DNA of 63,154 nt, counting the filler. It is 15 parts of 15 records of this genome, joined end to end, with 100 filler letters (N's around TTAATTAATTAA, not from the genome) between each part and the next. Parts side by side here need not be neighbours in the genome. Positions count along the whole stretch, not along the records: positions 8,232 to 14,644 come from SRR15195285_8010; 14 more parts are not named here. One strand, 5' to 3'. A program made the translations under genes and the position numbers. Shown here piece after piece: positions 1 through 63,154 of this stretch. How positions within the stretch are numbered: the stretch's first letter is position 1; the number at the start of each line of letters is the position of its first letter. The notes under the pieces were generated by a model. That model searched no databases and was not told where the DNA came from. It saw nothing but the letters and a program-made list of their open reading frames with translations.

Positions 1-522
1 CAATGGAGATTCGGGACGCAATAACGCACCTAACCTATAGTTGACCGTTGCGACGATGACCCGCTGTGATGTGGCAAGGTATGAGCCATCCTGCTCGTGC
101 GCTGCACCTTGTGTGAAGCCACCACCGTGAATGAAGAGCAGCAGAGGAAGCGCAATTCCACCAGCAGCGTGGTTCCGTGGGCGGTACAGATCCAGTGTGA
201 GACAATCTTCTGAGTAGAAAACCTTGTGCCCTGCCTGCCAGTCGACGCTGCTTGTGGCGCCACTCTGCCAGCAGCTTGTGGGTGGTCCCGGCAGGGCAGC
301 CTCCAGCGTTGCGGGAGCCCACGGGGATCCAGGTTGTGGCGGTGCAAAGCGCAGCTCGTTGAGCGGAGGCTGTGCGTATGGAATCTGTCGGAAGGATTCT
401 GCGACTGCCCCGCGACTGCCTCGGATTGCGCCCAGGGCCGTCTGCACCAGCGGCTGCGCTTCGTCTTCCACGCTGGAAGCGGTCGCTGCCACCACTGCCA
501 CGAGTGCCACTGCAGGAAGCAT
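1..522 (-). CDS. Secreted type-B carboxylesterase/lipase, N-terminal part (3' truncated; absent from the ORF track because no stop is reached)
   Basis: Manual translation from ATG at 522: signal-like MLPAVALVAVVAATA, then VQTALGAIRG, FRQIPYAQPPLNELRFAPPQP, SEDCLTLDLY, LLFIHGGGF, VIVATVNYRLG. These are hallmark type-B carboxylesterase motifs. A probable intron donor (GTGCGT) follows YRL. Confidence 0.9.
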   Translation of the reverse strand, partial: MLPAVALVAVVAATASSVEDEAQPLVQTALGAIRGSRGAVAESFRQIPYAQPPLNELRFAPPQPGSPWAPATLEAALPGPPTSCWQSGATSSVDWQAGHKVFYSEDCLTLDLYRPRNHAAGGIALPLLLFIHGGGFTQGAAHEQDGSYLATSQRVIVATVNYRLGALLRPESPL

Positions 523-1196
523 CACGTCGCAGAAAACAGATGCACCAAATACAATGCACCGCGCAGCGCTGGTTGGCGGACTGGGCTGCACCTCAGTGAG
601 CTCGCTCGCTGTCCACACGCACACCGACCGCCGCCGGGCGGGGCGCACCACGGTACGAAACGGCCAGCCACCCCGTTTGTGGTCTCGCTCCGCACTGGCA
701 ACGAAATCACCGCGCCGCGCGGTCACGCAGTTGAAAAAGAAAAGAGAAATCATGGAGAAATCGCACTGAGAAATCGGGTTTGTCATGTTGCAATCTGGGC
801 ACTCGGCACTGACCCGGAAGGGCCTTCGTGCTACCGGCCGTAGTATCATCCTCGATCCTCGTGCCTCGTGCCTGCATGCGACCCTCCGAGCTTTTTGCAT
901 GATCCATGCCGCGGTCGCGTCACGAGCTCACGACCGACGGCCGCGCGCCCGCGCGGGCCGCGGCGCGGGGGACAGCGGCGCGAGGATCGCCGCCAGCGGG
1001 CGCTTGTAACTCGTGGCGGGTTGGCTCGCGGCGGTCCCGCGATAGATAGCACTGCCGCACTGCGTTGAGCTGGCTGCGCCTGGTGGGAGAGGGAGAGCAG
1101 ACAGCACGAGGATGATGAGCGGTGGCCCAAACGTACGATAGATACATGTAGTGCGCAGTCTTCTGGATACAGCGTGTTGGCATCGAAAAGTACTGG

Positions 1197-2664
1197 ATGA
1201 GCGCTGCGCCGGAGCCCGAGGTGGCGATGCCGGAAAACATGACGGGGCAGATCTTCACCTACGAGAATGTACGATATCGCAGCGCTAGGCGCGGTGCCAG
1301 AGGACCTGTCTCTCGGCTGCTGACTGACTGCCTGACTGGCTGCCCACGCCCCCGCAGTTTGTGGACGGGATTGCGGGCTCTTCGGGTGGGGTTGTTGCGA
1401 TCACGGTATTCTACCCGCTGAACAAGATTCGTGAGTGTAGCACGGGCCCAGCGGCTAAATATTCTCAGGTCGCGTGGACTTGCTATTCACCTCGGCCGCT
1501 GCCTATCTCACGGTGCTTGCAGGCATGGACTTGCAGGTGCAGGACCCAGGAAGGCCTTCGAAAGGTATTGCTCAGCTGGTCAAAGATATCGTGGCGGAAG
1601 ATGGTATCGGAGGTTTCTTCAAAGGCTGGTGGGCGCAGATCGTCGCGCTGGGCTCGTCGAACTTCGTCTACTTTTACGCGTCCTGCATGATTAAGGTTAT
1701 CATCATAACGAGGTATATCGAAATGCCATCACGCTGCACGCGCCTGACTGGTGTGGACGCTGACAAAATCCTCTGTCTGCACGCAGGCAAGGTGGGCGCC
1801 CGATGGGACCAGTGATGAACCTGGCAGTCGGTGCAGTCGCAGGAGTGATCAACGTGTTGCTGACTACCCCGCTGTGGGGAGTCATGACGGTGCTTACCAC
1901 CCAACGAACACGTGGTATCAAAGATGGCCAGGTGAGCACTGATTTGCTCTTGTGCTACGCCTCTGCCTGAGCCGTGCGTGCCAAGCATATGCGGCTCCAT
2001 TCTGCGCTGCGTCTGACCTGGCTACTGCTGTCCAGACACCTTACAACGGCATGCTAGACGGGTTGTACCGTTGTGGTAAAGAGGAAGGTGTCTCCGGCCT
2101 ATGGAAAGGCGTGACGACGAATCTAATCTTGGTCTCAAACCCAACAGTGCATTACTTCATCTACGACCGCTTGAAGCTTTGGGCAGCAGCCCTCGTTGAT
2201 GTACGGGGCAGGCCGCTCAACTCAGCGGAGTTCTTCTTGATGGGTGCAATTGCTAAGTGCGTTGCGACGGTCGTAACATATCCTGTCCAAGTCGCGCAAG
2301 CGCAGTTGCGCAACGATCGCAGGTGTGTCTGCCACTCCTTCACTGTGCTGTGAGGTAATGTGTGGCTCGTCGCGCTTCTACCCAGACAGCTCACAAGCTC
2401 ACAAGCGCTAGCGACTTGGTACCTAATCGGTGGCTGGGTCGCTGGATGCTTGCATTCAGGTCAAAGGATGGCAGTCGAAAGTACAAGGGCACGGTCCACT
2501 GCCTCTACGTCATCTACAGGACCGCTGGGGTCGCAGGTTGGTTCCGAGGGATGATTGCCAAGTTGTGGCAAACTGTGTTGACAGCTGCGTTTCAGCTGAT
2601 GACCTTCGAGTACATCCGGGGCGCTGTGATGAGCGCCGCCCTGCGGCTGCGTTCCCAGGCTTAA
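1197..2664 (+). CDS. Peroxisomal nucleotide/cofactor carrier, SLC25A17/PMP34-like (mitochondrial carrier family), 6 exons
   Basis: Exons 1197-1268, 1358-1430, 1523-1712, 1787-1931, 2036-2322 and 2460-2664 join in frame through GT-AG introns. Three carrier repeats (FYPLNKIR, TTPLWGV, TYPVQVAQAQL) and PMP34-type segments SNFVYFY, LILVSNPTVHYFIYDRLK, FLMGAIAKCVATVVTYP, KLWQTVLTAAF. Confidence 0.88.
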
Positions 2665-2917
2665 AGTGTTGACTTATCGGCTGATTATCTCACAAGCTCT
2701 CTCATAATAGGTTGTTATCAAAAGGAAGAGTTCGCAATTCCTGTGGAAGAGGCACGGAACGTACTCGTTCTTGCCACTGCAATTTATACTCCGTACCAGC
2801 ACGCTCTAGCCGTACTTTTACAAGTGCGCGTGAGCATTGACCTCTGACGAGGAGCAAACATATGATAGCCGCTGTGCTCGAGCTAAAGATGAACGTAGAA
2901 CTATGCAACCATTCCCA

Positions 2918-3952
2918 TCATGGCTGCATGGGTTCATCCCCATCGTAGTCTAGTTCATTCTCGTCATATCCTCGTATTCTAAAACGCTTGCCCTCCATCC
3001 AGCCGCAGTTGAGCAGCCAACACAGACCCAGCAAGCCATTGATGACTGCAAACATAGCTATGAGTACCGCCAGTAGCACTTGATCAGCAGCCATCGTCGC
3101 GCCGTCGATCTGCATCGGCACAAAGTGGGCAACGGACCGTCAGTCATTGCAGCTAGATGGATCGGCGCCACACAGCTTGGCTGCTGCTCATACCGTCACC
3201 AATAGTACGACCAAGAGTATCGCTACACAGACCAAACACAGGATGCTGACACAGCAACGCGACTTGAAATTCGTAGCCGTATGGTCGAACAATCGTGAGG
3301 TCTCCCAGACTGAAGTCTCGACATCCCTGAGGGATTCCCCCTCTTCGGCAGCGGCTAATCGTTCTGCTCCCCGCGCTTTCTCATCCTCTGCTTTCTTCGC
3401 TGCCGCCGCCGCAGCTTCTGCCTCAGCCTCAGCGTGGGCCTTCTCATGTGCTGCCTTAGCGAATCTGGCTGCCCTAGCGAAGAATTCTGCCTTATGAGCG
3501 GCTGACTCCCAGGCTAAGGCAGCCTTCCTCTTCGACCCTGCTGCCTCCGCTGCTGCCTCACGTTCACGTACTGCCGCACATTTATCCGCTTGCCCCGCTT
3601 CAGCTACTTGCATCTGACTGTCGTCACGCATTGCATCCGAGTGCAGTGCCTCGGGTGAGGTCCCTGATTCTATTCCTGTACTGCTGTCGCTCTGACTGAC
3701 GCTCGTGAGCCCACCCGCAGGCACCCGTGCGGAGTCAGCCAGCTGTGGCACGTCTCCAGAGCGGATGGCATGCAGCTGCGACGACAATGCCGCCCTACGC
3801 GCCATCTTTTCCTCCTCCGTTCCTCCCACAGCAGAGCCTTGCTGTGTGGTGCCATCCGGCGACGGCACCGCGACGTCGCCAGAGCGGATGCCATCCAGCT
3901 GCGCCTTCAGCGCCTCTTTCCGCGCTTCTTTCGCCACCGTAGCCTCTTCCAT
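2918..3952 (-). CDS. Hypothetical protein with coiled-coil N-terminus and two C-terminal transmembrane helices (2 exons, intron 3110-3193)
   Basis: ORFs 3188-3952 and 2918-3121 join in frame through a GTATGA…CAG intron. Duplicated motif (A)AL..QL..IRSGDV. Hydrophobic segments ILCLVCVAILLVVLLV and VLLAVLIAMFAVINGLLGLCWLL. Confidence 0.6.
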
Positions 3953-4418
3953 CGCTCGTACGCCACGCTACCCGCCGCCCCCACTGCACCCCGAGCCCCC
4001 AGCACGCTACACAGCCAGCTCCAGTGCCGCATGCGTGCATTGCCCGGCCACCATCGCCATCGCCACAGTGATTGCGGTCCCGCACATTAGGCCGATATGT
4101 GCCGCCGATGTCCGCCGTCCGCCGATACGTTTGATCCGATATTGGCGGACATCGGGATATATTCGAATAGATCCATACCGAGAACAGTACCAAGGGGAGA
4201 CTCATCGAAGAGTCTCCCCTTGACAGTGTACACAATGCAGTAGGAATTCTTACGAGAACTTTGGCGACGGCGAGGGACGCGTGGACGTCACTGGACGACT
4301 CCAGACGAGTGATCCCCGATCCCCGAACCCCGCGGCCGACCGTCATCGTGTGCGTGTTCCACCCTGTTGGGCCTGTTCCACTGTTGACTCAAGGGTAGAC
4401 TCAACTGGGTTGGTCACT

Positions 4419-4518
4419 NNNNNNNNNNNNNNNNNNNNNNNNNNNNNNNNNNNNNNNNNNNNTTAATTAATTAANNNNNNNNNNNNNNNNNNNNNNNNNN
4501 NNNNNNNNNNNNNNNNNN
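4419..4518. other. Artificial contig spacer (first of 14)
   Basis: N44-TTAATTAATTAA-N44, with stops in all six frames. The others are at 8132-8231, 14645-14744, 18469-18568, 21696-21795, 28140-28239, 32810-32909, 36333-36432, 40175-40274, 43805-43904, 47943-48042, 52250-52349, 55774-55873 and 60033-60132. Confidence 0.99.
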
Positions 4519-4831
4519 GGCAGTCACCACGGTTCGGAAACAAAGGTGGAACGATCTACCTCTTGTATGATGTACACTAGATCTAGTATCGCTAGCACAG
4601 AGGAGAGAGATCGAGAGATTCCCGCCGCGGCCGCGTGCACGCCGCGGCCGGCGAGCGCGCGGAGACGGACGACAGCGACGCATCGTCGGTATCGCGCACG
4701 CGCACGCGGCGGGACGCACGGGCCCCAGACACCGTCTGTCTCGGAGACAGATGCGTCCGGCTTGAGCGTCCTTACGCCAGTGTGTCACAGTGCTGCAGCT
4801 TGAAGCCGCTTCGCCGTGAGGCGACTCGTTC

Positions 4832-6241
4832 TTGATCAGACTGCCAAACTTGCTCCGCGCCCTCCCTGCCCGGTCCAACTTGATCATCGGCCTGAGTCCA
4901 TCGCCCTACCTCGCGCCCTGGCGTGCCCAGCCTGGGCAAGGAGACCTGATGAACAGCAGTGCCAGTTTGGAGCTGGCGCTCGCGGGATTCATTACTGGAA
5001 AGGTGAGCCCGGCCGAGGTGACCGCTGCAATACGCGCTCAGATTAAGATTCAGATTGACAGCCGACAATCATTTTCTACACCATCCTCCACGTCGTCCTC
5101 ATCGTCCTCGTCGCAGCTGTCTTCAGATGAAGACGATGAGGGCCAGGCCGCGACGCTAGTTCTGCCAGCCGCGGGTGCGAAAGTGTCCCGGCGACGGTTG
5201 GACCACGACACAAGCTCATATGACCCGCACACGGCTCGGCGACAGCAGCTGCACCAGATTCAGCGACAGTTGAACCTGCATGGCGTAGAAGCACGAAGGA
5301 TTGATAGCGAATGCCGCGATCTTGCCCGCCAAGAGCTCGAACTCAAACTACAACTTGCAGCCAGCCACAACAGTAGCCCTACGTGCAGGCTGTTGTCGTT
5401 GCCTGCTCATCTGCTTGTGAACATTGCGGCATACCTGTCAGTGGGAGACCTTGGACGCTGGGTGCTCGTCTGCAAGCGCTTCACACAGCCGACTGAGGCT
5501 GGCAACCCCGCGAGCTCGATCTTGGAAGCCACTGTGCGCCTGAGCATTAGCCGCGAGTGCCAGGAAGTCAAGGAGCGAGCAGCACGCCTCGAGAACAGCC
5601 AGTCTACTTTGCCAGTGTTGCGTCTGCTCTTCCAGGCCCAGGGGTCTTCATTCATCTGGACGTTTGTTGATGGTGCAGACATCACAGGCATTGGTACCGA
5701 CACTGTGGAAACGACACAAAACGGCTACGTCGGCGCGATTGGAAACCTATCGGCCAGCTGCGAACATCACAGCTGGTATGTTGGCCTTGACTGGATGCCT
5801 GATCATACATTGCTGGATGGTGACGTACCGAAATTAACTATTGGAGCTATAGCAGCATCGAGCTTCAGCAAATCCTACGGTCCCCAATATGATTCTCGCG
5901 CAGTCTGCTGGCAGTTTGGCGGCTCCTGCCCGATTCCCTTCGTTGAAGGCAGTTGCTTGGGCGTCTACAGTAAGCGGCACACAGGGAATTTGGACGAGTT
6001 GATAGAGCGAACACCGCTCGTCGATACTGCTGGGCATGCGCAGGAGCACTTTCGGCTGCGACTGACCCAAGATCGCTTGACGTTGGCTCACCTTCGCACC
6101 GGCCGCAGCGGCAGCATTGCTATCCCGGAGGGATTGCGAGGCAGCGACGAGTGGCGGCCAGTGGTTGGATTCAAGAATCCTTGCAAGGTCTCGCTGGCCA
6201 GTCGTTTCACGGACTGGGATTTCAGCAGCGACGATTATTAA
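4832..6241 (+). CDS. F-box protein with a C-terminal SPRY/B30.2-like beta-sandwich (start uncertain; first in-frame ATG about 4948)
   Basis: F-box motif LLSLPAHLLVNIAAYLSVGDLGRWVLVCKRF. The C-terminus (HHSWYVGL…LTIGAI…WRPVVGF…CKVSL) resembles SPRY. Confidence 0.6.
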   Translation: MIRLPNLLRALPARSNLIIGLSPSPYLAPWRAQPGQGDLMNSSASLELALAGFITGKVSPAEVTAAIRAQIKIQIDSRQSFSTPSSTSSSSSSSQLSSDEDDEGQAATLVLPAAGAKVSRRRLDHDTSSYDPHTARRQQLHQIQRQLNLHGVEARRIDSECRDLARQELELKLQLAASHNSSPTCRLLSLPAHLLVNIAAYLSVGDLGRWVLVCKRFTQPTEAGNPASSILEATVRLSISRECQEVKERAARLENSQSTLPVLRLLFQAQGSSFIWTFVDGADITGIGTDTVETTQNGYVGAIGNLSASCEHHSWYVGLDWMPDHTLLDGDVPKLTIGAIAASSFSKSYGPQYDSRAVCWQFGGSCPIPFVEGSCLGVYSKRHTGNLDELIERTPLVDTAGHAQEHFRLRLTQDRLTLAHLRTGRSGSIAIPEGLRGSDEWRPVVGFKNPCKVSLASRFTDWDFSSDDY

Positions 6242-6768
6242 ACCGAATGGCCCGAGCTCATGACTGGGCAACCAACTGAACGGCAGATTCGTTCTTTGCT
6301 GTGCAGCATCACGGTGGCTCGCTTTTCGCTTGCTGACAATCCGCAAGGCAGCAGCGGTTGCAGTACCCACCTACATGGGTTCGTACTACATTTCTACTCG
6401 TACTCACAAGCGACTATAGTCAAACAGGTATCGTTTCAAAAACAGTGCCGCCAAGAAGTCCATGAACGACACCAGTCGACCATACCTCAGCGACAAGAAA
6501 GCTCTGATCTTTTCCAATGCATTTTATTTGCCTACAGCACTTGTTGTTCTGCCTCAGGTGGGCAGAAGGCACAGCACTATGCCCACCTACAGAGTACACT
6601 TCCTCCTAAGGTTGCAAGCCGAGTTCCTATGCACGATCTCAACCCAAGCCGACCAAAGTGGATGTCGCGCAGCTCCCCACTAACATTCTCTCGCCCGATA
6701 GCTTGGTAAGCACAGTAGGCATGCCCTGACCAAATCGCCCTTGCACTTTTACGTTTTTGCGAAAACAG

Positions 6769-8013
6769 TTAGCCCTCCCGTCCCCCGAGCAATCGCCCCG
6801 TTCCATCATCAAGACAATCCGCGATCCACATGTAATCGTGCGTTTGGCAGTGTCCCCCCGTGGTATAGGAGGCGTTCGAGCGCATTCCAGCTAGCAGCCA
6901 TTGGCTATGTAGCGCCAAAGAGGACTTGTAGAAGAACGGCGCTTCGGCGCGTGGGTCCTCTGTCTGATCGACAATGCAAGCCTTCAAGCCGTCTGTCTTG
7001 GCAACGGGTGCTGGAAAGTACTGGCAAGCATCACACTCTCCCCAACTTACGGTGGAGCTTGTGATGTAGTTATCTGGTGGAAAGCTTAAGCCATCGCCCT
7101 TCATCTTGAGACCGGTCGACTGGCTCGCGAACGCCGTCACGGCCGCAGGCATAAGCTGGTGTACGCACTGGGCAACCCACACAGTGTAAGCCGACCCCAT
7201 CGAACAGCCTGTGAAAAAGATCTTGCCCAGGTCAAAGAGTCGACCTCCGCCGTGCGCACCCGCGGATTCGAGGGCAGTGAGTGTGGCGTTGATGTAGCGC
7301 AAGTCCAAGTTGCGCTCCCAATCGCACACAAGGCCAGTCGCGTCAGTCTGCACCTCGGGGATAAGCCATTGTCCACCGTGCAAGTGTGGGTTGCTACCAC
7401 CACCGCTGCCGCTTGGTGACTCCTCCAACCGTCGCACGCTACTGCCGTCATCTGGGCCACAAACAGTGGCCTCCGCCGCAGGAAACGGAATGTGCTCGGC
7501 TTCGCAAGGCTGAAGGCAACTGTCTGGACCAAACTGGTGCTCCTTCATGCAGGCGAGGCAGTGTACAGGTCCTTGGGTTTTGTTGCAGCCGTGCTGTTCA
7601 AAACACAGCGTGCACTTTGCGGAGCTGGGAGGACCGGGTGGCGCAGGGCCTTTCGCCGTCCACTGGATAGCCTCACCACCAATGACAGCAAACCCGTACT
7701 TTGCCGCGAGCGATACCCAGCTCACGCCAAGGCGATCGCGCCGCCCACCGAAGTTTTCTGCATTGCCACCAGCGCCATGGAAGTCGAACAAGATCGGTAG
7801 CGGACCATCCATACCCGAGGGCACGATAACGGACGCGCAGCGTGGATGAGTCCCATCGGTGAAGTTGAGTACGGTAGAGCGTGGAGCCTGCTCCGCAACC
7901 TGAGGCGCGATGGAGCAGAGCGGCGGAAAAGCAATCGATGGAACGCCAGGCGGACCGAATGGTTGTGCCACGGTGGCTACTTGGGACAGCAGCAGCGACA
8001 GTCCCTGCACCAT
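6769..8013 (-). CDS. Secreted alpha/beta-hydrolase of the PHB-depolymerase/LpqC esterase type, with a Cys-rich insertion
   Basis: Signal-like MVQGLSLLLSQVATVA; PILFDFHGAGGNA; AAKYGFAVI; DLRYI; KIFFTGCSMGS (nucleophile G-x-S-x-G); C-terminal GGH catalytic His. Confidence 0.75.
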   Translation of the reverse strand: MVQGLSLLLSQVATVAQPFGPPGVPSIAFPPLCSIAPQVAEQAPRSTVLNFTDGTHPRCASVIVPSGMDGPLPILFDFHGAGGNAENFGGRRDRLGVSWVSLAAKYGFAVIGGEAIQWTAKGPAPPGPPSSAKCTLCFEQHGCNKTQGPVHCLACMKEHQFGPDSCLQPCEAEHIPFPAAEATVCGPDDGSSVRRLEESPSGSGGGSNPHLHGGQWLIPEVQTDATGLVCDWERNLDLRYINATLTALESAGAHGGGRLFDLGKIFFTGCSMGSAYTVWVAQCVHQLMPAAVTAFASQSTGLKMKGDGLSFPPDNYITSSTVSWGECDACQYFPAPVAKTDGLKACIVDQTEDPRAEAPFFYKSSLALHSQWLLAGMRSNASYTTGGHCQTHDYMWIADCLDDGTGRLLGGREG

Positions 8014-8231
8014 CGCCGCGACAGACCTGGGGGGAGCGACGGATCGATGCTCGGCGGTCGGCGCGCCGATACGCACCGCGGGTGGTCAAATAAAGTCGAA
8101 AGTCAAAGTGATGTTCGAAAGAAGTGGTTGANNNNNNNNNNNNNNNNNNNNNNNNNNNNNNNNNNNNNNNNNNNNTTAATTAATTAANNNNNNNNNNNNN
8201 NNNNNNNNNNNNNNNNNNNNNNNNNNNNNNN

Positions 8232-11200
8232 AGCCCGAGCCCGAGCCCGAGCCCGAGCCCCAAGCAAGCGCTACGAACGCTGCCGCAGAAGAAGCGGCGC
8301 GAGTTCGCCAAGAGCGCGACGAGAAGCTACGCCGACGTGTGGCCGAGCTGAACGCCGAGGCAGAGAAGAAGGAACAGCGACGGAAGAGCGCCGCTGCCGA
8401 GGACAAGGCCAAACAGCAGCAGGCAGCAACTCGTGCAGCCACGCAGCAAGAGAAAACGCGCTCATCAGCGCCGACACAGCGACGCGAGAAGCCAGCTCCC
8501 AAACCGACGGCAGCAGATCTCCCGATGGGCAAGGTCGCGTATGCGCTAGGTACCCAGCTGGACTCAGCCTCCACCGACCACAACACCACCCTCGAGACGA
8601 CACTGACAGATGGCTTGGCCTCTCAGGGTCAGCAGGGCGGTCCCGCGCAGCAGTTGAGGTTCATTGCACAGACCTATCGGGCGCTGGGCGCTGAGAAGCG
8701 AGCTGCGAAGCAGGCTGATGACTCTGTGCACACGGAGATGGCAGATACTTTTGAGCGTGCGCTCATCAACGCTCTTTCCGAAGTCCTTCGGGCCGCGCGT
8801 ACCGGCATCGACGATGCGTTAGTCAGCAATCTGAAATCGGACACAGCACTATCGCCGCAGCTACTTGGCGCTGCACTGGAGAGCCTGGGGAGCCGCTCTG
8901 AATCCGGCCTGCCTGATTTGGATGCAGCTTGGGCGGCAGTACAAGGCACATTTGGCCAGCTCTGGGCAGATATCCGCGGCCCAGTTGAAGGAGCTCTGTG
9001 CGAGAGGATGGCGGGGATCGATTCTCCCATGCCCAGCCTCTCCGCAATGGCTGCGCTGTTCTCAGCCCCAGTGGTGCCGCAGTCCATGTCAGCAAACATC
9101 GCCAATGCACCGTGGATACCCCAGCGGCGGCTTGACCCAATGCGTGGGCGGAAACCGACAGTGATGGGATGTGATCTTGAGCTGGTGTTCCTCGGGCCGC
9201 TGTTCGGTCTAGGAGTTGTTCCGGATGCGATACGAAAGCTGCACCGCAGCCAAGCCGCCTGGAGCGCTGGGAAAATCGGCGAGTTTTTCTTTCCGAACGG
9301 ATTTCGACGAAGGCAGGTTGAAATCGACGCAGATGTCGAAATGGCGCGCGACCAAGTGCAGCTTGTTCAGGACCAGCTTGTGCGCGTGACAAAGTCGCTT
9401 CTGCGAAAGGATCGTGGTAGTCGCGAGCATATGTTGGACTGGTTGCATCACGCTGTAGAGTGCAATGCGAACAAGGCCAAGGTCTACGCTGATCACGCCA
9501 ATGACTCGAGTGATAACTTCTCGTTCAACATTGCGTTTGTTCTGCTGCGTTTGTGTGAACCCTTCATGAGCGGCTCCAGTTCTAAGGTTGCGCCTACAAT
9601 CGAGTCAGAGTTCGCCGTGCGCTGCGATAGATATGTGGAGGACCCGGAGCATCAATGTAGTTATGAAACTGAGACGAAATTCGCGTGCGAGACGGGCGAG
9701 CTCGATGCATGGGTTGACAAGCGAAATCTGGCTCGTATCAAGCAGTTTGAAGCAGCGAAAAAGAAAGCAGCTGTAGAGCAGGCCAAGCAGAACGCGGACG
9801 TTGCCCATATGAACGGAGTGGTGCGTTCAGGCGAGACGACAGACGCGATGGCTAGTCCAAGCGACGAGTCAGACGAAGACGCAATGGACGCTTTGCTGCG
9901 AGAGGAAGTGCCGGAAGGACAGCCTGACGCCGCATCAGGAAAAGCTGCTGCGCCACCCAGGCAAGCCTTCAGCTTTGTCACAGAGATATTCTTCCTCACG
10001 GCCCGTGCCCTGCACCACGGTTTCATCCCGTCCATGAACGTTTCAGATCGGGGGTCGCAACATTCGGCGTCAACTTACTACAAATTGCTTCACGCAATGA
10101 ATCCGCTCGCCAAGATGCTGAACGGGATGCGCGGTGCGCGCCACCCAGAGCTGGAGGGCGCATATAGCCAGATGTTCGCTACCAAGCTGTGCTTTGATGC
10201 CATGATGTTGGACCCTCGATTCCTGGAACTTGGGCTGAAATTCTATTCGTTATGCTCACGATGGCTTACAAAATTGGCGTGCGGAATGGATGAGATGGAC
10301 GAAACAGAAGTGGATCTATCCAAGCTGGACTTGCCACTTAAGTTACCGGTGCCGATGGCCTTCGCAACTTTGCCAGAGTTCTTCGGGACAGATTGCTGCG
10401 AATACTTGCTGCTGCTAGCGGAGTTTAAGGGGAGTGTCCTTGTTAACGCGTCGGATGAGTTTGACCGAATTTTGTCTCTGCTTGTTGTGTTGTTGGAGTC
10501 ACCTGGCTATGTGCGGAATCCTCATTTGCGAATGAAGTTCGTAGCGGTGATCGCGCTGCTGATCCCACCTAAGGCTCCAAAGCGTGCATCCGAGGAAGAT
10601 CGTCCAGACTTCTCGCACATCTTCAATGTGAACGTGATCTCCAAGCGCTACCTTGCTCCGTCGTTGATCCGTCTGTACGTTGATATCGAGAACACGGGCT
10701 CCCACAACCAGTTTCACGAAAAGGTTGGTCCGCGGTACAATGTGTACTGCATTCTTGAACACTTGTGCGACCCAATTGGCTCAGCTGCCCGCGCTTCTGC
10801 TGACGGCACGACGATTGCCCACCCTCCCGACCCAGTGTACCGAACTAGTCTCTTCAGCTATTTGTCAGAGGGGTCAGAGATGGCGAAGAAGTTCATCTCG
10901 ATGCTGCTGGGCGACACGCAGCTGCACTTTGACGATGGACTACTCAAGCTGGCAGAAGCAAAGAAATTACAAGACGAGCAGGATTCTGGCGAGTGGGAAA
11001 GCCTGCCTGCTAGCACAAGCGGCCCTGGGGAGCCTCCATCGCAAGGATCAGTAGAAGAGAAGAAAAAGCAGCTCGAAGATGCAGAGAATCACGCGAGGCA
11101 TCTGCTGAACCAGACCTCAAAAACCATTCACTTCCTCGCTTATGTAACACTGGACTGTCCTGGGCCCTTCTTGGCCGGAATTTTCGTGCACCGTATCGCA

Positions 11201-12056
11201 CAAATGCTCAACTCTTTCATCGTCAAGTTGGCTGGTCGGAACATGGGAGCCTTCAAAGTACGGAATATGGACGATTTGGAGTTCAAACCGAAAGAATTGC
11301 TTGAAGAAGTCGCGTCCGTTTTTGTTCATCTGTTCCAAGGATCGGTGGCACAGCCAGTGCCAGAGGAAGAACCAGTGGCAACGAAAGGAGGGCCGACATC
11401 GCCGTTTGTCGCAGCAATGCTTACTATGGGCCAGTACGACGCCGATGTCTATCGCAAGGCGCTGCGGATTCTGACAAGTAAGCACCAACCATGCTGTCAG
11501 TGGTCAGTTTCTGTTCGTTGCAAGCGACTGAGCAGCGATGGATGTGTTGCGCTACAGCGAAAGGGTGCTCCGCGGCTGTGTCTACCGGGCTGGGAGAGCT
11601 CTTAGGCGCCATCGATGCGAAAGCGGCGGAGGAAGTTGCAGAAGATATTGACTTGGATGACTGCCCAGACGAGTTCCTTGTAAGTCGTTGTGCCTGTTTG
11701 CTCTCTACCGCAGTACCAGCCGGACGCTCAACCTTCCTTGTTGCTAGGATCCATTGATGGATACTCTGATGGAAGACCCTGTGAAGCTGCCATGTAAGCA
11801 CACCGCACGGCGTTGCATACTGGCAGCGTGCTATGCGTTTGGATTCGCGCCATGATATTCACACGCATGGGCGCAACGATCAGGTGGGACTGTCATTGAC
11901 CGTGTGACAATCGAGCGATCACTTCTTGACAATGAGATTAACCCTTTTTCTCGCGAGCCCATGACCGTGGATGATCTGGTGCCAGATGATGAATTGAAGC
12001 AACGCATACAGAAATGGTTAGAATGCCGCAAGTCCGGTGTGCCTTTCGAATCATGA
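8232..12056 (+). CDS. UFD2: Ubiquitin conjugation factor E4 (UFD2/UBE4-like) with C-terminal U-box; 5' truncated
   Basis: Ufd2 core motifs FSFVTEIFFLT, VRNPHLR, LYVDIENTGSHNQFHEK, YDADVY. The U-box CPDEFL|DPLMDTLMEDPVKLP|CGTVIDRVTIERSLLDNEINPFSREPM assembles across introns 11478-11557, 11680-11747 and 11794-11883. Confidence 0.93.
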
Positions 12057-12215
12057 GTTCAGTGCAGCCACCAGAATACATGTGTGTGTTGGATGCTTCT
12101 GAGGGCATAGTCTTTAATTTACGCCGGATTGCATGACACACACCGCCCTGACTGCTGACTCTTCACAGCTCGCAGCCAAGCCATTTATCTATTAGCACTT
12201 GATCTTGTTGTAGAA

Positions 12216-14644
12216 TCAGTCTTGAAGAAGGAATTTGTAGATGCGTTCAATCTGATCAGAGATGAAGAAATCATTGAACAGCCGCTGCGCTGCCACTGGA
12301 ATTTGGGGACCTGGGCCTGGCTGGATGCAAATCATCGTTGTGATCTTGGACGCTGTTCCTTTCCGCGCAGGCGCGATGATCAAGCCTGCACAGTACACCT
12401 CTCCCGACGCCACATTTTTCTTCTTCCTCCCTCTTGGCTTGATGGTTCCATCGTAAGATCCCGAGGCCGCCGCGTGAATGATGACGCCGTCTGTGTCGAT
12501 ACGCCGTGTGTGGGCGAGCACAAGTTCCGTAGTGGGGATTGGCGAGGGATGGTATGGGAACTTGAAGTCGTAAAGTGCTGCACGCATGCAATAGAGTCAG
12601 CGTTGCGCACCGTGAAACGATAGCAAAGACAAGAAGTACACGCGCGAAGCCACTTACAGTGAGTGATCCTAGCATCGCCCCCATCGATGGTCTTGACGAT
12701 CCGTAAGTCGCCTGCCAGTAGATTCCATTGTGTCAAAGTCGACGGCTCCCACAGGCGCCGATCGACCTCGGCAGGGGTGACACCATCGATCACTGTATAC
12801 CCTTTCACACAGAGCATATTCGGTTTATGAGGGAGTGGTGACGGCATCGTAAAGACTTTGACCTCGCATCCCTGTGAGCGAACATCTGAAGACTTGACAC
12901 CAACAGCCTCTGATTTGTGGAACAGCCAACCGTCTTTGTTCTTTGTCGTGACTAGGATGTTCTTCATCACGAAGTCTTTGGTAAGATCCATGGCGTCTGG
13001 CTCATGGAACACACATTTCCGACGCTGGCCGCGTTCTTTACGAGTGGCAACAGAGAGTGTTTGAACCCACTCGTGAAACTCACGACAATGGCCTGACTTC
13101 GATCGAATGACTAGCCGAAACAGTCCACGAGGTGACACCAAGCGCACGAGCTCTGGACCTTCTGCCGTATCAATGACCACCCTAGAGATATCTTCGCTCC
13201 CGAGCGAGGCCATTGTTTCTTCAAATGCCTTCCGCATGACCCGGTTCTTCACATCGTCACCTTGATTCACCCACCAACGAGTGAACTCGTGAAAGTCAAT
13301 TCCTCCAGAGCCATCGTCATCCATGGCCTCGAAAGCAATTTTGAGTTCTTTGTCCGTCAGCGTGCGTTCCATGGCTGCTTCAATGACTTTTTGCACCTCG
13401 TCCTGCTCCAGAGTTCCATTCCCGTCAGCGTCAAACGCTGTCCACAGGTCTTGCAGCAGCTTGGCCTGCTCTCCAAACAGCTCGCCGGGTTTTCGTTTGC
13501 CTCCTTGGTTGTCAAGCGAGAACAGTATATTTTCAATATCATCTGCAATCCAATGATGCTCCCCGCGGCCACCTTCTGCCTCAGCTTTAAGCACGGCGCG
13601 AACGCAGAGATTTCTGAACTTGAATGTGCTAGGAACCACGACCCCTGCTGCTGTCATAGTTCGATCCCAATAATCCACAAATTCTTTGAAGTCGACTTCA
13701 CCTGATCCATCTGCATCAATTTGATCCATAGCTCGTAGGAACTCTCTGTTCGACAGTGTCTTGCCCATCTCGACAAAAATGGCTCTTACTTCATCGTGAT
13801 CAAGCGTACCGGACCCATCTGCGTCAACTCGTTTCCAAACTCGCTGCAGCCGTTTGAGCTCCATCTTCTTGCCCAAGTCTTCTCCTTTGCGTCCAGTGTC
13901 AATGCGTCCACCGGCTGTGAGTTGCTGCCGAACCTTCGTCTTAGGTATCTTCTGCTGCTGTTTTCGGTATGCCGGTGGAGCTGGCCGTGTGCCGTTCCTG
14001 GAGCGGGGCTTCAGTGGCTGACGCGTCTCTTTTCTGTTGTGCGACTCGGGTCTCTGCAGCGCTGGACGTGCCGACATGACGCGACGCTGAGTAGCACGGT
14101 GCCTTTTTTCACGTGGAGGCTGGGGCTGGACATCTGCAGACCCAGCGCTGCCTGCAGAAGATGCTGACGAAGGGCGTGCGGATGCCGGGCGTGCGAACGC
14201 AAGTCGCGCCGAGTTCTGCGCCGCTCTCTTGGGGCCACGCTGCTGTGATTCGTCGTCCAGCTGCATGGTAGTCTTGACTACGGCGCCATTTTGAGTCCAA
14301 GGAGTTAGCATCGCATCGTGCTCGTTGCTGCCCGGCGCGCTCGCAGAGTTTGGCCGCGCATCACAGTCTTCCAGTTTTGCTGCCTGTGTTGCCACAGGCA
14401 TTGGTGGAAGGACCACACGACTCTGAATCTGGCGTTGTGCAAGAGTCCTTGCGCCTGCGCTGGCAGTGACAAGCGCCGACAATGTCGGCGGTGGTGCCAC
14501 GGTATGCTGCCATGCGGCAGCCATCTCTTCTCTTGCCAGCTGCATGCGAGAAGCCACTGCTTTGTCCTTGGGCACTACCATCGACTCTTCCCACTCGTCC
14601 TGCTGAGCCCCGTCCGTTTGCTGCTGCTGCTGCTGCTGCTGCTG
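12216..14644 (-). CDS. Multidomain protein: disordered N-terminus, EF-hand pair, Bro-N-like domain with an inserted second EF-hand pair, START domain (intron 12578-12657; 5' end open into polyQ at contig edge)
   Basis: EF loops DADGSGTLDHDE, DADGSGEVDFKE, DADGNGTLEQDE and DDDGSGGIDFHE. START-like segment GWLFHK…CEVKVF…KGYTVIDGVTPAEV…QWN…ITH|SLY…G..IAP…KITTMIC. Bro-N-like halves are described in the findings. Confidence 0.75.
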
Positions 14645-14744
14645 NNNNNNNNNNNNNNNNNNNNNNNNNNNNNNNNNNNNNNNNNNNNTTAATTAATTAA
14701 NNNNNNNNNNNNNNNNNNNNNNNNNNNNNNNNNNNNNNNNNNNN

Positions 14745-16658
14745 CTCGAAGCTGGTATTGAGTACGTGGTGCGAGTTGCGGTCCGCACCACACGTGGCGA
14801 CCACCACCAGAAGTCAGCGCTGGATTTCGCTGTGAGCGACGCCCGCACAATCGCATATCGTACAGCTGCGGCCACACATGCAGCAGATTGGGCAAGGTTC
14901 TGGAATAGGAGCAGCGTTGACCTCGGGCTGCGGCGAGGTAGCAAGTCACACTCGTTGGAGGGCTTCTACTACGGAGCACAGTACATGCTGAACTCCTTCT
15001 CGAAGAGCGAAGGTGGTGTGATTCCAGGCTTGCTCGGTCCGTGGAGTGCACAGGACCCGGTTGGATGGGCAGATGGAATTACCATGGACTACAACGCGGA
15101 GGCCAACTTTTACGGCAGCGCGAGCAGCAACCACCCGCAAAACATGCATCCTTACTTTCCGACGGTGAGCGCTGCAATCCCGATGGGTCGAGAGCGAGCA
15201 AGACTCCCAGACTGGAGCTTTGGTGGTCACGAGGCCGCCGTGCAAAACTTGTTCGATGATTTCAGTGCACAGCAGGAAGGCGTCACAACGGCATACACCG
15301 CCGTTGGCACCACTGGCGATCAGACAGAAGCGATGGGCTGCGCCTGCGCTGGAATGCAGGGCTATCCATGGTGTCGAACAGACATCCACAACCGCACCTG
15401 CCCGAAGGCTTTTGGAGGCTTTGAGGGTATCGAGTTTCCACTGCAACTAGGAGCGTTTGCAACGATGCATTGTTCACCGGATGGGGCGATGCGGAGCGTG
15501 GCAGCGATGGCGGCGGCACCTTACGTCGAATACTTCGAACACACGCAAAACATGGTATTTCTCAAGGAGGAAGCGTATCCTTTTGTGAAGGAAGTCGCAC
15601 TCTTTTATGCTAGCTACTTACGACTTGATCCCAACAGCGGCCGGTACGAAGTGCCACACGCTTGCGCCCAGGAATTCTGCGGCGAGCGACAGCTACCATC
15701 GGTGACAATTCCTGGCCCACCTGGCAGTCACGGCTGCCCGCAGCCACCACAGCGATCGCCGACAATCGACCTGGCATTCGCAGAGTACGTCTTCAAAAAG
15801 GCTGCTGCGTGGAGTGAGATTCTGGGTGTTGATGCTGACCGACGAGCGCAGTGGCAATCGATGGCAGGAAAGCTTGCCACGTATCCGAGGGCTCAGCATC
15901 ATGACTGCGAAATGTTGTTCCCATGGGCGGCAGCAAGCAACTGCACTGGCTGGTCTGAGGCCACGAATGCGGATACAAACACGAGTGCGGAGCTGCACGC
16001 CAATTACAATTGGCCCATAGCAAACTTTGCACCTATTCATCCGACGGGTCTCGTCTCCTTGTCAAGCGACAATGTGACAAAACTGCTCGCGAGGAACACC
16101 GCGTGGATGCTAGCGATGGATTCGAACTGGGCTCCTGTGAACGGCCTGTGCCTTGCGTGGCCGTCAGCAGCACGGATGGCAGACCGATTTGATACATACC
16201 CTTTCAATGCCTCTGTGTTGATGGACGCCTGGGAGAGCGCGCTCGCAGCACACATGCAACCAAACTTCTGGCCATCGCTCGGTGGTGGCGGGCTCGAACA
16301 AGCTGGCGCTACGCTGGCAGTCAACGAGCTGCTTTTCCAATCGTTTGAGGGTTTCCTGCGCTTTTTCCCTGGGTGGCCACTGGGCGAGCGAGCTTGTTTT
16401 ACGACGTTGAGAGGCGTTGGTGCTTTCTTGGTCTCGGGATGCGTAGACGAGCGTGGGGATATCACCGGCATTAGTGTCGTGTCGGAGGTAGGGGGAACCT
16501 GTGAGTTCGTGCGATTCTCGGATGCTGTGTCTGTGCGCAGTGATGATGGCAAGGAAGTGGCCGTCGAAAGCGTTGCCGGTGGGCGGCTGCGCTTCGCAAC
16601 CGTCGCTGGTGGGCACTACAGTCTGACCGCACGCAGTGATGCTCAAGTCAAGCAGTGA
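14745..16658 (+). CDS. Glycoside hydrolase of the GH95 (alpha-L-fucosidase/galactosidase)-like (alpha/alpha)6 type; 5' truncated
   Basis: HAADWARFWNRSSV, YYGAQYML, PGLLGPW, TMDYNAEANFY, FLKEEAYPFVKEVALFY, GGLEQAG..AVNELLFQS, LRFFPGWP, FTTLRGVGAFLVS match the GH95 layout. Confidence 0.75.
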   Translation, partial: LEAGIEYVVRVAVRTTRGDHHQKSALDFAVSDARTIAYRTAAATHAADWARFWNRSSVDLGLRRGSKSHSLEGFYYGAQYMLNSFSKSEGGVIPGLLGPWSAQDPVGWADGITMDYNAEANFYGSASSNHPQNMHPYFPTVSAAIPMGRERARLPDWSFGGHEAAVQNLFDDFSAQQEGVTTAYTAVGTTGDQTEAMGCACAGMQGYPWCRTDIHNRTCPKAFGGFEGIEFPLQLGAFATMHCSPDGAMRSVAAMAAAPYVEYFEHTQNMVFLKEEAYPFVKEVALFYASYLRLDPNSGRYEVPHACAQEFCGERQLPSVTIPGPPGSHGCPQPPQRSPTIDLAFAEYVFKKAAAWSEILGVDADRRAQWQSMAGKLATYPRAQHHDCEMLFPWAAASNCTGWSEATNADTNTSAELHANYNWPIANFAPIHPTGLVSLSSDNVTKLLARNTAWMLAMDSNWAPVNGLCLAWPSAARMADRFDTYPFNASVLMDAWESALAAHMQPNFWPSLGGGGLEQAGATLAVNELLFQSFEGFLRFFPGWPLGERACFTTLRGVGAFLVSGCVDERGDITGISVVSEVGGTCEFVRFSDAVSVRSDDGKEVAVESVAGGRLRFATVAGGHYSLTARSDAQVKQ

Positions 16659-16984
16659 AGCAAACTAGAGAGAGTTGAAACTGTACCCAACATTAAGATG
16701 GGGTTGAGAGGTTCGACCTGGGTGCTGCAACTCAACAGTGTTCTATGACCACGGACGGTGACGCGATGGGTGCGATCAGTGGTGGCGCACCGTTTCAGCT
16801 CAAGTTCTACATGAGTGGTGTGGTGCAGCTCTTCTCACTTGGGGTCAGCGCTGATGAGTGTGGGACAAGCAGTGCGTTCATGGCCGCTGGAGGGCCAGGG
16901 TTCGCGATGGTCGCGATCGCGTTTGTACGTCTACGTAATAGGCTACTGTACAGTAAAACGTGGGGTAGGACGGAAAGAACTTGT

Positions 16985-18077
16985 TCAGAAACCCTGGACT
17001 CCACGCATACCGAGCCACTTCTTGATGCCTTCGTGCGCTGCGACGGCGTCGCAGATAGCCTTCAGCTTCGGGTGCGCCGCCAGCGCAGCCTCCATGCGCT
17101 TCGCATCATTGTACGGCGCACGCCGCCAAGCCTCTTTCTCTGGCGCTTCTGCTTCGGTCAGACATTCTGCAAACGCATTGTAGATCAGGACGTCTGCCAA
17201 GCTGATAGAGGACCCGACAGCGACCCCGCCATCACCCACGATACCTTCGAGGCGGCCCATGTACCACCTGCAGCATCAGAAGGACGCGCCAGTGTGTGTT
17301 ATTTTGAAGCGTGGACAGCGGACGGAATGAGTGGCTGTATCTCTCGAGCAACCTGCGGCCCTAGCGGTGGTGTCCCGCTGATAGCTTACTTGAGCATGCG
17401 ACTCTTGCGGTTGGCTCCAACGGCCATGCCGGAATAATCTTTCGCCGTCTCATCCTCGAAGAACTTCGCGAGATTCTCTTCCGACGGCGTGTCGCCGTAC
17501 GGCACGAGAGCGCGGAACGCAGAGTTGAGCTCGCTAAGGGCTTCTTTGATCGACATGATCTGCGCGGTCTCGAGAGCATTTGCGCCGGCCAGGCCGTGCG
17601 TCATCGCGATGTACATGTGAATAGCGGGACCCTGGCCGATGCTGACCCCGTCCGCCTCGCAGATAGGCATGCGCCCGAGGTTAGCATCCAGCGTGTCCTT
17701 CACCTCGTCCATCGGCGTCGCCCCTTCGCCAACACGGACATCCTCGTAATCAGCGCCAGGGAACTTGCCAGCGATCTGCAACAGCGCGGCCCAGACGGTC
17801 AGGAACTATGCAGCTAAGCGCTCAAGTACGATTCAGCTCAGAACGACGTTCTGAACGCGGCCCATGCAGCCGGCGCGAGCAGATTGACCGCGTCGGGGGG
17901 CGGAGCAGCGCGCGCTCCGGACCATTCCTCACTCACCGCCAGCAGCTGCCGCGCCACCTCCATCAGGCCTCGGCCGTTCCAGTACTTCAGCACCAGCTTC
18001 TCCGGGCTGGCGACCGTCGTCGTCGTGCAGGTGACGGTGGTGCCATCGGGGTGGGTCACTGTGGTGGTGGTGCTCAT
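16985..18077 (-). CDS. Glutathione S-transferase (sigma-like), 3 exons (17937-18077, 17390-17775, 16985-17267)
   Basis: LKYWNGRGLMEVARQLL, LGRMP…DG.SIGQ..AI..YIA and SISLADV are GST N- and C-domain motifs. The exons splice in frame. Confidence 0.9.
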
Positions 18078-19043
18078 CTTGACCGCCCGCCACACAGAGT
18101 ACTGTACACAGGGACACAGAGTACACCCTCGTGCCTGCAGACGGGCTGAGTCGATGCCCGACAAGAGGTACAACAGAATGGTACAATTTTCCAGTACTGA
18201 GTACAGACTGCACGAATGTTGAATTGGATTACGGTACTATGATCCAGCGCTGGTCGGGAGTATACCCCGGCGCTGGATTTACATCAATGAGAATCGCCCG
18301 CCCGCCGCCGGGTGGGTTGAGATCATCCCGATCCCCGAAATTTTCCTCTTCGATGAAATGGGGTTTAGCTTTAGGTAGAGGTACATTATTCATTTTGAAT
18401 TTTATGAGTATCGCGTCGAGGAGCAGGAGGAAGAGGCACGCTTTGTGACGGTTGGCGCAAGATGCTGTNNNNNNNNNNNNNNNNNNNNNNNNNNNNNNNN
18501 NNNNNNNNNNNNTTAATTAATTAANNNNNNNNNNNNNNNNNNNNNNNNNNNNNNNNNNNNNNNNNNNNTGCACATTGCGTGCGGAGGGGCGCTACTAGAG
18601 CGTCAAACAGTTGTGGGCAGCTGGTAGGCTGCGGCGCAGCATGGAGCGGCACGAGTATGTCGGCGCGCATGGTGGGGGAAGAGCTGGCTCGCGAGGCGGG
18701 AACATGTGAATCAAGTACCCGTACCTCAGACCTCGGAAAATAGAATGGGTCGGATTACACATGACCGATGACGAGTTCCACAGTTCCTTTCAGTTCGGAG
18801 AGTTCCAGCGGATCGGACGAGGAGCCGCCGGTGACACTATTGCCGAAGACATAGACAACAGACAGCAAGGCACTAGTAACCCGGGTGTTCGGCACTAGTT
18901 TGCCTTCCGTATCTAAAACGAATTTCGGGCGAACAAAACCATTTGTTATGGTATGGCTCTGACATAGGTGAGCTCATCCACAGACTCACATCCGTAAAAC
19001 AGTAGCTATAGTACACCATCTTGTACGCATCGCTATAATTTTC

Positions 19044-19099
19044 TATTGTGAGTACAAATTCATGTCATCATTATTGCGAGTACAAACTCGTGTCGTCAT
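19044..19099. repeat. Imperfect 28-bp tandem duplication
   Basis: TATTGTGAGTACAAATTCATGTCATCAT / TATTGCGAGTACAAACTCGTGTCGTCAT, differing by 4 transitions. Confidence 0.9.
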
Positions 19100-19129
19100 T
19101 TCTAGGGGAAGGGGGTCTGCCCCGTTGCT

Positions 19130-21578
19130 TCAAGGGCCTAACCCTCGCTCGGTCCAGTAGGCAATTGTAGCCTCTTCATCTTCCCTTATTCCATTTGCCC
19201 ACTGCCCGACTCCCCACATGCTCCAACCAGCTAGACCTGCCATCGGCAACAAAGACCAGATGCGCACCGCAGTAATCCAAGCAATCTGGCCCAAGATGCC
19301 ATGCTTTGCTCCAAGTCTGTGGTTAGCGAAGGGCTGGAATGCTTCCATCACACCACCGACCCAGAAGATAACAACCGTTGACGACATTCCCACGAGAAGA
19401 TATTGTTTAGGATCATCAATTAAGCCTTGCTGGTATGCTGGAAAGGAGCGACCGGCCATGTAGACTCCAAAGAGCAAGCTGATTACAATTAGGCAAATAT
19501 GCATGCTTTTCGTTCGTGACATCGCCAACGCTTCGTCTGGGGTGAGTTCCACGCGCCCAGCATCCTCCACTCTAGCCCGCGTGCGCTCGGCCAGTCCAAA
19601 CGTGTAGCACAGGTTGTCTACAACCCAACACAATTGGCCAGCATGGGTTTTGCTCTGAAGATACAAAATACGAACAAATACAAGGCTCGCAACCTACCGA
19701 TCTCACACATGAACAGAATCGCGACAGTGTTGAAGCACACGGACAGTGCGTCCTGTATACACATCACAGTGGTCGCACGCACAGATGTCCGTACAGGCTG
19801 TGACATGTGGTCTTGTACTGGGCACAACGTCTACGAACAACGATAGCGTACTGTGTTACTGGGTGGATGCATGATTTATGAAGCTTACTCCGCCGCGGTA
19901 GATGACAAGCAGCACCACCGTTGCCGTGAGTGTAGTAAGGAAACCCCAGCGTCTCATGACCTGCATCACAACGATCGCAATTCGATAATGGATAGGCAAG
20001 TCGTCTGCCCTGTGGATGGCCAGGTCACACAGCTCGATATCTTTCAGCTCCCCCACGACTTGAAATGCTACGACGAACGCCGCAAACGCCAAAGCAACCC
20101 AATCGAAAACGCCCCTGAAAGTACGCTCCACCATTTTGTACATCGCAAAGATGATGCAATGAGCAAGTTTGAAATAATCGCAAATGGTAGCAGCACTAGA
20201 TTTGTAGGCCACTGTAGTTGTGCTTACATCGCCTGAACGTTGTCAGCAACGAGAGAAAATGAAGTTAGATCATCGACGTTTCCTGTACCTTCATGGACGC
20301 AAGCGTCACACCACTCCTCAATCATCGAGATGGAGTAGTCATAACCCCATTGTCCATCTGCATTGTAACCCTTACGCAGAGAGCCACTACAGCAATGCCA
20401 GCACCAGTCAAGGTCAACGCTCAACTGACTAGTCGCTCAGGTAGATGGATGTGAGCAACAAGGCCTCGGCACTACAGCCGTGTTGTAGAACACTTTGCAC
20501 GCACGCCTCACGATAATGCATCCCGCAAGTGTTGCGCATGAACTCACGGTGGAAAGTTGAAACCTTCGGTGCCTCCAACGCCAAACTGTGCGTCCAGATC
20601 ATCGCAGCGCTCCCCACACGTTCTCCAACCATATTGTGGGGCCCACTCGTTGTTGTACGGTAAGGTTCCTGCTCTACTGGGTGGAATCGCATCGATGATG
20701 TATGTCGCCGACCGATCTTTGCACACGTTGTCACACGTTGGTACGTACATTGGGTCGGTGCAGATCTCCGCGACGTAGGTCTTGTTCCATCCAGCGTACC
20801 GGTAGTCAAACACGTTGTTGTAGGTTTGACCGTCTTGATCATACTGAATTATCACCGGTGCGTGACTGCCACAGTATTGGCATCGGTCAGAAACACCAAG
20901 CGCACAGTAATAGCCTCTGGCGCATTGGTCCGACGTCTTGCAGGCCGGGGTGAGTGTTCCCACTGCTACCGCTACAACGGTTGCACTATCCAGACAATCA
21001 ACACACCCATGCACACACAAGATGAGACTGCCGTGGTTTGTCTGCAAAAACGGATTCGAGCACTTACCATTGCGCAAAAATCATCAGCGCGCTCAAGATG
21101 AGCATCGCTGGGGCCCATTTTTTCATCTGTGCATCTTTGGGGTCTTTCGTAAGCGCAAAGAATACCGCTGCTTGGTGCCCTGCAGCAAACGCACAACATG
21201 CCAGCAGGACTCAGATATTATCCACGGGAAGGTGCATACAGCATGAAGCAAGACCGCACAGTTTGTGGGCGCCTCCGAGAGGTGGGCAACTGCCGTCTTG
21301 ATCATTGCATGCAAAGTGTTCGCGGATGTGAGCTCGGCACGCAGGCCATCAATACCCTCGCTGATCTGGCTCGCCACCAGCCGATCCATTGCCACAGCCG
21401 CCTGCTCCTCTGTCAGACTGCCATCCTTCAGCCCACGCAGCGTAGCCTCCAGCTCTGCACGCCGCGTGTTTACAGCGCTGTTCGAGGCAACATCGCCGGC
21501 TGGTGCAGACACGACAGCGCTCACGGCGGATCCAGCATTGGGGTCGATTGCAAGCGGATTCTCAGCGGCAGTGCTCAT
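19130..21578 (-). CDS. Multi-exon polytopic membrane protein of unknown function with a Cys-rich extracellular loop
   Basis: Frame-compatible exons: …EAPTN|WHQAAVFF…MLILSALMIFAQ|CATVVAV…CKTSDQCARGYYC…; DWVALAFAAFVVAFQVVGELKDIELCD; DALSVCFNTVAILFMCEI|DNLCYTFGL… The exact exon set is not fully resolved. Confidence 0.65.
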
Positions 21579-22312
21579 CGCGGATAGCTACGAGAGAGAA
21601 GGACGCCCGGGGGTCAAAATTCCGACCGTCGCGCCGGCCGGCGCCATCGCCAGGCGCGCGCGCGCCACAGCAATTTAGTAAGTGTCGGTAAGGTCNNNNN
21701 NNNNNNNNNNNNNNNNNNNNNNNNNNNNNNNNNNNNNNNTTAATTAATTAANNNNNNNNNNNNNNNNNNNNNNNNNNNNNNNNNNNNNNNNNNNNTGTGA
21801 GTGAGTAAAATTCCCTGTCTTGGTCCTTTTCTCTAGCTCGATAGTGCCCTGCGCAAGTAGGGCGGTGAAGCGTCGTAAGACGCACCGTAACGCGCACGAT
21901 TTCGATGGTGCGTTCATCCGCCACTCGATGGGCTCGGAGGGCGGGGAGCTCGGACGGTGTCTGCCGTTCTACTACTTCTGAAATGCCCACAGCATACAAA
22001 TATACATATATTGCATACATTACATACAAAATTACATACAAATAAGGATCCAGATTTTTTCCGATTTATGGACCAAAAAGCCCGTAGGATCCTACGGGTA
22101 CTACCGGTAGTAGATCTAGCTAGATCAAGATTCTAAGTACGTAGACGGTACTGCAGGGCCGGTGTGGATAGCGGCAGTATTCAAAATACACTAATACAGT
22201 ACCGCTCGCTGAGCGTGAGGCGTGACCCCTCGGCGGCTGCTCTGGAGAGAGAGACGGCAGACGGCTACTCGAGGTGTACACTGAGGGCAGGAGGGGCAGG
22301 AGGGCAGCAGGG

Positions 22313-25300
22313 ATGGACTCCCTCCTTGCGATGGGCTTTTCACGCCACGACAGCGCCGGGGCACTCGCCGAGGCAGCCGACGACGTGCGCCGTGCGATCG
22401 ACATGCTCCTCGACGGATACGAGGCACCGCCGGCCCCCGCCACGGAGGAGCCCGCCGAGGAGGAGCCCGCGCGGCTTGCGGGCGGCGGGCCGCCGGAGGG
22501 CGACCCGGGGGCATCCCATCGACTCATCGTGGCGCTTGAGTCGACCGAGGGAGCCTGCCCAGAGCCGATGCTCCCGCGCGGGGGCGTCGCTTCGACCCTG
22601 TCCGTATCTGAGGGCGCCGAATTCAGGATGCCGGTTCCTGGCGGGGCAGCCACAGCCTCGTGGTCGATTGATGAGACGAACCGACGGCAGGTGGACGTGG
22701 CCGTTCTGTTCCTGCCAGAGGGCGCGCATCTCGCCGATCCGTCCCGCGTGGCTTACGTGCGCTACGTCAGCTGCTACGGCTCGTACAGCACGGACCAGCC
22801 TGGAACTCTGCTCCTGCGGCTCTCGAATCAGTTCAGCTGGCGCTCGTCCAAGACTGTAAACGTTCGGCTCAGTGTCTCTCCTGGTGCCGGCGCGTCGCCA
22901 GAGCAACAGGACTCGCAGGCCGCTATCCAAGATCTTGGGCTCAAGCTCACGGACGCCACGCAGGATGTGGTCCAGCTGAAGGCCACCAATGGAGAGCTCC
23001 AAGCGCGGCTGGCTTCCACGCCTCAAGCACCCGCGGATCTTCTTGCAGAGCTGCAGCAGCTTCGCGCACAAGTGGCATCGATACCCCATCAAGCAGCCGT
23101 ACCCATGGCAGCGCACTCCGGCACGGTCCACGAGCTACTGCAAGAACATGGGCTCACCGAGTTCGAAGAGAGACTGCTCGCGCTTGGTGCCACTTCCACT
23201 GTTCACCTCAGCCAGCTGGACCAGACCGATTTCAGTGCACTGGGCGTGACCGAGGCGCAGCGTGCGGCGTTCGAGAGCATGCTGCTCAGGTGTGAGCAAC
23301 CAGCAGTGATCGAAGACAGCCTTGAGCGCGTCTCGTCAGCTGCCGAGAAGCGTTCGCAACGTGTGGCAGAGGAGCTGCGTCGCCAACGTAGCAATGGGGT
23401 CAACCCCTCTGGGGCGGCAGCACAGATGGCACCTGACGATAGCGACATTCTTACTCGTGTCAATACGCTGCAGATCATGGCCAGTCGGCAAGATCCGCAG
23501 CCATCTGACGGTGAGCAAGACTGCAGCATCTGCATGGAGACGTTCGAGAGCTCGCAAGGTGTTAAATGCGGCGGAGACGACTCGCACTACGTCTGCCTGT
23601 CATGCCTCTGTCTCTACATCCAAAGTCAGTGCGAACCCGCCGCTGCGGGTGGTACCTATGAGATTGCGAAACGAAACGCCAACGGGGACACTTCGCAAGT
23701 CGGCGAGCTGCCTTGTCCAGTGTTCCTGATGGACGGCTGCGGGTGTGGCTGTATCGGAGGTGACGAGCCGTCGCTGATGATTAAGGTCGCTTCCCATCCA
23801 GCGTCGTTTCGAACGCTCAAATCACTCATCGGCGCCAGTCAGCGAGCTGCACTTGAGCTGGCTCGCGAAGAGCAAGCACAAGCGGCTGAAGCTGAGCGCA
23901 AGCGCAAAGCAGAACAGACTGCACTGCAAGCAGCTACCGAGCTAGTCGTTGAGGCCATGACGAAAGGTCAGGCTACCGACTGCCCGAAGTGCAACGCCAC
24001 GTTTCGAAAAGATGAAGCGTGCATGCATATGAAGTGCGAGATCTGCCGCACTGACTTCTGCTATGTCTGTGGGCAAGACACCACGAAATGTGTGCGTGGA
24101 AGAGACTGCGACAGGATTTCTTGCTACCTGGAGTCCAACCCCGGTTGGAACGGCTTTGCGCGCGACAGCGAAAGTGCTGGTGAAGGCGCACTGTACGAGT
24201 TCCAGCGCCGGAAAATTGCATTTATGGTCCGAGAGGCGAAAGCAAAGATACCTGCTGATATTTGGCAAAATATCATGACGGAAAATCCAGAGCTGTTTCA
24301 AGATGTTCTCAGGGGCCGTAGTATCACGTTGGAAGAGGTAGATGCTGCGGAGAGTCTCCCACAGTTTGGGGCACGCCACACCGGTCCACCTGGTCAACCA
24401 GACGAGACTGGTTTTGCTGCTGGTATGCGTGTGCGCCTGACTGAGGATGCAGCGGAGTTGGAGCGCTCAGCAGATGGTTTCGGCGGATGGAATCCGGCCA
24501 TGGCAGCCTGCTGTGGTAAGATTGGGGTAGTAGAACACACGAATGGCACATGGGTAAGTGTTGGCTTCGGCAGGCGTTCGTGGGCACTGAATCCTGCTGT
24601 ATTGACGAGAGTTGCCGACGATGCGGAGGCGGATGAGATGCCAGACGGCGATGACGACGAGGCCGATCTTCTCAGGATGCTCATGCGTGATCTTGGCGGC
24701 GGGCCTGCTGTGCCACGAGCACGGGGTCCAGTTCGTAGGCGACGACGCGCAGGTGACGGTGCAGCCTCGGGAGCAATCTCAGTTGGTGATCGCGTTGCGC
24801 TTCGACCAGGTGTCGAGCAGCGCGGACCTCTGGCGCACGGTCGCGTGGGCACACTGGTCGAGGACGATGGCTCTTCAGTGCCGTACAAGTGCGAGTTCGA
24901 AGGAGAAACGCACTGGTACACCGCAACGGATGTCGTCGCAGCTGACACTGCGGGTGCAGGCGCCGGCGGGGGGGCACTCGAGAGAGGAGACCGTGTTCGT
25001 GTTATCTCAGATAGAGATCGCGCCAGAGCGTTAGCTGATGGCTTCGGCGGCTGGAACGGCGATATGGCTGAATACTGTGGTACCGAGGGAACGGTTCAGG
25101 AGGTGAATCGATCGGGGTCAGTGCGGGTCCGGCACGAAGACGGCCGCATGTGGGCGTGGAACCCGGAAGCTCTGGAGTCTCTGGCAGGTAGCGGAGTGGC
25201 ACGTCGTCCCGCAACGGGTGACCGTGTCATACTGGCTCCTGGAGAATCGGAGGGCTGTCTGTCTGGCACAACCGTTGGGACCGTTGTGGTCGATGACGGC

Positions 25301-27001
25301 TCACGCGTGCCTTTTCAGGTGCGCGCCCCAGACGGTGCAACATACTGGTACCGCGCAGAACAAGTAGTCCTCGCCGAAGCAGCTGCCCCCGATCAACTCA
25401 GGGAAGGAGACTCAGTCACTGTGCTTCCATCAGTTGATCGGGTGCGTGAGCTCGCCGACGGCCACGGAGGCTGGGCGTCTTCCATGGCTGAATACTGTGG
25501 CCAAACTGGCATCGTCCGCAACATAGACAGCGATGGTGATGTATCCGTCAAGTTCCCAGACGGAAATTCGTGGACGTACAACCCTGCAGCTCTCGTAGGC
25601 GGTGGTGGCAGTCACGCAAAGCGACCAACAGTAGGCGACCACGTACGCATTCGTCGAGGCACAACCACACATGGACTGCAGGCTGGAGAAGTCTACGTGA
25701 TTCACAGAGACGATCATGACGCTAACCCATATCGACTCAGGAGCAACACTCCAGGTGATGAAGAGTCGTATGGATTTTTCGCAGAAGGTGACGTAGAGCT
25801 TGTGGAAGGAGCTAGGGCTGAAGAAGGCAGGCCGATAACGCATCATTACCTCCCCGTCGGCACTCGAGTCGTGCGTGGTCCAGACTGGGAGTGGGGCGAC
25901 CAAGATGGTGGCGCTGGCGGGACAGGCACGATTGTTGAGCACGAGTCTGACCGATGGACACAGGTGACTTGGGACCGCACTGGACGCACTGCGTCATACA
26001 AAAACGGCATGGACAGAAGACTTGACCTCCAAGAAGTGGGTGGCACGGCAGCTCCACGTGGCACAGCGTTCACTGTTAGTGGCAGTGGCAAGTCTCGATG
26101 CAATGGCCCATATCGCCAAGAGGGCTCCAACGACGGCAAACCGATGTACAAGCAGGTTGGGGGCAGCGGCCTCATTTATTTCTCATCGTTCTGGAAGCTG
26201 AACGACGAGACCAACACACATGGATGGTATTACAGTGTTCGAGGCAGCACTGGCGATGAACCCCCGACTGGACAGTGGACAACTCATGGGTACTCTGGAA
26301 GCGATGCAGATCCGCCTCCAACTGTGACGCGTGTCGAACAACAGGTGGGTGAGACGACCTCACAGCCTGATGGACATTGGCTCACCTGCCCAGGAAGCGG
26401 ACATCAAGCACACCCAATGGCCCGTGACGTGCGCGGGCACCATATGTGCGACATATGTCGTACTAGTGGCACACACTATCGCTGTCAGTCTGGCTGCGAC
26501 TACGATGTCTGCCAGTCGTGTGCTGACAGGGCCCGGAGGGACACCGGTAGCTATACAGGCCCCATTTTCCCAGGCGGTCGCCCTCACTCCCAACTGGCGA
26601 CTCTGTCGGATCCAAGCAGCTCGCCCATTCGAGTCCGCCACTCCGAGCATGGCGCAGGAGTTCTGATTGGATACAAATACGCGGGTGAACGTACTGGCGA
26701 CACCTCTGGTGGGTTATCGTCAGACGGTTACGTGCGCATCAAATTTGATAATGGTGGCCCCTTTGGATTGGCGGGTTTCAATGTTGATTCTCGAGAAGTT
26801 TGCTTTCTGGGTGGTGCTGCCATGCCTACGGGCGAATGGACGCCCACTCATTCCCGACACCAGCTGCGGAGGTACAGAGCAGCGAGTGTGAAGTGCAAAC
26901 GGTGCAGCATGTTCGGTCCGTCGACACAAACTGGAGACCAGGAGTGCGCGAACTGCGGTCTGTGCTCGACTTGCTGTGCGACCAACGGCTGCGAAAGTTG
27001 A
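22313..27001 (+). CDS. Large intronless E3 ubiquitin ligase: UBA, GOLD, coiled coil, SAM, RING1, RING2/Rcat, Mind bomb-type SH3-like repeats, MIB/HERC2, ZZ-like zinc finger
   Basis: UBA LLAMGFS…AIDMLL; GOLD LLLRLSNQFSWRSSKTV; SAM LQEHGL..FEERL…LGVT; RING CSICME…HYVCLSC…CP; RING2 CPKC…ACMHMKCEICRTDFCYVCG; MIB/HERC2 GTRVVRGPDWEWGDQDGG; CDIC…YRCQSGCDYDVCQSC. Confidence 0.85.
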   Translation: MDSLLAMGFSRHDSAGALAEAADDVRRAIDMLLDGYEAPPAPATEEPAEEEPARLAGGGPPEGDPGASHRLIVALESTEGACPEPMLPRGGVASTLSVSEGAEFRMPVPGGAATASWSIDETNRRQVDVAVLFLPEGAHLADPSRVAYVRYVSCYGSYSTDQPGTLLLRLSNQFSWRSSKTVNVRLSVSPGAGASPEQQDSQAAIQDLGLKLTDATQDVVQLKATNGELQARLASTPQAPADLLAELQQLRAQVASIPHQAAVPMAAHSGTVHELLQEHGLTEFEERLLALGATSTVHLSQLDQTDFSALGVTEAQRAAFESMLLRCEQPAVIEDSLERVSSAAEKRSQRVAEELRRQRSNGVNPSGAAAQMAPDDSDILTRVNTLQIMASRQDPQPSDGEQDCSICMETFESSQGVKCGGDDSHYVCLSCLCLYIQSQCEPAAAGGTYEIAKRNANGDTSQVGELPCPVFLMDGCGCGCIGGDEPSLMIKVASHPASFRTLKSLIGASQRAALELAREEQAQAAEAERKRKAEQTALQAATELVVEAMTKGQATDCPKCNATFRKDEACMHMKCEICRTDFCYVCGQDTTKCVRGRDCDRISCYLESNPGWNGFARDSESAGEGALYEFQRRKIAFMVREAKAKIPADIWQNIMTENPELFQDVLRGRSITLEEVDAAESLPQFGARHTGPPGQPDETGFAAGMRVRLTEDAAELERSADGFGGWNPAMAACCGKIGVVEHTNGTWVSVGFGRRSWALNPAVLTRVADDAEADEMPDGDDDEADLLRMLMRDLGGGPAVPRARGPVRRRRRAGDGAASGAISVGDRVALRPGVEQRGPLAHGRVGTLVEDDGSSVPYKCEFEGETHWYTATDVVAADTAGAGAGGGALERGDRVRVISDRDRARALADGFGGWNGDMAEYCGTEGTVQEVNRSGSVRVRHEDGRMWAWNPEALESLAGSGVARRPATGDRVILAPGESEGCLSGTTVGTVVVDDGSRVPFQVRAPDGATYWYRAEQVVLAEAAAPDQLREGDSVTVLPSVDRVRELADGHGGWASSMAEYCGQTGIVRNIDSDGDVSVKFPDGNSWTYNPAALVGGGGSHAKRPTVGDHVRIRRGTTTHGLQAGEVYVIHRDDHDANPYRLRSNTPGDEESYGFFAEGDVELVEGARAEEGRPITHHYLPVGTRVVRGPDWEWGDQDGGAGGTGTIVEHESDRWTQVTWDRTGRTASYKNGMDRRLDLQEVGGTAAPRGTAFTVSGSGKSRCNGPYRQEGSNDGKPMYKQVGGSGLIYFSSFWKLNDETNTHGWYYSVRGSTGDEPPTGQWTTHGYSGSDADPPPTVTRVEQQVGETTSQPDGHWLTCPGSGHQAHPMARDVRGHHMCDICRTSGTHYRCQSGCDYDVCQSCADRARRDTGSYTGPIFPGGRPHSQLATLSDPSSSPIRVRHSEHGAGVLIGYKYAGERTGDTSGGLSSDGYVRIKFDNGGPFGLAGFNVDSREVCFLGGAAMPTGEWTPTHSRHQLRRYRAASVKCKRCSMFGPSTQTGDQECANCGLCSTCCATNGCES

Positions 27002-27093
27002 GCCAGGCGCAGACGGGGCGCCTGTGACTGCGTCGTCATTGTGTTTATAATTGTACAAACAGCGCTGTATTGCAATAATGGTAGTATCGCATC

Positions 27094-28125
27094 TCACAGA
27101 GCCGATGGCGAGACAGGCAGTGGGCTCAGCCTCCACCAGGATGCTAAGCATTCACTCCGCAGCTGATCGTCGTCAATGTCATCCAGCAGTGCCACTAGTG
27201 CATATGGGTATTTCACACCATGTCCGATGTCCACGCTTTTCCGGCGCTCCCAGTACTCAGTGTCAGTCGGGCTGAGGTGAGCATACCGGTAGCCTTGGGG
27301 CTCAGGGTAGTCATCGGCGTCAACTGCAGGTCCTCGGCGCGTGACGGCGCAATACTGACGGAAGGCTGCCTTACTCTTTTCGAACAGGTGCAGGTGTCCG
27401 AGGCGCTGTAGGTCCATCACCGCATTGCCATATGTTAGCATGTGGCCGGCCCAGCCTTGGCCCTTTTCTGACCACAAGGTGACGGCGTGTAAGTATTCCC
27501 GCAGCACGAGCGCAGCAAACTCGGGACCACTCTCGCGTGCGAATTCGGGCCCTAGTGCCAGTGCGTCAGCCTCCAGATCTCCCCTCCACACTCCATTGCC
27601 ATCGTCGACTGGTGGCCACGGGGCGAAGCTTCGCAAGGTCGTCGCGACGCCTGCAGCTCGGCTCGGCGTGAGAAGCACGGGAGAAATTTGAAACGCCCGA
27701 AGCGCCAGCGTACCCACGATAAGGTTGTGACCCACCTCCCGCAACTCGCTCATGCTGTCTTCCAGCGCTGTCAGAACCTCTGCCAGCAGCTCTGGGTCGG
27801 GCGTTTCATGCTGCGGAAAAGGCTGGGTCATACCCGTGGGCAGTGCGCCGACGAGCTGATCACTCACCAAGCAGTTCAGTCGCTCTGTTGCTGTCTGAGA
27901 GAGCTGCTCGCTGAGGAGCGTCGCTGCGATGATGGCCGCCCCGCGGTGACCATCGACAAAATAGCCGGAGGATCCTGCAGTCCCACTGCCGGCGCGGGCC
28001 ACCACCCCAATCCCAACACTCAGCAGGCCACCCATCTTTCTGGTAAGAAGTGTGGCAGCATTATGAAGAGTACTCTCAGCTGACCGATCTTGAGACATGG
28101 TCAGATGTGGCGTGACACCGGGCAT
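27094..28125 (-). CDS. Hypothetical helical protein with four GH motifs, probably metal-binding and bacterial-like (true start possibly ATG about 28098)
   Basis: Uninterrupted 343-aa ORF with DGHRGAAI, GHNLIVGTLAL, GHMLTYGNA and GHGVKYPYAL. The first codons overlap a dispersed repeat. Confidence 0.6.
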   Translation of the reverse strand: MPGVTPHLTMSQDRSAESTLHNAATLLTRKMGGLLSVGIGVVARAGSGTAGSSGYFVDGHRGAAIIAATLLSEQLSQTATERLNCLVSDQLVGALPTGMTQPFPQHETPDPELLAEVLTALEDSMSELREVGHNLIVGTLALRAFQISPVLLTPSRAAGVATTLRSFAPWPPVDDGNGVWRGDLEADALALGPEFARESGPEFAALVLREYLHAVTLWSEKGQGWAGHMLTYGNAVMDLQRLGHLHLFEKSKAAFRQYCAVTRRGPAVDADDYPEPQGYRYAHLSPTDTEYWERRKSVDIGHGVKYPYALVALLDDIDDDQLRSECLASWWRLSPLPVSPSAL

Positions 28126-28239
28126 AAGGCCCTTATGCCNNNNNNNNNNNNNNNNNNNNNNNNNNNNNNNNNNNNNNNNNNNNTTAATTAATTAANNNNN
28201 NNNNNNNNNNNNNNNNNNNNNNNNNNNNNNNNNNNNNNN

Positions 28240-31200
28240 CTCGCGTGCACGTGACGCCTTTGCGATGAGTGTCTCCACTGCAAGACGCGAGTTGGCGATC
28301 TGATATTTCATCTGTGCACAATGTGACGCCTCGTGTGAAAGTTGCCACGATGCAAAAGCCGAGCGTACTGCCTGCCTCACTCGCAGTTTCAATGCCATTT
28401 CTTCGACAGTGACTCGACGGCGACGAAGAATAACAACCGAACTCCAGCCACGCAGAACAGCACCAGTTAATGTCAAGAAGTTCGTGCGTTGTGATAGCTT
28501 TACACCCCAATTGGACCATCCTGTTATCATCTTATCCCTAGAAACAGTGGCAGCACAAGCACCGCGCCAGGCAAACCATACCATACGCATTCTGCACCAT
28601 GAGGCAGAACACACGCTTGCCTTTATCAGGGTTTGCAGGTGCTGATATCTTCTGTTCATCCCGCTCCATGCCATATTCCTACGACAGTTGTGCCAGTGCC
28701 AGAACACTCGGGCTACCATGCGACGGGTACGAACGTTTGACAGCTTGCGCACAAAAGGCTCAAGTCCACGGCTGTATAGACATGCAGTCCTCCACAACAA
28801 GAATTTAGTCCGGAGTTGAGAATTAATGGTTCTCCTGTGCATGACGACTGCAGAATGTTGTCTGACTTGGATGCTGGCTGTTGCCGCGGCATGTTTGTGT
28901 GCCTGCATCACTGCTTCTTGAGTTTTGAAGTGTCTTCGGTGTGTCAATAACTGCGCCCACATATTCCATGCACCCTGGACGACCAATCGGTCAATGTGTT
29001 TCCGGTTCCCACGATGCAGCCGGGACGCCAGCGAACGAACCTGTACTCGGGCAGCAGAATAGTCAAGCCAATTCCTGAGGGTGATTGACTGTCTTAAAAG
29101 CTCTTTCTTCTTAACAATACGTGCAACCACAGCTCGCTGCGAACACACCCGCCTGTGGCGCTCATTCCACAGATGGAAAAACTGGTATCTAATGCGAGCA
29201 TAGTGGCGGTGGGACAACCGTATAGTCACTCGCTGCCACGCAGATGTTTCTTGGAATATTGACTGCCAAGCGTGCAACCAGACGCGCAAACGGACTTTTT
29301 CGAGCCGTCGATGCATCTGTGCCTGTCGAGTACGCAATTGTCGTGTCTTTGTGTTCGCCACAGCTGACGTGATCTTCCGGTCAAAGGCAGAGCAAAGATC
29401 CGCGTGTTCCATTCGTGCGGCAGAAAGTGCAGCGCGAGTACGCCAGCTTGCCCCAACGATCACACGCCAAACTGTCAATATCAGAGACAGCCAGCGCGTC
29501 AGTTTTCGTGTTGTAAACTGAACCAACCGAAGGTATCGGTCGTAGTAGAAAGCCCAACGCTGCCAAACAATACGTCGCAGCGACCAACGAGATCGTTTTC
29601 GCGCGTCAGCAATGAGGTGTACATGCTGCTTCTTTGTCCACACTAAGCCCGCCCACTGTCGGAAGGCATCGGCCTGCTGATCCTGTTCTTTCTGATTTGT
29701 GAGCAAGTCTGCACTTTGCACAAGCAGCCGCTTGATCAAACTTGCACGCGCTTGATGCACAACATTGTTCTCAACAGACAATGTTGCTGTTTGCACAACT
29801 GTTGTTTCTGCCTGAGCATTTGCGAGTTGGACCTGTTCGCGAAGGTGCTCCTCCTCAATACATTTCTCTTGCAAGACAATCTTCAAGTGACCTACAGCTG
29901 CATAAGATCTGTCGATCTCACTGGTCATTTGCAGGCGCACAGCCTTGGCACGCTGCAGCACTGTCCGGCGCTTGATTAACCAATTCGCCTGCTCATGCCA
30001 AGACAACAAAAATCTACGAAGTGCGCGGCTCTTGCTGAAACATATCGCGTCATGAAGCGTGCGGCGCTGATGACTTCGGGCGCGAGTCCAATTTGACCAT
30101 ACATGTAGCATCGGCCGACAACAGCTCCACTCTATCGACAACTGTTGATCGATCGACAGTACCTGTGGTGCGATATTTCGCGCGCATTTCCCGCTTTTCT
30201 CCGATTCGGATATCACTCGTTCCCAAGCCTCGACTGTCGCCGCAGGGGAGGAGACGTGACTCGTCGGCTGCACAGTTTCAGGGCTGCGCAGCAGATCCTT
30301 CAGTCGAGTCTTTTTCGCGAGTGCAGCTTCGAGTGCACTCGTCGCTTGTTCAAGCGGCACCGCTGCGTCCTGAACTTCCCGGGTCGCAGCCTGTGTCAGC
30401 AATGTCCACCTAGACCACACTGCGCGCATCCTCCTTGAACACCAGTAGGAACGTTGTCGGACTACGAGAGCATCTGCACGGGCTCGAACGTGGAGCCTAT
30501 CGTCGGCATGTCGGCTCCAGTGCTGAAAGACTGTGACATAGAGTCGCTGGCGTAGGCGGCATGTAGCTTTGTCGGCCAACGCGTGAATATGGCAGACGTG
30601 CAGCCACCCGTAAAATGTACGAACAGTAGCTTTTCGTCGGCCTCGCCGAGCACATTGCTGTACAAGTACGTGCAGCTGCTGACTTGATCTCGCTAATACA
30701 TGCATTGCTTGCAGAATGTGCTTCAACCGATTCCTTGCAAGAACACGAGCAACTTTCGCTGCCAATCTGGACCGGTCTCGCTGAGCGGTCACATTGCATC
30801 GCCACTCGTGAAACGCCGTCCGCATCAGCCGAGAGGATGCCCGCATCCCTATCATCTTGGAGATTGTACACATGCGCTGAGATGCTGCCCGTAGTTCGTA
30901 CCACTGTGCAAGTATATGCTTCAACTTGCGTTTGAGCATCCGTGTAGCTGCCCACACTTGTATGTGTAACGTAGCGTCTGAGTCGCGAAGAAACGTCTCC
31001 CAGCGGTGGAAAGCTGCTGTCATTTTGCTAAAGGACTGGATGGCATGAAACCTGCCAACACGCCGCCGCAGCGCGACAGAAGCAGCCGACATCGCTTGCC
31101 AAGCTTGCACAATGGCACGAAGCTGTCGAGAGCAGGTTCTCGCACGTAAGCTGGACACTCGAACGCCAATCAGCTTCGAGACTCGGCAATGCTGATGCCA

Positions 31201-32809
31201 GCACTGGAACCATGATGTACACCGCACTCGCAGCAGCTTCGCCCTGTGCTTCTTCAGTGCCTTTTCAATTGACCGGGCCAGTACAACCACTGCGAGCCAT
31301 GCATCACAACATTGGCGCGCGAGGCTGCTGTTGCGTACTGCTGCTGCAAAATCATCTCGCCGATGCTTGTGCTCTTGCTGGTCCTTCCACGTCCTCCAAG
31401 CCTTCAAACACGACAATTGAAGGGCGACATCTTTGCGAGAAGCAATCACAGTGGCCTGACCATGCAGCGTCTTTACGTGCTGCGTGTACCGAATCAATGT
31501 TGCAAAATATGTACCCAAAATGCGAAGCTGCAGCCGGCGAGCCATCTCTAGGGCCAGACTCCGGTTGTGAGAACATTGCGAGGTGTACAAATGCCAATGA
31601 TCCATGCAGCAGTTTAGCTGTCGAGCTCGAAAGTTCTGTTCCAGATGCGCGACAGCCACAGCCAGTTGCCTCTGCTCCATGATGGCAATCGATGCAGCCA
31701 GAGTAGACATGTCAGCCCTTAGCTCACTCTGCCGTGCCTCTCGTAAATCATCTCGTTCTCTCCTCTCCGAATGAACGACGTTCTGCCACGCGGAAAAGGC
31801 CTTGCCAGCCCGCTGCATACTGCAGAAAACTTCTGCAACGTGACCAGCTGAAGTATGGCACTGGTGAGTATCTTTTGCAGCTTGAACCCAAACCATCCAG
31901 GCTCGCTGTAGCATTTGAGCGTCAAAGCGAACTGCCAATTGCATGAGCAACTCTTGAGTCTCCCAGCGTCGTTCGACCTGTGCAACCCACGCTTCCCACA
32001 CCTCGCACCTACGGCGGGCATTCAGACTGAGCACAAATCGGATCGCGACAATTTCTCGTGTTTTGTACTGCAGCTGTGCTCTGCGCAGCCATCTGTGCAA
32101 GTGGCTTCTGAGTCGGATCGAATGCAGATTGCGCTTGGTATTGTCCAGGGCCTCCCGACCCAGCACTCGTAAGTATGCCCACTCTCGCCATTGGCTTAGG
32201 CAGGAACGACAAATCTCGGCCTGTGTCGCCAAGGTCAGATTCGCGTCTACCCCAACCTCGCATTCCTGGTCTACTTGCGCCGCACGCCACCTTTGGCGCG
32301 CAGCAATCAGCGACGTTCGGCCAGCCTCATGGAATTGCACTTCTAAGCTTGGTAGTAGACTCAACAACCCATCGGCTGTGCGCTGCTTTGGGATGAGCGA
32401 GCCAATCACCGAGTTCTCCGATGCTGAGGTCAGGGGTCGCACCTCGGAAGCTAACTCTACAGGACGACGGCTGAGCTTCGCGGGTGTGGGCGTAAAGGTC
32501 GGCCACGCAGGCGAAAGAACCGTCGGGCTGAACAGCGGAGACGCGGCCGGATTGGCGTGACCACTACCGCCGGCAACTGGGGTGGCCGGCGGGCGCGACA
32601 ACGGTGGAATCAGCAGCTCATCCTCGACTTCATCTTGCTCCGGCAACACAGCGTTCTCGTAGGGACGTGCCCCTGGCGTCGCCTGTTCATGTGCCTCCGC
32701 CAGCCGGAGATCGTCCGCCCGAACGCCCTGGCCGCCGCACCGCGCGGCCGCAGCGCACGGCGACCCCTGCCCAGCCACCGGGACGCTGCTGCTGCTGCTG
32801 CTGCTGCTG
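28240..32809 (-). CDS. Sfi1-like centrin-binding repeat protein (truncated at contig edges)
   Basis: Intronless ORF of about 1500 aa with dozens of basic helical repeats ending in F..W (KAFSAWQ, TAFHEWR, RTFYGWL, TVFQHWS, SAFASWQ), as in Sfi1 repeats. Confidence 0.65.
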
Positions 32810-32909
32810 NNNNNNNNNNNNNNNNNNNNNNNNNNNNNNNNNNNNNNNNNNNNTTAATTAATTAANNNNNNNNNNNNNNNNNNNNNNNNNNNNNNNNNNN
32901 NNNNNNNNN

Positions 32910-33999
32910 TGCTGCTGCTGCTGCTGCTGCGGCCGCTGCTGCTGCGGCCGCTGCTGCTAGCAAAGTCGCGGCCAGGGCGCCTTCCCCATTCCGCTTTTGA
33001 CTGCCACGACGTTGGTAGTAAATCCGTCTTCTGCCCGTCGCCTGACACCTTCGTCCACGCTGTCCAGTCTTCCACAGGTGTGACGCCAGAGCGATCGCTT
33101 TTGAAAAACTTGGCGCGTTGTCCTTCCCACGGTGTGCCGTACAGTGCAAAACTGTGGCAGCGTGGGTCTGAGTCGCAGCGAGTAGCAGCCGCCGCTGAGC
33201 AGTCCGCGTACGGTTTGCAGGTCAGCGGCGCACAGAGGGAATCATTGGCGTGGCGTGGTGGTGGGCCAGCGGTGTAACACAGGCCATCTCCGCAGCTGCC
33301 AGACTTCTTTGGCCCGTCGCTCATGCAGCTACCGACAGTGCACTCGTAGCCACTAGCCTTGGCCCACCCACTACAACCCCCCTGGCCGTGTGGCTTCGGC
33401 GGTGACGGTGCCGGTGGCGGATGGAGTGGTGGAGGTGCGTTCGGCCCACACCCATGCTTTGCGAAGCCACACGGTGAAGACCCGTTCTCACACCGGTTGC
33501 CCCAGGCGTCAGGCCCAAGCTTCGGCTGTCTGCCTCCGCCGCTACCCATTGTCCACAGTACCACGGTCCCGTTCGACGTGATGGCTGCAGATGGGCATGT
33601 GGACCATACCGGTATCACAACTTCCTTGCGGGACCAGGGGCCAGTCGGCTTGTCTGCGACGAAGCGGGTGGTTTGCGAGTTGGTGAGCCAGGAGGTAATT
33701 CCACAATTCCCAACATACTCGCTGACAAACATGTGAAACCGGCCATTGTGCTCCACCGCCTGCCCCCCCCACGTCGTCACGCCCGGCTCCTTGATGTCCA
33801 TGCCCGGTGGCGTGGGCAGCGTAGCGAAGCGCTCGCACTGCTCACCCTCCCAAGCAGGGTCGCAGTCGCACTTGCCCGCCTTACAGTCTCCGTTCAGACT
33901 GCAGTCCAGATCGCTCTCGCAGGCGCCCGCCCATGCAACCGCGCCGAACATCCACAGTAGCTGCACCACCAAGTTCAAGCGCGATAGTCCCGTTGCCAT
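32910..33999 (-). CDS. Secreted EGF-like plus five-bladed beta-propeller glycoside hydrolase (GH43-like clan), 3' truncated
   Basis: Signal peptide; EGF CESDLDCSLNGDC…CDCDPAWEGEQC; TWGG…GRFHMFVSE…CGITSWLTNS…ADKPTGPW; later a PAN/apple-like segment CDSDPRCHSFA. Confidence 0.65.
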
Positions 34000-34715
34000 C
34001 GCTGACTCCTCGTACAGCCGTGTACACGTATACGGTGTGTACACACGTATGTGCTCCCCGGCCGCACCACGCACCGCGGCGTGCTCGCGCGGCGGCGTGT
34101 ACGCCGCGGTACAGGGGTTGCATGCGGTACATGTACTAGTTTGTAATTAGTACATTTGTAATAATCACTGTAATTAGTACTAGTACATGTACTAGTGCTA
34201 CAGCTGTACATCGCACATGATTTACTGTCGCACGCGCGCCGCGCGCGACGAGTACTCGAGGGCCCGCGCGCGCGCCAACCGTAGGGGCGAACGCCGTACG
34301 CCGAAGTGGCCAGGAGAGGACCAACGTTGTCGAATGATGCGATGCATAGGATCTGTACATTATCATTCGTATCCTAGCTAGAGCCGTGAAAGTGGCTATC
34401 GCAAAGGGTCTAGCTAGGATGGGACATGATACATACCATTCGAATAGTATCAGCACAATACGGGTGCTGGCTCGATGGTTACATATCGTATGATCACACG
34501 CACACACGGGTTGGGTGACAATGTATATAGTGAGCGAGAGAAGGAAGGTTCGTGGGATAGCCGCATGGACGACACGAAGACATCTGTGGGCGAGATTGTG
34601 ACGGAGGTTTACCGCCAAGGAAAATGAACTCAAGAATCTTTGCAGAGTTTACCGTCAAAGCAAAGGAAAATGAACTCAAGAATCTTTGCAGAAAATCCGT
34701 GTCTCCTCAAACCCT

Positions 34716-36332
34716 TCACTCTCCATCTTCGGAGCTCACTTGCGCTACAACCTCCTTCTCTAGGGCCTCAAATCTTCTCGTACGAGTCATGCCCACCGCG
34801 GAACTAGCACCACCACCCGAGCTGCTGCTACCGGTTTCGTTTGCAGCTGTGACATCCCGAGTAGTAAATTGGTACCAGAGCGGTGTGTTTATGGCTGTTG
34901 CGGCGTGCCACATTGAGTGTGCATCTAGCCCTGTGGCCCAAGCACACAAGCGTGCAGATTCCGTTTCATCTCGGGTGACGCTGGCACAAAGTAATGCACA
35001 GTGGAAGGCAGCGGCGTGGAAGCTGACACGATCTGCCTAAGCAACCGGAACAGATGAAAACAGAGGGTTGCAAAGCATGCAGCAACGAACCACCCCACAC
35101 CCCTTGCCACGGAGCGATCCTGGCCTCTCCAACAAGTGCGGAGAGTCCAGGTGAAGCCATGACCGTTGAGGCTAAGCACCGACGAAGGTCAGCGAAGTCA
35201 AACACTTCCAACAAGATCGATGCGCCCATTGCACAGAGGAATATCGCCAAGCTTCTCCCACCTGCAACAAGGCAACGAGACAGAGTGCGAGCAACTCAAT
35301 TTGCTCCTCAGCATAGAGCATAGCTAGTTCTGTTGTGTGTGCCAAGAGCTACGGCCGGTGGGCTCACCTGGTCTATGTGGATGATTTGAAGAGATGCACG
35401 GGACGAGTAGCCAGCACACCCATAGGATGTACCCGACTGAAGCAACCGCAAGGTTGACCTTCATGTTGTAACCATAATCAAAGAACTCAGCGGAAGGACC
35501 CGACAGCCGCAACGCGTGGTCGACGAAACCAGCACACGCCCCGACGACAAGTGCTGCCCTGGCGGTCCCGCGGGCAGCGCTGCATTGAACCAGAGTGGGA
35601 CACCATACTACACCATTCAGTGACAGTGCAAGCTAAAGAAACGTGCAGAAGGCAGGCTTCGCAGCCATACCTCTGCTGGGGCGAAAGCCCAAAAACTCGG
35701 ACTGTTGCAGCCACGGCTGCCATAAATTGGACTGCCGTGGCCGAGTGGTAGTCTAGTGCCTCCGTCACTGGCCGATCACGGGAGTGGAAGACGGATGCCC
35801 AGAACCACGCATTCATCGACACCAAACCGAGGCCGACGTAACTACAACAAGACAGAGAGCACGCGAGGATGGTGATACCGCCGTCTGATCAACTAGAGAG
35901 CTTTGAGACACGGCCACGCGAGTATACTCTGTGTTGTGTGTATGAAGCGGTAGCGGTAGCACACCAGCTGTGCGCAGGAGAGCGCTTTTCTACCGGGACA
36001 CGCCGCAGAGCCTTCAGCCCGCAGTAGTGAGCGAGTAGGTTCAGCAGCGAGAAGAAAACCGAGCCGGGCTCCTGCAGTCCGCCCACTCGCCAGAACGGCC
36101 ACCTGCCAGCGGCAGGCACGTCAGGCGACACACGTGCTGAGAGGAGCCCCCTGCACATACGGACAAGTGCCGCAACGGCGCGACTCACTTCCCGAAGTAC
36201 TGCAGCACTTCCTCCCCAGCTGCCACACGCTCAGCTGTGTGCTCATGCATGGCATTGTACAGGCAATCCTCGTTGCAACTCCACCCCGCGCCGTCGCGCA
36301 GCGCGTCTACCAGCGTTTCCTGCGCGGACGGC
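34716..36332 (-). CDS. PGAP3: Post-GPI attachment to proteins factor 3 (Per1/PGAP3), multi-exon, 5' truncated
   Basis: WSCNEDCLY…QYFG|RWPF.R..GLQEPGSVFFSLLN; NAWFWASVFHSRD..TE.LDY; FDYGYNM; LLEVFDF; DAHSMWHAAT (CREST hydrolase motifs). Confidence 0.92.
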
Positions 36333-36432
36333 NNNNNNNNNNNNNNNNNNNNNNNNNNNNNNNNNNNNNNNNNNNNTTAATTAATTAANNNNNNNNNNNN
36401 NNNNNNNNNNNNNNNNNNNNNNNNNNNNNNNN

Positions 36433-39400
36433 GTGCTGACCCGGAACGGCGTGCTCGACCAGAAGACTTCGTACGACGGGCAGCAGGTGGGACCTTCGCA
36501 CGCAACGGCTGAGTTGCACCCAGCGTACCGCTGCGGGCGGTAATCGAGGGGCCTTGGAAAGATCGGAGGAGTCACGTCATCAATCCTGCGGCCAGTACAG
36601 CTCTGTTCAGTCTTGGGCCACAAACGATGGGAGGCAGGAGGCAAGGGCCGGGCGGCGAAGAGGCTCACTTGATCCAACCTTGGTAAAAACCGATCCCAGC
36701 AAACGTCGTCACCATCCCGTGCCAGAGCGTGTGTTCGCCAGGTGTCAACATCTCCGCTGACGCGTATGTTGTCGCCATGTGGTAGCTCTCGTTGGCACAC
36801 GATGACGGCAGCTGACTTTTGGTCGTGATCCACGGCGGGAACCCCCGCTGCACGGACTGCTGCGAGCGCTCCATGACGGCCTGGCACACGTCCCAGCCGA
36901 TGCCGTGGACAGGGCCGTCATCGATGCGCCAAATCGGTCGCAAGGTAGCCCCCTCACCCATAGAGTCCGTGAAAAGCACAACAGTCGCCGCCGCAGGGGC
37001 TGTTGGGGGCGGCCGCACGATGTTCATCTCAAAGACGCTGCGCTCGATCAAGAGCTGACTATTGTGCGCAACCTCCGAGTAGATGGCACCGCTGCGAACG
37101 ACGACACATTCTCAGCGTCCGAATGTGCAGAACACGGACATGTTGTGTGATAAAGCAAGAGGGCATGCTGTTGCTTACCCTTGTTTCGTTGCAACGTTGT
37201 CCCTGAAGAGGCACCGGTCGACCTGCACGTCAATTGCCAAATCTAAAAAAATTGCGGCGCCGTAGCCGGCTTGGTTACCCATCCACTCCGAGTCCAAGAA
37301 TGTCAATCGGGGTCTGGCCAGCCTTTCTATCATACCGGTAGGCGGCATATAGCCGGCAACATTAAAGCCCCCCTTTTGCTGTGCGTCGGCGCTGAAGCGG
37401 CCGTTGCGCTCGAACCGCGCCCGCGCGACTAAGCCGGTGCCTCGGTCGGGAAAAAATGCGAAGGACCAGCCACCGTAAAGGTGAGACATCAGGGCGACGT
37501 TGTCCGTGACTATTAGGTCTGTCACGTGGAGGTTGACTTCAAACGACTTCCCGGGCCTTGTCGGGTAGATTCCGTAAACAGGACAAGGAACGAGCACCGT
37601 CGCGTGGTCGTGGTAGGTCGCGCTTGTTAGCGTGACGTTCCACGTGGCGTCCGGCTCGTCGGGCGACGCCCCATCAATCAGGAATTCAGTCGAGAGCAAG
37701 ACGCTCGACACTAGGCCCTCCGTCGAGTACCCGCCGTCGTAGAGTGTGCCTGTGTGCACGAGGGATGTGAACCCCACGCGTTTGTCTGGCCCCATTCCCT
37801 CAAGATTGTCCCAGTGGTAGCCGTCGTGGGCACACTCATTCCCAGCGGAGTTCTCGATAAAGACGCAACTCTCCCACGCGAAGGTCATCGGCCAGACATT
37901 CACTACACTAAGGCCGCCATTCCGAAAGGTAGCAACGTTCCGGAAGAACACGCAGCTTTTCCACCTCGCGACGATGCCGCTGTCCCAATTCTGCGCAATC
38001 GAGTCCGGCAGATCGTATCCAGCGCGCCCGTTGATGAACACTGCGCCACCTGTGGAGGCGCTGTTGTGGTCAAAGATCGCATGATCGAAAATCAGCTGCA
38101 CAGGGTTTTCGTGGTCGTTGCTCCCTCCCTCGTACCGAAAGGCTCCACCATAAGATCCGCCTTGACCCAGGAACCAAATTCCGCGCCCGACCCACTGTGG
38201 ATCAAGATCGACCGGAGCAGACTGTCCCGAGAACCGGACGTACCGCAGAGCAATGTTGGCGTGGGAGCGGTCAAGTGGTGTCCCGGACAATAGCCGTGCA
38301 TCTAGAAGCACTGGGAGGCCCGTTGCAGGATCAACGTTCCCTTGCACGATCCAGTTCTCTGAGTTTGGAATCGTGATCGTATTGTGGTAGTTGATGAAGC
38401 CGACCACCTCCACCGACCCTTGCCACGACGAAGCGGGGCCCTGGCGCGTGAGCGTGTACTCGTTGTCGAACATGCAGGTGACGTGCTCGTGGACACCCAC
38501 CTCACCCACACTCTCGAACGTCCACGGACCGTTGTGGCCCCCATCGTCGAGGCTCCACGTTGTGAAGCTGCCGCCCACGCTGGTGGTCGTCACGCGAATC
38601 AGCGCGTCCGTGCACTCGCCAACCACGAAGCTGGTGGTTCCACCTGCGCCTGCGTGCACGCCCGACTCTGTGTAGCCGATCACGTCAACAGAGTGTGCTG
38701 CTATCAGCGTGTGGTTGTACTCGTGCTCGCCATCTACGAGGCAGACAACCTCCGTGTGGGTGGCCTCAGTATCTATCATGGTGCTGGCGATCGTCACGTT
38801 CCGGCACGAGCGTCCAGCTCCCACCGTGAATGCAAGGGCAGCGCTTGGCGCCAGATTCATCCCCGCTCCCGGGTCGACGAAAGCATGCGTCTCGAGTCGC
38901 TGCTGCCGCATGCCAAGCAACTCTGCGGGCCAGGTCTGGGTGGACGCGTCGTAGATGAAGCAGCGCGATGGCAGGCCCGGGAAGAGCTCTTGCTGCAGAA
39001 CGGTACAGTCGTACGCGCAGCTGCTCTCCACCGCCCCGGCGTTGCTCGCCAGCGGGTCCGTGCAGCCGTGCAGCTCTGAACCGCCTTCGCCGTCCGCCAC
39101 TATCGCCACGAGGCTGTCGTCCCGGGCCTGCGTGCTAGAGTCCTCCCACTGCCACTGCAGGCGGCGCTTGTTTGTGATGTCTGTATGTATATCAACGTGC
39201 CGCAGCAGGTGCGCGCTGCGCTCCTCGTGCGATTGGTCGGTCCACTGGGGCGGACCGCTGAGGCGCGCCATGAGTTCCGGTGGCACGAGCTTTCGCACCG
39301 TCTCCAGATCGAGCAGTGGCTCGGGACGGGCGCCCATCATCTTGCCGGTGGCAAGCACGGGCTCGGTCGTTGAGCCCAGCTGACGCTCCGAGCCGCCGGT

Positions 39401-39529
39401 GCCCAGGCCGCCCTGAGCCACCGCGCCAGCAGGAGGGGAAAGCACCGCCACGGCTGCCATCGTGAACAGCAGCTCGAACGGCTGCACATTCGGCATTGCG
39501 GACAGGCACTTCGTGCGTCGGCTCTTCAT
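36433..39529 (-). CDS. Large secreted/surface protein with right-handed beta-helix (GGAI/FxxN, Pmp- or pectin-lyase-like) repeats; multi-exon, 3' truncated
   Basis: Hydrophobic N-terminal segment and GCTDPLASN motif. Repeated YGGAF, FDHNSA..GGAVF, FFRNVA, GNQAGYGAAIF, FRDNVATKQG|GAIY. The frame continues in ORF 36665-37051 and beyond. Confidence 0.65.
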
Positions 39530-39788
39530 CGCGCCAGGCCCTGGCTCTCCGTATCTCTCTTTCTTGCTGTCTCTCTTTTTGCCGCCAACTTCCCGCGCGA
39601 ATTATTTGGCCCGCGTGGTTGAGGCTTCCCTAGGGCACACGACCACACGCGTGATCCGCCAACAGTCACGTCTACTACTACTGTGGGCCGGCGTGCCTCC
39701 ACCCTAGCTAGGAACCGGCGCGCGCTGACAATCTCCACAGACTGCACTGGATTCCTGTGACACCTGAGCACATTTCGACTTTTTTATA

Positions 39789-39831
39789 CAGTCTAGCAAG
39801 TGCATTTCGACAGACTGCACTTGCTAGACTG
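39789..39831. mobile_element. Candidate micro-MITE / foldback remnant with Tc1/mariner-like ends
   Basis: TA-CAGTCTAGCAAGTGCA-(11 nt)-TGCACTTGCTAGACTG-TA. The perfect inverted repeat extends to 22 bp (39783-39837). Confidence 0.5.
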
Positions 39832-40274
39832 TATAAACTATAATAGTGTTGGCCGCGCTTGCAAACGAGACGTGAACACATTGGTCATTGTATGTCATTC
39901 TCATATTACTTGGCACTTGAGTAGATCTACTTACTATCAATACTAGCTAGTAGTACGTGTACATACCAGTACAACAGCAGTGCCATCTATTGATCAATAG
40001 TACTATTCGAAGTAGGTGTAGGATTCCTACCGGGTAGTCGGTGTTGTGTTGGCCGCAAATGAGCCTGCACGGGGGTGTAAGCTGACGGACTGAACTTTTC
40101 CAGCGTATACAAACTCGAATCAATGCGTTTGAAATTACTCACTTTTGTCCACAACTGAGTACGAAATACTAGCANNNNNNNNNNNNNNNNNNNNNNNNNN
40201 NNNNNNNNNNNNNNNNNNTTAATTAATTAANNNNNNNNNNNNNNNNNNNNNNNNNNNNNNNNNNNNNNNNNNNN

Positions 40275-42467
40275 GGCTTAGTGATGAGGAGCGACGAGCT
40301 GCAGCAGTGCTCGGGTTGACGGCGGAAAAATTCGCTGACACAGTGTTCGAACAGATGGAGATACTACATCAAAGACAAACGATCATGGTCAGCGATATGC
40401 GCGACCTGGTCAGACAAAAAGAAGACCTGGCCAGTGAAAACAAAGACCTTTTGGCTTCGATTTCAGCAGGAAGTGGATCGGTGGGCGGCACCAGCGGCAG
40501 CGATCCGCAGCAGCTGGCGGCGTTGCAGCAGCAGCTTGCTGCAGTACGACGGGAGCATGCTAGCGAATGTGCACGGCTGCAGGAGCAGCTGGGTATTGAA
40601 CAACGTCAGCGCGTAGACGAATGCGCAAGGCTCCGAGCTGATCACAGGAGAGAAATTGATCGCGTTCAGCAAGAGTCTCACAGACGGCAAAGCACACACC
40701 AAGCCGAAATCGATCGCGTTCAAACAGAGTCTCGTGGACTGAAAAGCGCACACCAAAATCTTGAGAAGAGGTATAGAGAGCTGGAACAGGAGAAGGCTGC
40801 AGTCGCCAGTCAGAAGGCTGCAGTCGACAGTCTATTTGAAAAGACGTTAACCGATGACGAACGTGGTCAAGAGCAACAGAAACGGCATGAGAAGCAGCTA
40901 GCTAACTACAGAAGAGGGAACCTGGGTATGGGTTTCTACATTAAGCAGGAAAAGATCAGGAAGGCACACTCAGAGTATCGTTGTATCCTTCTACTCTGGC
41001 ACCAGTACTGCAAAGGAAGAAGGCTAGCGAGAGAAAATGTAGACGCGCAGCTGCAGGACTCCAGAGCGAAGCAGAAGGAGTGCGAGAGGCGGGTAGCACA
41101 GCTCGAAGATTTGGAAGAGCAAAACGACGAGGAAATCCGGTCACTCACAGTGCAGCTCGGTGATGCACGACGTAGAATTGCTACTCTGGAGGAACGCTGC
41201 AAAGAACTGCAGCTTGACACGGAGCTTGCGTACGCACCGCCATCAGCTGCGCAGGGAGGCGGAGGCAGTATGTATGAGGCCAGACTGAAGGAGCGGCTAA
41301 AGACTATACAGCAAAAAAATTCTGAGCTTGAAGACTCCCAGCGGCAGTTGAAACAGCAGCTACGAGATTTGCGGATTGAACAGTCGAGCACAGCGGTGGA
41401 CCTTGAGACAGAAGCACTATCAGATTCCAAAATCAAGAGGAAGTACAAAGATCTGAACCGAGAGCATCACGCACTGCAGATGAAGTACGAGGAACACGAC
41501 TTCCACGTGGGGGAGTTGCAGCAGAAAATTCAGCAGCAGACAGCAGCCCACAGCCAGCTGCACGAACAGGCAGGTGACTTGAAAAAGACTCTGAGCCAGG
41601 TCCACACATGTGTAGAGCATGCTATCAACCAATGTGACAGCGTGCGTCAGGAGTCTGGACAGACGGTACAGGAGCTACGCTTGCAGGTGAGCAAGGTGGT
41701 AGCGTCACTCAAGCCAGCGGCAGCACGCGCTACGATGCGTCTCCGCAGACTCGGTGAAGAACACGACATCGTTCCGTCGCGGGTAGGCTCGGAGCGCTCA
41801 CCACCGCGACCGCGATATGGGTCCCCTACTCAACCGCCTCCGGCGCGGCGCCTGGTAGTAAGCGATGTCCGGTCTCCGACAGAGCGATGGCTGCCGCGCC
41901 ATGGCATCGCTCCTACCAACCGATCTCCGACAGAGGGTTCTTTTACCACCTCGCCGAACACCTCGTCGCCCCTGGGACGTCGCTCACCAGCGCAACGGCG
42001 TTTGCGACGCTCTCCAGATCGCGCGCAATTGATTGAGTTTGCAGTGCGAGGAGGAGCAAAAAAAGCACCTCTAGGGATCACATTTGGGTTTAGAGAAGGG
42101 ACGAGTCATGGCCTGCTTGAAATTCAAGAGATCCTACCGGACACGCCCGCAGCACGACGTGGAGGTAAGTCTACGAGAGCATTTCATCGTGGACAACCGT
42201 GCTGACGGTGCTCCCGCAGTTGAAATGAACGAATGGGCGCATAAACCAACTGCTGATCATGTTGCGTGCTTGTGTGTGTGTGCGCGCGCGCGTGTGTGTG
42301 TGCATTCAGAGCTTCGGCCTGGCATGCTTCTGGCCGAGGTGCAGCACCGTGAAGTCCAGCCGATTCGCGACGCAAGGGATCGCGATCGACGGTTTCGTGA
42401 AGTGAGCGACAAAATTGCAGGGAGGAGGAGGGAGGAGGATTTCGTGCTCGGGTTCAAACCCGCTTAG
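40275..42467 (+). CDS. Long coiled-coil protein with C-terminal PDZ-like domain (intron 42165-42309; 5' truncated)
   Basis: Heptad E/Q/L/R-rich ORF, an SP-rich linker, then PLGITFG…LEIQEILPDTPAARRG|ELRPGMLLAEV. Confidence 0.7.
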
Positions 42468-42697
42468 CCATCAAAACCGGTTTTGGGTAGAGCCAACACT
42501 TTGCGCCGTATGAGAAAGGAGTCCAATAGACGGCAGCGAGCCTTCGCATGTGCGGCACTATGGTCGCGTTAACAGTCCACGTGCAAATTGGCTGCGTGTA
42601 AATTGGCTACCGCGTGCATTTGACGATGCTGCTACGCCGATGCTGCCACGTGCGCTAGACCTCTATTGGGCTGCTGCACCGCCGAGATGCCGAAGGA

Positions 42698-43522
42698 TCA
42701 GCGTCTGCCGTGTGAAGTAAAATGCGAGCTGTCTCTGAACGTCGAGTGAAGCTTGAAGCCGTAGATTCTAGCCACGTATTTCTCTGTGGGCAGTGCCGGC
42801 TGCTGATCTCCGTACATGTGGAGGAATAGGTGCGGAAAAGTGGTGCCGAAGTAGCACCCGTCTAGGTCTGCACGGCCACGAGTTCATCATTAGTTGTTGC
42901 TCGAGGCATTGCGGTGGCGACAACACGGTCTGGTGGCTGGGCACTGCGCACTCATGTGTCTGCTCTGCTTCGGAAAATAAATGTCGTCGCATTTCGGGCA
43001 GAAAATCTTCACCGTCCGTTGTCGTGGGATATCTGACTGGCCCACTGGCAGGCAAGGCTGCCCTTGGCAGTACACACGTGGACACCGGCCGAAGTCGACG
43101 TGCTGGAACTTTTCCAACTGCGCGGCCACACCAAGCGGGGTGACGCGCCGGCTCGCGGCCAAGCGTGAACAAGGGGAAGGATTGGCAGGGCAAGCACGGC
43201 GGAGGGTCATGGCTCACCATGACCGCCATACCCCGTGATGTTAGGATGAATCTCGCGTGGATCAGCCCGTACAGCAGCTCCGACGCGCTCTCGATCATAT
43301 CGCTCTGTTCCTCTGTCAAGTGCTCGTCTGCAACAAGCGGCGCGATGCGCGGTGAGCCCAGCGTTGCCACAGGCTAGTGGCGGTGGCGGTGGCGGCGCAC
43401 CAGCAGACAGCTCGATGTCGAGGATGGTGTCCAGGGCGTACTCGTAGTAAGGAACCTGGCTGGCGAGTCCCGTGAGATTGAAGTCGTCCTGGATGTAGTC
43501 CTCATCGACCTCGCAGAAGAAC
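42698..43522 (-). CDS. CSNK2B: Casein kinase II regulatory beta subunit (first exon missing beyond the contig end)
   Basis: [34 protein letters not shown], zinc finger FGRCPRVYC…VKIFCPKC and [13 protein letters not shown]…RIYGFKLH across four visible exons. Confidence 0.96.
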
Positions 43523-43964
43523 CTGCCCCGACCAATGCATCTCCTCGATCAATGTCATGAAAGAGAACAGCACAGATGGCAAAGTGGCAGCGTGGAGAGG
43601 GCAGCGCCCTCGTAGCACTGCAGAGAGCAGTGCTATCGAGAAGAACTGATATATCAGCGGTACAGAAAGGGCAGGCAGAGGGAAAGAGGGCAGGGTTAGG
43701 TAGAGAATGGGCAGCGCCCTTGTTCAGCGAACGGTGGCACAGCTGTGTAGCATGGGTAGCCAGAGGGAGAGAGTGGCCAGCCATCAAGTGCAGTGGTATA
43801 GAGANNNNNNNNNNNNNNNNNNNNNNNNNNNNNNNNNNNNNNNNNNNNTTAATTAATTAANNNNNNNNNNNNNNNNNNNNNNNNNNNNNNNNNNNNNNNN
43901 NNNNGGTCCGCCGACCCAGGAATCACATTGTGATTGCCTAGTAGCGGACACGCGCGCGTGTGAG

Positions 43965-44043
43965 GGCTGACGCAGGCTGACGCATCGCAGGGCTGCAGGA
44001 CACACAGCTGACGCAGGCTCACGCAGGGCTGACGCAGGCTGAG
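43965..44043. repeat. GCTGACGCAG minisatellite immediately upstream of SelO
   Basis: About five copies of GCT(G/C)ACGCA(G/T) within 80 bp. Confidence 0.75.
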
Positions 44044-44078
44044 TCCGAGTCGGAGGCGTGCGTGACGGAGCGACACTA

Positions 44079-45917
44079 ATGCTGGGCCATGGGGGCGCTG
44101 GGCGGCTGTGTAGGCTGACGCAGCACCTGCAGGGCTGTACCTGCATTCCCTATGCGACTGCAATTGACACGGCCGGGGCGTCGGGGATGCGCTTCGACAA
44201 CACGCTGCTACGCGAGCTGACGGTCGACGACCTAGACGGCGGGGAGAGCAACGTCGCGTACGTGCGGGTGCGCGGGCACGCAGTGCGTGTCACTCCTGCG
44301 CCAGTGCCCGCGCCGCACATGGTCGCATTCGAGGAGAGCGTGGCGAAGATGATCGGTCTCGACCCTGAATTCGGGGCTGCACACCCGGACGTACTCTCTG
44401 GCAACGTGCTGCTGGACGGCATGGATCCCTTCGCCACAGCTTACGGCGTGTCCGTGTATGGTACGTATGTGACTCCAGATGACGTCGCATATGGAGATGG
44501 GCGCGCGGCGTCCCTGTGTGAAGTGCTGAACAGCGCTGGCGACCGCTGGGAACTGCAGCTCAAAGGCAGTGGCCCGACGCCCTTCTGTCGCGGTGCTGAC
44601 GGGCGTGCGGTGTTGCGCTCGTCCGTGCGCGAGTTTCTTGTGAGCGAGGCAATGTACAACCTCGGCGTGCCGACCACGCGCGCGCTCTCCCTCATCGGCC
44701 ACGAGGAGGAGATCGAGCGCCCGTGGTATGATGCCACGTCCGAGAACCCGGAGGAAGGTACGTCGCCAGATCTCTCCGCGATGTCGCCAGAGGGCCACGC
44801 GCCATTTCGGATGAAGTTGGAGACCGGTGCCATTATGTGTCGCGTCGCACCCTCCTTCCTCCGTGTCGGTCACCTCGAGCTGTTCTTTCGCCGCGCGGCC
44901 GCTGGAGAGGGCATCACAGAGTTGACGCAGATCTGTGAGCACGTCCTGCGCCGTGAGTTTCAGCAGATATGGGAAGACGCGCACACACCGACGCTCGGGT
45001 CGAAACTTGCTGCGATGGTCGAGGAGTTTGCAACCCGTCAGGCGGAGCTGGTGGCGGAGTGGCTCCGCGTTGGCTACGTCCAGGGCAACATGAACTCAGA
45101 CAACTGCACGCTCGGTGGACGAACCATTGACTACGGCCCATTTGGTATTATGGAGCGGTACGATGGGATGTGGAACCCATTCACCTCCGACCCGGAAGGA
45201 AAATTTGCCTTTCTCCGTCAACCTGGCGCAGCGCGGATCAACTTGGCAACCCTCGCGAAAATTGTCCTGGCCATGCTAGGCCCCGAGGGGGAAAATACCG
45301 AGCTAAAGGCTCGGGTCACGGCAGCCGTAGAGGAACGTTTCTCAGCGGCGTTCTTCGCCGCTCACCACGAGCACAACCGCCGCAAGCTGGGTGTCATAGA
45401 GTGGGACGAGGGAGCTGAGGAGCTTTGGGACTCGCTGCAGGGCCTAATGCAGACAACAGGGGAGGGCGTTGACTTCACCCTCCTCTACCGCCAGCTGAGC
45501 AGCTTTGATTTGCAACAAGATGATGATACCGAGGCAGGAGCAGTGATCATGGCAGTGCTCGAGGACGGTGTACCAGGTGGGTGCTTCTACGCCCCGCTTC
45601 ATGAGGAGAGCCGTGCGCAATGGACGGCATGGTGCGAGAGCTATGCTGCTCGGCTGCGAGCCGATGCTCGGGACAATGCAGAACGCAGGGCAGAGCAGAG
45701 TGCAACCAGCCCCAAGTTTGTGCCTCGAAACTGGATGCTTGTGAGAGCGTACGAAGCTGCTTACGACGGCGACTACTCCATAATCGAGGAGCTGCAGCAG
45801 CTTTTGCGAGCGCCGTATGACGAGCAGACCTCGGAGCTCAGCAAGAAATACTACAGGAGGGCTCCAGCGTGGGCGCAAGAGATGCCTGGCGTTAAGTTCA
45901 TGAGCTGATCTTCGTAG
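44079..45917 (+). CDS. SELENOO: Protein adenylyltransferase SelO (YdiU/UPF0061), predicted selenoprotein with UGA 45906-45908 read as Sec
   Basis: YGDGRA, ELQLKGSGPTPFCRGADGRAVLRSSVREFLVSEAM, GYVQGNMNSDN, TIDYGPF, PKFVPRNW. The 3' end ATG AGC TGA TCT TCG TAG reads M-S-U-S-S-*, matching the SelO-family terminal (C/U)SS motif. Confidence 0.93.
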
Positions 45918-46045
45918 CACCTGTGGGTCTGCCCCAGCAGTTGGGGAGGCTCCAGCTGCTGCAGAATTAGAAAGACGAGACAAGTAGCAAGGGTAATCTA
46001 CGGCGCAAGAAAGACAGCCTTCAAATGTCTTTGCTGGTGCAACAA

Positions 46046-46148
46046 GCTGACCAATGACCGGATGCAGCATATGCGCGTTGCCTCGCCTGTCTGACTCATC
46101 AGCGGACGAGCGCAACCGTGCACATGCGGCGTGTGTGACAGTGTCAGT
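46046..46148 (+). promoter_or_regulatory. Candidate SECIS element (atypical, with elongated upper stem) in the SelO 3' UTR
   Basis: Lower stem GCTGAC/GTCAGT, 3x3 internal loop, core ATGAC (46054-46058) opposite TGAC (46136-46139), then a long mostly paired upper stem closed by a CTCA loop. Paired by hand. Confidence 0.6.
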
Positions 46149-46324
46149 GTGTGATGTGGATATTCGTATATCTAGGGGCAACGAGCACGTGTTATGATGT
46201 GTTTGTTTCTGCATTATTTTCTTCTGCATCTCCACCGCACGCAAGAGACAGCAAGTAGTGCGTGCAGCCAGCTGGTGGTTCTGGACAGCATGATTTTGCA
46301 GAGCGCTCACATGTCGAGAGGCCG

Positions 46325-47642
46325 TCACGATATTAAGCAAGGGCAATTGCGTCCGCTATGGCGCTGAGGCCTCAGCAGCGGCTCGTTAGCGCCGCCCGCT
46401 CCAGGAGCACCAAACCCCTCAGGCAACTGCGACAGCGTTCTCGTAGCCTCTAGGTACGCTTGATCGCTGCTCACCATTGGAGCAGTGTTCCTGGCACTAG
46501 CAGTCGCTGTTGCCGAATAGGTTCGACTACGCTGGCTGCCTGTTGGGCGGAGCAGTTCCTCCAGCTCGGCCGGCGCTTGGTCTGGGAAATTGGCAGGGAT
46601 TGAGGGCTTCGATGGCGGTTGTCGCACAGTCTTCTTGACTTCAGGTAGACTCCGGCAACGGTCTAGTAGCAATTGTCGTGCCGAATCCGTGGCATTGTGC
46701 TGCAAAAAGGTGTGCGTTCTACATCGAGCGGCGTCGTGTCGGTCAGCGGGGTTTTTTCGCAACATGAAAGCGGTGAACTCGCGCAGCTCTGCAGACCACT
46801 GGCCCGGCTGTTCGAATGTTGGCGGTGCATCGCGGACTATCGACATAAGCAAGGCGTCCATCTTTCTGCCCCTACCCGGTGGATGTAGCTCCGCCATTTC
46901 AATGATCGTAATTCCCAGCGACCACATGTCAGCTTTCCCATCATACCCGTCGTCCGTCGCTAACAAAAAGGGGACGAGGCGAGGCCAACCAGACCAACAC
47001 ACGCACATACACGCGCGCGTACATCATTGGTTCAGTTGAGCGTTGGTAGGCGTGGTCAACACACTCGAGGCACTGCGGCAGCCATGGTTGCGCACGATCA
47101 ATGACCTCCGGCGCCATCCAGTGCGGTGTTCCGATGGTGGTGTGGCGCCTCGTCACAGTGCTTATCTGGTCTGCCACCCCAAAGTCTGCAATCTTGACGA
47201 CCCCTTCGCTTGAAACGACCAAGTTCGCGGCCTTTACGTCGCGGTGGACACGGCGCAGGCCATGGACATACTCCAGCCCGGCCAACACGTCGCCGCAGCA
47301 CACCGCAATCTCCTGTTCGCTCAAACGCCCAGACTCCAGCAGCAGGTCACGCACGCTTCCGCCGCTGCAGTACTCGGAGACGAGCCAGAGCCGACCCCCG
47401 CCAATCTCGTGGTCACGGTCGACGAAATCCAGGAAGAACCGTATGACGTTCTGGTGTGCGCACTGCGAAAGCTGCTCGCACTCCAGCCGGAACTCCGCGA
47501 GGCTCTCCTCCTCGTACATCTCGTCGATCTCCATGACCTTGACGGCGCAGGGGAGACCGGACCAGCGGCACGCCCAGACGGATGCGGTGGCCCCGGTGCC
47601 GACGCAGGTGTCGAACACCAGCGACTTCGACGCCCTCGGCAT
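46325..47642 (-). CDS. STE20-family (MST/GCK-like) Ser/Thr kinase with C-terminal CaaX (intron 46960-47095)
   Basis: GTGATASV, AVK, LWLVSEYCSGGSV, HRDVKAAN, DFG, IGTPHWMAPEVI, ADMWSLGITIIEMAE..PP. The protein ends …RNCPCLIS*. Confidence 0.9.
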
Positions 47643-48140
47643 CCTGGGAAACCGCTCGCGACGGAAGCACCGATCCCTGGCGCCGCGCTGCTATATATAC
47701 GCGCCGCGCGCGGTCGCGTGTGCGCGACGCCGACGCGCGCGCGCGCCGGCGCGGGAGCGCGAGAGCACACATGCACCTTGATTATAACGCCTACGTGTAG
47801 CTAGGATCCTACAGTATGCATCCTGGCGGTCCCCCCCATGCAAATTTCGGAAATTACGGACTCGGCATTTTGCAAAACGCGCGCCCGCGGCGCGGGGCTG
47901 GGCGTGATTCTTGTGGAGCAGGGCGGGGCTGCTGATGAAGGCNNNNNNNNNNNNNNNNNNNNNNNNNNNNNNNNNNNNNNNNNNNNTTAATTAATTAANN
48001 NNNNNNNNNNNNNNNNNNNNNNNNNNNNNNNNNNNNNNNNNNATTCCCATTGCATTCAGCCTCGACACTGCGGGGGAGCCACAGCCGGGGCGGGTGGGGA
48101 ATTCTTCGATGGGCTGATCGGCAAGCTGATCGGCAGCCGC

Positions 48141-50135
48141 ATGGGCTCCTTCCGCAGCGAGGAGGGCTCAGCACGGTCAGCGTCGCCTCCTGCGCGTAGT
48201 GGCGCGGCTGGCGCGGCTCCTCGGAGCAGCCCGTCCTACCCGCATGGCTCTATGCACGAGTATTCTGTGCTGGAGCCGGAGCCGGAGCCGGAGCCCACGA
48301 GCGCGAAGGAGCGGCTGCGGAGGCTGGACGCAGATATACGAACGCCGGCGAGCGAGCTGCGAGAGGCGATGACGGCGGCGGCCGAAGAGGAGCTGGATGT
48401 GCTGCGCGCCGAAGTGGAGGCGGCGCAGGCCGAGCATGCGCAGCGGAGGCGTGAGCGGATCGCCGCCGAGGAGCTGTACCATGCCGCAGCGGCCACCGCA
48501 CAGCAGCACATCTCCAGGCAGGTTGCCGGCGTCACACGACGGCTGGTGTCGACCCTCGCTGAGTCGGACCACGGCGTGCCGACAGCCCTCGCAGTGACTC
48601 TTTTTAAGCGAGCCCTGGCGAAAGACGAGCTAGTCCACGCCAAAAAGTTCGACCATGTCCCGGAAGACCTCGAGGAGGTCGAGGCCGACTACCGCCACGG
48701 CCTCGAGGTGCTGGACCTTGCGGTAGTCTGCGGATTTGCGAACCCGCTGCAGGCAGAGCCAGCAATTCGGCAGCAGCTGGACCCGGAGAAGGGCGAGATA
48801 CGCGTGGGGGACGTGCGTGCACGGCAGGCCAAGCTTGGGCAGCTCCTGCTGGAGCGTCGCAGAGATATGGAGCAAGCAGAAGCGGAGGCCGCGGAGCGGC
48901 TTGCGACCAAGGAGTGGGACGACGTACGACAAGCCGAGCAGGAGCTAGCCAACGCGATGCAGTCCGGAGATGCGGCGCGGATCGCGCAGGCGAAGACGAA
49001 GCTAGCTCAAGAGATCGAGGAGGCGGAGGCTGCACAGGCTGCGGCAGAGAAGGAGCGCATGGAGGCCGAACAAGCCGAGGCGGAGGCGGCGAGAGCCGCG
49101 GCAGCTAACGAGGAGCTCGAGGCAAAGGCAGCCGAAATGGCAGCCAAGATGGAATGGGCGGACGTCAGAAAGGCAGAGGAGGTGGTGCAGGCTGCGGAGC
49201 AGGCCGTGGCTGCAGCAACTGATCCTGCAGAGAAAGCTGCTGCGAATGTGAGGTTAAATGCAGCACGAGAGAAGCTGGCGAAGGAGACCGCAGAGGCGCA
49301 GAAGGCGCAGAAGGCAGCACAGAAAGAGCGCGCTGAGGCGACGGCGGCAGCGGAGGAGGCGGAACGGGAAATTCAGGAGGCCCAGGCTGCGCTGAAAGCG
49401 TTGGACGACCAGGCGGCAGAGAAACGGCGGGCGGCGACTACAATCCAGAGCTTCATGCGCGGACGCCTGGCGCAGAAAGGACTCTGGGAGGCGCGCGCGG
49501 CGGCTGGTACCATTCAGGCACGTGTGCGCGGGAGGCAGCTACGGAGGCAGCTGGATGCTGCGCAAGATAAGAAGCTGGCGGCCAAGCTAATCTTGGTGAA
49601 GCATCAGCTCGGCGAGCCCGCGCGGTGGGAACCTGGAGAGACTGAGAAGACACTGCTCACTCCGCAGGTTGCCGCAGCACTAGAGAGGATGGAGAAGGAG
49701 AAGGCGGAGGCAGAGGAGGCAAGGGAGATGGCAGCTTTGGAGACCGCGGAAGCCGAAGCCGCAGAGCTTGCTGCCTCGCAGGAGTGGTTGGACGTACAGG
49801 TACGTGTCGAATTAGTCGCTGGTTGTATCAGCGCAAGATGTTGTTGACCCGAACTTGTTTGTTTGTCCCGGCTCCAGGTAGCAGAGCGCGAATTGCAGGA
49901 GGCAGAGGCGTCTGGAAAGCGTGGAAAGGTGAAGCAGGCGAGAGCAACTTTGGCGAAAGAGAAGGACGAGGCACAACGGGCGCAGGCATCGGCAGACAAG
50001 GAGCGTGCCGAGGCAGAGGCAGCAGAAGCCTTGGCAAAGAAAGAGGCTGCGGAGGCCGTGGAGGCAATCGCTGCGGCGGAAGCAGCGCAGCAGCAAGCGA
50101 AGGCAGCGGCAGAAGCAATGCCAATAAACACCTGA
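48141..50135 (+). CDS. Ala/Glu-rich coiled-coil protein with two IQ motifs and internal repeats (intron 49800-49877)
   Basis: IQSFMRGRLAQK and IQARVRGRQLRR. Repeats KEWDDVRQAE, MEWADVRKAE and QEWLDVQ|VAE. EPEPEP tract near the N-terminus. Confidence 0.7.
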
Positions 50136-50816
50136 GCAGCACAGCTGGCTGTAGATGTTTACGTATTGGCTCGCATCATCGTAACACATTCATCCGGAGG
50201 TACTGCCAACTGCCAGGCTACCGTACAGTAAGAAAGATCCATCCACGTCCAGTGCGGCCGATAGTAGGTACCGTAAAAGACGTACAGAGTTGGCAAGAGC
50301 ATTGACACGAGTACAGTGGGTTCCGTGGGCGTAGATATTGCTGCGGCAGGTCTGGATGACTTCTAATCGGTGACCCGTTCACTCATTCTGCGGCTCATCA
50401 ATCATACTTCACACATCGATTTCACTCAAGCTTCAACTTGCCAAGCACGTTAACACCGTGGTGGCCTCTCCCATCGCTCTACCACTCCATCTCTTCGTTT
50501 GCCAGTCGCACACAGAACTACTTGTTCAGCAATGGCCCCATACCACCTGCGTTCACGCTGTCCAGTGCCACTGCGCGCGCGTCAGGCAATGGCCAGAAGC
50601 CCAATCGGTAGGAACCTGCAGCCGGCAATGTCTCATTGGACTGCGTTGTATGCTTGATCTTGTGCTCGATCGGACTGAACGCCGGATTGACACCGGGCAT
50701 AAGGACACCAGGCATAAAGGCCTTATCCCGGAGCTAATATCGCCATTGCAATGATTGTTGAAGAGTACAATAGCCAACTTTCGATCATTCCGCGACAGTA
50801 AGAGAAGCTCGTTGCT

Positions 50817-50864
50817 CAAGCAAAGGGATACCCAAGCAAAGGGATACCCAAGAAAAGGGATACC
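50817..50864. repeat. 16-bp tandem repeat, 3 copies
   Basis: CAAGCAAAGGGATACC x2 plus CAAGAAAAGGGATACC. Confidence 0.9.
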
Positions 50865-50947
50865 CAGAAGGTCGCCGCGTTTGGCGTCTACCACAATTGG
50901 CACGATAACCTAGCGCCTAGCGTAGAATGCACGTGTTTGGCCGACGG

Positions 50948-52177
50948 TTAGGGTTGGACAGAGCATTGAAGGGTGTCGCGATGGCACTCTGCAATGTGTG
51001 CAAATACTGCAATGCTGTGCGGGTGCAACACCTTCGTGAGCCGCTGATCCGAGGAGAGTTGAGTGGCTATTGCGACACCACGAGCAAGCGCACCGTCCTC
51101 AGCACAACATTGCAGCTCAGTGTATAAACGTTCAGCCTCTCGTCGTAAGAGCGCGAAGTCCGAGAGCCTCCGTCCGCCATCGCTGGGAGTGCTCACAATT
51201 GCCTCCGGCGCCGCCAGCATCTGCCCTGTTCCAAGCCTTGAATGAACAGTGTGTGTGCAGCGAAGACAGCGACATTCAAAGCCGTAGGCCCGCCTAAACT
51301 TTTCCTGCCTCAGACTGGTCTGCTCAACTGCGTCTACGTACGAGATTACCAGCTCTTCTCCCATGACGACTGGCCGAATGGTTCGAAAGACCAGTTGGTC
51401 CCCCGAGTTTGTCACGCAGACGTTCGGCACGCAGGAGTGATTGAAGTACGCAGCAGTAAGGAACAGCCCAACCCCGGCAGGCTGGCCGCAGCCATCAAGC
51501 AAGGAAAAGCCATTTGCACGTATGCGTAGAATAGCACAGATGCCAGCTTTCTCGTCCTCGATAGCTAGGGACGCTGGCAGTATGCGATTGGCCGTGGCAA
51601 CAGACTCGGCTGCAGAGCGCACAGTTTCACTATCATCTGGTGCGTCGTGATAGACTAGGTCGGCAAACGTTTGGTCGGGGCTGCCGCTGACCAGCGCTGA
51701 TCGACTGCTTTCAGAGAGTGCAGCGCAGTGGGTACGTTGAATGCGGCAGAGCAGCCGTGCATCACGAGTGCCATCGAAGCTCCCACGGAGTCGTCGCAGC
51801 GTCAAACACTCGGCATCTCCTGCGCCGCTGCTGCTGTCCGTGTGCACAAACGTCGCCGCCCTGCTGCGGCACTCGTCGGAGCAGTACCACGCAGCCGCAC
51901 AGACAGAGCAGCAGCTGCAGGTCGAAGCGTCGCTCCCCGGCCCATCGGGGTCAATGCCCACGAAACACTGGTGGCAGATCGTGGACGCTGCGGCCAGCTC
52001 GTCGACAGGCACTGCAGAGAACGGCGTCTCTGTCAGGATGACTACGTTTGGCCCGAGGGCTGCCCGAGCGCGCACGTGTGCGCCTATACCGCTTCTCCGG
52101 TCGACAGCCTCGGCACTCAGCTCGTGCCCAACAATCTCCACTGCCTCCGCCATCGACGCCGCCATCGACGCTGCCAT
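50948..52177 (-). CDS. SET and MYND domain lysine methyltransferase (SMYD-like)
   Basis: MYND CHQC…CSVC…YCSDEC…H…EC; SET GLFLTAAYFNHSCVPN and GEELVISY; post-SET FECRCLRC. Confidence 0.88.
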   Translation of the reverse strand: MAASMAASMAEAVEIVGHELSAEAVDRRSGIGAHVRARAALGPNVVILTETPFSAVPVDELAAASTICHQCFVGIDPDGPGSDASTCSCCSVCAAAWYCSDECRSRAATFVHTDSSSGAGDAECLTLRRLRGSFDGTRDARLLCRIQRTHCAALSESSRSALVSGSPDQTFADLVYHDAPDDSETVRSAAESVATANRILPASLAIEDEKAGICAILRIRANGFSLLDGCGQPAGVGLFLTAAYFNHSCVPNVCVTNSGDQLVFRTIRPVVMGEELVISYVDAVEQTSLRQEKFRRAYGFECRCLRCTHTVHSRLGTGQMLAAPEAIVSTPSDGGRRLSDFALLRREAERLYTELQCCAEDGALARGVAIATQLSSDQRLTKVLHPHSIAVFAHIAECHRDTLQCSVQP

Positions 52178-52349
52178 CGCCTGCTCCCGCCCGCGCGCGC
52201 CGGTCCGTATCCGCGCGCGCGGGGTGCAGCCCCGAAAAGTGGCCAGATTNNNNNNNNNNNNNNNNNNNNNNNNNNNNNNNNNNNNNNNNNNNNTTAATTA
52301 ATTAANNNNNNNNNNNNNNNNNNNNNNNNNNNNNNNNNNNNNNNNNNNN

Positions 52350-52557
52350 TGAATCATGACTGAGAATCGACCTGTGCTGGCTGGACTCAGGTCGATTCTC
52401 AGATCTCACATAGCGGCTACTGGTAGTTGAGTCCATACCCTTAAAAATAAGGGTATCGCAGAATGGTACGAATTTCCGGTTCAGGCTGTACAAACTTTGC
52501 CTAAAGAAAATACCCAGGCGCTTGATTTTGCATGAATCATGACTGAGAATCGACCTG
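52350..52557. repeat. Structured repeat: 25-bp direct repeat at 183-bp period, plus internal inverted repeats
   Basis: TGAATCATGACTGAGAATCGACCTG at 52350 and 52533; inverted copy CAGGTCGATTCTCAG at 52388-52402; hairpin ATACCCTTA-AAAA-TAAGGGTAT at 52435-52456. Confidence 0.8.
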
Positions 52558-52794
52558 GCTGGACGGGACGTTGGCGAAATTGCTTCCGGCTGGGCGTGGT
52601 CGCTGGAGCGCCGGGAGCGCTGTGGCGTGCTCGCTGCTGGGCGTGAGGCATCAGACGCGGGTGGGGAGTGGAGGGCTGTGGCAGCAGTGCTGCGACGGTT
52701 AGGGCTGTGGTGGCTGGTGCGGCGAGGTTTGGTGTGCGTGTGCGTGTGTGTGTGTGAGAGGGAGAGAGAGAGAGAGAGCCGGTTATTGAGAAAT

Positions 52795-54978
52795 ATGACG
52801 GATGTCGCGCCGCGGTCGAACGCGCTCATCCGCAGCCGCCTGCCCAAGGCGAAGCCTCGGTCGTCGCCACCGAACGGCAAGAAGCCCGAGTCATCCTCGC
52901 CGAACAGGAGACTGGGACTGGGAGGTGGCGCTGCAGCGCAGCGGTCGAATACGCCGTCTAATATTCCGGTGGCGCGCGGCGGCGGTCACTCGTCTGCGGC
53001 CGCCGCGAGCATGGCGCGGATGGAAAGACAGCAACGGATGGGGGTCGGGCGCGAATGTAGTAGCTCGGAGGACGACGAGCAGCGTGCCCCTTTGCAGGAG
53101 CGGAATGGTGTTCCGCAGGGCCCGAGCCGAGCGGGGCCGGCTTCCGTACCGATGGAACGACCCGTGTCCGCCGCTGGGCCACGCCCGGGCACAGCCTCGT
53201 CGGTGGCCGATGTAGATCCTCAATACCAGGGGGAACTGTCATCTGCGGCCATAGCTGCAGCTGCACACCAGACGGACCCAACCAAGATCTACGAACTCAA
53301 GCTTCGAGGAGCGGCTATCGAGAAGATCGAGAACCTGGGGCCGCTGCGCAAGCTGCGACACTTGGACCTGTCTGGGAACCACATCGCGAGGATAGAGGGT
53401 CTGGAGTCGCTGGGCGACCTGCGGGAGCTCAAGGTCTTTGCGAACAGGCTTAGCTCAATCGAAGGATTGGACAACTGCGGGAACTTGCGGCTGCTCAGCT
53501 TGCAGCACAACCAAATCATGCGAATAGACGGGCTCCAGAAGCTCACAAAGCTCCAGCAGCTACGGCTAGACGGCAATTTGATCGAAAAGATTGAGAATCT
53601 CAGCCCAAACACTGCGCTGACGCACCTGAATCTGTCGGGCAATCGCATTCAAAGGGTCGAGGGTATGCTTTCGCTCGCGCTGCTGGAGGAGCTCTTGCTG
53701 AATGACAACGAAATCGTTGTAGTGTCCAAGGTTCCTGGCAGGGCCCTGTTGGAGCTGTCGCTCGCGAACAATAAGCTGGGCGAGCCGTTCGAGGATCCGA
53801 TGCCCGGCGCGAAGGCCCGCTCGTGTTTGGCTGGCCTGGCCGCCGCGAAGAAGCTGACAGCCCTCGATTTGAGTGGCAATCAGCTTACGGGCGAGCTCGG
53901 CTCCCAGCTGCCCAAGATGTTGGCGCTGGAGACCCTAAATCTCGACAACAACCGGCTAGAGCTGCTTGGAGGCATGGCCGACTTGTGCCCGGTGCTTGCG
54001 TTGCTTGAGTTGCGTGGCAACGAAATTTCCCATTCGTCCTTGGGCGGCTCGCTGGCGGAGGGCGTGACAGAACTCGCAGTATCCGGGAATCCTCTGACTT
54101 ATTCAGACACATGGCGTGTCGATGTCTGCCGCAACTTCTCTGCTCTCGAGCAGCTAGACGAAGCCGTTGCAGAGCACGGAGCGGCAGGGTCGGGCAGGAC
54201 AGCTGGAGGTGTGGGTGCGAGGCCCGGGACCGCCGGTGCACGCGGTGCTGGCAATGCGCCGATCATGCGCCCGCCGTCTGCGACGACTGAGGCACTGTCC
54301 ACGCTCATCGCCCCCGAGGCGCTGGAGTCAACTGCGGCTGGGCTCTCAGCAAGGCTGGCAGCGTTGAAACTGACTTTGTCGGCTGGAGACTCGCCTCGTG
54401 CTTGGGTGCAGACGCTGCCGAAATCTAAGGCGGTGTCGACGGTGGACGGTGGCGCCATTCCCATTCAGCAGCCACCCGCGGCGCTGGTAGTCGGCGCGAC
54501 CGACTCGAAAGAGCACTTGCCGATGCCTCTGCCCGCTGGCAGCGCCGAGCCGCCCATCTCAAGAACGCAGATTTCCGGGGCAGACTTGAAAGCAGAGCTG
54601 CTTGCTGAAGACTCGAGCAGTGAACGTGGTAGTGCTGGCCCATTCGCGCAGCCTGGCTCCAATACTGGGCGGCCGCTCAGGCGTCCTGGCTCTGGCGGCC
54701 GCTCGGTCGGCCGCGGCCTGTCAGCGGCCTTGGATTACTCTCGCTATGCGCATGGAGGCGATACTTCATCGGACGAGGAAGAGTCAAGCATTTTTGACCA
54801 AGTCGACAACATGGACCCGGCCATGGCCAGAGCAGCGGCAAAGCAAGCCATGGCGGAGATGCGAAAAGAGGGGGCCCGGCTGCAGCAGAGGGATGCAGTG
54901 GAGCGCGTGCAACAGCGCCAGGCAGGTGAGGCCGGCCGGCAGCGGTCGAATACACCACCGCAGGGTGGCCTGGAATGA
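52795..54978 (+). CDS. SDS22-type leucine-rich repeat protein (possibly ciliary or centrosomal)
   Basis: Tandem IEKIENL..L..LDLSGN.I..IEGL repeats and an LRR cap (GNP…WR..V…LEQLD), flanked by disordered RP.(T/S)A segments. Confidence 0.8.
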   Translation: MTDVAPRSNALIRSRLPKAKPRSSPPNGKKPESSSPNRRLGLGGGAAAQRSNTPSNIPVARGGGHSSAAAASMARMERQQRMGVGRECSSSEDDEQRAPLQERNGVPQGPSRAGPASVPMERPVSAAGPRPGTASSVADVDPQYQGELSSAAIAAAAHQTDPTKIYELKLRGAAIEKIENLGPLRKLRHLDLSGNHIARIEGLESLGDLRELKVFANRLSSIEGLDNCGNLRLLSLQHNQIMRIDGLQKLTKLQQLRLDGNLIEKIENLSPNTALTHLNLSGNRIQRVEGMLSLALLEELLLNDNEIVVVSKVPGRALLELSLANNKLGEPFEDPMPGAKARSCLAGLAAAKKLTALDLSGNQLTGELGSQLPKMLALETLNLDNNRLELLGGMADLCPVLALLELRGNEISHSSLGGSLAEGVTELAVSGNPLTYSDTWRVDVCRNFSALEQLDEAVAEHGAAGSGRTAGGVGARPGTAGARGAGNAPIMRPPSATTEALSTLIAPEALESTAAGLSARLAALKLTLSAGDSPRAWVQTLPKSKAVSTVDGGAIPIQQPPAALVVGATDSKEHLPMPLPAGSAEPPISRTQISGADLKAELLAEDSSSERGSAGPFAQPGSNTGRPLRRPGSGGRSVGRGLSAALDYSRYAHGGDTSSDEEESSIFDQVDNMDPAMARAAAKQAMAEMRKEGARLQQRDAVERVQQRQAGEAGRQRSNTPPQGGLE

Positions 54979-55174
54979 AGGCTGAACTGCACGTCACGTC
55001 ACAGCGACGTTCCGCTCAACTCCAGGTACTGAAAATCGCTGAAAATGCAGTTGTCACATGTTGGTGCATCACCATGGTGCATGTGTCCCCGAAACAGCTT
55101 GAGATCACCCCAGATGCATACACGCACATTCGTACCTACCACCGTCACGACCTATAGTGCTGTGAAGAGCCCAC

Positions 55175-55773
<599 letters not shown>

Positions 55774-56522
55774 NNNNNNNNNNNNNNNNNNNNNNNNNNN
55801 NNNNNNNNNNNNNNNNNTTAATTAATTAANNNNNNNNNNNNNNNNNNNNNNNNNNNNNNNNNNNNNNNNNNNNGATGAATTCAGGCTGGAGAGTTCGCGA
55901 ACTGAGTACTCTGACGGGTCAGTAACAAATCATGTGTACAATCGCCTTGCGAGTGTTGAGTTTTGGCGCCATCGCGCGACGCGACCGTCGCCGGCAACCA
56001 CCCCGTACCCCGACCACCCCCGGGCTTTCTGTTCAGCGCCTCGGCAACACGCACGGCTGCTGCTGAGGCTGCTGAGGCTGCTGAGGCTGAGGCTGCTGTG
56101 GCTGCTGCTGCTGAGGCTGAGGCGGCTAGTGGTGGTCCTGCTAGTGGTAAGCTCTTTGGGCGGCTCTGTTCGACTACCCGGCTGCGTTTGCGGGCTGTTC
56201 AGCGAGCGAGGCGGCTCTGTTCGGCAACCGCGCGTGCTGAGCAATTGCTGCTGCGGCGGGTGGTTTTCCTTGCCCTTGGGCAGGGCTGAAGGAGCTCGAA
56301 AGGTGCTTCCTCGGGTGCTGTGGCTCCGTCCGCCGCAGCTGAGCTTGCAGTCTGCAAGCGCTAATTTTTCACCCGCTTTCGCAGTGAGTTCTAAGGACGC
56401 ACTCGTATACCCTCTTGCTGGGCGATCTACTGTGGTTGCCTGCCAAGGTGCCGCCTCTGAGGACGGAGTGTGACCGTCCACCTTGCGCGAGGCTCTGGAG
56501 CTGAAGCAGCAGGCGGGCGGAC

Positions 56523-57506
56523 TTGATGCGCCGCAATACGCGCGGTTCGCCTCGCGGCGCAGGGAGTCGCCGCGGCGTGCGCGGAACGATTTCCGGTGGA
56601 GCCATCACAGACCGGCGTCGCCGCTTCGCTGTGGCCGAGGTCTCCGGGGAAGTAATGTCCACGCCCGCAACAATAGTCGAACAGTGCCAACACGCGTCTT
56701 TTCTGCCGACGTCTGCTGGTGCCCTATCGAGCAATACACTCGGGACGGCGTTCGAACTGCACGGTATTCGAAAGGCCCTGCCGTCCGCGTCAAGCCAACG
56801 CGGGCGCGCACCCAAGCCCGCACAGGTGTCGGTGAAAAAGCGGTCTGCGCTTCGTGGCGTACTCGCCGCGGCCGAGCTCGATGCAGAGGAGGACTTGTGC
56901 GATGCTTTGGAGCGCACTGCGCTGCGGAGCCAACGAGTATCGATAAGCCGCATGGCTACAACAGGGCGTGCCACACCTGCGCCGGAGCATCTTCCGCTCG
57001 CGCCCACCCAGCGGCTGCACTTCACCCTGGAGTCCGCTCGCATCGGACGCGGTTCCATGGTTGTGGCATCGATCGGCCAGTGCACCAGCTCCGCAGACCG
57101 CCCCGTTGTGGTTCACACACGCCCGGACCCGACGTTGCACACATGTGAGGTTGTCGTGCAAAACACTGGTGATGCACCGATTGAGGGTCCATTCACCGTC
57201 CGATTCTCCATCTTTGCCATGGGAGACATGGCTGCTCTAGGCTGGACGGATGATCCACATCCCAACACTCTGCTGGGTACTCGCCGCAATTCACAGCGTC
57301 GTCACAGCGTTGGTGCTACTGCACCTGGAGTAGGAGCTGTCGTAGTTGTGCCAGTGGAGCTGACACAAGCGGATCACGCTGCGACGGGGATGACAACTGA
57401 GCGTGACGACAGGGCAGAATCTGGTCCACGCTCACAACCGACGAGGCAGCTGCATGGAACGCCATTATGGCAGGCCAGCTGGCAGCAGATAGATTCGGTA
57501 CTGTGA
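56523..57506 (+). CDS. Hypothetical protein (start uncertain, perhaps ATG 56655)
   Basis: 327-aa ORF with a short beta-rich segment (LHFTLESARIGRGSMVVAS…CEVVVQNTG…FTVRFSIF). No recognised family. Confidence 0.4.
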   Translation: MMRRNTRGSPRGAGSRRGVRGTISGGAITDRRRRFAVAEVSGEVMSTPATIVEQCQHASFLPTSAGALSSNTLGTAFELHGIRKALPSASSQRGRAPKPAQVSVKKRSALRGVLAAAELDAEEDLCDALERTALRSQRVSISRMATTGRATPAPEHLPLAPTQRLHFTLESARIGRGSMVVASIGQCTSSADRPVVVHTRPDPTLHTCEVVVQNTGDAPIEGPFTVRFSIFAMGDMAALGWTDDPHPNTLLGTRRNSQRRHSVGATAPGVGAVVVVPVELTQADHAATGMTTERDDRAESGPRSQPTRQLHGTPLWQASWQQIDSVL

Positions 57507-57585
57507 GTGCAACGGTCTGTTGCTTTGTAAATTTCATTTCGTACTTGCTGAATACTCATCCCGGTGCTGCTCACGCCAACTGTGC

Positions 57586-60032
57586 TTAAGTCCACTGTGC
57601 CACGCCAGTAGGCCGATCCTGTCTTACTGGCAGTCCACGGTGCGTGTCTGGCTGCGTCTTCACGCGTTCCCTCCACTTCATCTGGATGCGCTGAGCCGCG
57701 ATAAGCTCTTGAGTCGTGTACACTGGTCCTGGCGGCGTTGTTTCTCCGCGCCGTGTTGCTGGACCACCAGCATCACGACCCCGCACTCGTGAACCGACAC
57801 TCTTCAGTCGCCCAATGACTCCTACATACTCATCCTTCAAGCTTCTTCCTGCGCTAACTAGTGCCTCAGTATCTGCGTCGACCTGCAACGCCAACGTGCG
57901 GACCATTTTGTCCTCAACGCTTAGACCCATGAGGTGGCGCGCGACATGCAACATAGCTTCGCGGAAGTGAATGAGCCCATCAGATCTTATCGGCACTCGC
58001 ATCGCACTCATGCGAACATTAACCAACCGCCGCTGTTCCGACCTAGTCATCAACGCAGTGTGTGCAGTGGCAATCCCTATCGGCTGTGGCATTTCCTGAA
58101 TCAATAAAGCGAAAGTAGAGGGCTCCATAGCTCCAATTGCGCTCGTGTCATTCTCTGTCCACGCGTCCTTGAACTTCTGTAGTGATCTGGCGAGATTTAT
58201 CGACTCAAAATCTTCAGCGGTCTCTTCCACCGAGTCGTACTGGTCAATCACAATTGTCGCCAGAAGATTGAAGAAGAAGAAGTCGGACAGGATGATAAAT
58301 GAAATGAAAAACAGCGGCCCGGTGACACGAACAGCGTCATTTCCCTCGATGAGTGTCCCGTGTTGGTCCAGGTGGTCATCCTTGAGGCCGTCAACCAGAC
58401 TCTGCAGCACGGCAGGCCAGCCTTCGCCAGTCGAAATTCGGCACAAAGTCATCATCGCGCTGCCGAAGGAGTCAAAGTTGGTGTGCTGGTCAATTTCCCC
58501 GCGGCGCTCAGCATCGGCAAAAAGCGACGTGCCAAGGACAGCGAATGTATAATACAGAATGATAAGGACGCCACCAACATTCTTCATAGCTGGAAAGGAC
58601 TGATACAGAGTAAGTAGCAGACGTTGCACACGCTCGGCTGCTTTGAAAGTCCGCACAAGTTTAGTCAACCGAAAAATTCGTACGAAGCGAAGTAAGGAGA
58701 ACAGTCTCCCCATACCGCCACTATCGCTGTTTCGTCCAGCGTTGGTGGCTAAAAGTGTCAAAGAAAAGGAGAGGTCGAGGATGGACGCCAAGACGATGAA
58801 GAAATCGACCTGGTTTAGGAACACCTTAGTATAATTGTCAAAACCAAGTCCATAAATCTTGATAGCAGCCTCAAATGCAAAGATCAGCGTGAACACCACC
58901 TCGCACAAAAAAAGTATATCCGTCCATTCGTCAGTCTGATCATAGCTTTGGCTCATCATTGTGCCAATGTTTACAAAAATACATAGGATGATCACGTAGT
59001 CGAAGTAGGCAGCAGCTTTACCAGGACCTTCTGCTAGCTGGAAGGCTGTTCTCTTCAACCACGAGGCGCCAGCCGGCGGCGGCGGGGCCAAGTAGGGCAA
59101 TCGCATTGTCCGCAACACATTTGTGGCATCAAACCATTCCTTTTGTTTTTCTGTGGCAAACACTGGACCTCCTTGCTCAGCCTTGACCAAAGAAAAGTGG
59201 TCAAATATCACTCCAAGGAAAATGTTGAGGACGAAGTAGTAACCAATCATGATGAAGGCCAGGAAAAAAATGCAATTGTACCAAGAGTGCTCGACGATCG
59301 GCTGAATTCCAACACCTGTCGCATCCATCCCTTGCCACATGATATCCAGCCAGCCTTCGCGGGTTGCCACCACAAACAGTGTAATGCAGGCTTGCCCAAA
59401 GTGATCAAAGTTGAAGTACGCTCGACTCCATTCTCGCTCAGCAAGTATCCCATCGTCTGATACAAAAGTGCCTACACAGCCGGTTCCAGGGATGAATGAG
59501 GTCACATTTTCTCCATTCCAAAGCTCCATACGGTCATCACACGAGTGAAATTGGCCACCAAAAAACGCAACTCCGAGGATTCCAAACACTGCCCAGACCA
59601 CGGCTAGAAATACGCCAACATTAGACAGCTCCGGCCCAGACCGCACAAGAGTATTGAGAACCAACTGCATTCCTGGGTCACGACTGACGGCTCGAAGAGG
59701 TCGAAGCACCCGAACCGTGCGAAGAGATTTCATTCCATTGAGCGCAAACGAAGACACTACTAGGAAAAAGTCCAGGCAGTTTGCAGCGCTGCGCAGATAG
59801 GCCCTCTCGTGGGCTACAAACCCATAAACAATGATCTTGAAAAGTGCCTCAAACAGAAACACTGTGTTGAAAACCCAGTCGAGTACAGTCAGAAGGCCCA
59901 ACATATCCGGGTCCTCGACGCCAGGCTCAATAGCCAGCATTAGAGACGAAGCCAGAATGAAAATCAGAATGACGTTTCGAAAGCCGGGACTGTAGATCAA
60001 ACTAGCGAGCCCAGTTCTGACATAGTTATCTC
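57586..60032 (-). CDS. Four-domain voltage-gated Ca2+ (Cav-like) channel alpha subunit, repeats III-IV and C-terminus; 5' truncated
   Basis: S4 segments LRTVRVLRPLRAVSR and LRFVRIFRLTKLVR; pore loops FVVATREGW and CRISTGEGW (E, E); post-S6 F..AW…D and IHF.E; IQ motif AAQRIQMKWR. Confidence 0.92.
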
Positions 60033-60733
60033 NNNNNNNNNNNNNNNNNNNNNNNNNNNNNNNNNNNNNNNNNNNNTTAATTAATTAANNNNNNNNNNNN
60101 NNNNNNNNNNNNNNNNNNNNNNNNNNNNNNNNGACTAGCATTAGCCGAATTCCCCGTCTGAGACAGAAATGCAACCTGGATTTTCAACAACCTGGATTTT
60201 CGCCCGCTCAGCGCCTTTTTAGGGTTTTGTGTGCCGGATTCACATTCGTGTGAGTCGGTTTAAGAGAAGTAGAATTTGGCCTAACTTTCTCCTTCGCGCG
60301 CGCGTAACGGTTTCGCACGCATCCATGGGCGACCACCCTAACACTCGCGGGTATGTCTTGGGTGGTCTCTTTTCTCGCCTATGTAGAGTGCTGCAGTGGG
60401 ATTCGGGACTGTTCTCTCGTTCTCTGTGCGAGAGGTGAAGAGATGTGTGTGTAGGAGCTCAACGCGACTGTGAGTATAGTACTATGCTAGGCGGGCCTTA
60501 AGCTACTCTTTCGCCATGTAGGTCATGATTGTTCAACCTGGCGCGTTCAAAGGACACAACGTTGATCGAACACCGACTACTAGTAGGTGATGATAATGGA
60601 GGCTACCGCTCAACCTGCACACAACCTCTGGTGTCACATGCCGGGACTGGCTTGACGTAGAGATCCAACGGCGACAAATTATTCAATTGCCTCAGCATCG
60701 ACATTGTATTTTTTACTTGTGTGCGCCAGAGAA

Positions 60734-63010
60734 CTATACAGTAGTAGCCGCTAGCACGTCAAACCCAGTCACATCGCTCTCTACTACTAGCACAACGGTG
60801 GCCACAGTTGCATAGCGCGCGGCTTCAGACCACACCACCACGTTCCTCTCTGTGGAATCATCGTCCAGCTGGTCAATTGGAACCGCGACCTCTATTGAAG
60901 TAAAATATGTGAACTCTTTGCTATCAATGTGCAGCCGACCTGCAGTCTGTCGCATGTAGTCGACCACGCAGGGCACGCCGTCGACCTCGATATGGAGAGC
61001 AGCCGAAGCACGATAGAAGGCTGCGGTGGCGTCCTCGATAGAGGAACCTGACCCCCCGAATCCGACGCGCACTCGCATCGACACAACCCGTGGCGATCCA
61101 CCAGCACTTGCAGCATCTGATCCAGGCGCTCCAACAGTGGAGAAGGAGTACGGACGTGCCTGAGCTTTGACCACAGCCATCGGCTCGATAATCGTACCAG
61201 AGTAATAAGTGCGCTCATCAATCTGATTAGTTGGCACGCTAGTCAGCGGAATTGTAAGCAACACCAGATCTGATGGACCAAGCTGCAGTTCTGTGGGCAG
61301 CTGACTCAGCGCCTGCGTAGTCATGGCTGGAGTGCCGTCGTCGACGGACCAAAACATTCGCTTCATCTCAGCTGTCCGTGATGCTTCTTGAAGCCTCGCA
61401 GGCCATTTCAGCTGAATTTTCCGATTGGCTCCCTCCGCAAAGGCGAGGTGGTTCAACACGACCTGGAGCCTCGATCCATTATGAAACGCATGAGCCTGCA
61501 CGCCTGCGTTGTCTGACGCGATTTTCACTCGATCACCATCGAGTTCCTGCATCATGGCGAACCATAGGTGAAGATAGGTCTGAACGAACAACCATTGGCT
61601 AGAGTTGTTTGGGTCCCCCCCTGGAGGAGTCAGTGTGCGCCATAGCAGGAATGGATAGCTGTGCGAAGCATTATTCGCCCTCGAAGCTGCGTTCCACGTA
61701 GCTTTGCCAGAAATGAACGGCAGGGCCTTCAGAATTCGATCTGGGCGGCGGAGGAATTCCATCAACTTCGCAGTCACGCCACGAAGCACCCACCAGTCAT
61801 GCCCTGGAGTATAGCGTGGCTGGCCCCCAAACCCACTGCCGTATTCTGAGACCAGGAGCGGGAGTGGTGTGCCGTCGTTGCTGATCTTGGCCGTGGCTGA
61901 CTCCTGCAGGTCGAGTTCCGCAACTAAGTTGCTTCCAGAATGAGACGAAAAGTTGGATGAGAAGGGATTTGTCTCCTCCGTGTCCGGTTCTGGCTCGAAC
62001 GTGTCGTACAAATGTATCGAGAGGCAGTCAATATGACCAGCAGTGACGTTGACGAACTGACCAAACTTGCCACTGTCTCGCCAGTCCGTAAAGTTCTGGG
62101 CTTCATATTGCGGAAACGCGGCTGTCGGGCCGCAGACAAGGGGGACAGGACGGGTGGGTTCCTGGGCATGGGCGCTATGGACAGCGTCGGCTACGGCCAC
62201 ATGGAGCTGAACCATCTCAAGCCAGGAGGTATTGCACGCGGTGCTCCGTGTCTTCACGTTGCACTCGTTGGCGACCTCCATCAGGTATCGCTTCTGGATA
62301 GTCGGATACATGCAATGCTCATAGTAGAGGGCAAAGAACTCGGCTGTTGCAGCGTGTGAACCAGGCTGAAAGCCCTTTGGGGATTGCCCGCCTTCCCCTT
62401 TGCAGGAGTTCGGATAGAGCTGCCCAGTCTTGGAGCTGTGCACCATGTCTACGTCAGCGACTGGCCAGAATCCCAGGTCGGCAACTGTGGGTTTCGCGCA
62501 ATGGCTAAGCAGCGACTGCCTGTCAACAAAGCCTGGTCGCTCTGGATCTTCTTTGGTCATGCTCATAGCTCCACTCACCACGAAGCTGCGGCCTGGATGC
62601 GCGCGGAATCCCGTAGGGCCAAACTCTGCGTAGTCCTCGGGCCTCCAGTCCTCTCCACCCCCTGGACTCCAGTGTCCGCCGAACCATTTCAGGCGGTCCA
62701 GTGCCGAAGAGCCGCCGATAGACAGCCGCACAGACGGATCGACGGTCACGACCACATCGGACGCGCTAGCACCACACACGGTGGTCACATCCTCGTTCGT
62801 GCACCCCGCGCTCCGCAAGTCGTGCTGGTGTGCGCTGGCGCAGATGCCACACGCCGATCGCAGCCCGAAGGCGTGCCCACAGGTGGCGCCCAGCGTCGCT
62901 GCACACTCTCCCGAGGAGGAGCCTGAGCCGTAATCAGCAGCAGCCGCGTAAGCTATGAATACCGAGCTCGCTGCCAGCGCCACGGGCAGCATCGCAGCGC
63001 CGCCGCGCAT
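60734..63010 (-). CDS. Secreted GH86-like beta-porphyranase/beta-agarase with an N-terminal Cys-rich module, intronless
   Basis: Signal peptide; LDRLKWF..H; PGRSF; EVANE (acid/base); SIHLYD; SGSNLVAELDL; LLVSEYG (nucleophile); RPDRILKALPFISGKATW; GDRV.I.SDN..VQAHAF…VVLN.L. The motif order recalls bacterial beta-porphyranase A (GH86). Confidence 0.75.
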   Translation of the reverse strand: MRGGAAMLPVALAASSVFIAYAAAADYGSGSSSGECAATLGATCGHAFGLRSACGICASAHQHDLRSAGCTNEDVTTVCGASASDVVVTVDPSVRLSIGGSSALDRLKWFGGHWSPGGGEDWRPEDYAEFGPTGFRAHPGRSFVVSGAMSMTKEDPERPGFVDRQSLLSHCAKPTVADLGFWPVADVDMVHSSKTGQLYPNSCKGEGGQSPKGFQPGSHAATAEFFALYYEHCMYPTIQKRYLMEVANECNVKTRSTACNTSWLEMVQLHVAVADAVHSAHAQEPTRPVPLVCGPTAAFPQYEAQNFTDWRDSGKFGQFVNVTAGHIDCLSIHLYDTFEPEPDTEETNPFSSNFSSHSGSNLVAELDLQESATAKISNDGTPLPLLVSEYGSGFGGQPRYTPGHDWWVLRGVTAKLMEFLRRPDRILKALPFISGKATWNAASRANNASHSYPFLLWRTLTPPGGDPNNSSQWLFVQTYLHLWFAMMQELDGDRVKIASDNAGVQAHAFHNGSRLQVVLNHLAFAEGANRKIQLKWPARLQEASRTAEMKRMFWSVDDGTPAMTTQALSQLPTELQLGPSDLVLLTIPLTSVPTNQIDERTYYSGTIIEPMAVVKAQARPYSFSTVGAPGSDAASAGGSPRVVSMRVRVGFGGSGSSIEDATAAFYRASAALHIEVDGVPCVVDYMRQTAGRLHIDSKEFTYFTSIEVAVPIDQLDDDSTERNVVVWSEAARYATVATVVLVVESDVTGFDVLAATTV

Positions 63011-63154
63011 CTGCTTGAGCCGGCAGGACCACGCCGGCCGTCAGTGCGTACTTCAGCGCCAGCAGCGTCACGGACTGGGTGAGAATTCAGTCCACAGACG
63101 GAGTGAAAATCACGCTAATTTAAGGAGTAATCCGCGAGGAAAAGCAGCGATTCG

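Follow-up and report, generated by a model that had tools for sequence, protein, structure and literature searches.

A Bro-N-like domain divided by an EF-hand pair and followed by a divergent START-like domain in a gene of a marine picoeukaryote

Results

Structure and expression of the gene

Within the window, by which we mean the whole 63,154-nucleotide stretch of DNA that was analysed, we examined a gene on the minus strand that occupies 12216..14644. The gene consists of exon 1 (12658-14644), an 80-nt intron of phase 1 with GT..AG borders (12578..12657) and exon 2 (12219-12577), which is followed by the stop codon at 12216-12218, and the spliced CDS comprises 782 codons with no stop among them. 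Read as an ORF, the frame is open on the minus strand across 12380-14692. The gene is truncated at its 5' end, inside a CAG/poly-Q repeat, by the end of the contig, which borders a spacer of the form 44N + TTAATTAATTAA + 44N. The EukProt model P0002 encodes the identical protein with 61 extra N-terminal residues, and its residues 62-815 map to 14644-12383 with 100% identity (tblastn). The sole other gene on the contig is a convergent Ufd2 gene.

Both the sequence and spliced RNA contigs define the intron. Positions 12577 and 12658 are joined in RNA contigs of two of the four metatranscriptome runs, these two being from 2 studies, and the intron position is matched by the spliced homologs P0006, P0007 and P0008. 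Several database models of the gene translate through the true intron. RNA contigs also cross the two boundaries of the insert described below without interruption (13083-13374 and 13464-13614), and none among the RNA contigs of the four runs contains a joint that skips the insert. The gaps between RNA contigs in these runs, at 13375-13463 and 14418-14640, are not evidence of absence.

The N-terminal region of the translation (13853..14644, minus strand) is of low complexity, rich in Ala, Ser and Pro, and weakly conserved in alignment A2. No Pfam family matches this region, with nothing found before residue 259. The region also contains basic clusters, which may be nuclear-localisation-like.

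Two EF-hand pairs, one of them within an insert

The earlier note, which was made from the letters of the sequence, had placed two EF-hands between the halves of a Bro-N-like domain and another pair ahead of it, and Pfam finds exactly these four EF-hands: two upstream of the N-terminal half (N-half) and two between the halves. The first pair lies at 13667..13852 on the minus strand (residues 265-326), where EF-hand_6 matches residues 265-294 and EF-hand_1 matches residues 301-326. The second pair lies at 13274-13456 on the minus strand (residues 397-457) and matches EF-hand_7 with an E of 7.4e-23 and a score of 81.1 bits, where the cut-off is 30. EF-hand_1 matches four stretches (76.4 bits), which are paired EF-hands above the cut-off, and the EF-hand loop columns are invariant in nine sequences.

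The second pair is carried by an insert of 89 residues (13247..13513, minus strand; A2 columns 606-709), which breaks the Bro-N chain after its first helix, unlike the contiguous domain of ~96-100 residues. The two pairs align with 44% identity over 66 residues (E 3e-18), which suggests that the inserted pair is probably a duplicate of the upstream pair.

The two halves of the Bro-N domain

The C-terminal half (C-half) was delimited from alignment columns at 13016..13246 on the minus strand (residues 467-543) and contains the motifs G-L-F-x-L-V-x-R-S-K and F-x-x-W-V. The Pfam match to Bro-N covers residues 493-527, or profile positions 56-90 of 96, with an E of 0.061 and 14.4 bits when the whole of exon 1 is searched and an E of 0.009 and 17 bits when the C-half is searched alone. 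HMMER detects the C-half only, and the sequence itself does not reach the curated gathering cut-off for Bro-N (PF02498), which is 25.6 bits; the best relative, P0007, also falls under it at 23.5 bits. Because the match is below the Pfam cut-off, we regard the Bro-N domain as divergent. At E<=10, Pfam Bro-N was matched in seven of eight relatives, with a best value of 8.4e-5.

Other searches with this half led to phage anti-repressors. The C-half of the sequence itself matches 5-7 PHROG anti-repressor families with E from 1e-4 to 5e-3, and PHROG anti-repressor families were matched at E down to 4.5e-7. A tblastn search against phages returned 200 records, all of them weak, and an antirepressor or BRO annotation was present in 16 of the 30 matches listed. 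HHalign of the C-half gave 97.5%. Across the 973 ORFs of the whole stretch, the Bro-N model matched a single one, the ORF that contains the split domain.

The N-half lies at 13514..13645 on the minus strand (residues 334-377) and contains the motifs F-x-F, V-R and W-[IV]-A-x-D-[IV] together with an extra loop of 6 residues. Translation of the minus-strand frame places the Bro-N-like stretches quoted in the earlier note where they had been described. In nine sequences, 26 columns are invariant within the 44 residues of the N-half. Searched alone, the N-half has no match in Pfam or PHROG and yields nothing usable from the ESM Atlas. For further comparison, we used a Bro-N reference of 55 diverse domains with <70% mutual identity, which were picked via the C-half only. 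HMMER gave the N-half only 2.2 bits against the model of these 55 domains. HHalign aligned the N-half colinearly to positions 4-35 of the Bro-N template, with P of 1.1e-5 for the sequence itself, 1.6e-7 for a profile of eight close relatives and 8.6e-10 for a profile of 10 relatives that adds two divergent members. None of 300 column shuffles reached the score of the 10-relative N-half. With an earlier reference of 21 domains, mostly from streptococcal phages, HHalign gave a P of 0.0034 for the N-half and two of 150 shuffles reached its score, while HMMER detected the C-half only; the HHalign scores were 69.1 for the joined halves and 62.3 for the C-half alone.

The earlier note had proposed that the stretches on either side of the EF-hands belong to one Bro-N domain, and this reading gained support when the insert was removed in silico. 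With the insert columns dropped, the joined halves match the 55-domain reference in HHalign at 99.4% (E 3.8e-21, score 111) and cover 95 columns, from template position 4 to position 98 of 104, which indicates full-length homology to Bro-N; the failure to match that the earlier note had allowed for did not arise. In 12 family members and 16 canonical Bro-N proteins, the R of V-R and an L never vary and D, G, G and W almost never do, and the family keeps the core residue set of Bro-N (V-R, D-V/I, the L of the first helix, G, G-L-Y/F and W-V). The N-half of the divergent members P0019, P0026 and P0062 is nearer still to the canonical pattern. Split PH domains are known natural cases of split domains. 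We rejected a PH domain as the identity of the halves, since neither the exon nor either half matches any PH family at E<=10 and the joined halves match Bro-N.

Predicted fold of the halves

AlphaFold2 models of the split domain, built with nine sequences, had a mean pLDDT of 59.9 with the halves mostly <60, which is too poor to judge the fold. Models of P0007 with eight sequences had a mean pLDDT of 40.6, likewise too low for this purpose, and their START part was <40. A Foldseek search of the poor first model against BFVD yielded 0 matches at E<=0.001, with weak EF-hand matches only, and this result is meaningless for Bro-N. In a two-chain test, the two halves scored 0.48 compared with 0.01 for the best of three controls, the partner pLDDT was at least 66, and at least 75% of the contacts agreed between runs. 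Of 78 solved complexes, 51 pass the mark of this test, as do two of 108 mismatched pairs; passes at <=0.60 include only five of the 78 solved complexes, yet all four passing mismatches. The two-chain test weakly supports the two halves packing as one fold.

A 4-sequence Bro-N profile detected no solved Bro-N structure in the PDB by sequence at E<=0.01, so that where the insert sits in the fold is deduced from the alignment only. Against the PDB, the family profile matched calmodulins only, and the C-half together with START gave only a chance match to a fucosidase (E 0.16).

A divergent START-like domain

A START-like domain follows the C-half and is interrupted by the intron, a feature that the earlier note does not mention. 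Its first part, at the end of exon 1 (12658..12982, minus strand), was located by profile search and has an approximate start boundary, and its second part, in exon 2 (12219..12577, minus strand), was placed by the spliced CDS and homologs. Neither exon matches Pfam START at E<=10. The Pfam cut-off for START (PF01852) is 22 bits, compared with 21.7 bits for residues 333-459 of P0007, and one of eight relatives matches at E<=10; P0012 scores 16.2 bits. In the ESM Atlas, 29 of 30 matches fell in START sets with a score of 0.96, which we treat as a lead only. START proteins align to positions about 131-293 of the family profile, and all nine START relatives that were checked are above the Pfam START cut-off, at 47-319 bits. 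The START relatives include a bHLH-START protein, whose cluster contains a record from Prymnesium parvum. A START domain after Bro-N, as the earlier note had read it, is thus real but divergent, and it is recognised through relatives and profile searches, not through a Pfam match of the sequence itself. The domain may bind lipid.

Distribution and origin of the family

A profile of the C-half and START, searched against 1.84 billion proteins, returned 93 matches at E<=1e-3, and 91 of these were scanned with Pfam, which found Bro-N in 46 and START in 12. One bacterial or phage-type Bro-N protein, P0102, matches the profile to position 180, which made it a candidate for an unsplit Bro-N joined to START; we rejected this candidate as a spurious extension, since no START-like features lie downstream of its Bro-N. 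The split is present in all of the relatives found that extend across it, including those with as little as ~35% identity, which marks the insert as ancient and under constraint, not as damage. In protein sequence, the split region is also conserved among separate assemblies of several origins. In EukProt, the named records with a protein of this family are labelled Picozoa only. In a first search, the only match outside the family was the synthetic 'orange CaMBI 300', which matched through its EF-hands.

The nearest named canonical Bro-N matches are called 'prophage antirepressor-like protein'. A pattern search of IMG/VR viral contigs gave 250 matches, among which no relative was confirmed, and a Rhizobium phage BRO protein used as a homolog query returned only itself. 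These searches identified no donor of the domain. The relationship to phage and virus domains in sequence comparisons suggests that the Bro-N module may be of viral origin.

Overall, we conclude with high confidence that this is an expressed, spliced gene of a marine picoeukaryote. In its product, a disordered region at the N-terminus is followed by an EF-hand pair, then by a Bro-N domain split by EF-hands and finally by a divergent START domain. Literature searches for this combination returned unrelated papers only, in keeping with the earlier note, whose author did not recognise it from characterised proteins. As far as these searches reach, the architecture itself is new, and its component domains are known.

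Discussion

The interpretation offered in the earlier note stands in its structural part, namely one Bro-N domain split by an EF-hand pair, with another pair before it and START after it; the viral origin, the binding of nucleic acid and the response to Ca2+ and lipid are inferred. As an overall account, the architecture together with the mechanism proposed below is the best explanation available to us, and we give it an even chance of being right. That the protein is a signal-integrating regulator, gated by Ca2+ and lipid, with DNA binding as the likeliest activity of its Bro-N domain, is plausible, if somewhat short of an even chance. Our fullest statement is offered tentatively, as one that would sooner prove wrong than right: that these Picozoa-labelled proteins may be a lineage-specific family of transcription regulators in which a Bro-N domain of phage or virus type was made into a Ca2+-gated allosteric switch through a duplicated EF pair in a loop, and lipid-gated through START.

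In the proposed mechanism, the two halves of Bro-N would pack into a single fold, and the EF pair would sit in a loop of Bro-N that varies in length among ordinary Bro-N domains. Binding of Ca2+ would open the EF pair and shift the geometry at the insertion point, and this shift would switch the binding activity of Bro-N on or off. The switched activity would most likely be the binding of DNA, which has been reported for BRO proteins. A lipid input would be added through the START pocket, as in the HD-ZIP START transcription factors of plants.

Many Bro-N proteins of phages carry an anti-repressor annotation, and such proteins do not have to bind DNA. With the same architecture, the Bro-N module could bind proteins in place of DNA, in the way that some anti-repressors of phages bind repressors, and Ca2+ and lipid would then control the binding of a partner. 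We consider this reading unlikely, if the foremost of the alternatives. It is favoured by the best PHROG families and the named relatives, which are called anti-repressor or prophage antirepressor-like; however, these labels are names, not assays, and the contig offers no candidate partner, just the convergent Ufd2 gene. In addition, two papers describe Bro-N as a DNA-binding domain (PMC12721341, PMC8096241).

START domains and EF-hands are both frequent in non-nuclear lipid-signalling proteins. Given this background and a Bro-N match that is divergent and below the Pfam cut-off, the protein could instead be a cytoplasmic, Ca2+-regulated protein for lipid transfer or lipid sensing, in which START and the EF-hands are active and the split Bro-N serves as a structural scaffold, its original binding function gone. 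We regard this reading as improbable. Conservation within the protein is highest in the halves of Bro-N, as the invariant columns of the N-half illustrate, and residues common to canonical Bro-N domains are retained, which argues that the function of the Bro-N surface has been retained as well.

A third alternative, that only the C-half is Bro-N and the N-half is an unrelated stretch or part of a different fold (a split PH domain, for example) with a chance likeness, draws on the lack of any database match for the lone N-half, its low HMMER score and the modest significance obtained with the narrow 21-domain reference. We find it very improbable, given the colinear alignment to the 55-domain reference (P 1.6e-7 to 8.6e-10, unmatched by shuffles), the score of 111 that the joined halves reach with that reference, the gain in score on joining the halves with the 21-domain reference, the lack of a PH match and the divergent members that approach the canonical pattern. 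An artefact, in which chimeric assembly or an error in gene calling has made an intron or misjoin look like an EF insert, is scarcely credible: the stretch is a concatenation of short contigs and some database models do read through the intron, but the split region lies well within a single contig (8232-14644) in one open frame, is conserved as protein across independent assemblies and is crossed by RNA contigs at both of its insert boundaries.

Our preferred reading, a Ca2+- and lipid-gated regulator built on Bro-N, has partial counterparts among known systems. The Bro-N proteins of PF02498, which include baculovirus BRO proteins, giant-virus and polinton-like-virus proteins and the anti-repressors of phages and prophages, share full-length homology and core residues with the domain described here. 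Fusion of Bro-N to many other domains has been described (PMC12721341). The present protein differs from the known ones in its 89-residue EF-hand insert, in its combination of EF-hands with START, in being encoded by a protist's own cellular, spliced gene, in scoring below the Pfam cut-off and in that the search of IMG/VR viral contigs found no relative.

Plant HD-ZIP III/IV factors resemble this protein in that a DNA-binding-type domain is followed by START. The START domain of HD-ZIPIII factors binds phospholipids, and a ligand-dependent conformational change leads to DNA-binding competence (PMC10226595). The protein described here has Bro-N instead of a homeodomain, lacks a leucine zipper and has an extra, putative Ca2+ input, and Pfam scans of the protein and its relatives found no homeodomain. 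The likeness is one of analogy in a possible way of working, not of family membership.

The fungal SBF/APSES regulators are described as derived from viral KilA-N, a case in which a DNA-binding domain of DNA-virus type was co-opted as a eukaryotic regulator (PMC4862756). KilA-N differs in that it belongs to another Pfam family than Bro-N and has neither an EF insert nor START. Engineered sensors with inserted calmodulin are similar in that a Ca2+-binding module within a loop of a host domain is able to alter the activity of the host. However, those sensors are man-made and use a whole calmodulin with a target peptide, whereas the insert described here is natural and consists of a single EF pair.

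Few domains are as widespread in DNA viruses and phages as Bro-N, which is nonetheless poorly understood, and a conserved, expressed cellular Bro-N offers a tractable handle on the role of the domain. Its built-in Ca2+ module suggests an activity that may be switchable in vitro. If the proposed mechanism is true, the protein would be a clear natural case of regulation by domain insertion, a counterpart of engineered Ca2+ sensors. As a Bro-N regulator, it would also be the first from a cellular eukaryote, and it would add a second, independent case outside plants in which START is paired with a DNA-binding-type domain. Picozoa are known almost solely through single-cell genomes, and this protein is a first candidate signalling regulator for the group.

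Results

Scanned against Pfam, the window protein alone gave mere hints of Bro-N and START: exon 1 returned a weak match to Bro-N (PF02498; E 0.061, covering profile positions 56-90 of 96 at 14.4 bits, below the 25.6-bit cut-off) in the C-half, a stretch at 13016-13246 on the minus strand, most of which an earlier note had likened to the second half of that domain, and the C-half scanned alone reached E 0.009. Of 5113 candidates from a word-indexed search, 9 proteins passed E<=0.001; eight are family members (52-100% identity), and the ninth is a synthetic calmodulin-insertion construct matched through its EF-hands. Pfam Bro-N was detected at E<=10 in seven of the eight relatives (best 8.4e-5, 23.5 bits, still below the cut-off); the remaining relative breaks off before the C-half. 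An exhaustive profile search of 1.84 billion representative proteins, queried with the segment that begins at the C-half and runs through START (family alignment A4), yielded 93 matches at E<=1e-3, and a Pfam scan of 91 (P0012-P0102) identified Bro-N in 46, START in 12 and EF-hands in 8. The Bro-N matches align at profile positions ~5-70, about residues 40-100 of the matched proteins, where a conventional N-terminal Bro-N domain has its second half. The top PHROG matches were anti-repressor families (E 4.8e-4 and weaker for the window segment, down to 4.5e-7 for relatives). Searching phage genomes by tblastn gave 200 weak matches, the best 30 of which comprised 16 annotated as antirepressor or BRO, one that is Bro-N by Pfam, 9 hypothetical proteins and 4 unannotated records. 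When 973 ORFs of the whole window were compared with a Bro-N model, the sole match was this gene's ORF (E 3.2e-12). With all of these searches in agreement, we conclude that the C-half is Bro-N, as the earlier note had proposed from sequences and coordinates that are correct.

We also examined the N-half (13514-13645), which has no match in Pfam when scanned alone. In a first comparison, with 21 phage Bro-N domains as the reference, HMMER picked up nothing but the C-half, and HHalign gave the N-half P 0.0034, a value equalled by 2 of 150 column shuffles, so that this comparison is suggestive at best. A second reference held 55 domains of <70% mutual identity, mostly from matches of the exhaustive search, which were picked through the C-half only and are therefore unbiased for the N-half. 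Against it, the N-half aligned colinearly to template positions 4-35, with its residues matching the F-x-F, V-R and W-x-A-x-D-V motifs in register, at P 1.1e-5 for the window sequence alone, 1.6e-7 with 8 close relatives, and 8.6e-10 (score 46.5) with 10 relatives including the divergent members P0019 and P0026; none of 300 column shuffles of this last query attained its score (maximum 18.8). Joining the halves with the insert columns dropped, where failure to match Bro-N would have counted against a split domain, produced a full match instead (95 columns, template positions 4-98 of 104, HHalign 99.4%, E 3.8e-21), and no PH family appeared at E<=10 in the Pfam scan of exon 1 or the halves. When 12 family members and 16 canonical Bro-N proteins were aligned with MAFFT, the alignment bridged the insert by itself; R and L are the same in all sequences, and D, G, G and W in nearly all. 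Conservation within the protein is highest in the N-half, where 26 of the 44 residues fall in invariant columns, which indicates that the Bro-N surface is under constraint.

Four EF-hands were found by Pfam in exon 1, two upstream (residues 265-326) and two between the halves (residues 397-457; EF-hand_7, E 7.4e-23), just as the earlier reading had placed them. The inserted pair (13247-13513) and the upstream pair (13646-13873), both on the minus strand, share 44% identity over 66 residues including flanks (E 3e-18), which suggests that the inserted pair arose through internal duplication of a segment of the gene. The insert lies directly past the first helix of Bro-N, a point at which canonical Bro-N domains themselves vary in length in the alignment of reference domains. 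The exhaustive search added further divergent members (P0019, P0026, P0062, P0065 and several fragments); in every one spanning the region, an EF pair precedes the N-half and a second EF pair separates it from the C-half, and an unsplit domain turned up in none of the family members from this search. Two family records carry organism names, both EukProt Picozoa sp. (COSAG02 and COSAG06), and the others derive from marine assemblies.

Two AlphaFold models had low confidence (mean pLDDT 59.9 and 40.6, with the Bro-N halves mostly <60) because the family alignment is shallow. Foldseek against viral models returned nothing beyond weak EF-hand matches, and no solved Bro-N structure was detectable by sequence. 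Two-chain prediction with the halves of the relative P0007 scored 0.48, compared with 0.01 for the best of 3 controls; the partner pLDDT was 66 or higher, and the runs shared 75% or more of their contacts. Of 78 solved complexes, 51 reached the mark, as did 2 of 108 mismatched pairs, but in the range that holds this score (<=0.60) only 5 of the 78 reached it, along with all 4 of the passing mismatches. This prediction lends weak support to pairing of the P0007 halves, and it is sequence homology, not a model, that predicts one fold.

The earlier note had also placed a START domain after Bro-N. The window's own exons matched no START family in Pfam at E<=10, and P0007 fell just under the cut-off (21.7 against 22). 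Pfam START (PF01852) was present in all nine START-region profile matches checked (47-319 bits) and 29 of 30 ESM Atlas matches belonged to START sets. Profile search and ESM Atlas thus both identify the last ~220 residues of the protein as a divergent START domain. Among the START relatives, P0098/P0151 combines bHLH with START and has a Prymnesium parvum record in its cluster; it is another case of a DNA-binding domain paired with START in a protist.

The gene has a long open frame on the minus strand (12380-14692), from which the true coding sequence departs at a GTAAGT donor. We predicted from sequence an 80-nt, phase 1 intron (12578-12657), a second exon (12219-12577) and a stop codon (12216-12218), all on the minus strand; joining the exons leaves 782 codons uninterrupted by a stop, and the continuation of three spliced homologs (P0006, P0007 and P0008) exactly matches the predicted splice. 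RNA contigs from two of four marine metatranscriptome runs, belonging to two different studies, join 12577 straight to 12658, and the skipped segment ends in CT..AC on the plus strand, or GT..AG on the gene strand, which demonstrates that the gene is transcribed and spliced. RNA contigs also cross both borders of the EF insert unbroken (13083-13374 and 13464-13614), and none of the joints listed removes the insert. The gene models P0002-P0005, among them P0002, the identical EukProt counterpart of the window gene, run through the intron (read-through stretch 12380-12657, minus strand) and therefore have a wrong, unconserved C-terminus and lack the second half of START.

The window contains 14 identical spacers, each 44 N + TTAATTAATTAA + 44 N (e.g., 8132-8231 and 14645-14744), and is therefore a string of about 15 short contigs rather than one piece of chromosome; genes flanking a spacer are not genomic neighbours. 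The contig of this gene (8232-14644) ends inside a CAG repeat, so that the first 61 codons are missing relative to P0002. This CAG/CTG repeat (14611-14644) encodes a poly-Q run and probably accounts for the break in the assembly. The sole true neighbour is a convergent gene on the plus strand for a Ufd2-type ubiquitin ligase (chain elongation factor; 8234-11602, on to about 12056; Ufd2P_core, E 6.4e-120). Its U-box-like ending appears to run on in a different frame (11856-12056), implying an intron, and the 3' ends of the two genes are separated by only about 160 nt. Other contigs carry, on the plus strand, a Mind-bomb-like E3 ligase (22226-26998), identified by Mind-bomb SH3 repeats, MIB_HERC2 and IBR, and an ORF with a glycoside hydrolase family 95 catalytic domain (14745-16655; E 8.3e-18).

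Discussion

The Bro-N, EF-hand and START families are all already known; the novelty is that Bro-N is split by an EF-hand pair, is combined with START and occurs in a family of spliced cellular genes. The full text of open-access papers and preprints yielded only unrelated work on Bro-N with START or with an EF-hand and no account of this architecture, in line with the earlier impression that the architecture matches no characterized protein, and their literature on Bro-N and eukaryotes concerns viruses, endogenous viral elements and bacteria.

Published accounts treat BRO-N as a DNA-binding domain (PMC12721341; PMC8096241). The main rival reading is that the Bro-N module would bind a protein, as phage anti-repressors do. 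Precedents exist for a virus-type DNA-binding domain co-opted as a cellular regulator, in fungal SBF/APSES (PMC4862756), and for control through START, in plant HD-ZIPIII, where phospholipid binding by START confers DNA-binding competence on the factor (PMC10226595). The simplest account makes the protein a probable regulator whose Bro-N activity is under dual control, in which Ca2+ would act through the inserted EF pair by altering the geometry at the insertion loop and lipid would act through START.

What the first reader, a model, noticed from the sequence alone, without database searches (positions are those of the whole stretch)
44079..44140. PTS2 peroxisomal import signal on SelO
Seen: the first in-frame ATG (44079) gives MLGHGGAG-RLCRLTQHL-QGC, an exact match to the PTS2 consensus R-L-x5-H-L, followed by Cys as in cleaved PTS2 presequences. 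Established: characterised eukaryotic SelO proteins are mitochondrial or plastid. The same assembly encodes a PMP34-like carrier (1197-2664), so peroxisomes are probably present. Inference: a peroxisome-targeted, Sec-dependent AMPylase, i.e. a possible peroxisomal redox-AMPylation system. Use of the downstream ATG (44187) could give dual localisation.
Basis: partly seen in the sequence, partly recalled or inferred. Interest (0 to 1): 0.7.

Follow-up and report, generated by a model that had tools for sequence, protein, structure and literature searches.

The report
Conserved PTS2-like signal on SelO
A marine protist's gene for the stress-response enzyme SelO starts with a short peptide that fits the N-terminal address label for peroxisomes. 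Its closest relatives keep the peptide, so the enzyme, which is mitochondrial in humans and yeast, may work in peroxisomes here, but import has not been tested.

Summary
ATG 44079 opens an intronless SelO gene (Pfam SelO, E 1.3e-74) whose residues 9-17, RLCRLTQHL, fit the PTS2 consensus [RK]-[LVI]-x5-[HQ]-[LAF], with Leu at position 5.

The motif is conserved. Five of the six close orthologues that have an N-terminus carry RLRRLTQHL, RLRKLAQHL, RLRRLAGHL or RLDRLARQL. The rest of the 20-40-residue extension varies and has in-frame indels. The sixth orthologue (RLHRLVHL) is one residue short. Only 2 of 108 more distant SelO homologues have such a motif in their first 80 residues.

A metatranscriptome contig spans ATG 44079, and no ATG lies upstream on the contig. 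AlphaFold2 models the extension as a low-confidence helix outside the fold. The Sec reading holds: TGA-Ser-Ser-stop is conserved with synonymous changes. The SECIS element is unresolved. A carrier on another contig is closest to SLC25A17/PMP34.

Several points are not shown. The downstream Cys is not conserved. PEX7 could not be searched because no genome is held. The motif is also an Arg/Leu amphipathic helix, so a mitochondrial presequence is not excluded.

Verdict: probable PTS2, about 0.55. This would be a new variant of a known kind. I found no paper describing a PTS2-bearing SelO.

The parts
43945..44078 (+). 5' leader. It has no ATG and holds the GCTGACGCAG-type repeats (43966-44037).
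   Evidence: No ATG in 43906-44078. All 4 exact GCTGACGCAG copies in the window lie in 43966-44123. A 388-nt contig from metatranscriptome X1 lies on 43945-43980 and 44046-44391. It skips 65 nt of the repeats and has 6 other letters in their place.
44079..45917 (+). SelO coding sequence with no intron: 609 codons, then TGA (Sec), Ser, Ser, TAG.
   Evidence: Pfam PF02696 E 1.3e-74. PDB 6eac SelO E 1.3e-59. AlphaFold2 mean pLDDT 90.9.
44079..44186 (+). N-terminal extension of 36 residues, outside the conserved SelO fold.
   Evidence: pLDDT is 45, 49 and 43 for the three 10-residue blocks of residues 1-30, with a helix modelled at residues 6-18. Among orthologues it varies in length and sequence except at the motif.
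44103..44129 (+). PTS2-like nonapeptide RLCRLTQHL (residues 9-17).
   Evidence: Fits [RK]-[LVI]-x5-[HQ]-[LAF] with a hydrophobic position 5 (consensus from PMC7710942 passages). R1, L2, L5 and L9 are invariant; R4 and H8 are kept in 5 of 6 orthologues.
44187..44189 (+). Second in-frame ATG, at the start of the conserved domain (MRFDNTLL).
   Evidence: Met in 5 of 6 orthologues and Leu in P0005. Its context is TCGGGGATGC, against ACACTAATGC at the first ATG.
45906..45908 (+). In-frame TGA read as selenocysteine, third codon from the end.
   Evidence: Window, L002 and L003 all read GVKFMS-TGA-Ser-Ser-stop, with synonymous Ser codons. Homologues P0006 and P0076 end FSCSS.
46046..46148 (+). Candidate SECIS-like hairpin in the 3' UTR, unconfirmed. 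AUGA is at 46054-46057 and GA at 46137-46138.
   Evidence: RNAfold gives a long hairpin, and the core AAUGACCG is shared with the 3' UTR of L003. Rfam finds no SECIS in either. An oligo-dT RNA contig covers 45890-46154.
2030..2317 (+). Context on another contig of the same assembly: the largest exon of a mitochondrial-carrier-family gene of the SLC25A17/PMP34 type.
   Evidence: The nearest named relatives are 'solute carrier family 25 (peroxisomal adenine nucleotide transporter), member 17' at 63% identity and 'adenine nucleotide transporter 17' at 68%. The Atlas says only Mito_carr.

Best explanation
The gene encodes a selenocysteine-containing SelO AMPylase. Translation starts at ATG 44079, so the protein carries a flexible 36-residue N-terminal appendage. 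Residues 9-17 (RLCRLTQHL) form a short amphipathic helix that acts as a type-2 peroxisomal targeting signal. It would be bound in the cytosol by the PEX7 receptor and carried with its co-receptor into the peroxisomal matrix, where SelO would AMPylate matrix proteins in an H2O2-rich compartment.

Shown here: the gene identity, the motif, its conservation, an RNA-library contig across the start codon, and that the extension lies outside the fold.

Inferred: PEX7 binding, import, and any peroxisomal substrates.
For: 1. Exact fit to the canonical PTS2, with Leu at position 5, within the first 40 residues (consensus from PMC7710942 and PMC6203080 passages).
2. Conservation pattern. In the extension of 6 orthologues, beyond the initiator Met only R1, L2, L5 and L9 are invariant. 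R4 is K once and H8 is Q once, and Q is the allowed PTS2 alternative. Everything else varies and the indels are in frame. 5 of 6 fit R-L-x5-[HQ]-L. P0002 and P0121 are near-duplicates, so this is about 4 of 5 independent lineages.
3. Family background is low: 2 of 108 other SelO homologues. R[LI]x5[HQ]L occurs 6 times in 73,147 positions of 124 proteins, and 5 of those are these N-termini.
4. P0005 has Leu where the window has the second Met, so at least that orthologue must start upstream.
5. ATG 44079 is the first ATG on the contig and lies inside a metatranscriptome contig with 1 other letter over 346 nt.
6. AlphaFold2 gives residues 1-30 low confidence (block means 43-49), with a helix over residues 6-18. 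The confident fold starts at about residue 40.
7. A C-terminal PTS1 is not available to this protein, because the C-terminus is the conserved Sec-Ser-Ser.
8. An SLC25A17/PMP34-type carrier in the same assembly suggests that peroxisomes exist.
Against: - PEX7 and the rest of the import machinery could not be searched, because no genome is held. There are no PEX families among 40 window ORFs.
- The PTS2 pathway has been lost in several lineages, including cyanidiophyte red algae. Earlier notes in this scan place this organism near red algae, as probable Picozoa; I did not test that.
- P0003 has RLHRLVHL, with only four residues between R-L and H-L. That would not fit PEX7 but would still be an amphipathic basic helix.
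- R-L-x-R-L-x-x-H-L puts Leu on one face and Arg/His on another. This is also what a TOM20-binding mitochondrial presequence looks like, and characterised eukaryotic SelO (human, yeast) is mitochondrial (PMC12409994 passages; PMC13459536 abstract).
- Thr at position 6 lies outside the narrower Petriv-type set (recalled, not checked here).
- The Cys after the motif is not conserved.
- The codons for R-L-T-Q are a copy of a local DNA repeat.
- The RNA-library contig cannot be proven to be RNA: there is no intron to show splicing, and the tool warns that DNA can be present.
Confidence: 0.55

Rival explanations
1. The extension is a short mitochondrial presequence, as in human SELENOO and yeast Fmp40. 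Its conserved Arg/Leu amphipathic helix merely coincides with the PTS2 pattern, and the protein is imported into mitochondria.
For: - Characterised eukaryotic SelO is mitochondrial (PMC12409994 passages; PMC13459536 abstract in listing).
- Many distant homologues have Arg/Ser/Ala-rich N-termini with no acidic residues.
- The clade extensions are basic: 7 Arg in the first 39 residues of P0002.
- P0003 tolerates a one-residue deletion inside the motif and remains amphipathic.
- The helix is predicted but not docked, as expected for any targeting peptide.
Against: - Presequences rarely hold fixed positions, yet here exactly the PTS2-defining positions are invariant while the flanks change.
- P0005 has Asp inside the helix (RLDRLARQL) and Q at position 8, the PTS2 alternative.
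- The P0004 extension is only about 20 residues and ends in acidic residues.
- Only 2 of 108 other SelO N-termini, many of them presequence-like, show the pattern.
Confidence: 0.28
2. Both compartments are served, in one of two ways. The N-terminal helix could be ambiguous, giving peroxisome plus mitochondrion. Or leaky scanning from ATG 44079 to ATG 44187 could yield a PTS2 form plus an untargeted cytosolic form.
For: - The first ATG has pyrimidine at -3 (ACACTAATGC) and the second has G at -3 (TCGGGGATGC). The Kozak rule is general knowledge and untested in this lineage.
- Met at the second site is kept in 5 of 6 orthologues, within a conserved SG-M.
- The second start coincides with the first residue of the conserved domain.
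Against: - P0005 has Leu at the second site.
- There are no data on translation starts.
- The conserved Met may be structural.
- Contigs cannot show transcript ends.
Confidence: 0.12
3. The extension is not translated. 44079-44186 is 5' UTR made of local repeats, translation starts at 44187, and the protein is cytosolic.
For: - The R-L-T-Q codons (AGGCTGACGCAG) are one of only four exact GCTGACGCAG copies in the 63-kb window, all within 43966-44123.
- The repeat block is length-polymorphic.
- Gene callers always take the longest ORF.
- Several distant SelO homologues have no extension at all.
Against: - The frame stays open with an upstream ATG in all 6 orthologues despite indels.
- Conservation is at the amino-acid level and position-specific.
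- P0005 lacks the downstream Met.
- 44079 is the first ATG that a scanning ribosome would meet.
Confidence: 0.05

Closest known systems
Human SELENOO and yeast Fmp40 (eukaryotic SelO AMPylases)
   Same: Same family and fold, with the catalytic-type K/N/D conserved. Like the human protein, it has a C-terminal Sec three residues from the end and an N-terminal targeting appendage in front of the kinase-like domain (PMC12409994 passages).
   Different: Those proteins carry mitochondrial targeting peptides. Here the appendage is short, and its only conserved element fits the PTS2 nonapeptide.
Bacterial SelO/YdiU (PDB 6eac, 6k20, 6iii)
   Same: E 1.3e-59 to 1.7e-54 over the whole domain.
   Different: The bacterial proteins start at the domain, with no extension and no Sec. 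The window protein also has an insert at about residues 220-243, where pLDDT is lower.
Canonical PTS2 cargo, such as peroxisomal 3-ketoacyl-CoA thiolase (NgPKT and its stramenopile orthologues in PMC7710942)
   Same: An N-terminal nonapeptide [RK]-[LVI]-x5-[HQ]-[LAF] within the first 40 residues, hydrophobic at position 5, and conserved in orthologues while the flanks vary. PMC7710942 uses the same criterion to accept predicted PTS2 proteins.
   Different: The cargo is an AMPylase and selenoprotein, not a beta-oxidation enzyme. Import is untested, the receptor has not been shown in this organism, and the downstream Cys known from plant and mammalian cleaved presequences is not conserved.
Arabidopsis SELO
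   Same: A eukaryotic SelO sent to an organelle by an N-terminal signal.
   Different: A plastid transit peptide. Picozoa are described as plastid-lacking (title and abstract of 10.1101/2021.04.14.439778 in the listing).

Membership tests
SelO / YdiU protein adenylyltransferase (Pfam PF02696) | Significant match to the family profile over the whole domain | tested here: met
   E 1.3e-74, 252 bits against a cut-off of 22.8. PDB SelO chains E 1.3e-59 and weaker.
SelO / YdiU protein adenylyltransferase (Pfam PF02696) | Active-site Lys, Asn and metal-binding Asp of the flipped-ATP kinase-like site (residue roles recalled from the P. syringae SelO work) | tested here: met
   K162, N342 and D351 align with K, N and D of 6eac at chain positions 114, 254 and 263. 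K162 and D351 are invariant and N342 nearly invariant in 65 homologues.
SelO / YdiU protein adenylyltransferase (Pfam PF02696) | AMPylation activity | not testable with these tools
   Needs an enzyme assay.
Selenoprotein form of SelO | In-frame TGA near the C-terminus, aligned with Cys in homologues, with conserved codons after it | tested here: met
   TGA-Ser-Ser-stop in 3 of 3 DNA sequences, with synonymous Ser codons. P0006 and P0076 end FSCSS.
Selenoprotein form of SelO | SECIS element in the 3' UTR | tested here: inconclusive
   No Rfam hit in the window 3' UTR or in L003, and my strict pattern scan found none. A long hairpin at 46046-46148 has AUGA/GA and shares AAUGACCG with L003, but it lacks a canonical AA loop.
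PTS2-targeted peroxisomal matrix proteins | Nonapeptide [RK]-[LVI]-x5-[HQ]-[LAF] with a hydrophobic residue at position 5 | tested here: met
   RLCRLTQHL. Consensus from PMC7710942 passages.
PTS2-targeted peroxisomal matrix proteins | Motif lies within about the first 40 residues of the translated protein | tested here: met
   Residues 9-17 counted from the first ATG. There is no upstream ATG, an in-frame stop lies at 44040, and an RNA-library contig spans the ATG. The translation start itself was not measured.
PTS2-targeted peroxisomal matrix proteins | Motif conserved in orthologues | tested here: met
   5 of 6 orthologue N-termini fit. P0003 is one residue short.
PTS2-targeted peroxisomal matrix proteins | PEX7 receptor, and a co-receptor with a PEX7-binding site, present in the organism | not testable with these tools
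No genome is held. No PEX family among 40 window ORFs.
PTS2-targeted peroxisomal matrix proteins | PEX7-dependent import into peroxisomes | not testable with these tools
   Needs a localisation experiment.
PTS2-targeted peroxisomal matrix proteins | Cys-containing processing site downstream of the motif (plant and mammalian type only, so not universal) | tested here: not met
   Cys follows the motif in 2 of 6 orthologues (P0001, P0005) and not at an aligned position.
Mitochondrial presequence-bearing SelO | Basic amphipathic N-terminal helix free of acidic residues, with an MPP cleavage motif | tested here: inconclusive
   The helix is basic and amphipathic, but P0005 has Asp inside it. I saw no clear R-2/R-3 site by eye. 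TargetP and MitoFates are not available here.

The most novel reading that the evidence does not exclude
A lineage of uncultured marine protists (probably Picozoa) has moved its only recognisable SelO from the mitochondrion to the peroxisome by means of a PTS2. This would be the first peroxisomal AMPylase and a selenoprotein of the peroxisomal matrix. It would imply that AMPylation-based redox control operates in peroxisomes, and that the PEX7 pathway survives in this relative of red algae although cyanidiophyte red algae lost it.
Probability: 0.45. Interest if true: 0.65.

Novelty: new variant of a known kind. Interest (0 to 1): 0.5.

Why it matters
SelO is one of the most conserved kinase-like enzymes, and in the eukaryotes studied so far it is treated as a mitochondrial (or plastid) stress enzyme. 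A conserved PTS2 on SelO would place protein AMPylation and a selenoprotein in the peroxisome, an H2O2-producing organelle with few known post-translational regulators.

It would also give a simple test case: fuse the first 40 residues to GFP and compare wild-type with pex7 cells. It would mark the PTS2 pathway as retained in a lineage whose red-algal relatives have lost it.

If the signal turns out to be mitochondrial, the case is a useful warning that conserved PTS2 look-alikes occur in presequences.

Tried and rejected
PEX7, a SelO paralogue and canonical PTS2 cargo stay untested.
- I had no PEX7 sequence from any tool, so no PEX7 search or PEX7-peptide complex prediction was attempted.
- Idea that the motif is only a non-coding repeat. 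This was raised (all 4 exact GCTGACGCAG copies lie in 43966-44123). I rejected it as the main reading after seeing the position-specific amino-acid conservation and in-frame indels, and keep it as a 0.05 rival.
- Rfam for SECIS: nothing in window 45850-46450 or in L002/L003. Rfam on 43905-44400 gave only two miRNA-like chance hits at E 5-8.
- My strict SECIS pattern scan printed nothing.
The single-protein scan of metagenome contigs gave 3 loci, none reaching the N-terminus. I therefore have no orthologous DNA for a dN/dS test of the extension.
- ESM Atlas on the carrier exon returned only 'mitochondrial carrier'.
- Earlier findings: nothing on peroxins in this genome, on SelO, or near this place. 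The one PEX7 hit is an unrelated phage note.
- Read laying: X2, X3 and X4 gave no cover over 43990-44577, which says nothing either way. Contigs cannot show transcript ends.
- PTS1-like C-termini: 0 of 89 window ORFs. This is uninformative, since most of those ORFs are not genes.
- Literature: 0 papers with 'selenoprotein O' + PTS2. PTS2 + AMPylation and SelO + 'peroxisomal targeting signal' gave 1 paper each, both unrelated by title. SELENOO + peroxisom* gave 52 papers, of which I saw only the 12 listed titles, none about targeting. Picozoa + peroxisome gave 7 papers, none on picozoan peroxins by title.

Full report
**What is there**

The window is a chain of 15 short contigs (3-6.4 kb, GC 0.53-0.615) joined by N runs and TTAATTAATTAA linkers. 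The finding lies on the contig 43905-47942.

An intronless ORF runs from an in-frame TGA at 44040 to TGA 45906. Its first ATG is at 44079. The product matches Pfam SelO (PF02696) at E 1.3e-74 and the solved bacterial SelO/YdiU structures at E 1.3e-59 to 1.9e-54. K162, N342 and D351 align with the Lys, Asn and Asp of the P. syringae active site; the roles of those residues are recalled, not checked here. K162 and D351 are invariant and N342 nearly invariant in 65 homologues. AlphaFold2 on that alignment gives mean pLDDT 90.9 and pTM 0.90.

**The selenocysteine**

The ORF ends GVKFMS-TGA-TCT-TCG-TAG. Two metagenome relatives read the same peptide, with TGA-TCC-TCC-TAA (L002) and TGA-TCA-TCG-TAA (L003). 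The two codons after the TGA are thus conserved through synonymous changes. Two homologues end FSCSS, with Cys at the TGA position. This supports Sec.

The SECIS element is not settled. Rfam finds none in the window 3' UTR or in L003, and my strict pattern scan found none. A long hairpin at 46046-46148 has AUGA on the 5' side and GA on the 3' side, and it shares AAUGACCG with a hairpin in L003. Neither hairpin has a textbook apical AA loop. An oligo-dT RNA contig covers 45890-46154.

**The observation**

Residues 9-17 are RLCRLTQHL (nt 44103-44129), an exact R-L-x5-H-L. The motif fits the canonical PTS2, [RK]-[LVI]-x5-[HQ]-[LAF], which lies within the first 40 residues and has a hydrophobic residue at position 5 (passages of PMC7710942 and PMC6203080).

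How much is this beyond chance?
- In the window's own six-frame translation the strict pattern occurs 5 times in 126,304 positions and the canonical one 41 times. That is roughly 0.2% and 1.3% for 40 start positions.
- 3 of 89 ATG-ORFs of at least 100 aa have the canonical motif in the first 40 residues, SelO included.

A single match is therefore only mildly unusual.

**Conservation**

The protein search gave five close relatives among the 120 listed: the window's own protein plus P0002 (87%), P0003 (78%), P0004 (83%) and P0005 (74%). The next hit is at 46%. A search for short fragments added P0121 (80%) and P0122, which has no N-terminus.

The six N-termini align as follows:

| Protein | Motif |
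|---|---|
| P0001 | RLCRLTQHL |
| P0002 | RLRRLTQHL |
| P0121 | RLRKLAQHL |
| P0004 | RLRRLAGHL |
| P0005 | RLDRLARQL |
| P0003 | RLHRLVHL |

- Within the extension, beyond the initiator Met only R1, L2, L5 and L9 are invariant.
- R4 is Lys once and H8 is Gln once. Gln is the PTS2 alternative at that position.
- The remaining 10-30 residues differ and carry in-frame indels, until a conserved SG-M just before the domain.
- Five of six therefore fit the PTS2. P0002 and P0121 are near-duplicates.
- P0003 lacks one residue between L5 and H8 and does not fit.
- P0005 has Leu where the window has its second Met, so that orthologue cannot start there.

Of 117 more distant SelO homologues I dropped 9 that do not start with Met. 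2 of the remaining 108 have even the relaxed motif in their first 80 residues. These are P0024 (RLKRINKHF at residue 8) and P0050, where the motif lies inside the domain.

**Is the extension expressed and translated?**

There is no ATG in 43906-44078, so a scanning ribosome would meet 44079 first. Its context (ACACTAATGC) has a pyrimidine at -3, and the second ATG (TCGGGGATGC) has G at -3. Leaky scanning is conceivable under the general Kozak rule, which is untested in this lineage.

Sixteen runs hold part of the gene, and 15 of them are on record as RNA. I laid four. One 388-nt contig of metatranscriptome X1 lies on 43945-43980 and 44046-44391 with one other letter, so it spans the ATG and the motif. 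It skips 65 nt of the upstream repeats, has six other letters in their place, and the skipped ends are CG..TC. That looks like a repeat-length variant, not an intron. The tool warns that DNA can be present in RNA libraries, and with no intron I cannot prove the contig came from RNA.

AlphaFold2 gives residues 1-30 low confidence (block means 43-49), with a helix over residues 6-18. The confident fold begins at about residue 40. The bacterial structures start at the domain. The extension is therefore an appendage, as a targeting signal should be.

**A complication**

The codons for R-L-T-Q (AGGCTGACGCAG) are a copy of a local repeat. All four exact GCTGACGCAG copies in the 63-kb window lie in 43966-44123. 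With one mismatch allowed there are 26 matches in the window against 10.8 expected, six of them in this stretch. This first made me suspect non-coding sequence. The position-specific amino-acid conservation argues against that, so I keep it as a minor rival.

**Peroxisomes and the receptor**

The carrier at 1197-2664 lies on another contig of the assembly and is split into exons. Its largest exon is 63-68% identical to proteins that a source names 'solute carrier family 25 (peroxisomal adenine nucleotide transporter), member 17' and 'adenine nucleotide transporter 17'. Unnamed relatives at 82-89% come from the same kinds of source as the SelO relatives. That makes peroxisomes likely.

PEX7 could not be tested. 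No genome is held, 40 window ORFs show no peroxin family, and earlier notes on this genome mention none. This matters because PEX7 and the PTS2 pathway have been lost in C. elegans, diatoms, haptophytes and the red algae C. merolae and G. sulphuraria (passages of PMC7710942, PMC8172628, PMC6203080). Earlier notes of this scan call the genome a marine protist, probably Picozoa (not tested by me). Picozoa are described as close relatives of red algae (title and abstract of 10.1101/2021.04.14.439778, listing).

**Weighing**

The pattern of conservation is the one used in the literature to accept predicted PTS2 proteins: the nonapeptide is kept, position 5 is hydrophobic and the flanks are free (PMC7710942 passages). 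A C-terminal PTS1 is closed to this protein, because the C-terminus is the conserved Sec-Ser-Ser.

However, R-L-x-R-L-x-x-H-L is also a basic amphipathic helix of the type mitochondrial presequences use. Human SelO has a mitochondrial targeting peptide (PMC12409994 passages) and yeast Fmp40 is mitochondrial (PMC13459536 abstract). One orthologue breaks the PTS2 spacing while staying amphipathic.

My odds:
- A working PTS2: 0.55
- A mitochondrial presequence: 0.28
- Dual destination: 0.12
- Extension untranslated: 0.05

**Novelty**

I found no paper that links SelO with a PTS2 or with peroxisomal import (listings only for the last three).

If real, this is a known enzyme with a known kind of signal in a new combination. 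That makes it a new variant of a known kind, of moderate interest, and directly testable with an N-terminal GFP fusion in wild-type and pex7 cells.

Noticed in passing
window 43906-43942: The first ~35 nt of the SelO contig are matched by many high-depth contigs in two metatranscriptomes (summed depth 59 and 51). These contigs all diverge into different sequences after 43937-43942, and the SelO RNA contig begins only at 43945. This could be a dispersed repeat, a conserved fragment of an abundant RNA, or a chimeric contig end. Rfam gives nothing and there is no second copy in the window.
   Followed up: partly
window 43966-44123: A cluster of GCTGACGCAG(G) repeats. All 4 exact copies in the window are here, plus 2 one-mismatch copies. 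One copy forms the codons for R-L-T-Q of the PTS2-like motif. An RNA-library contig carries a 65-nt shorter version of the upstream block, so the block is length-polymorphic. Its function, if any, is unknown.
   Followed up: partly
whole window; linkers at e.g. 43805-43904: The window is not one stretch of chromosome. It is 15 contigs of 3.0-6.4 kb joined by 44 N + TTAATTAATTAA + 44 N, so neighbouring 'genes' across linkers are not linked.
   Followed up: yes
protein P0024 (41% identical SelO homologue, one Logan contig): This is the only distant SelO homologue with a PTS2-like nonapeptide near its N-terminus (RLKRINKHF at residue 8). A hydrophobic stretch follows the motif. It may be a second, independent case or it may be chance.
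   Followed up: no
L003 about 1290-1370: The 63%-identical metagenome relative has a GT..AG intron that splits the Trp codon of ...PAW|AQEMPGVKFMS. The window's gene is uninterrupted at that point.
   Followed up: partly
window 46328-47690 (-): A convergent neighbour: a protein kinase gene (Pkinase, E 1e-37) in two ORF pieces with an apparent intron near 46941-47023. Its 3' end faces the SelO 3' UTR.
   Followed up: no
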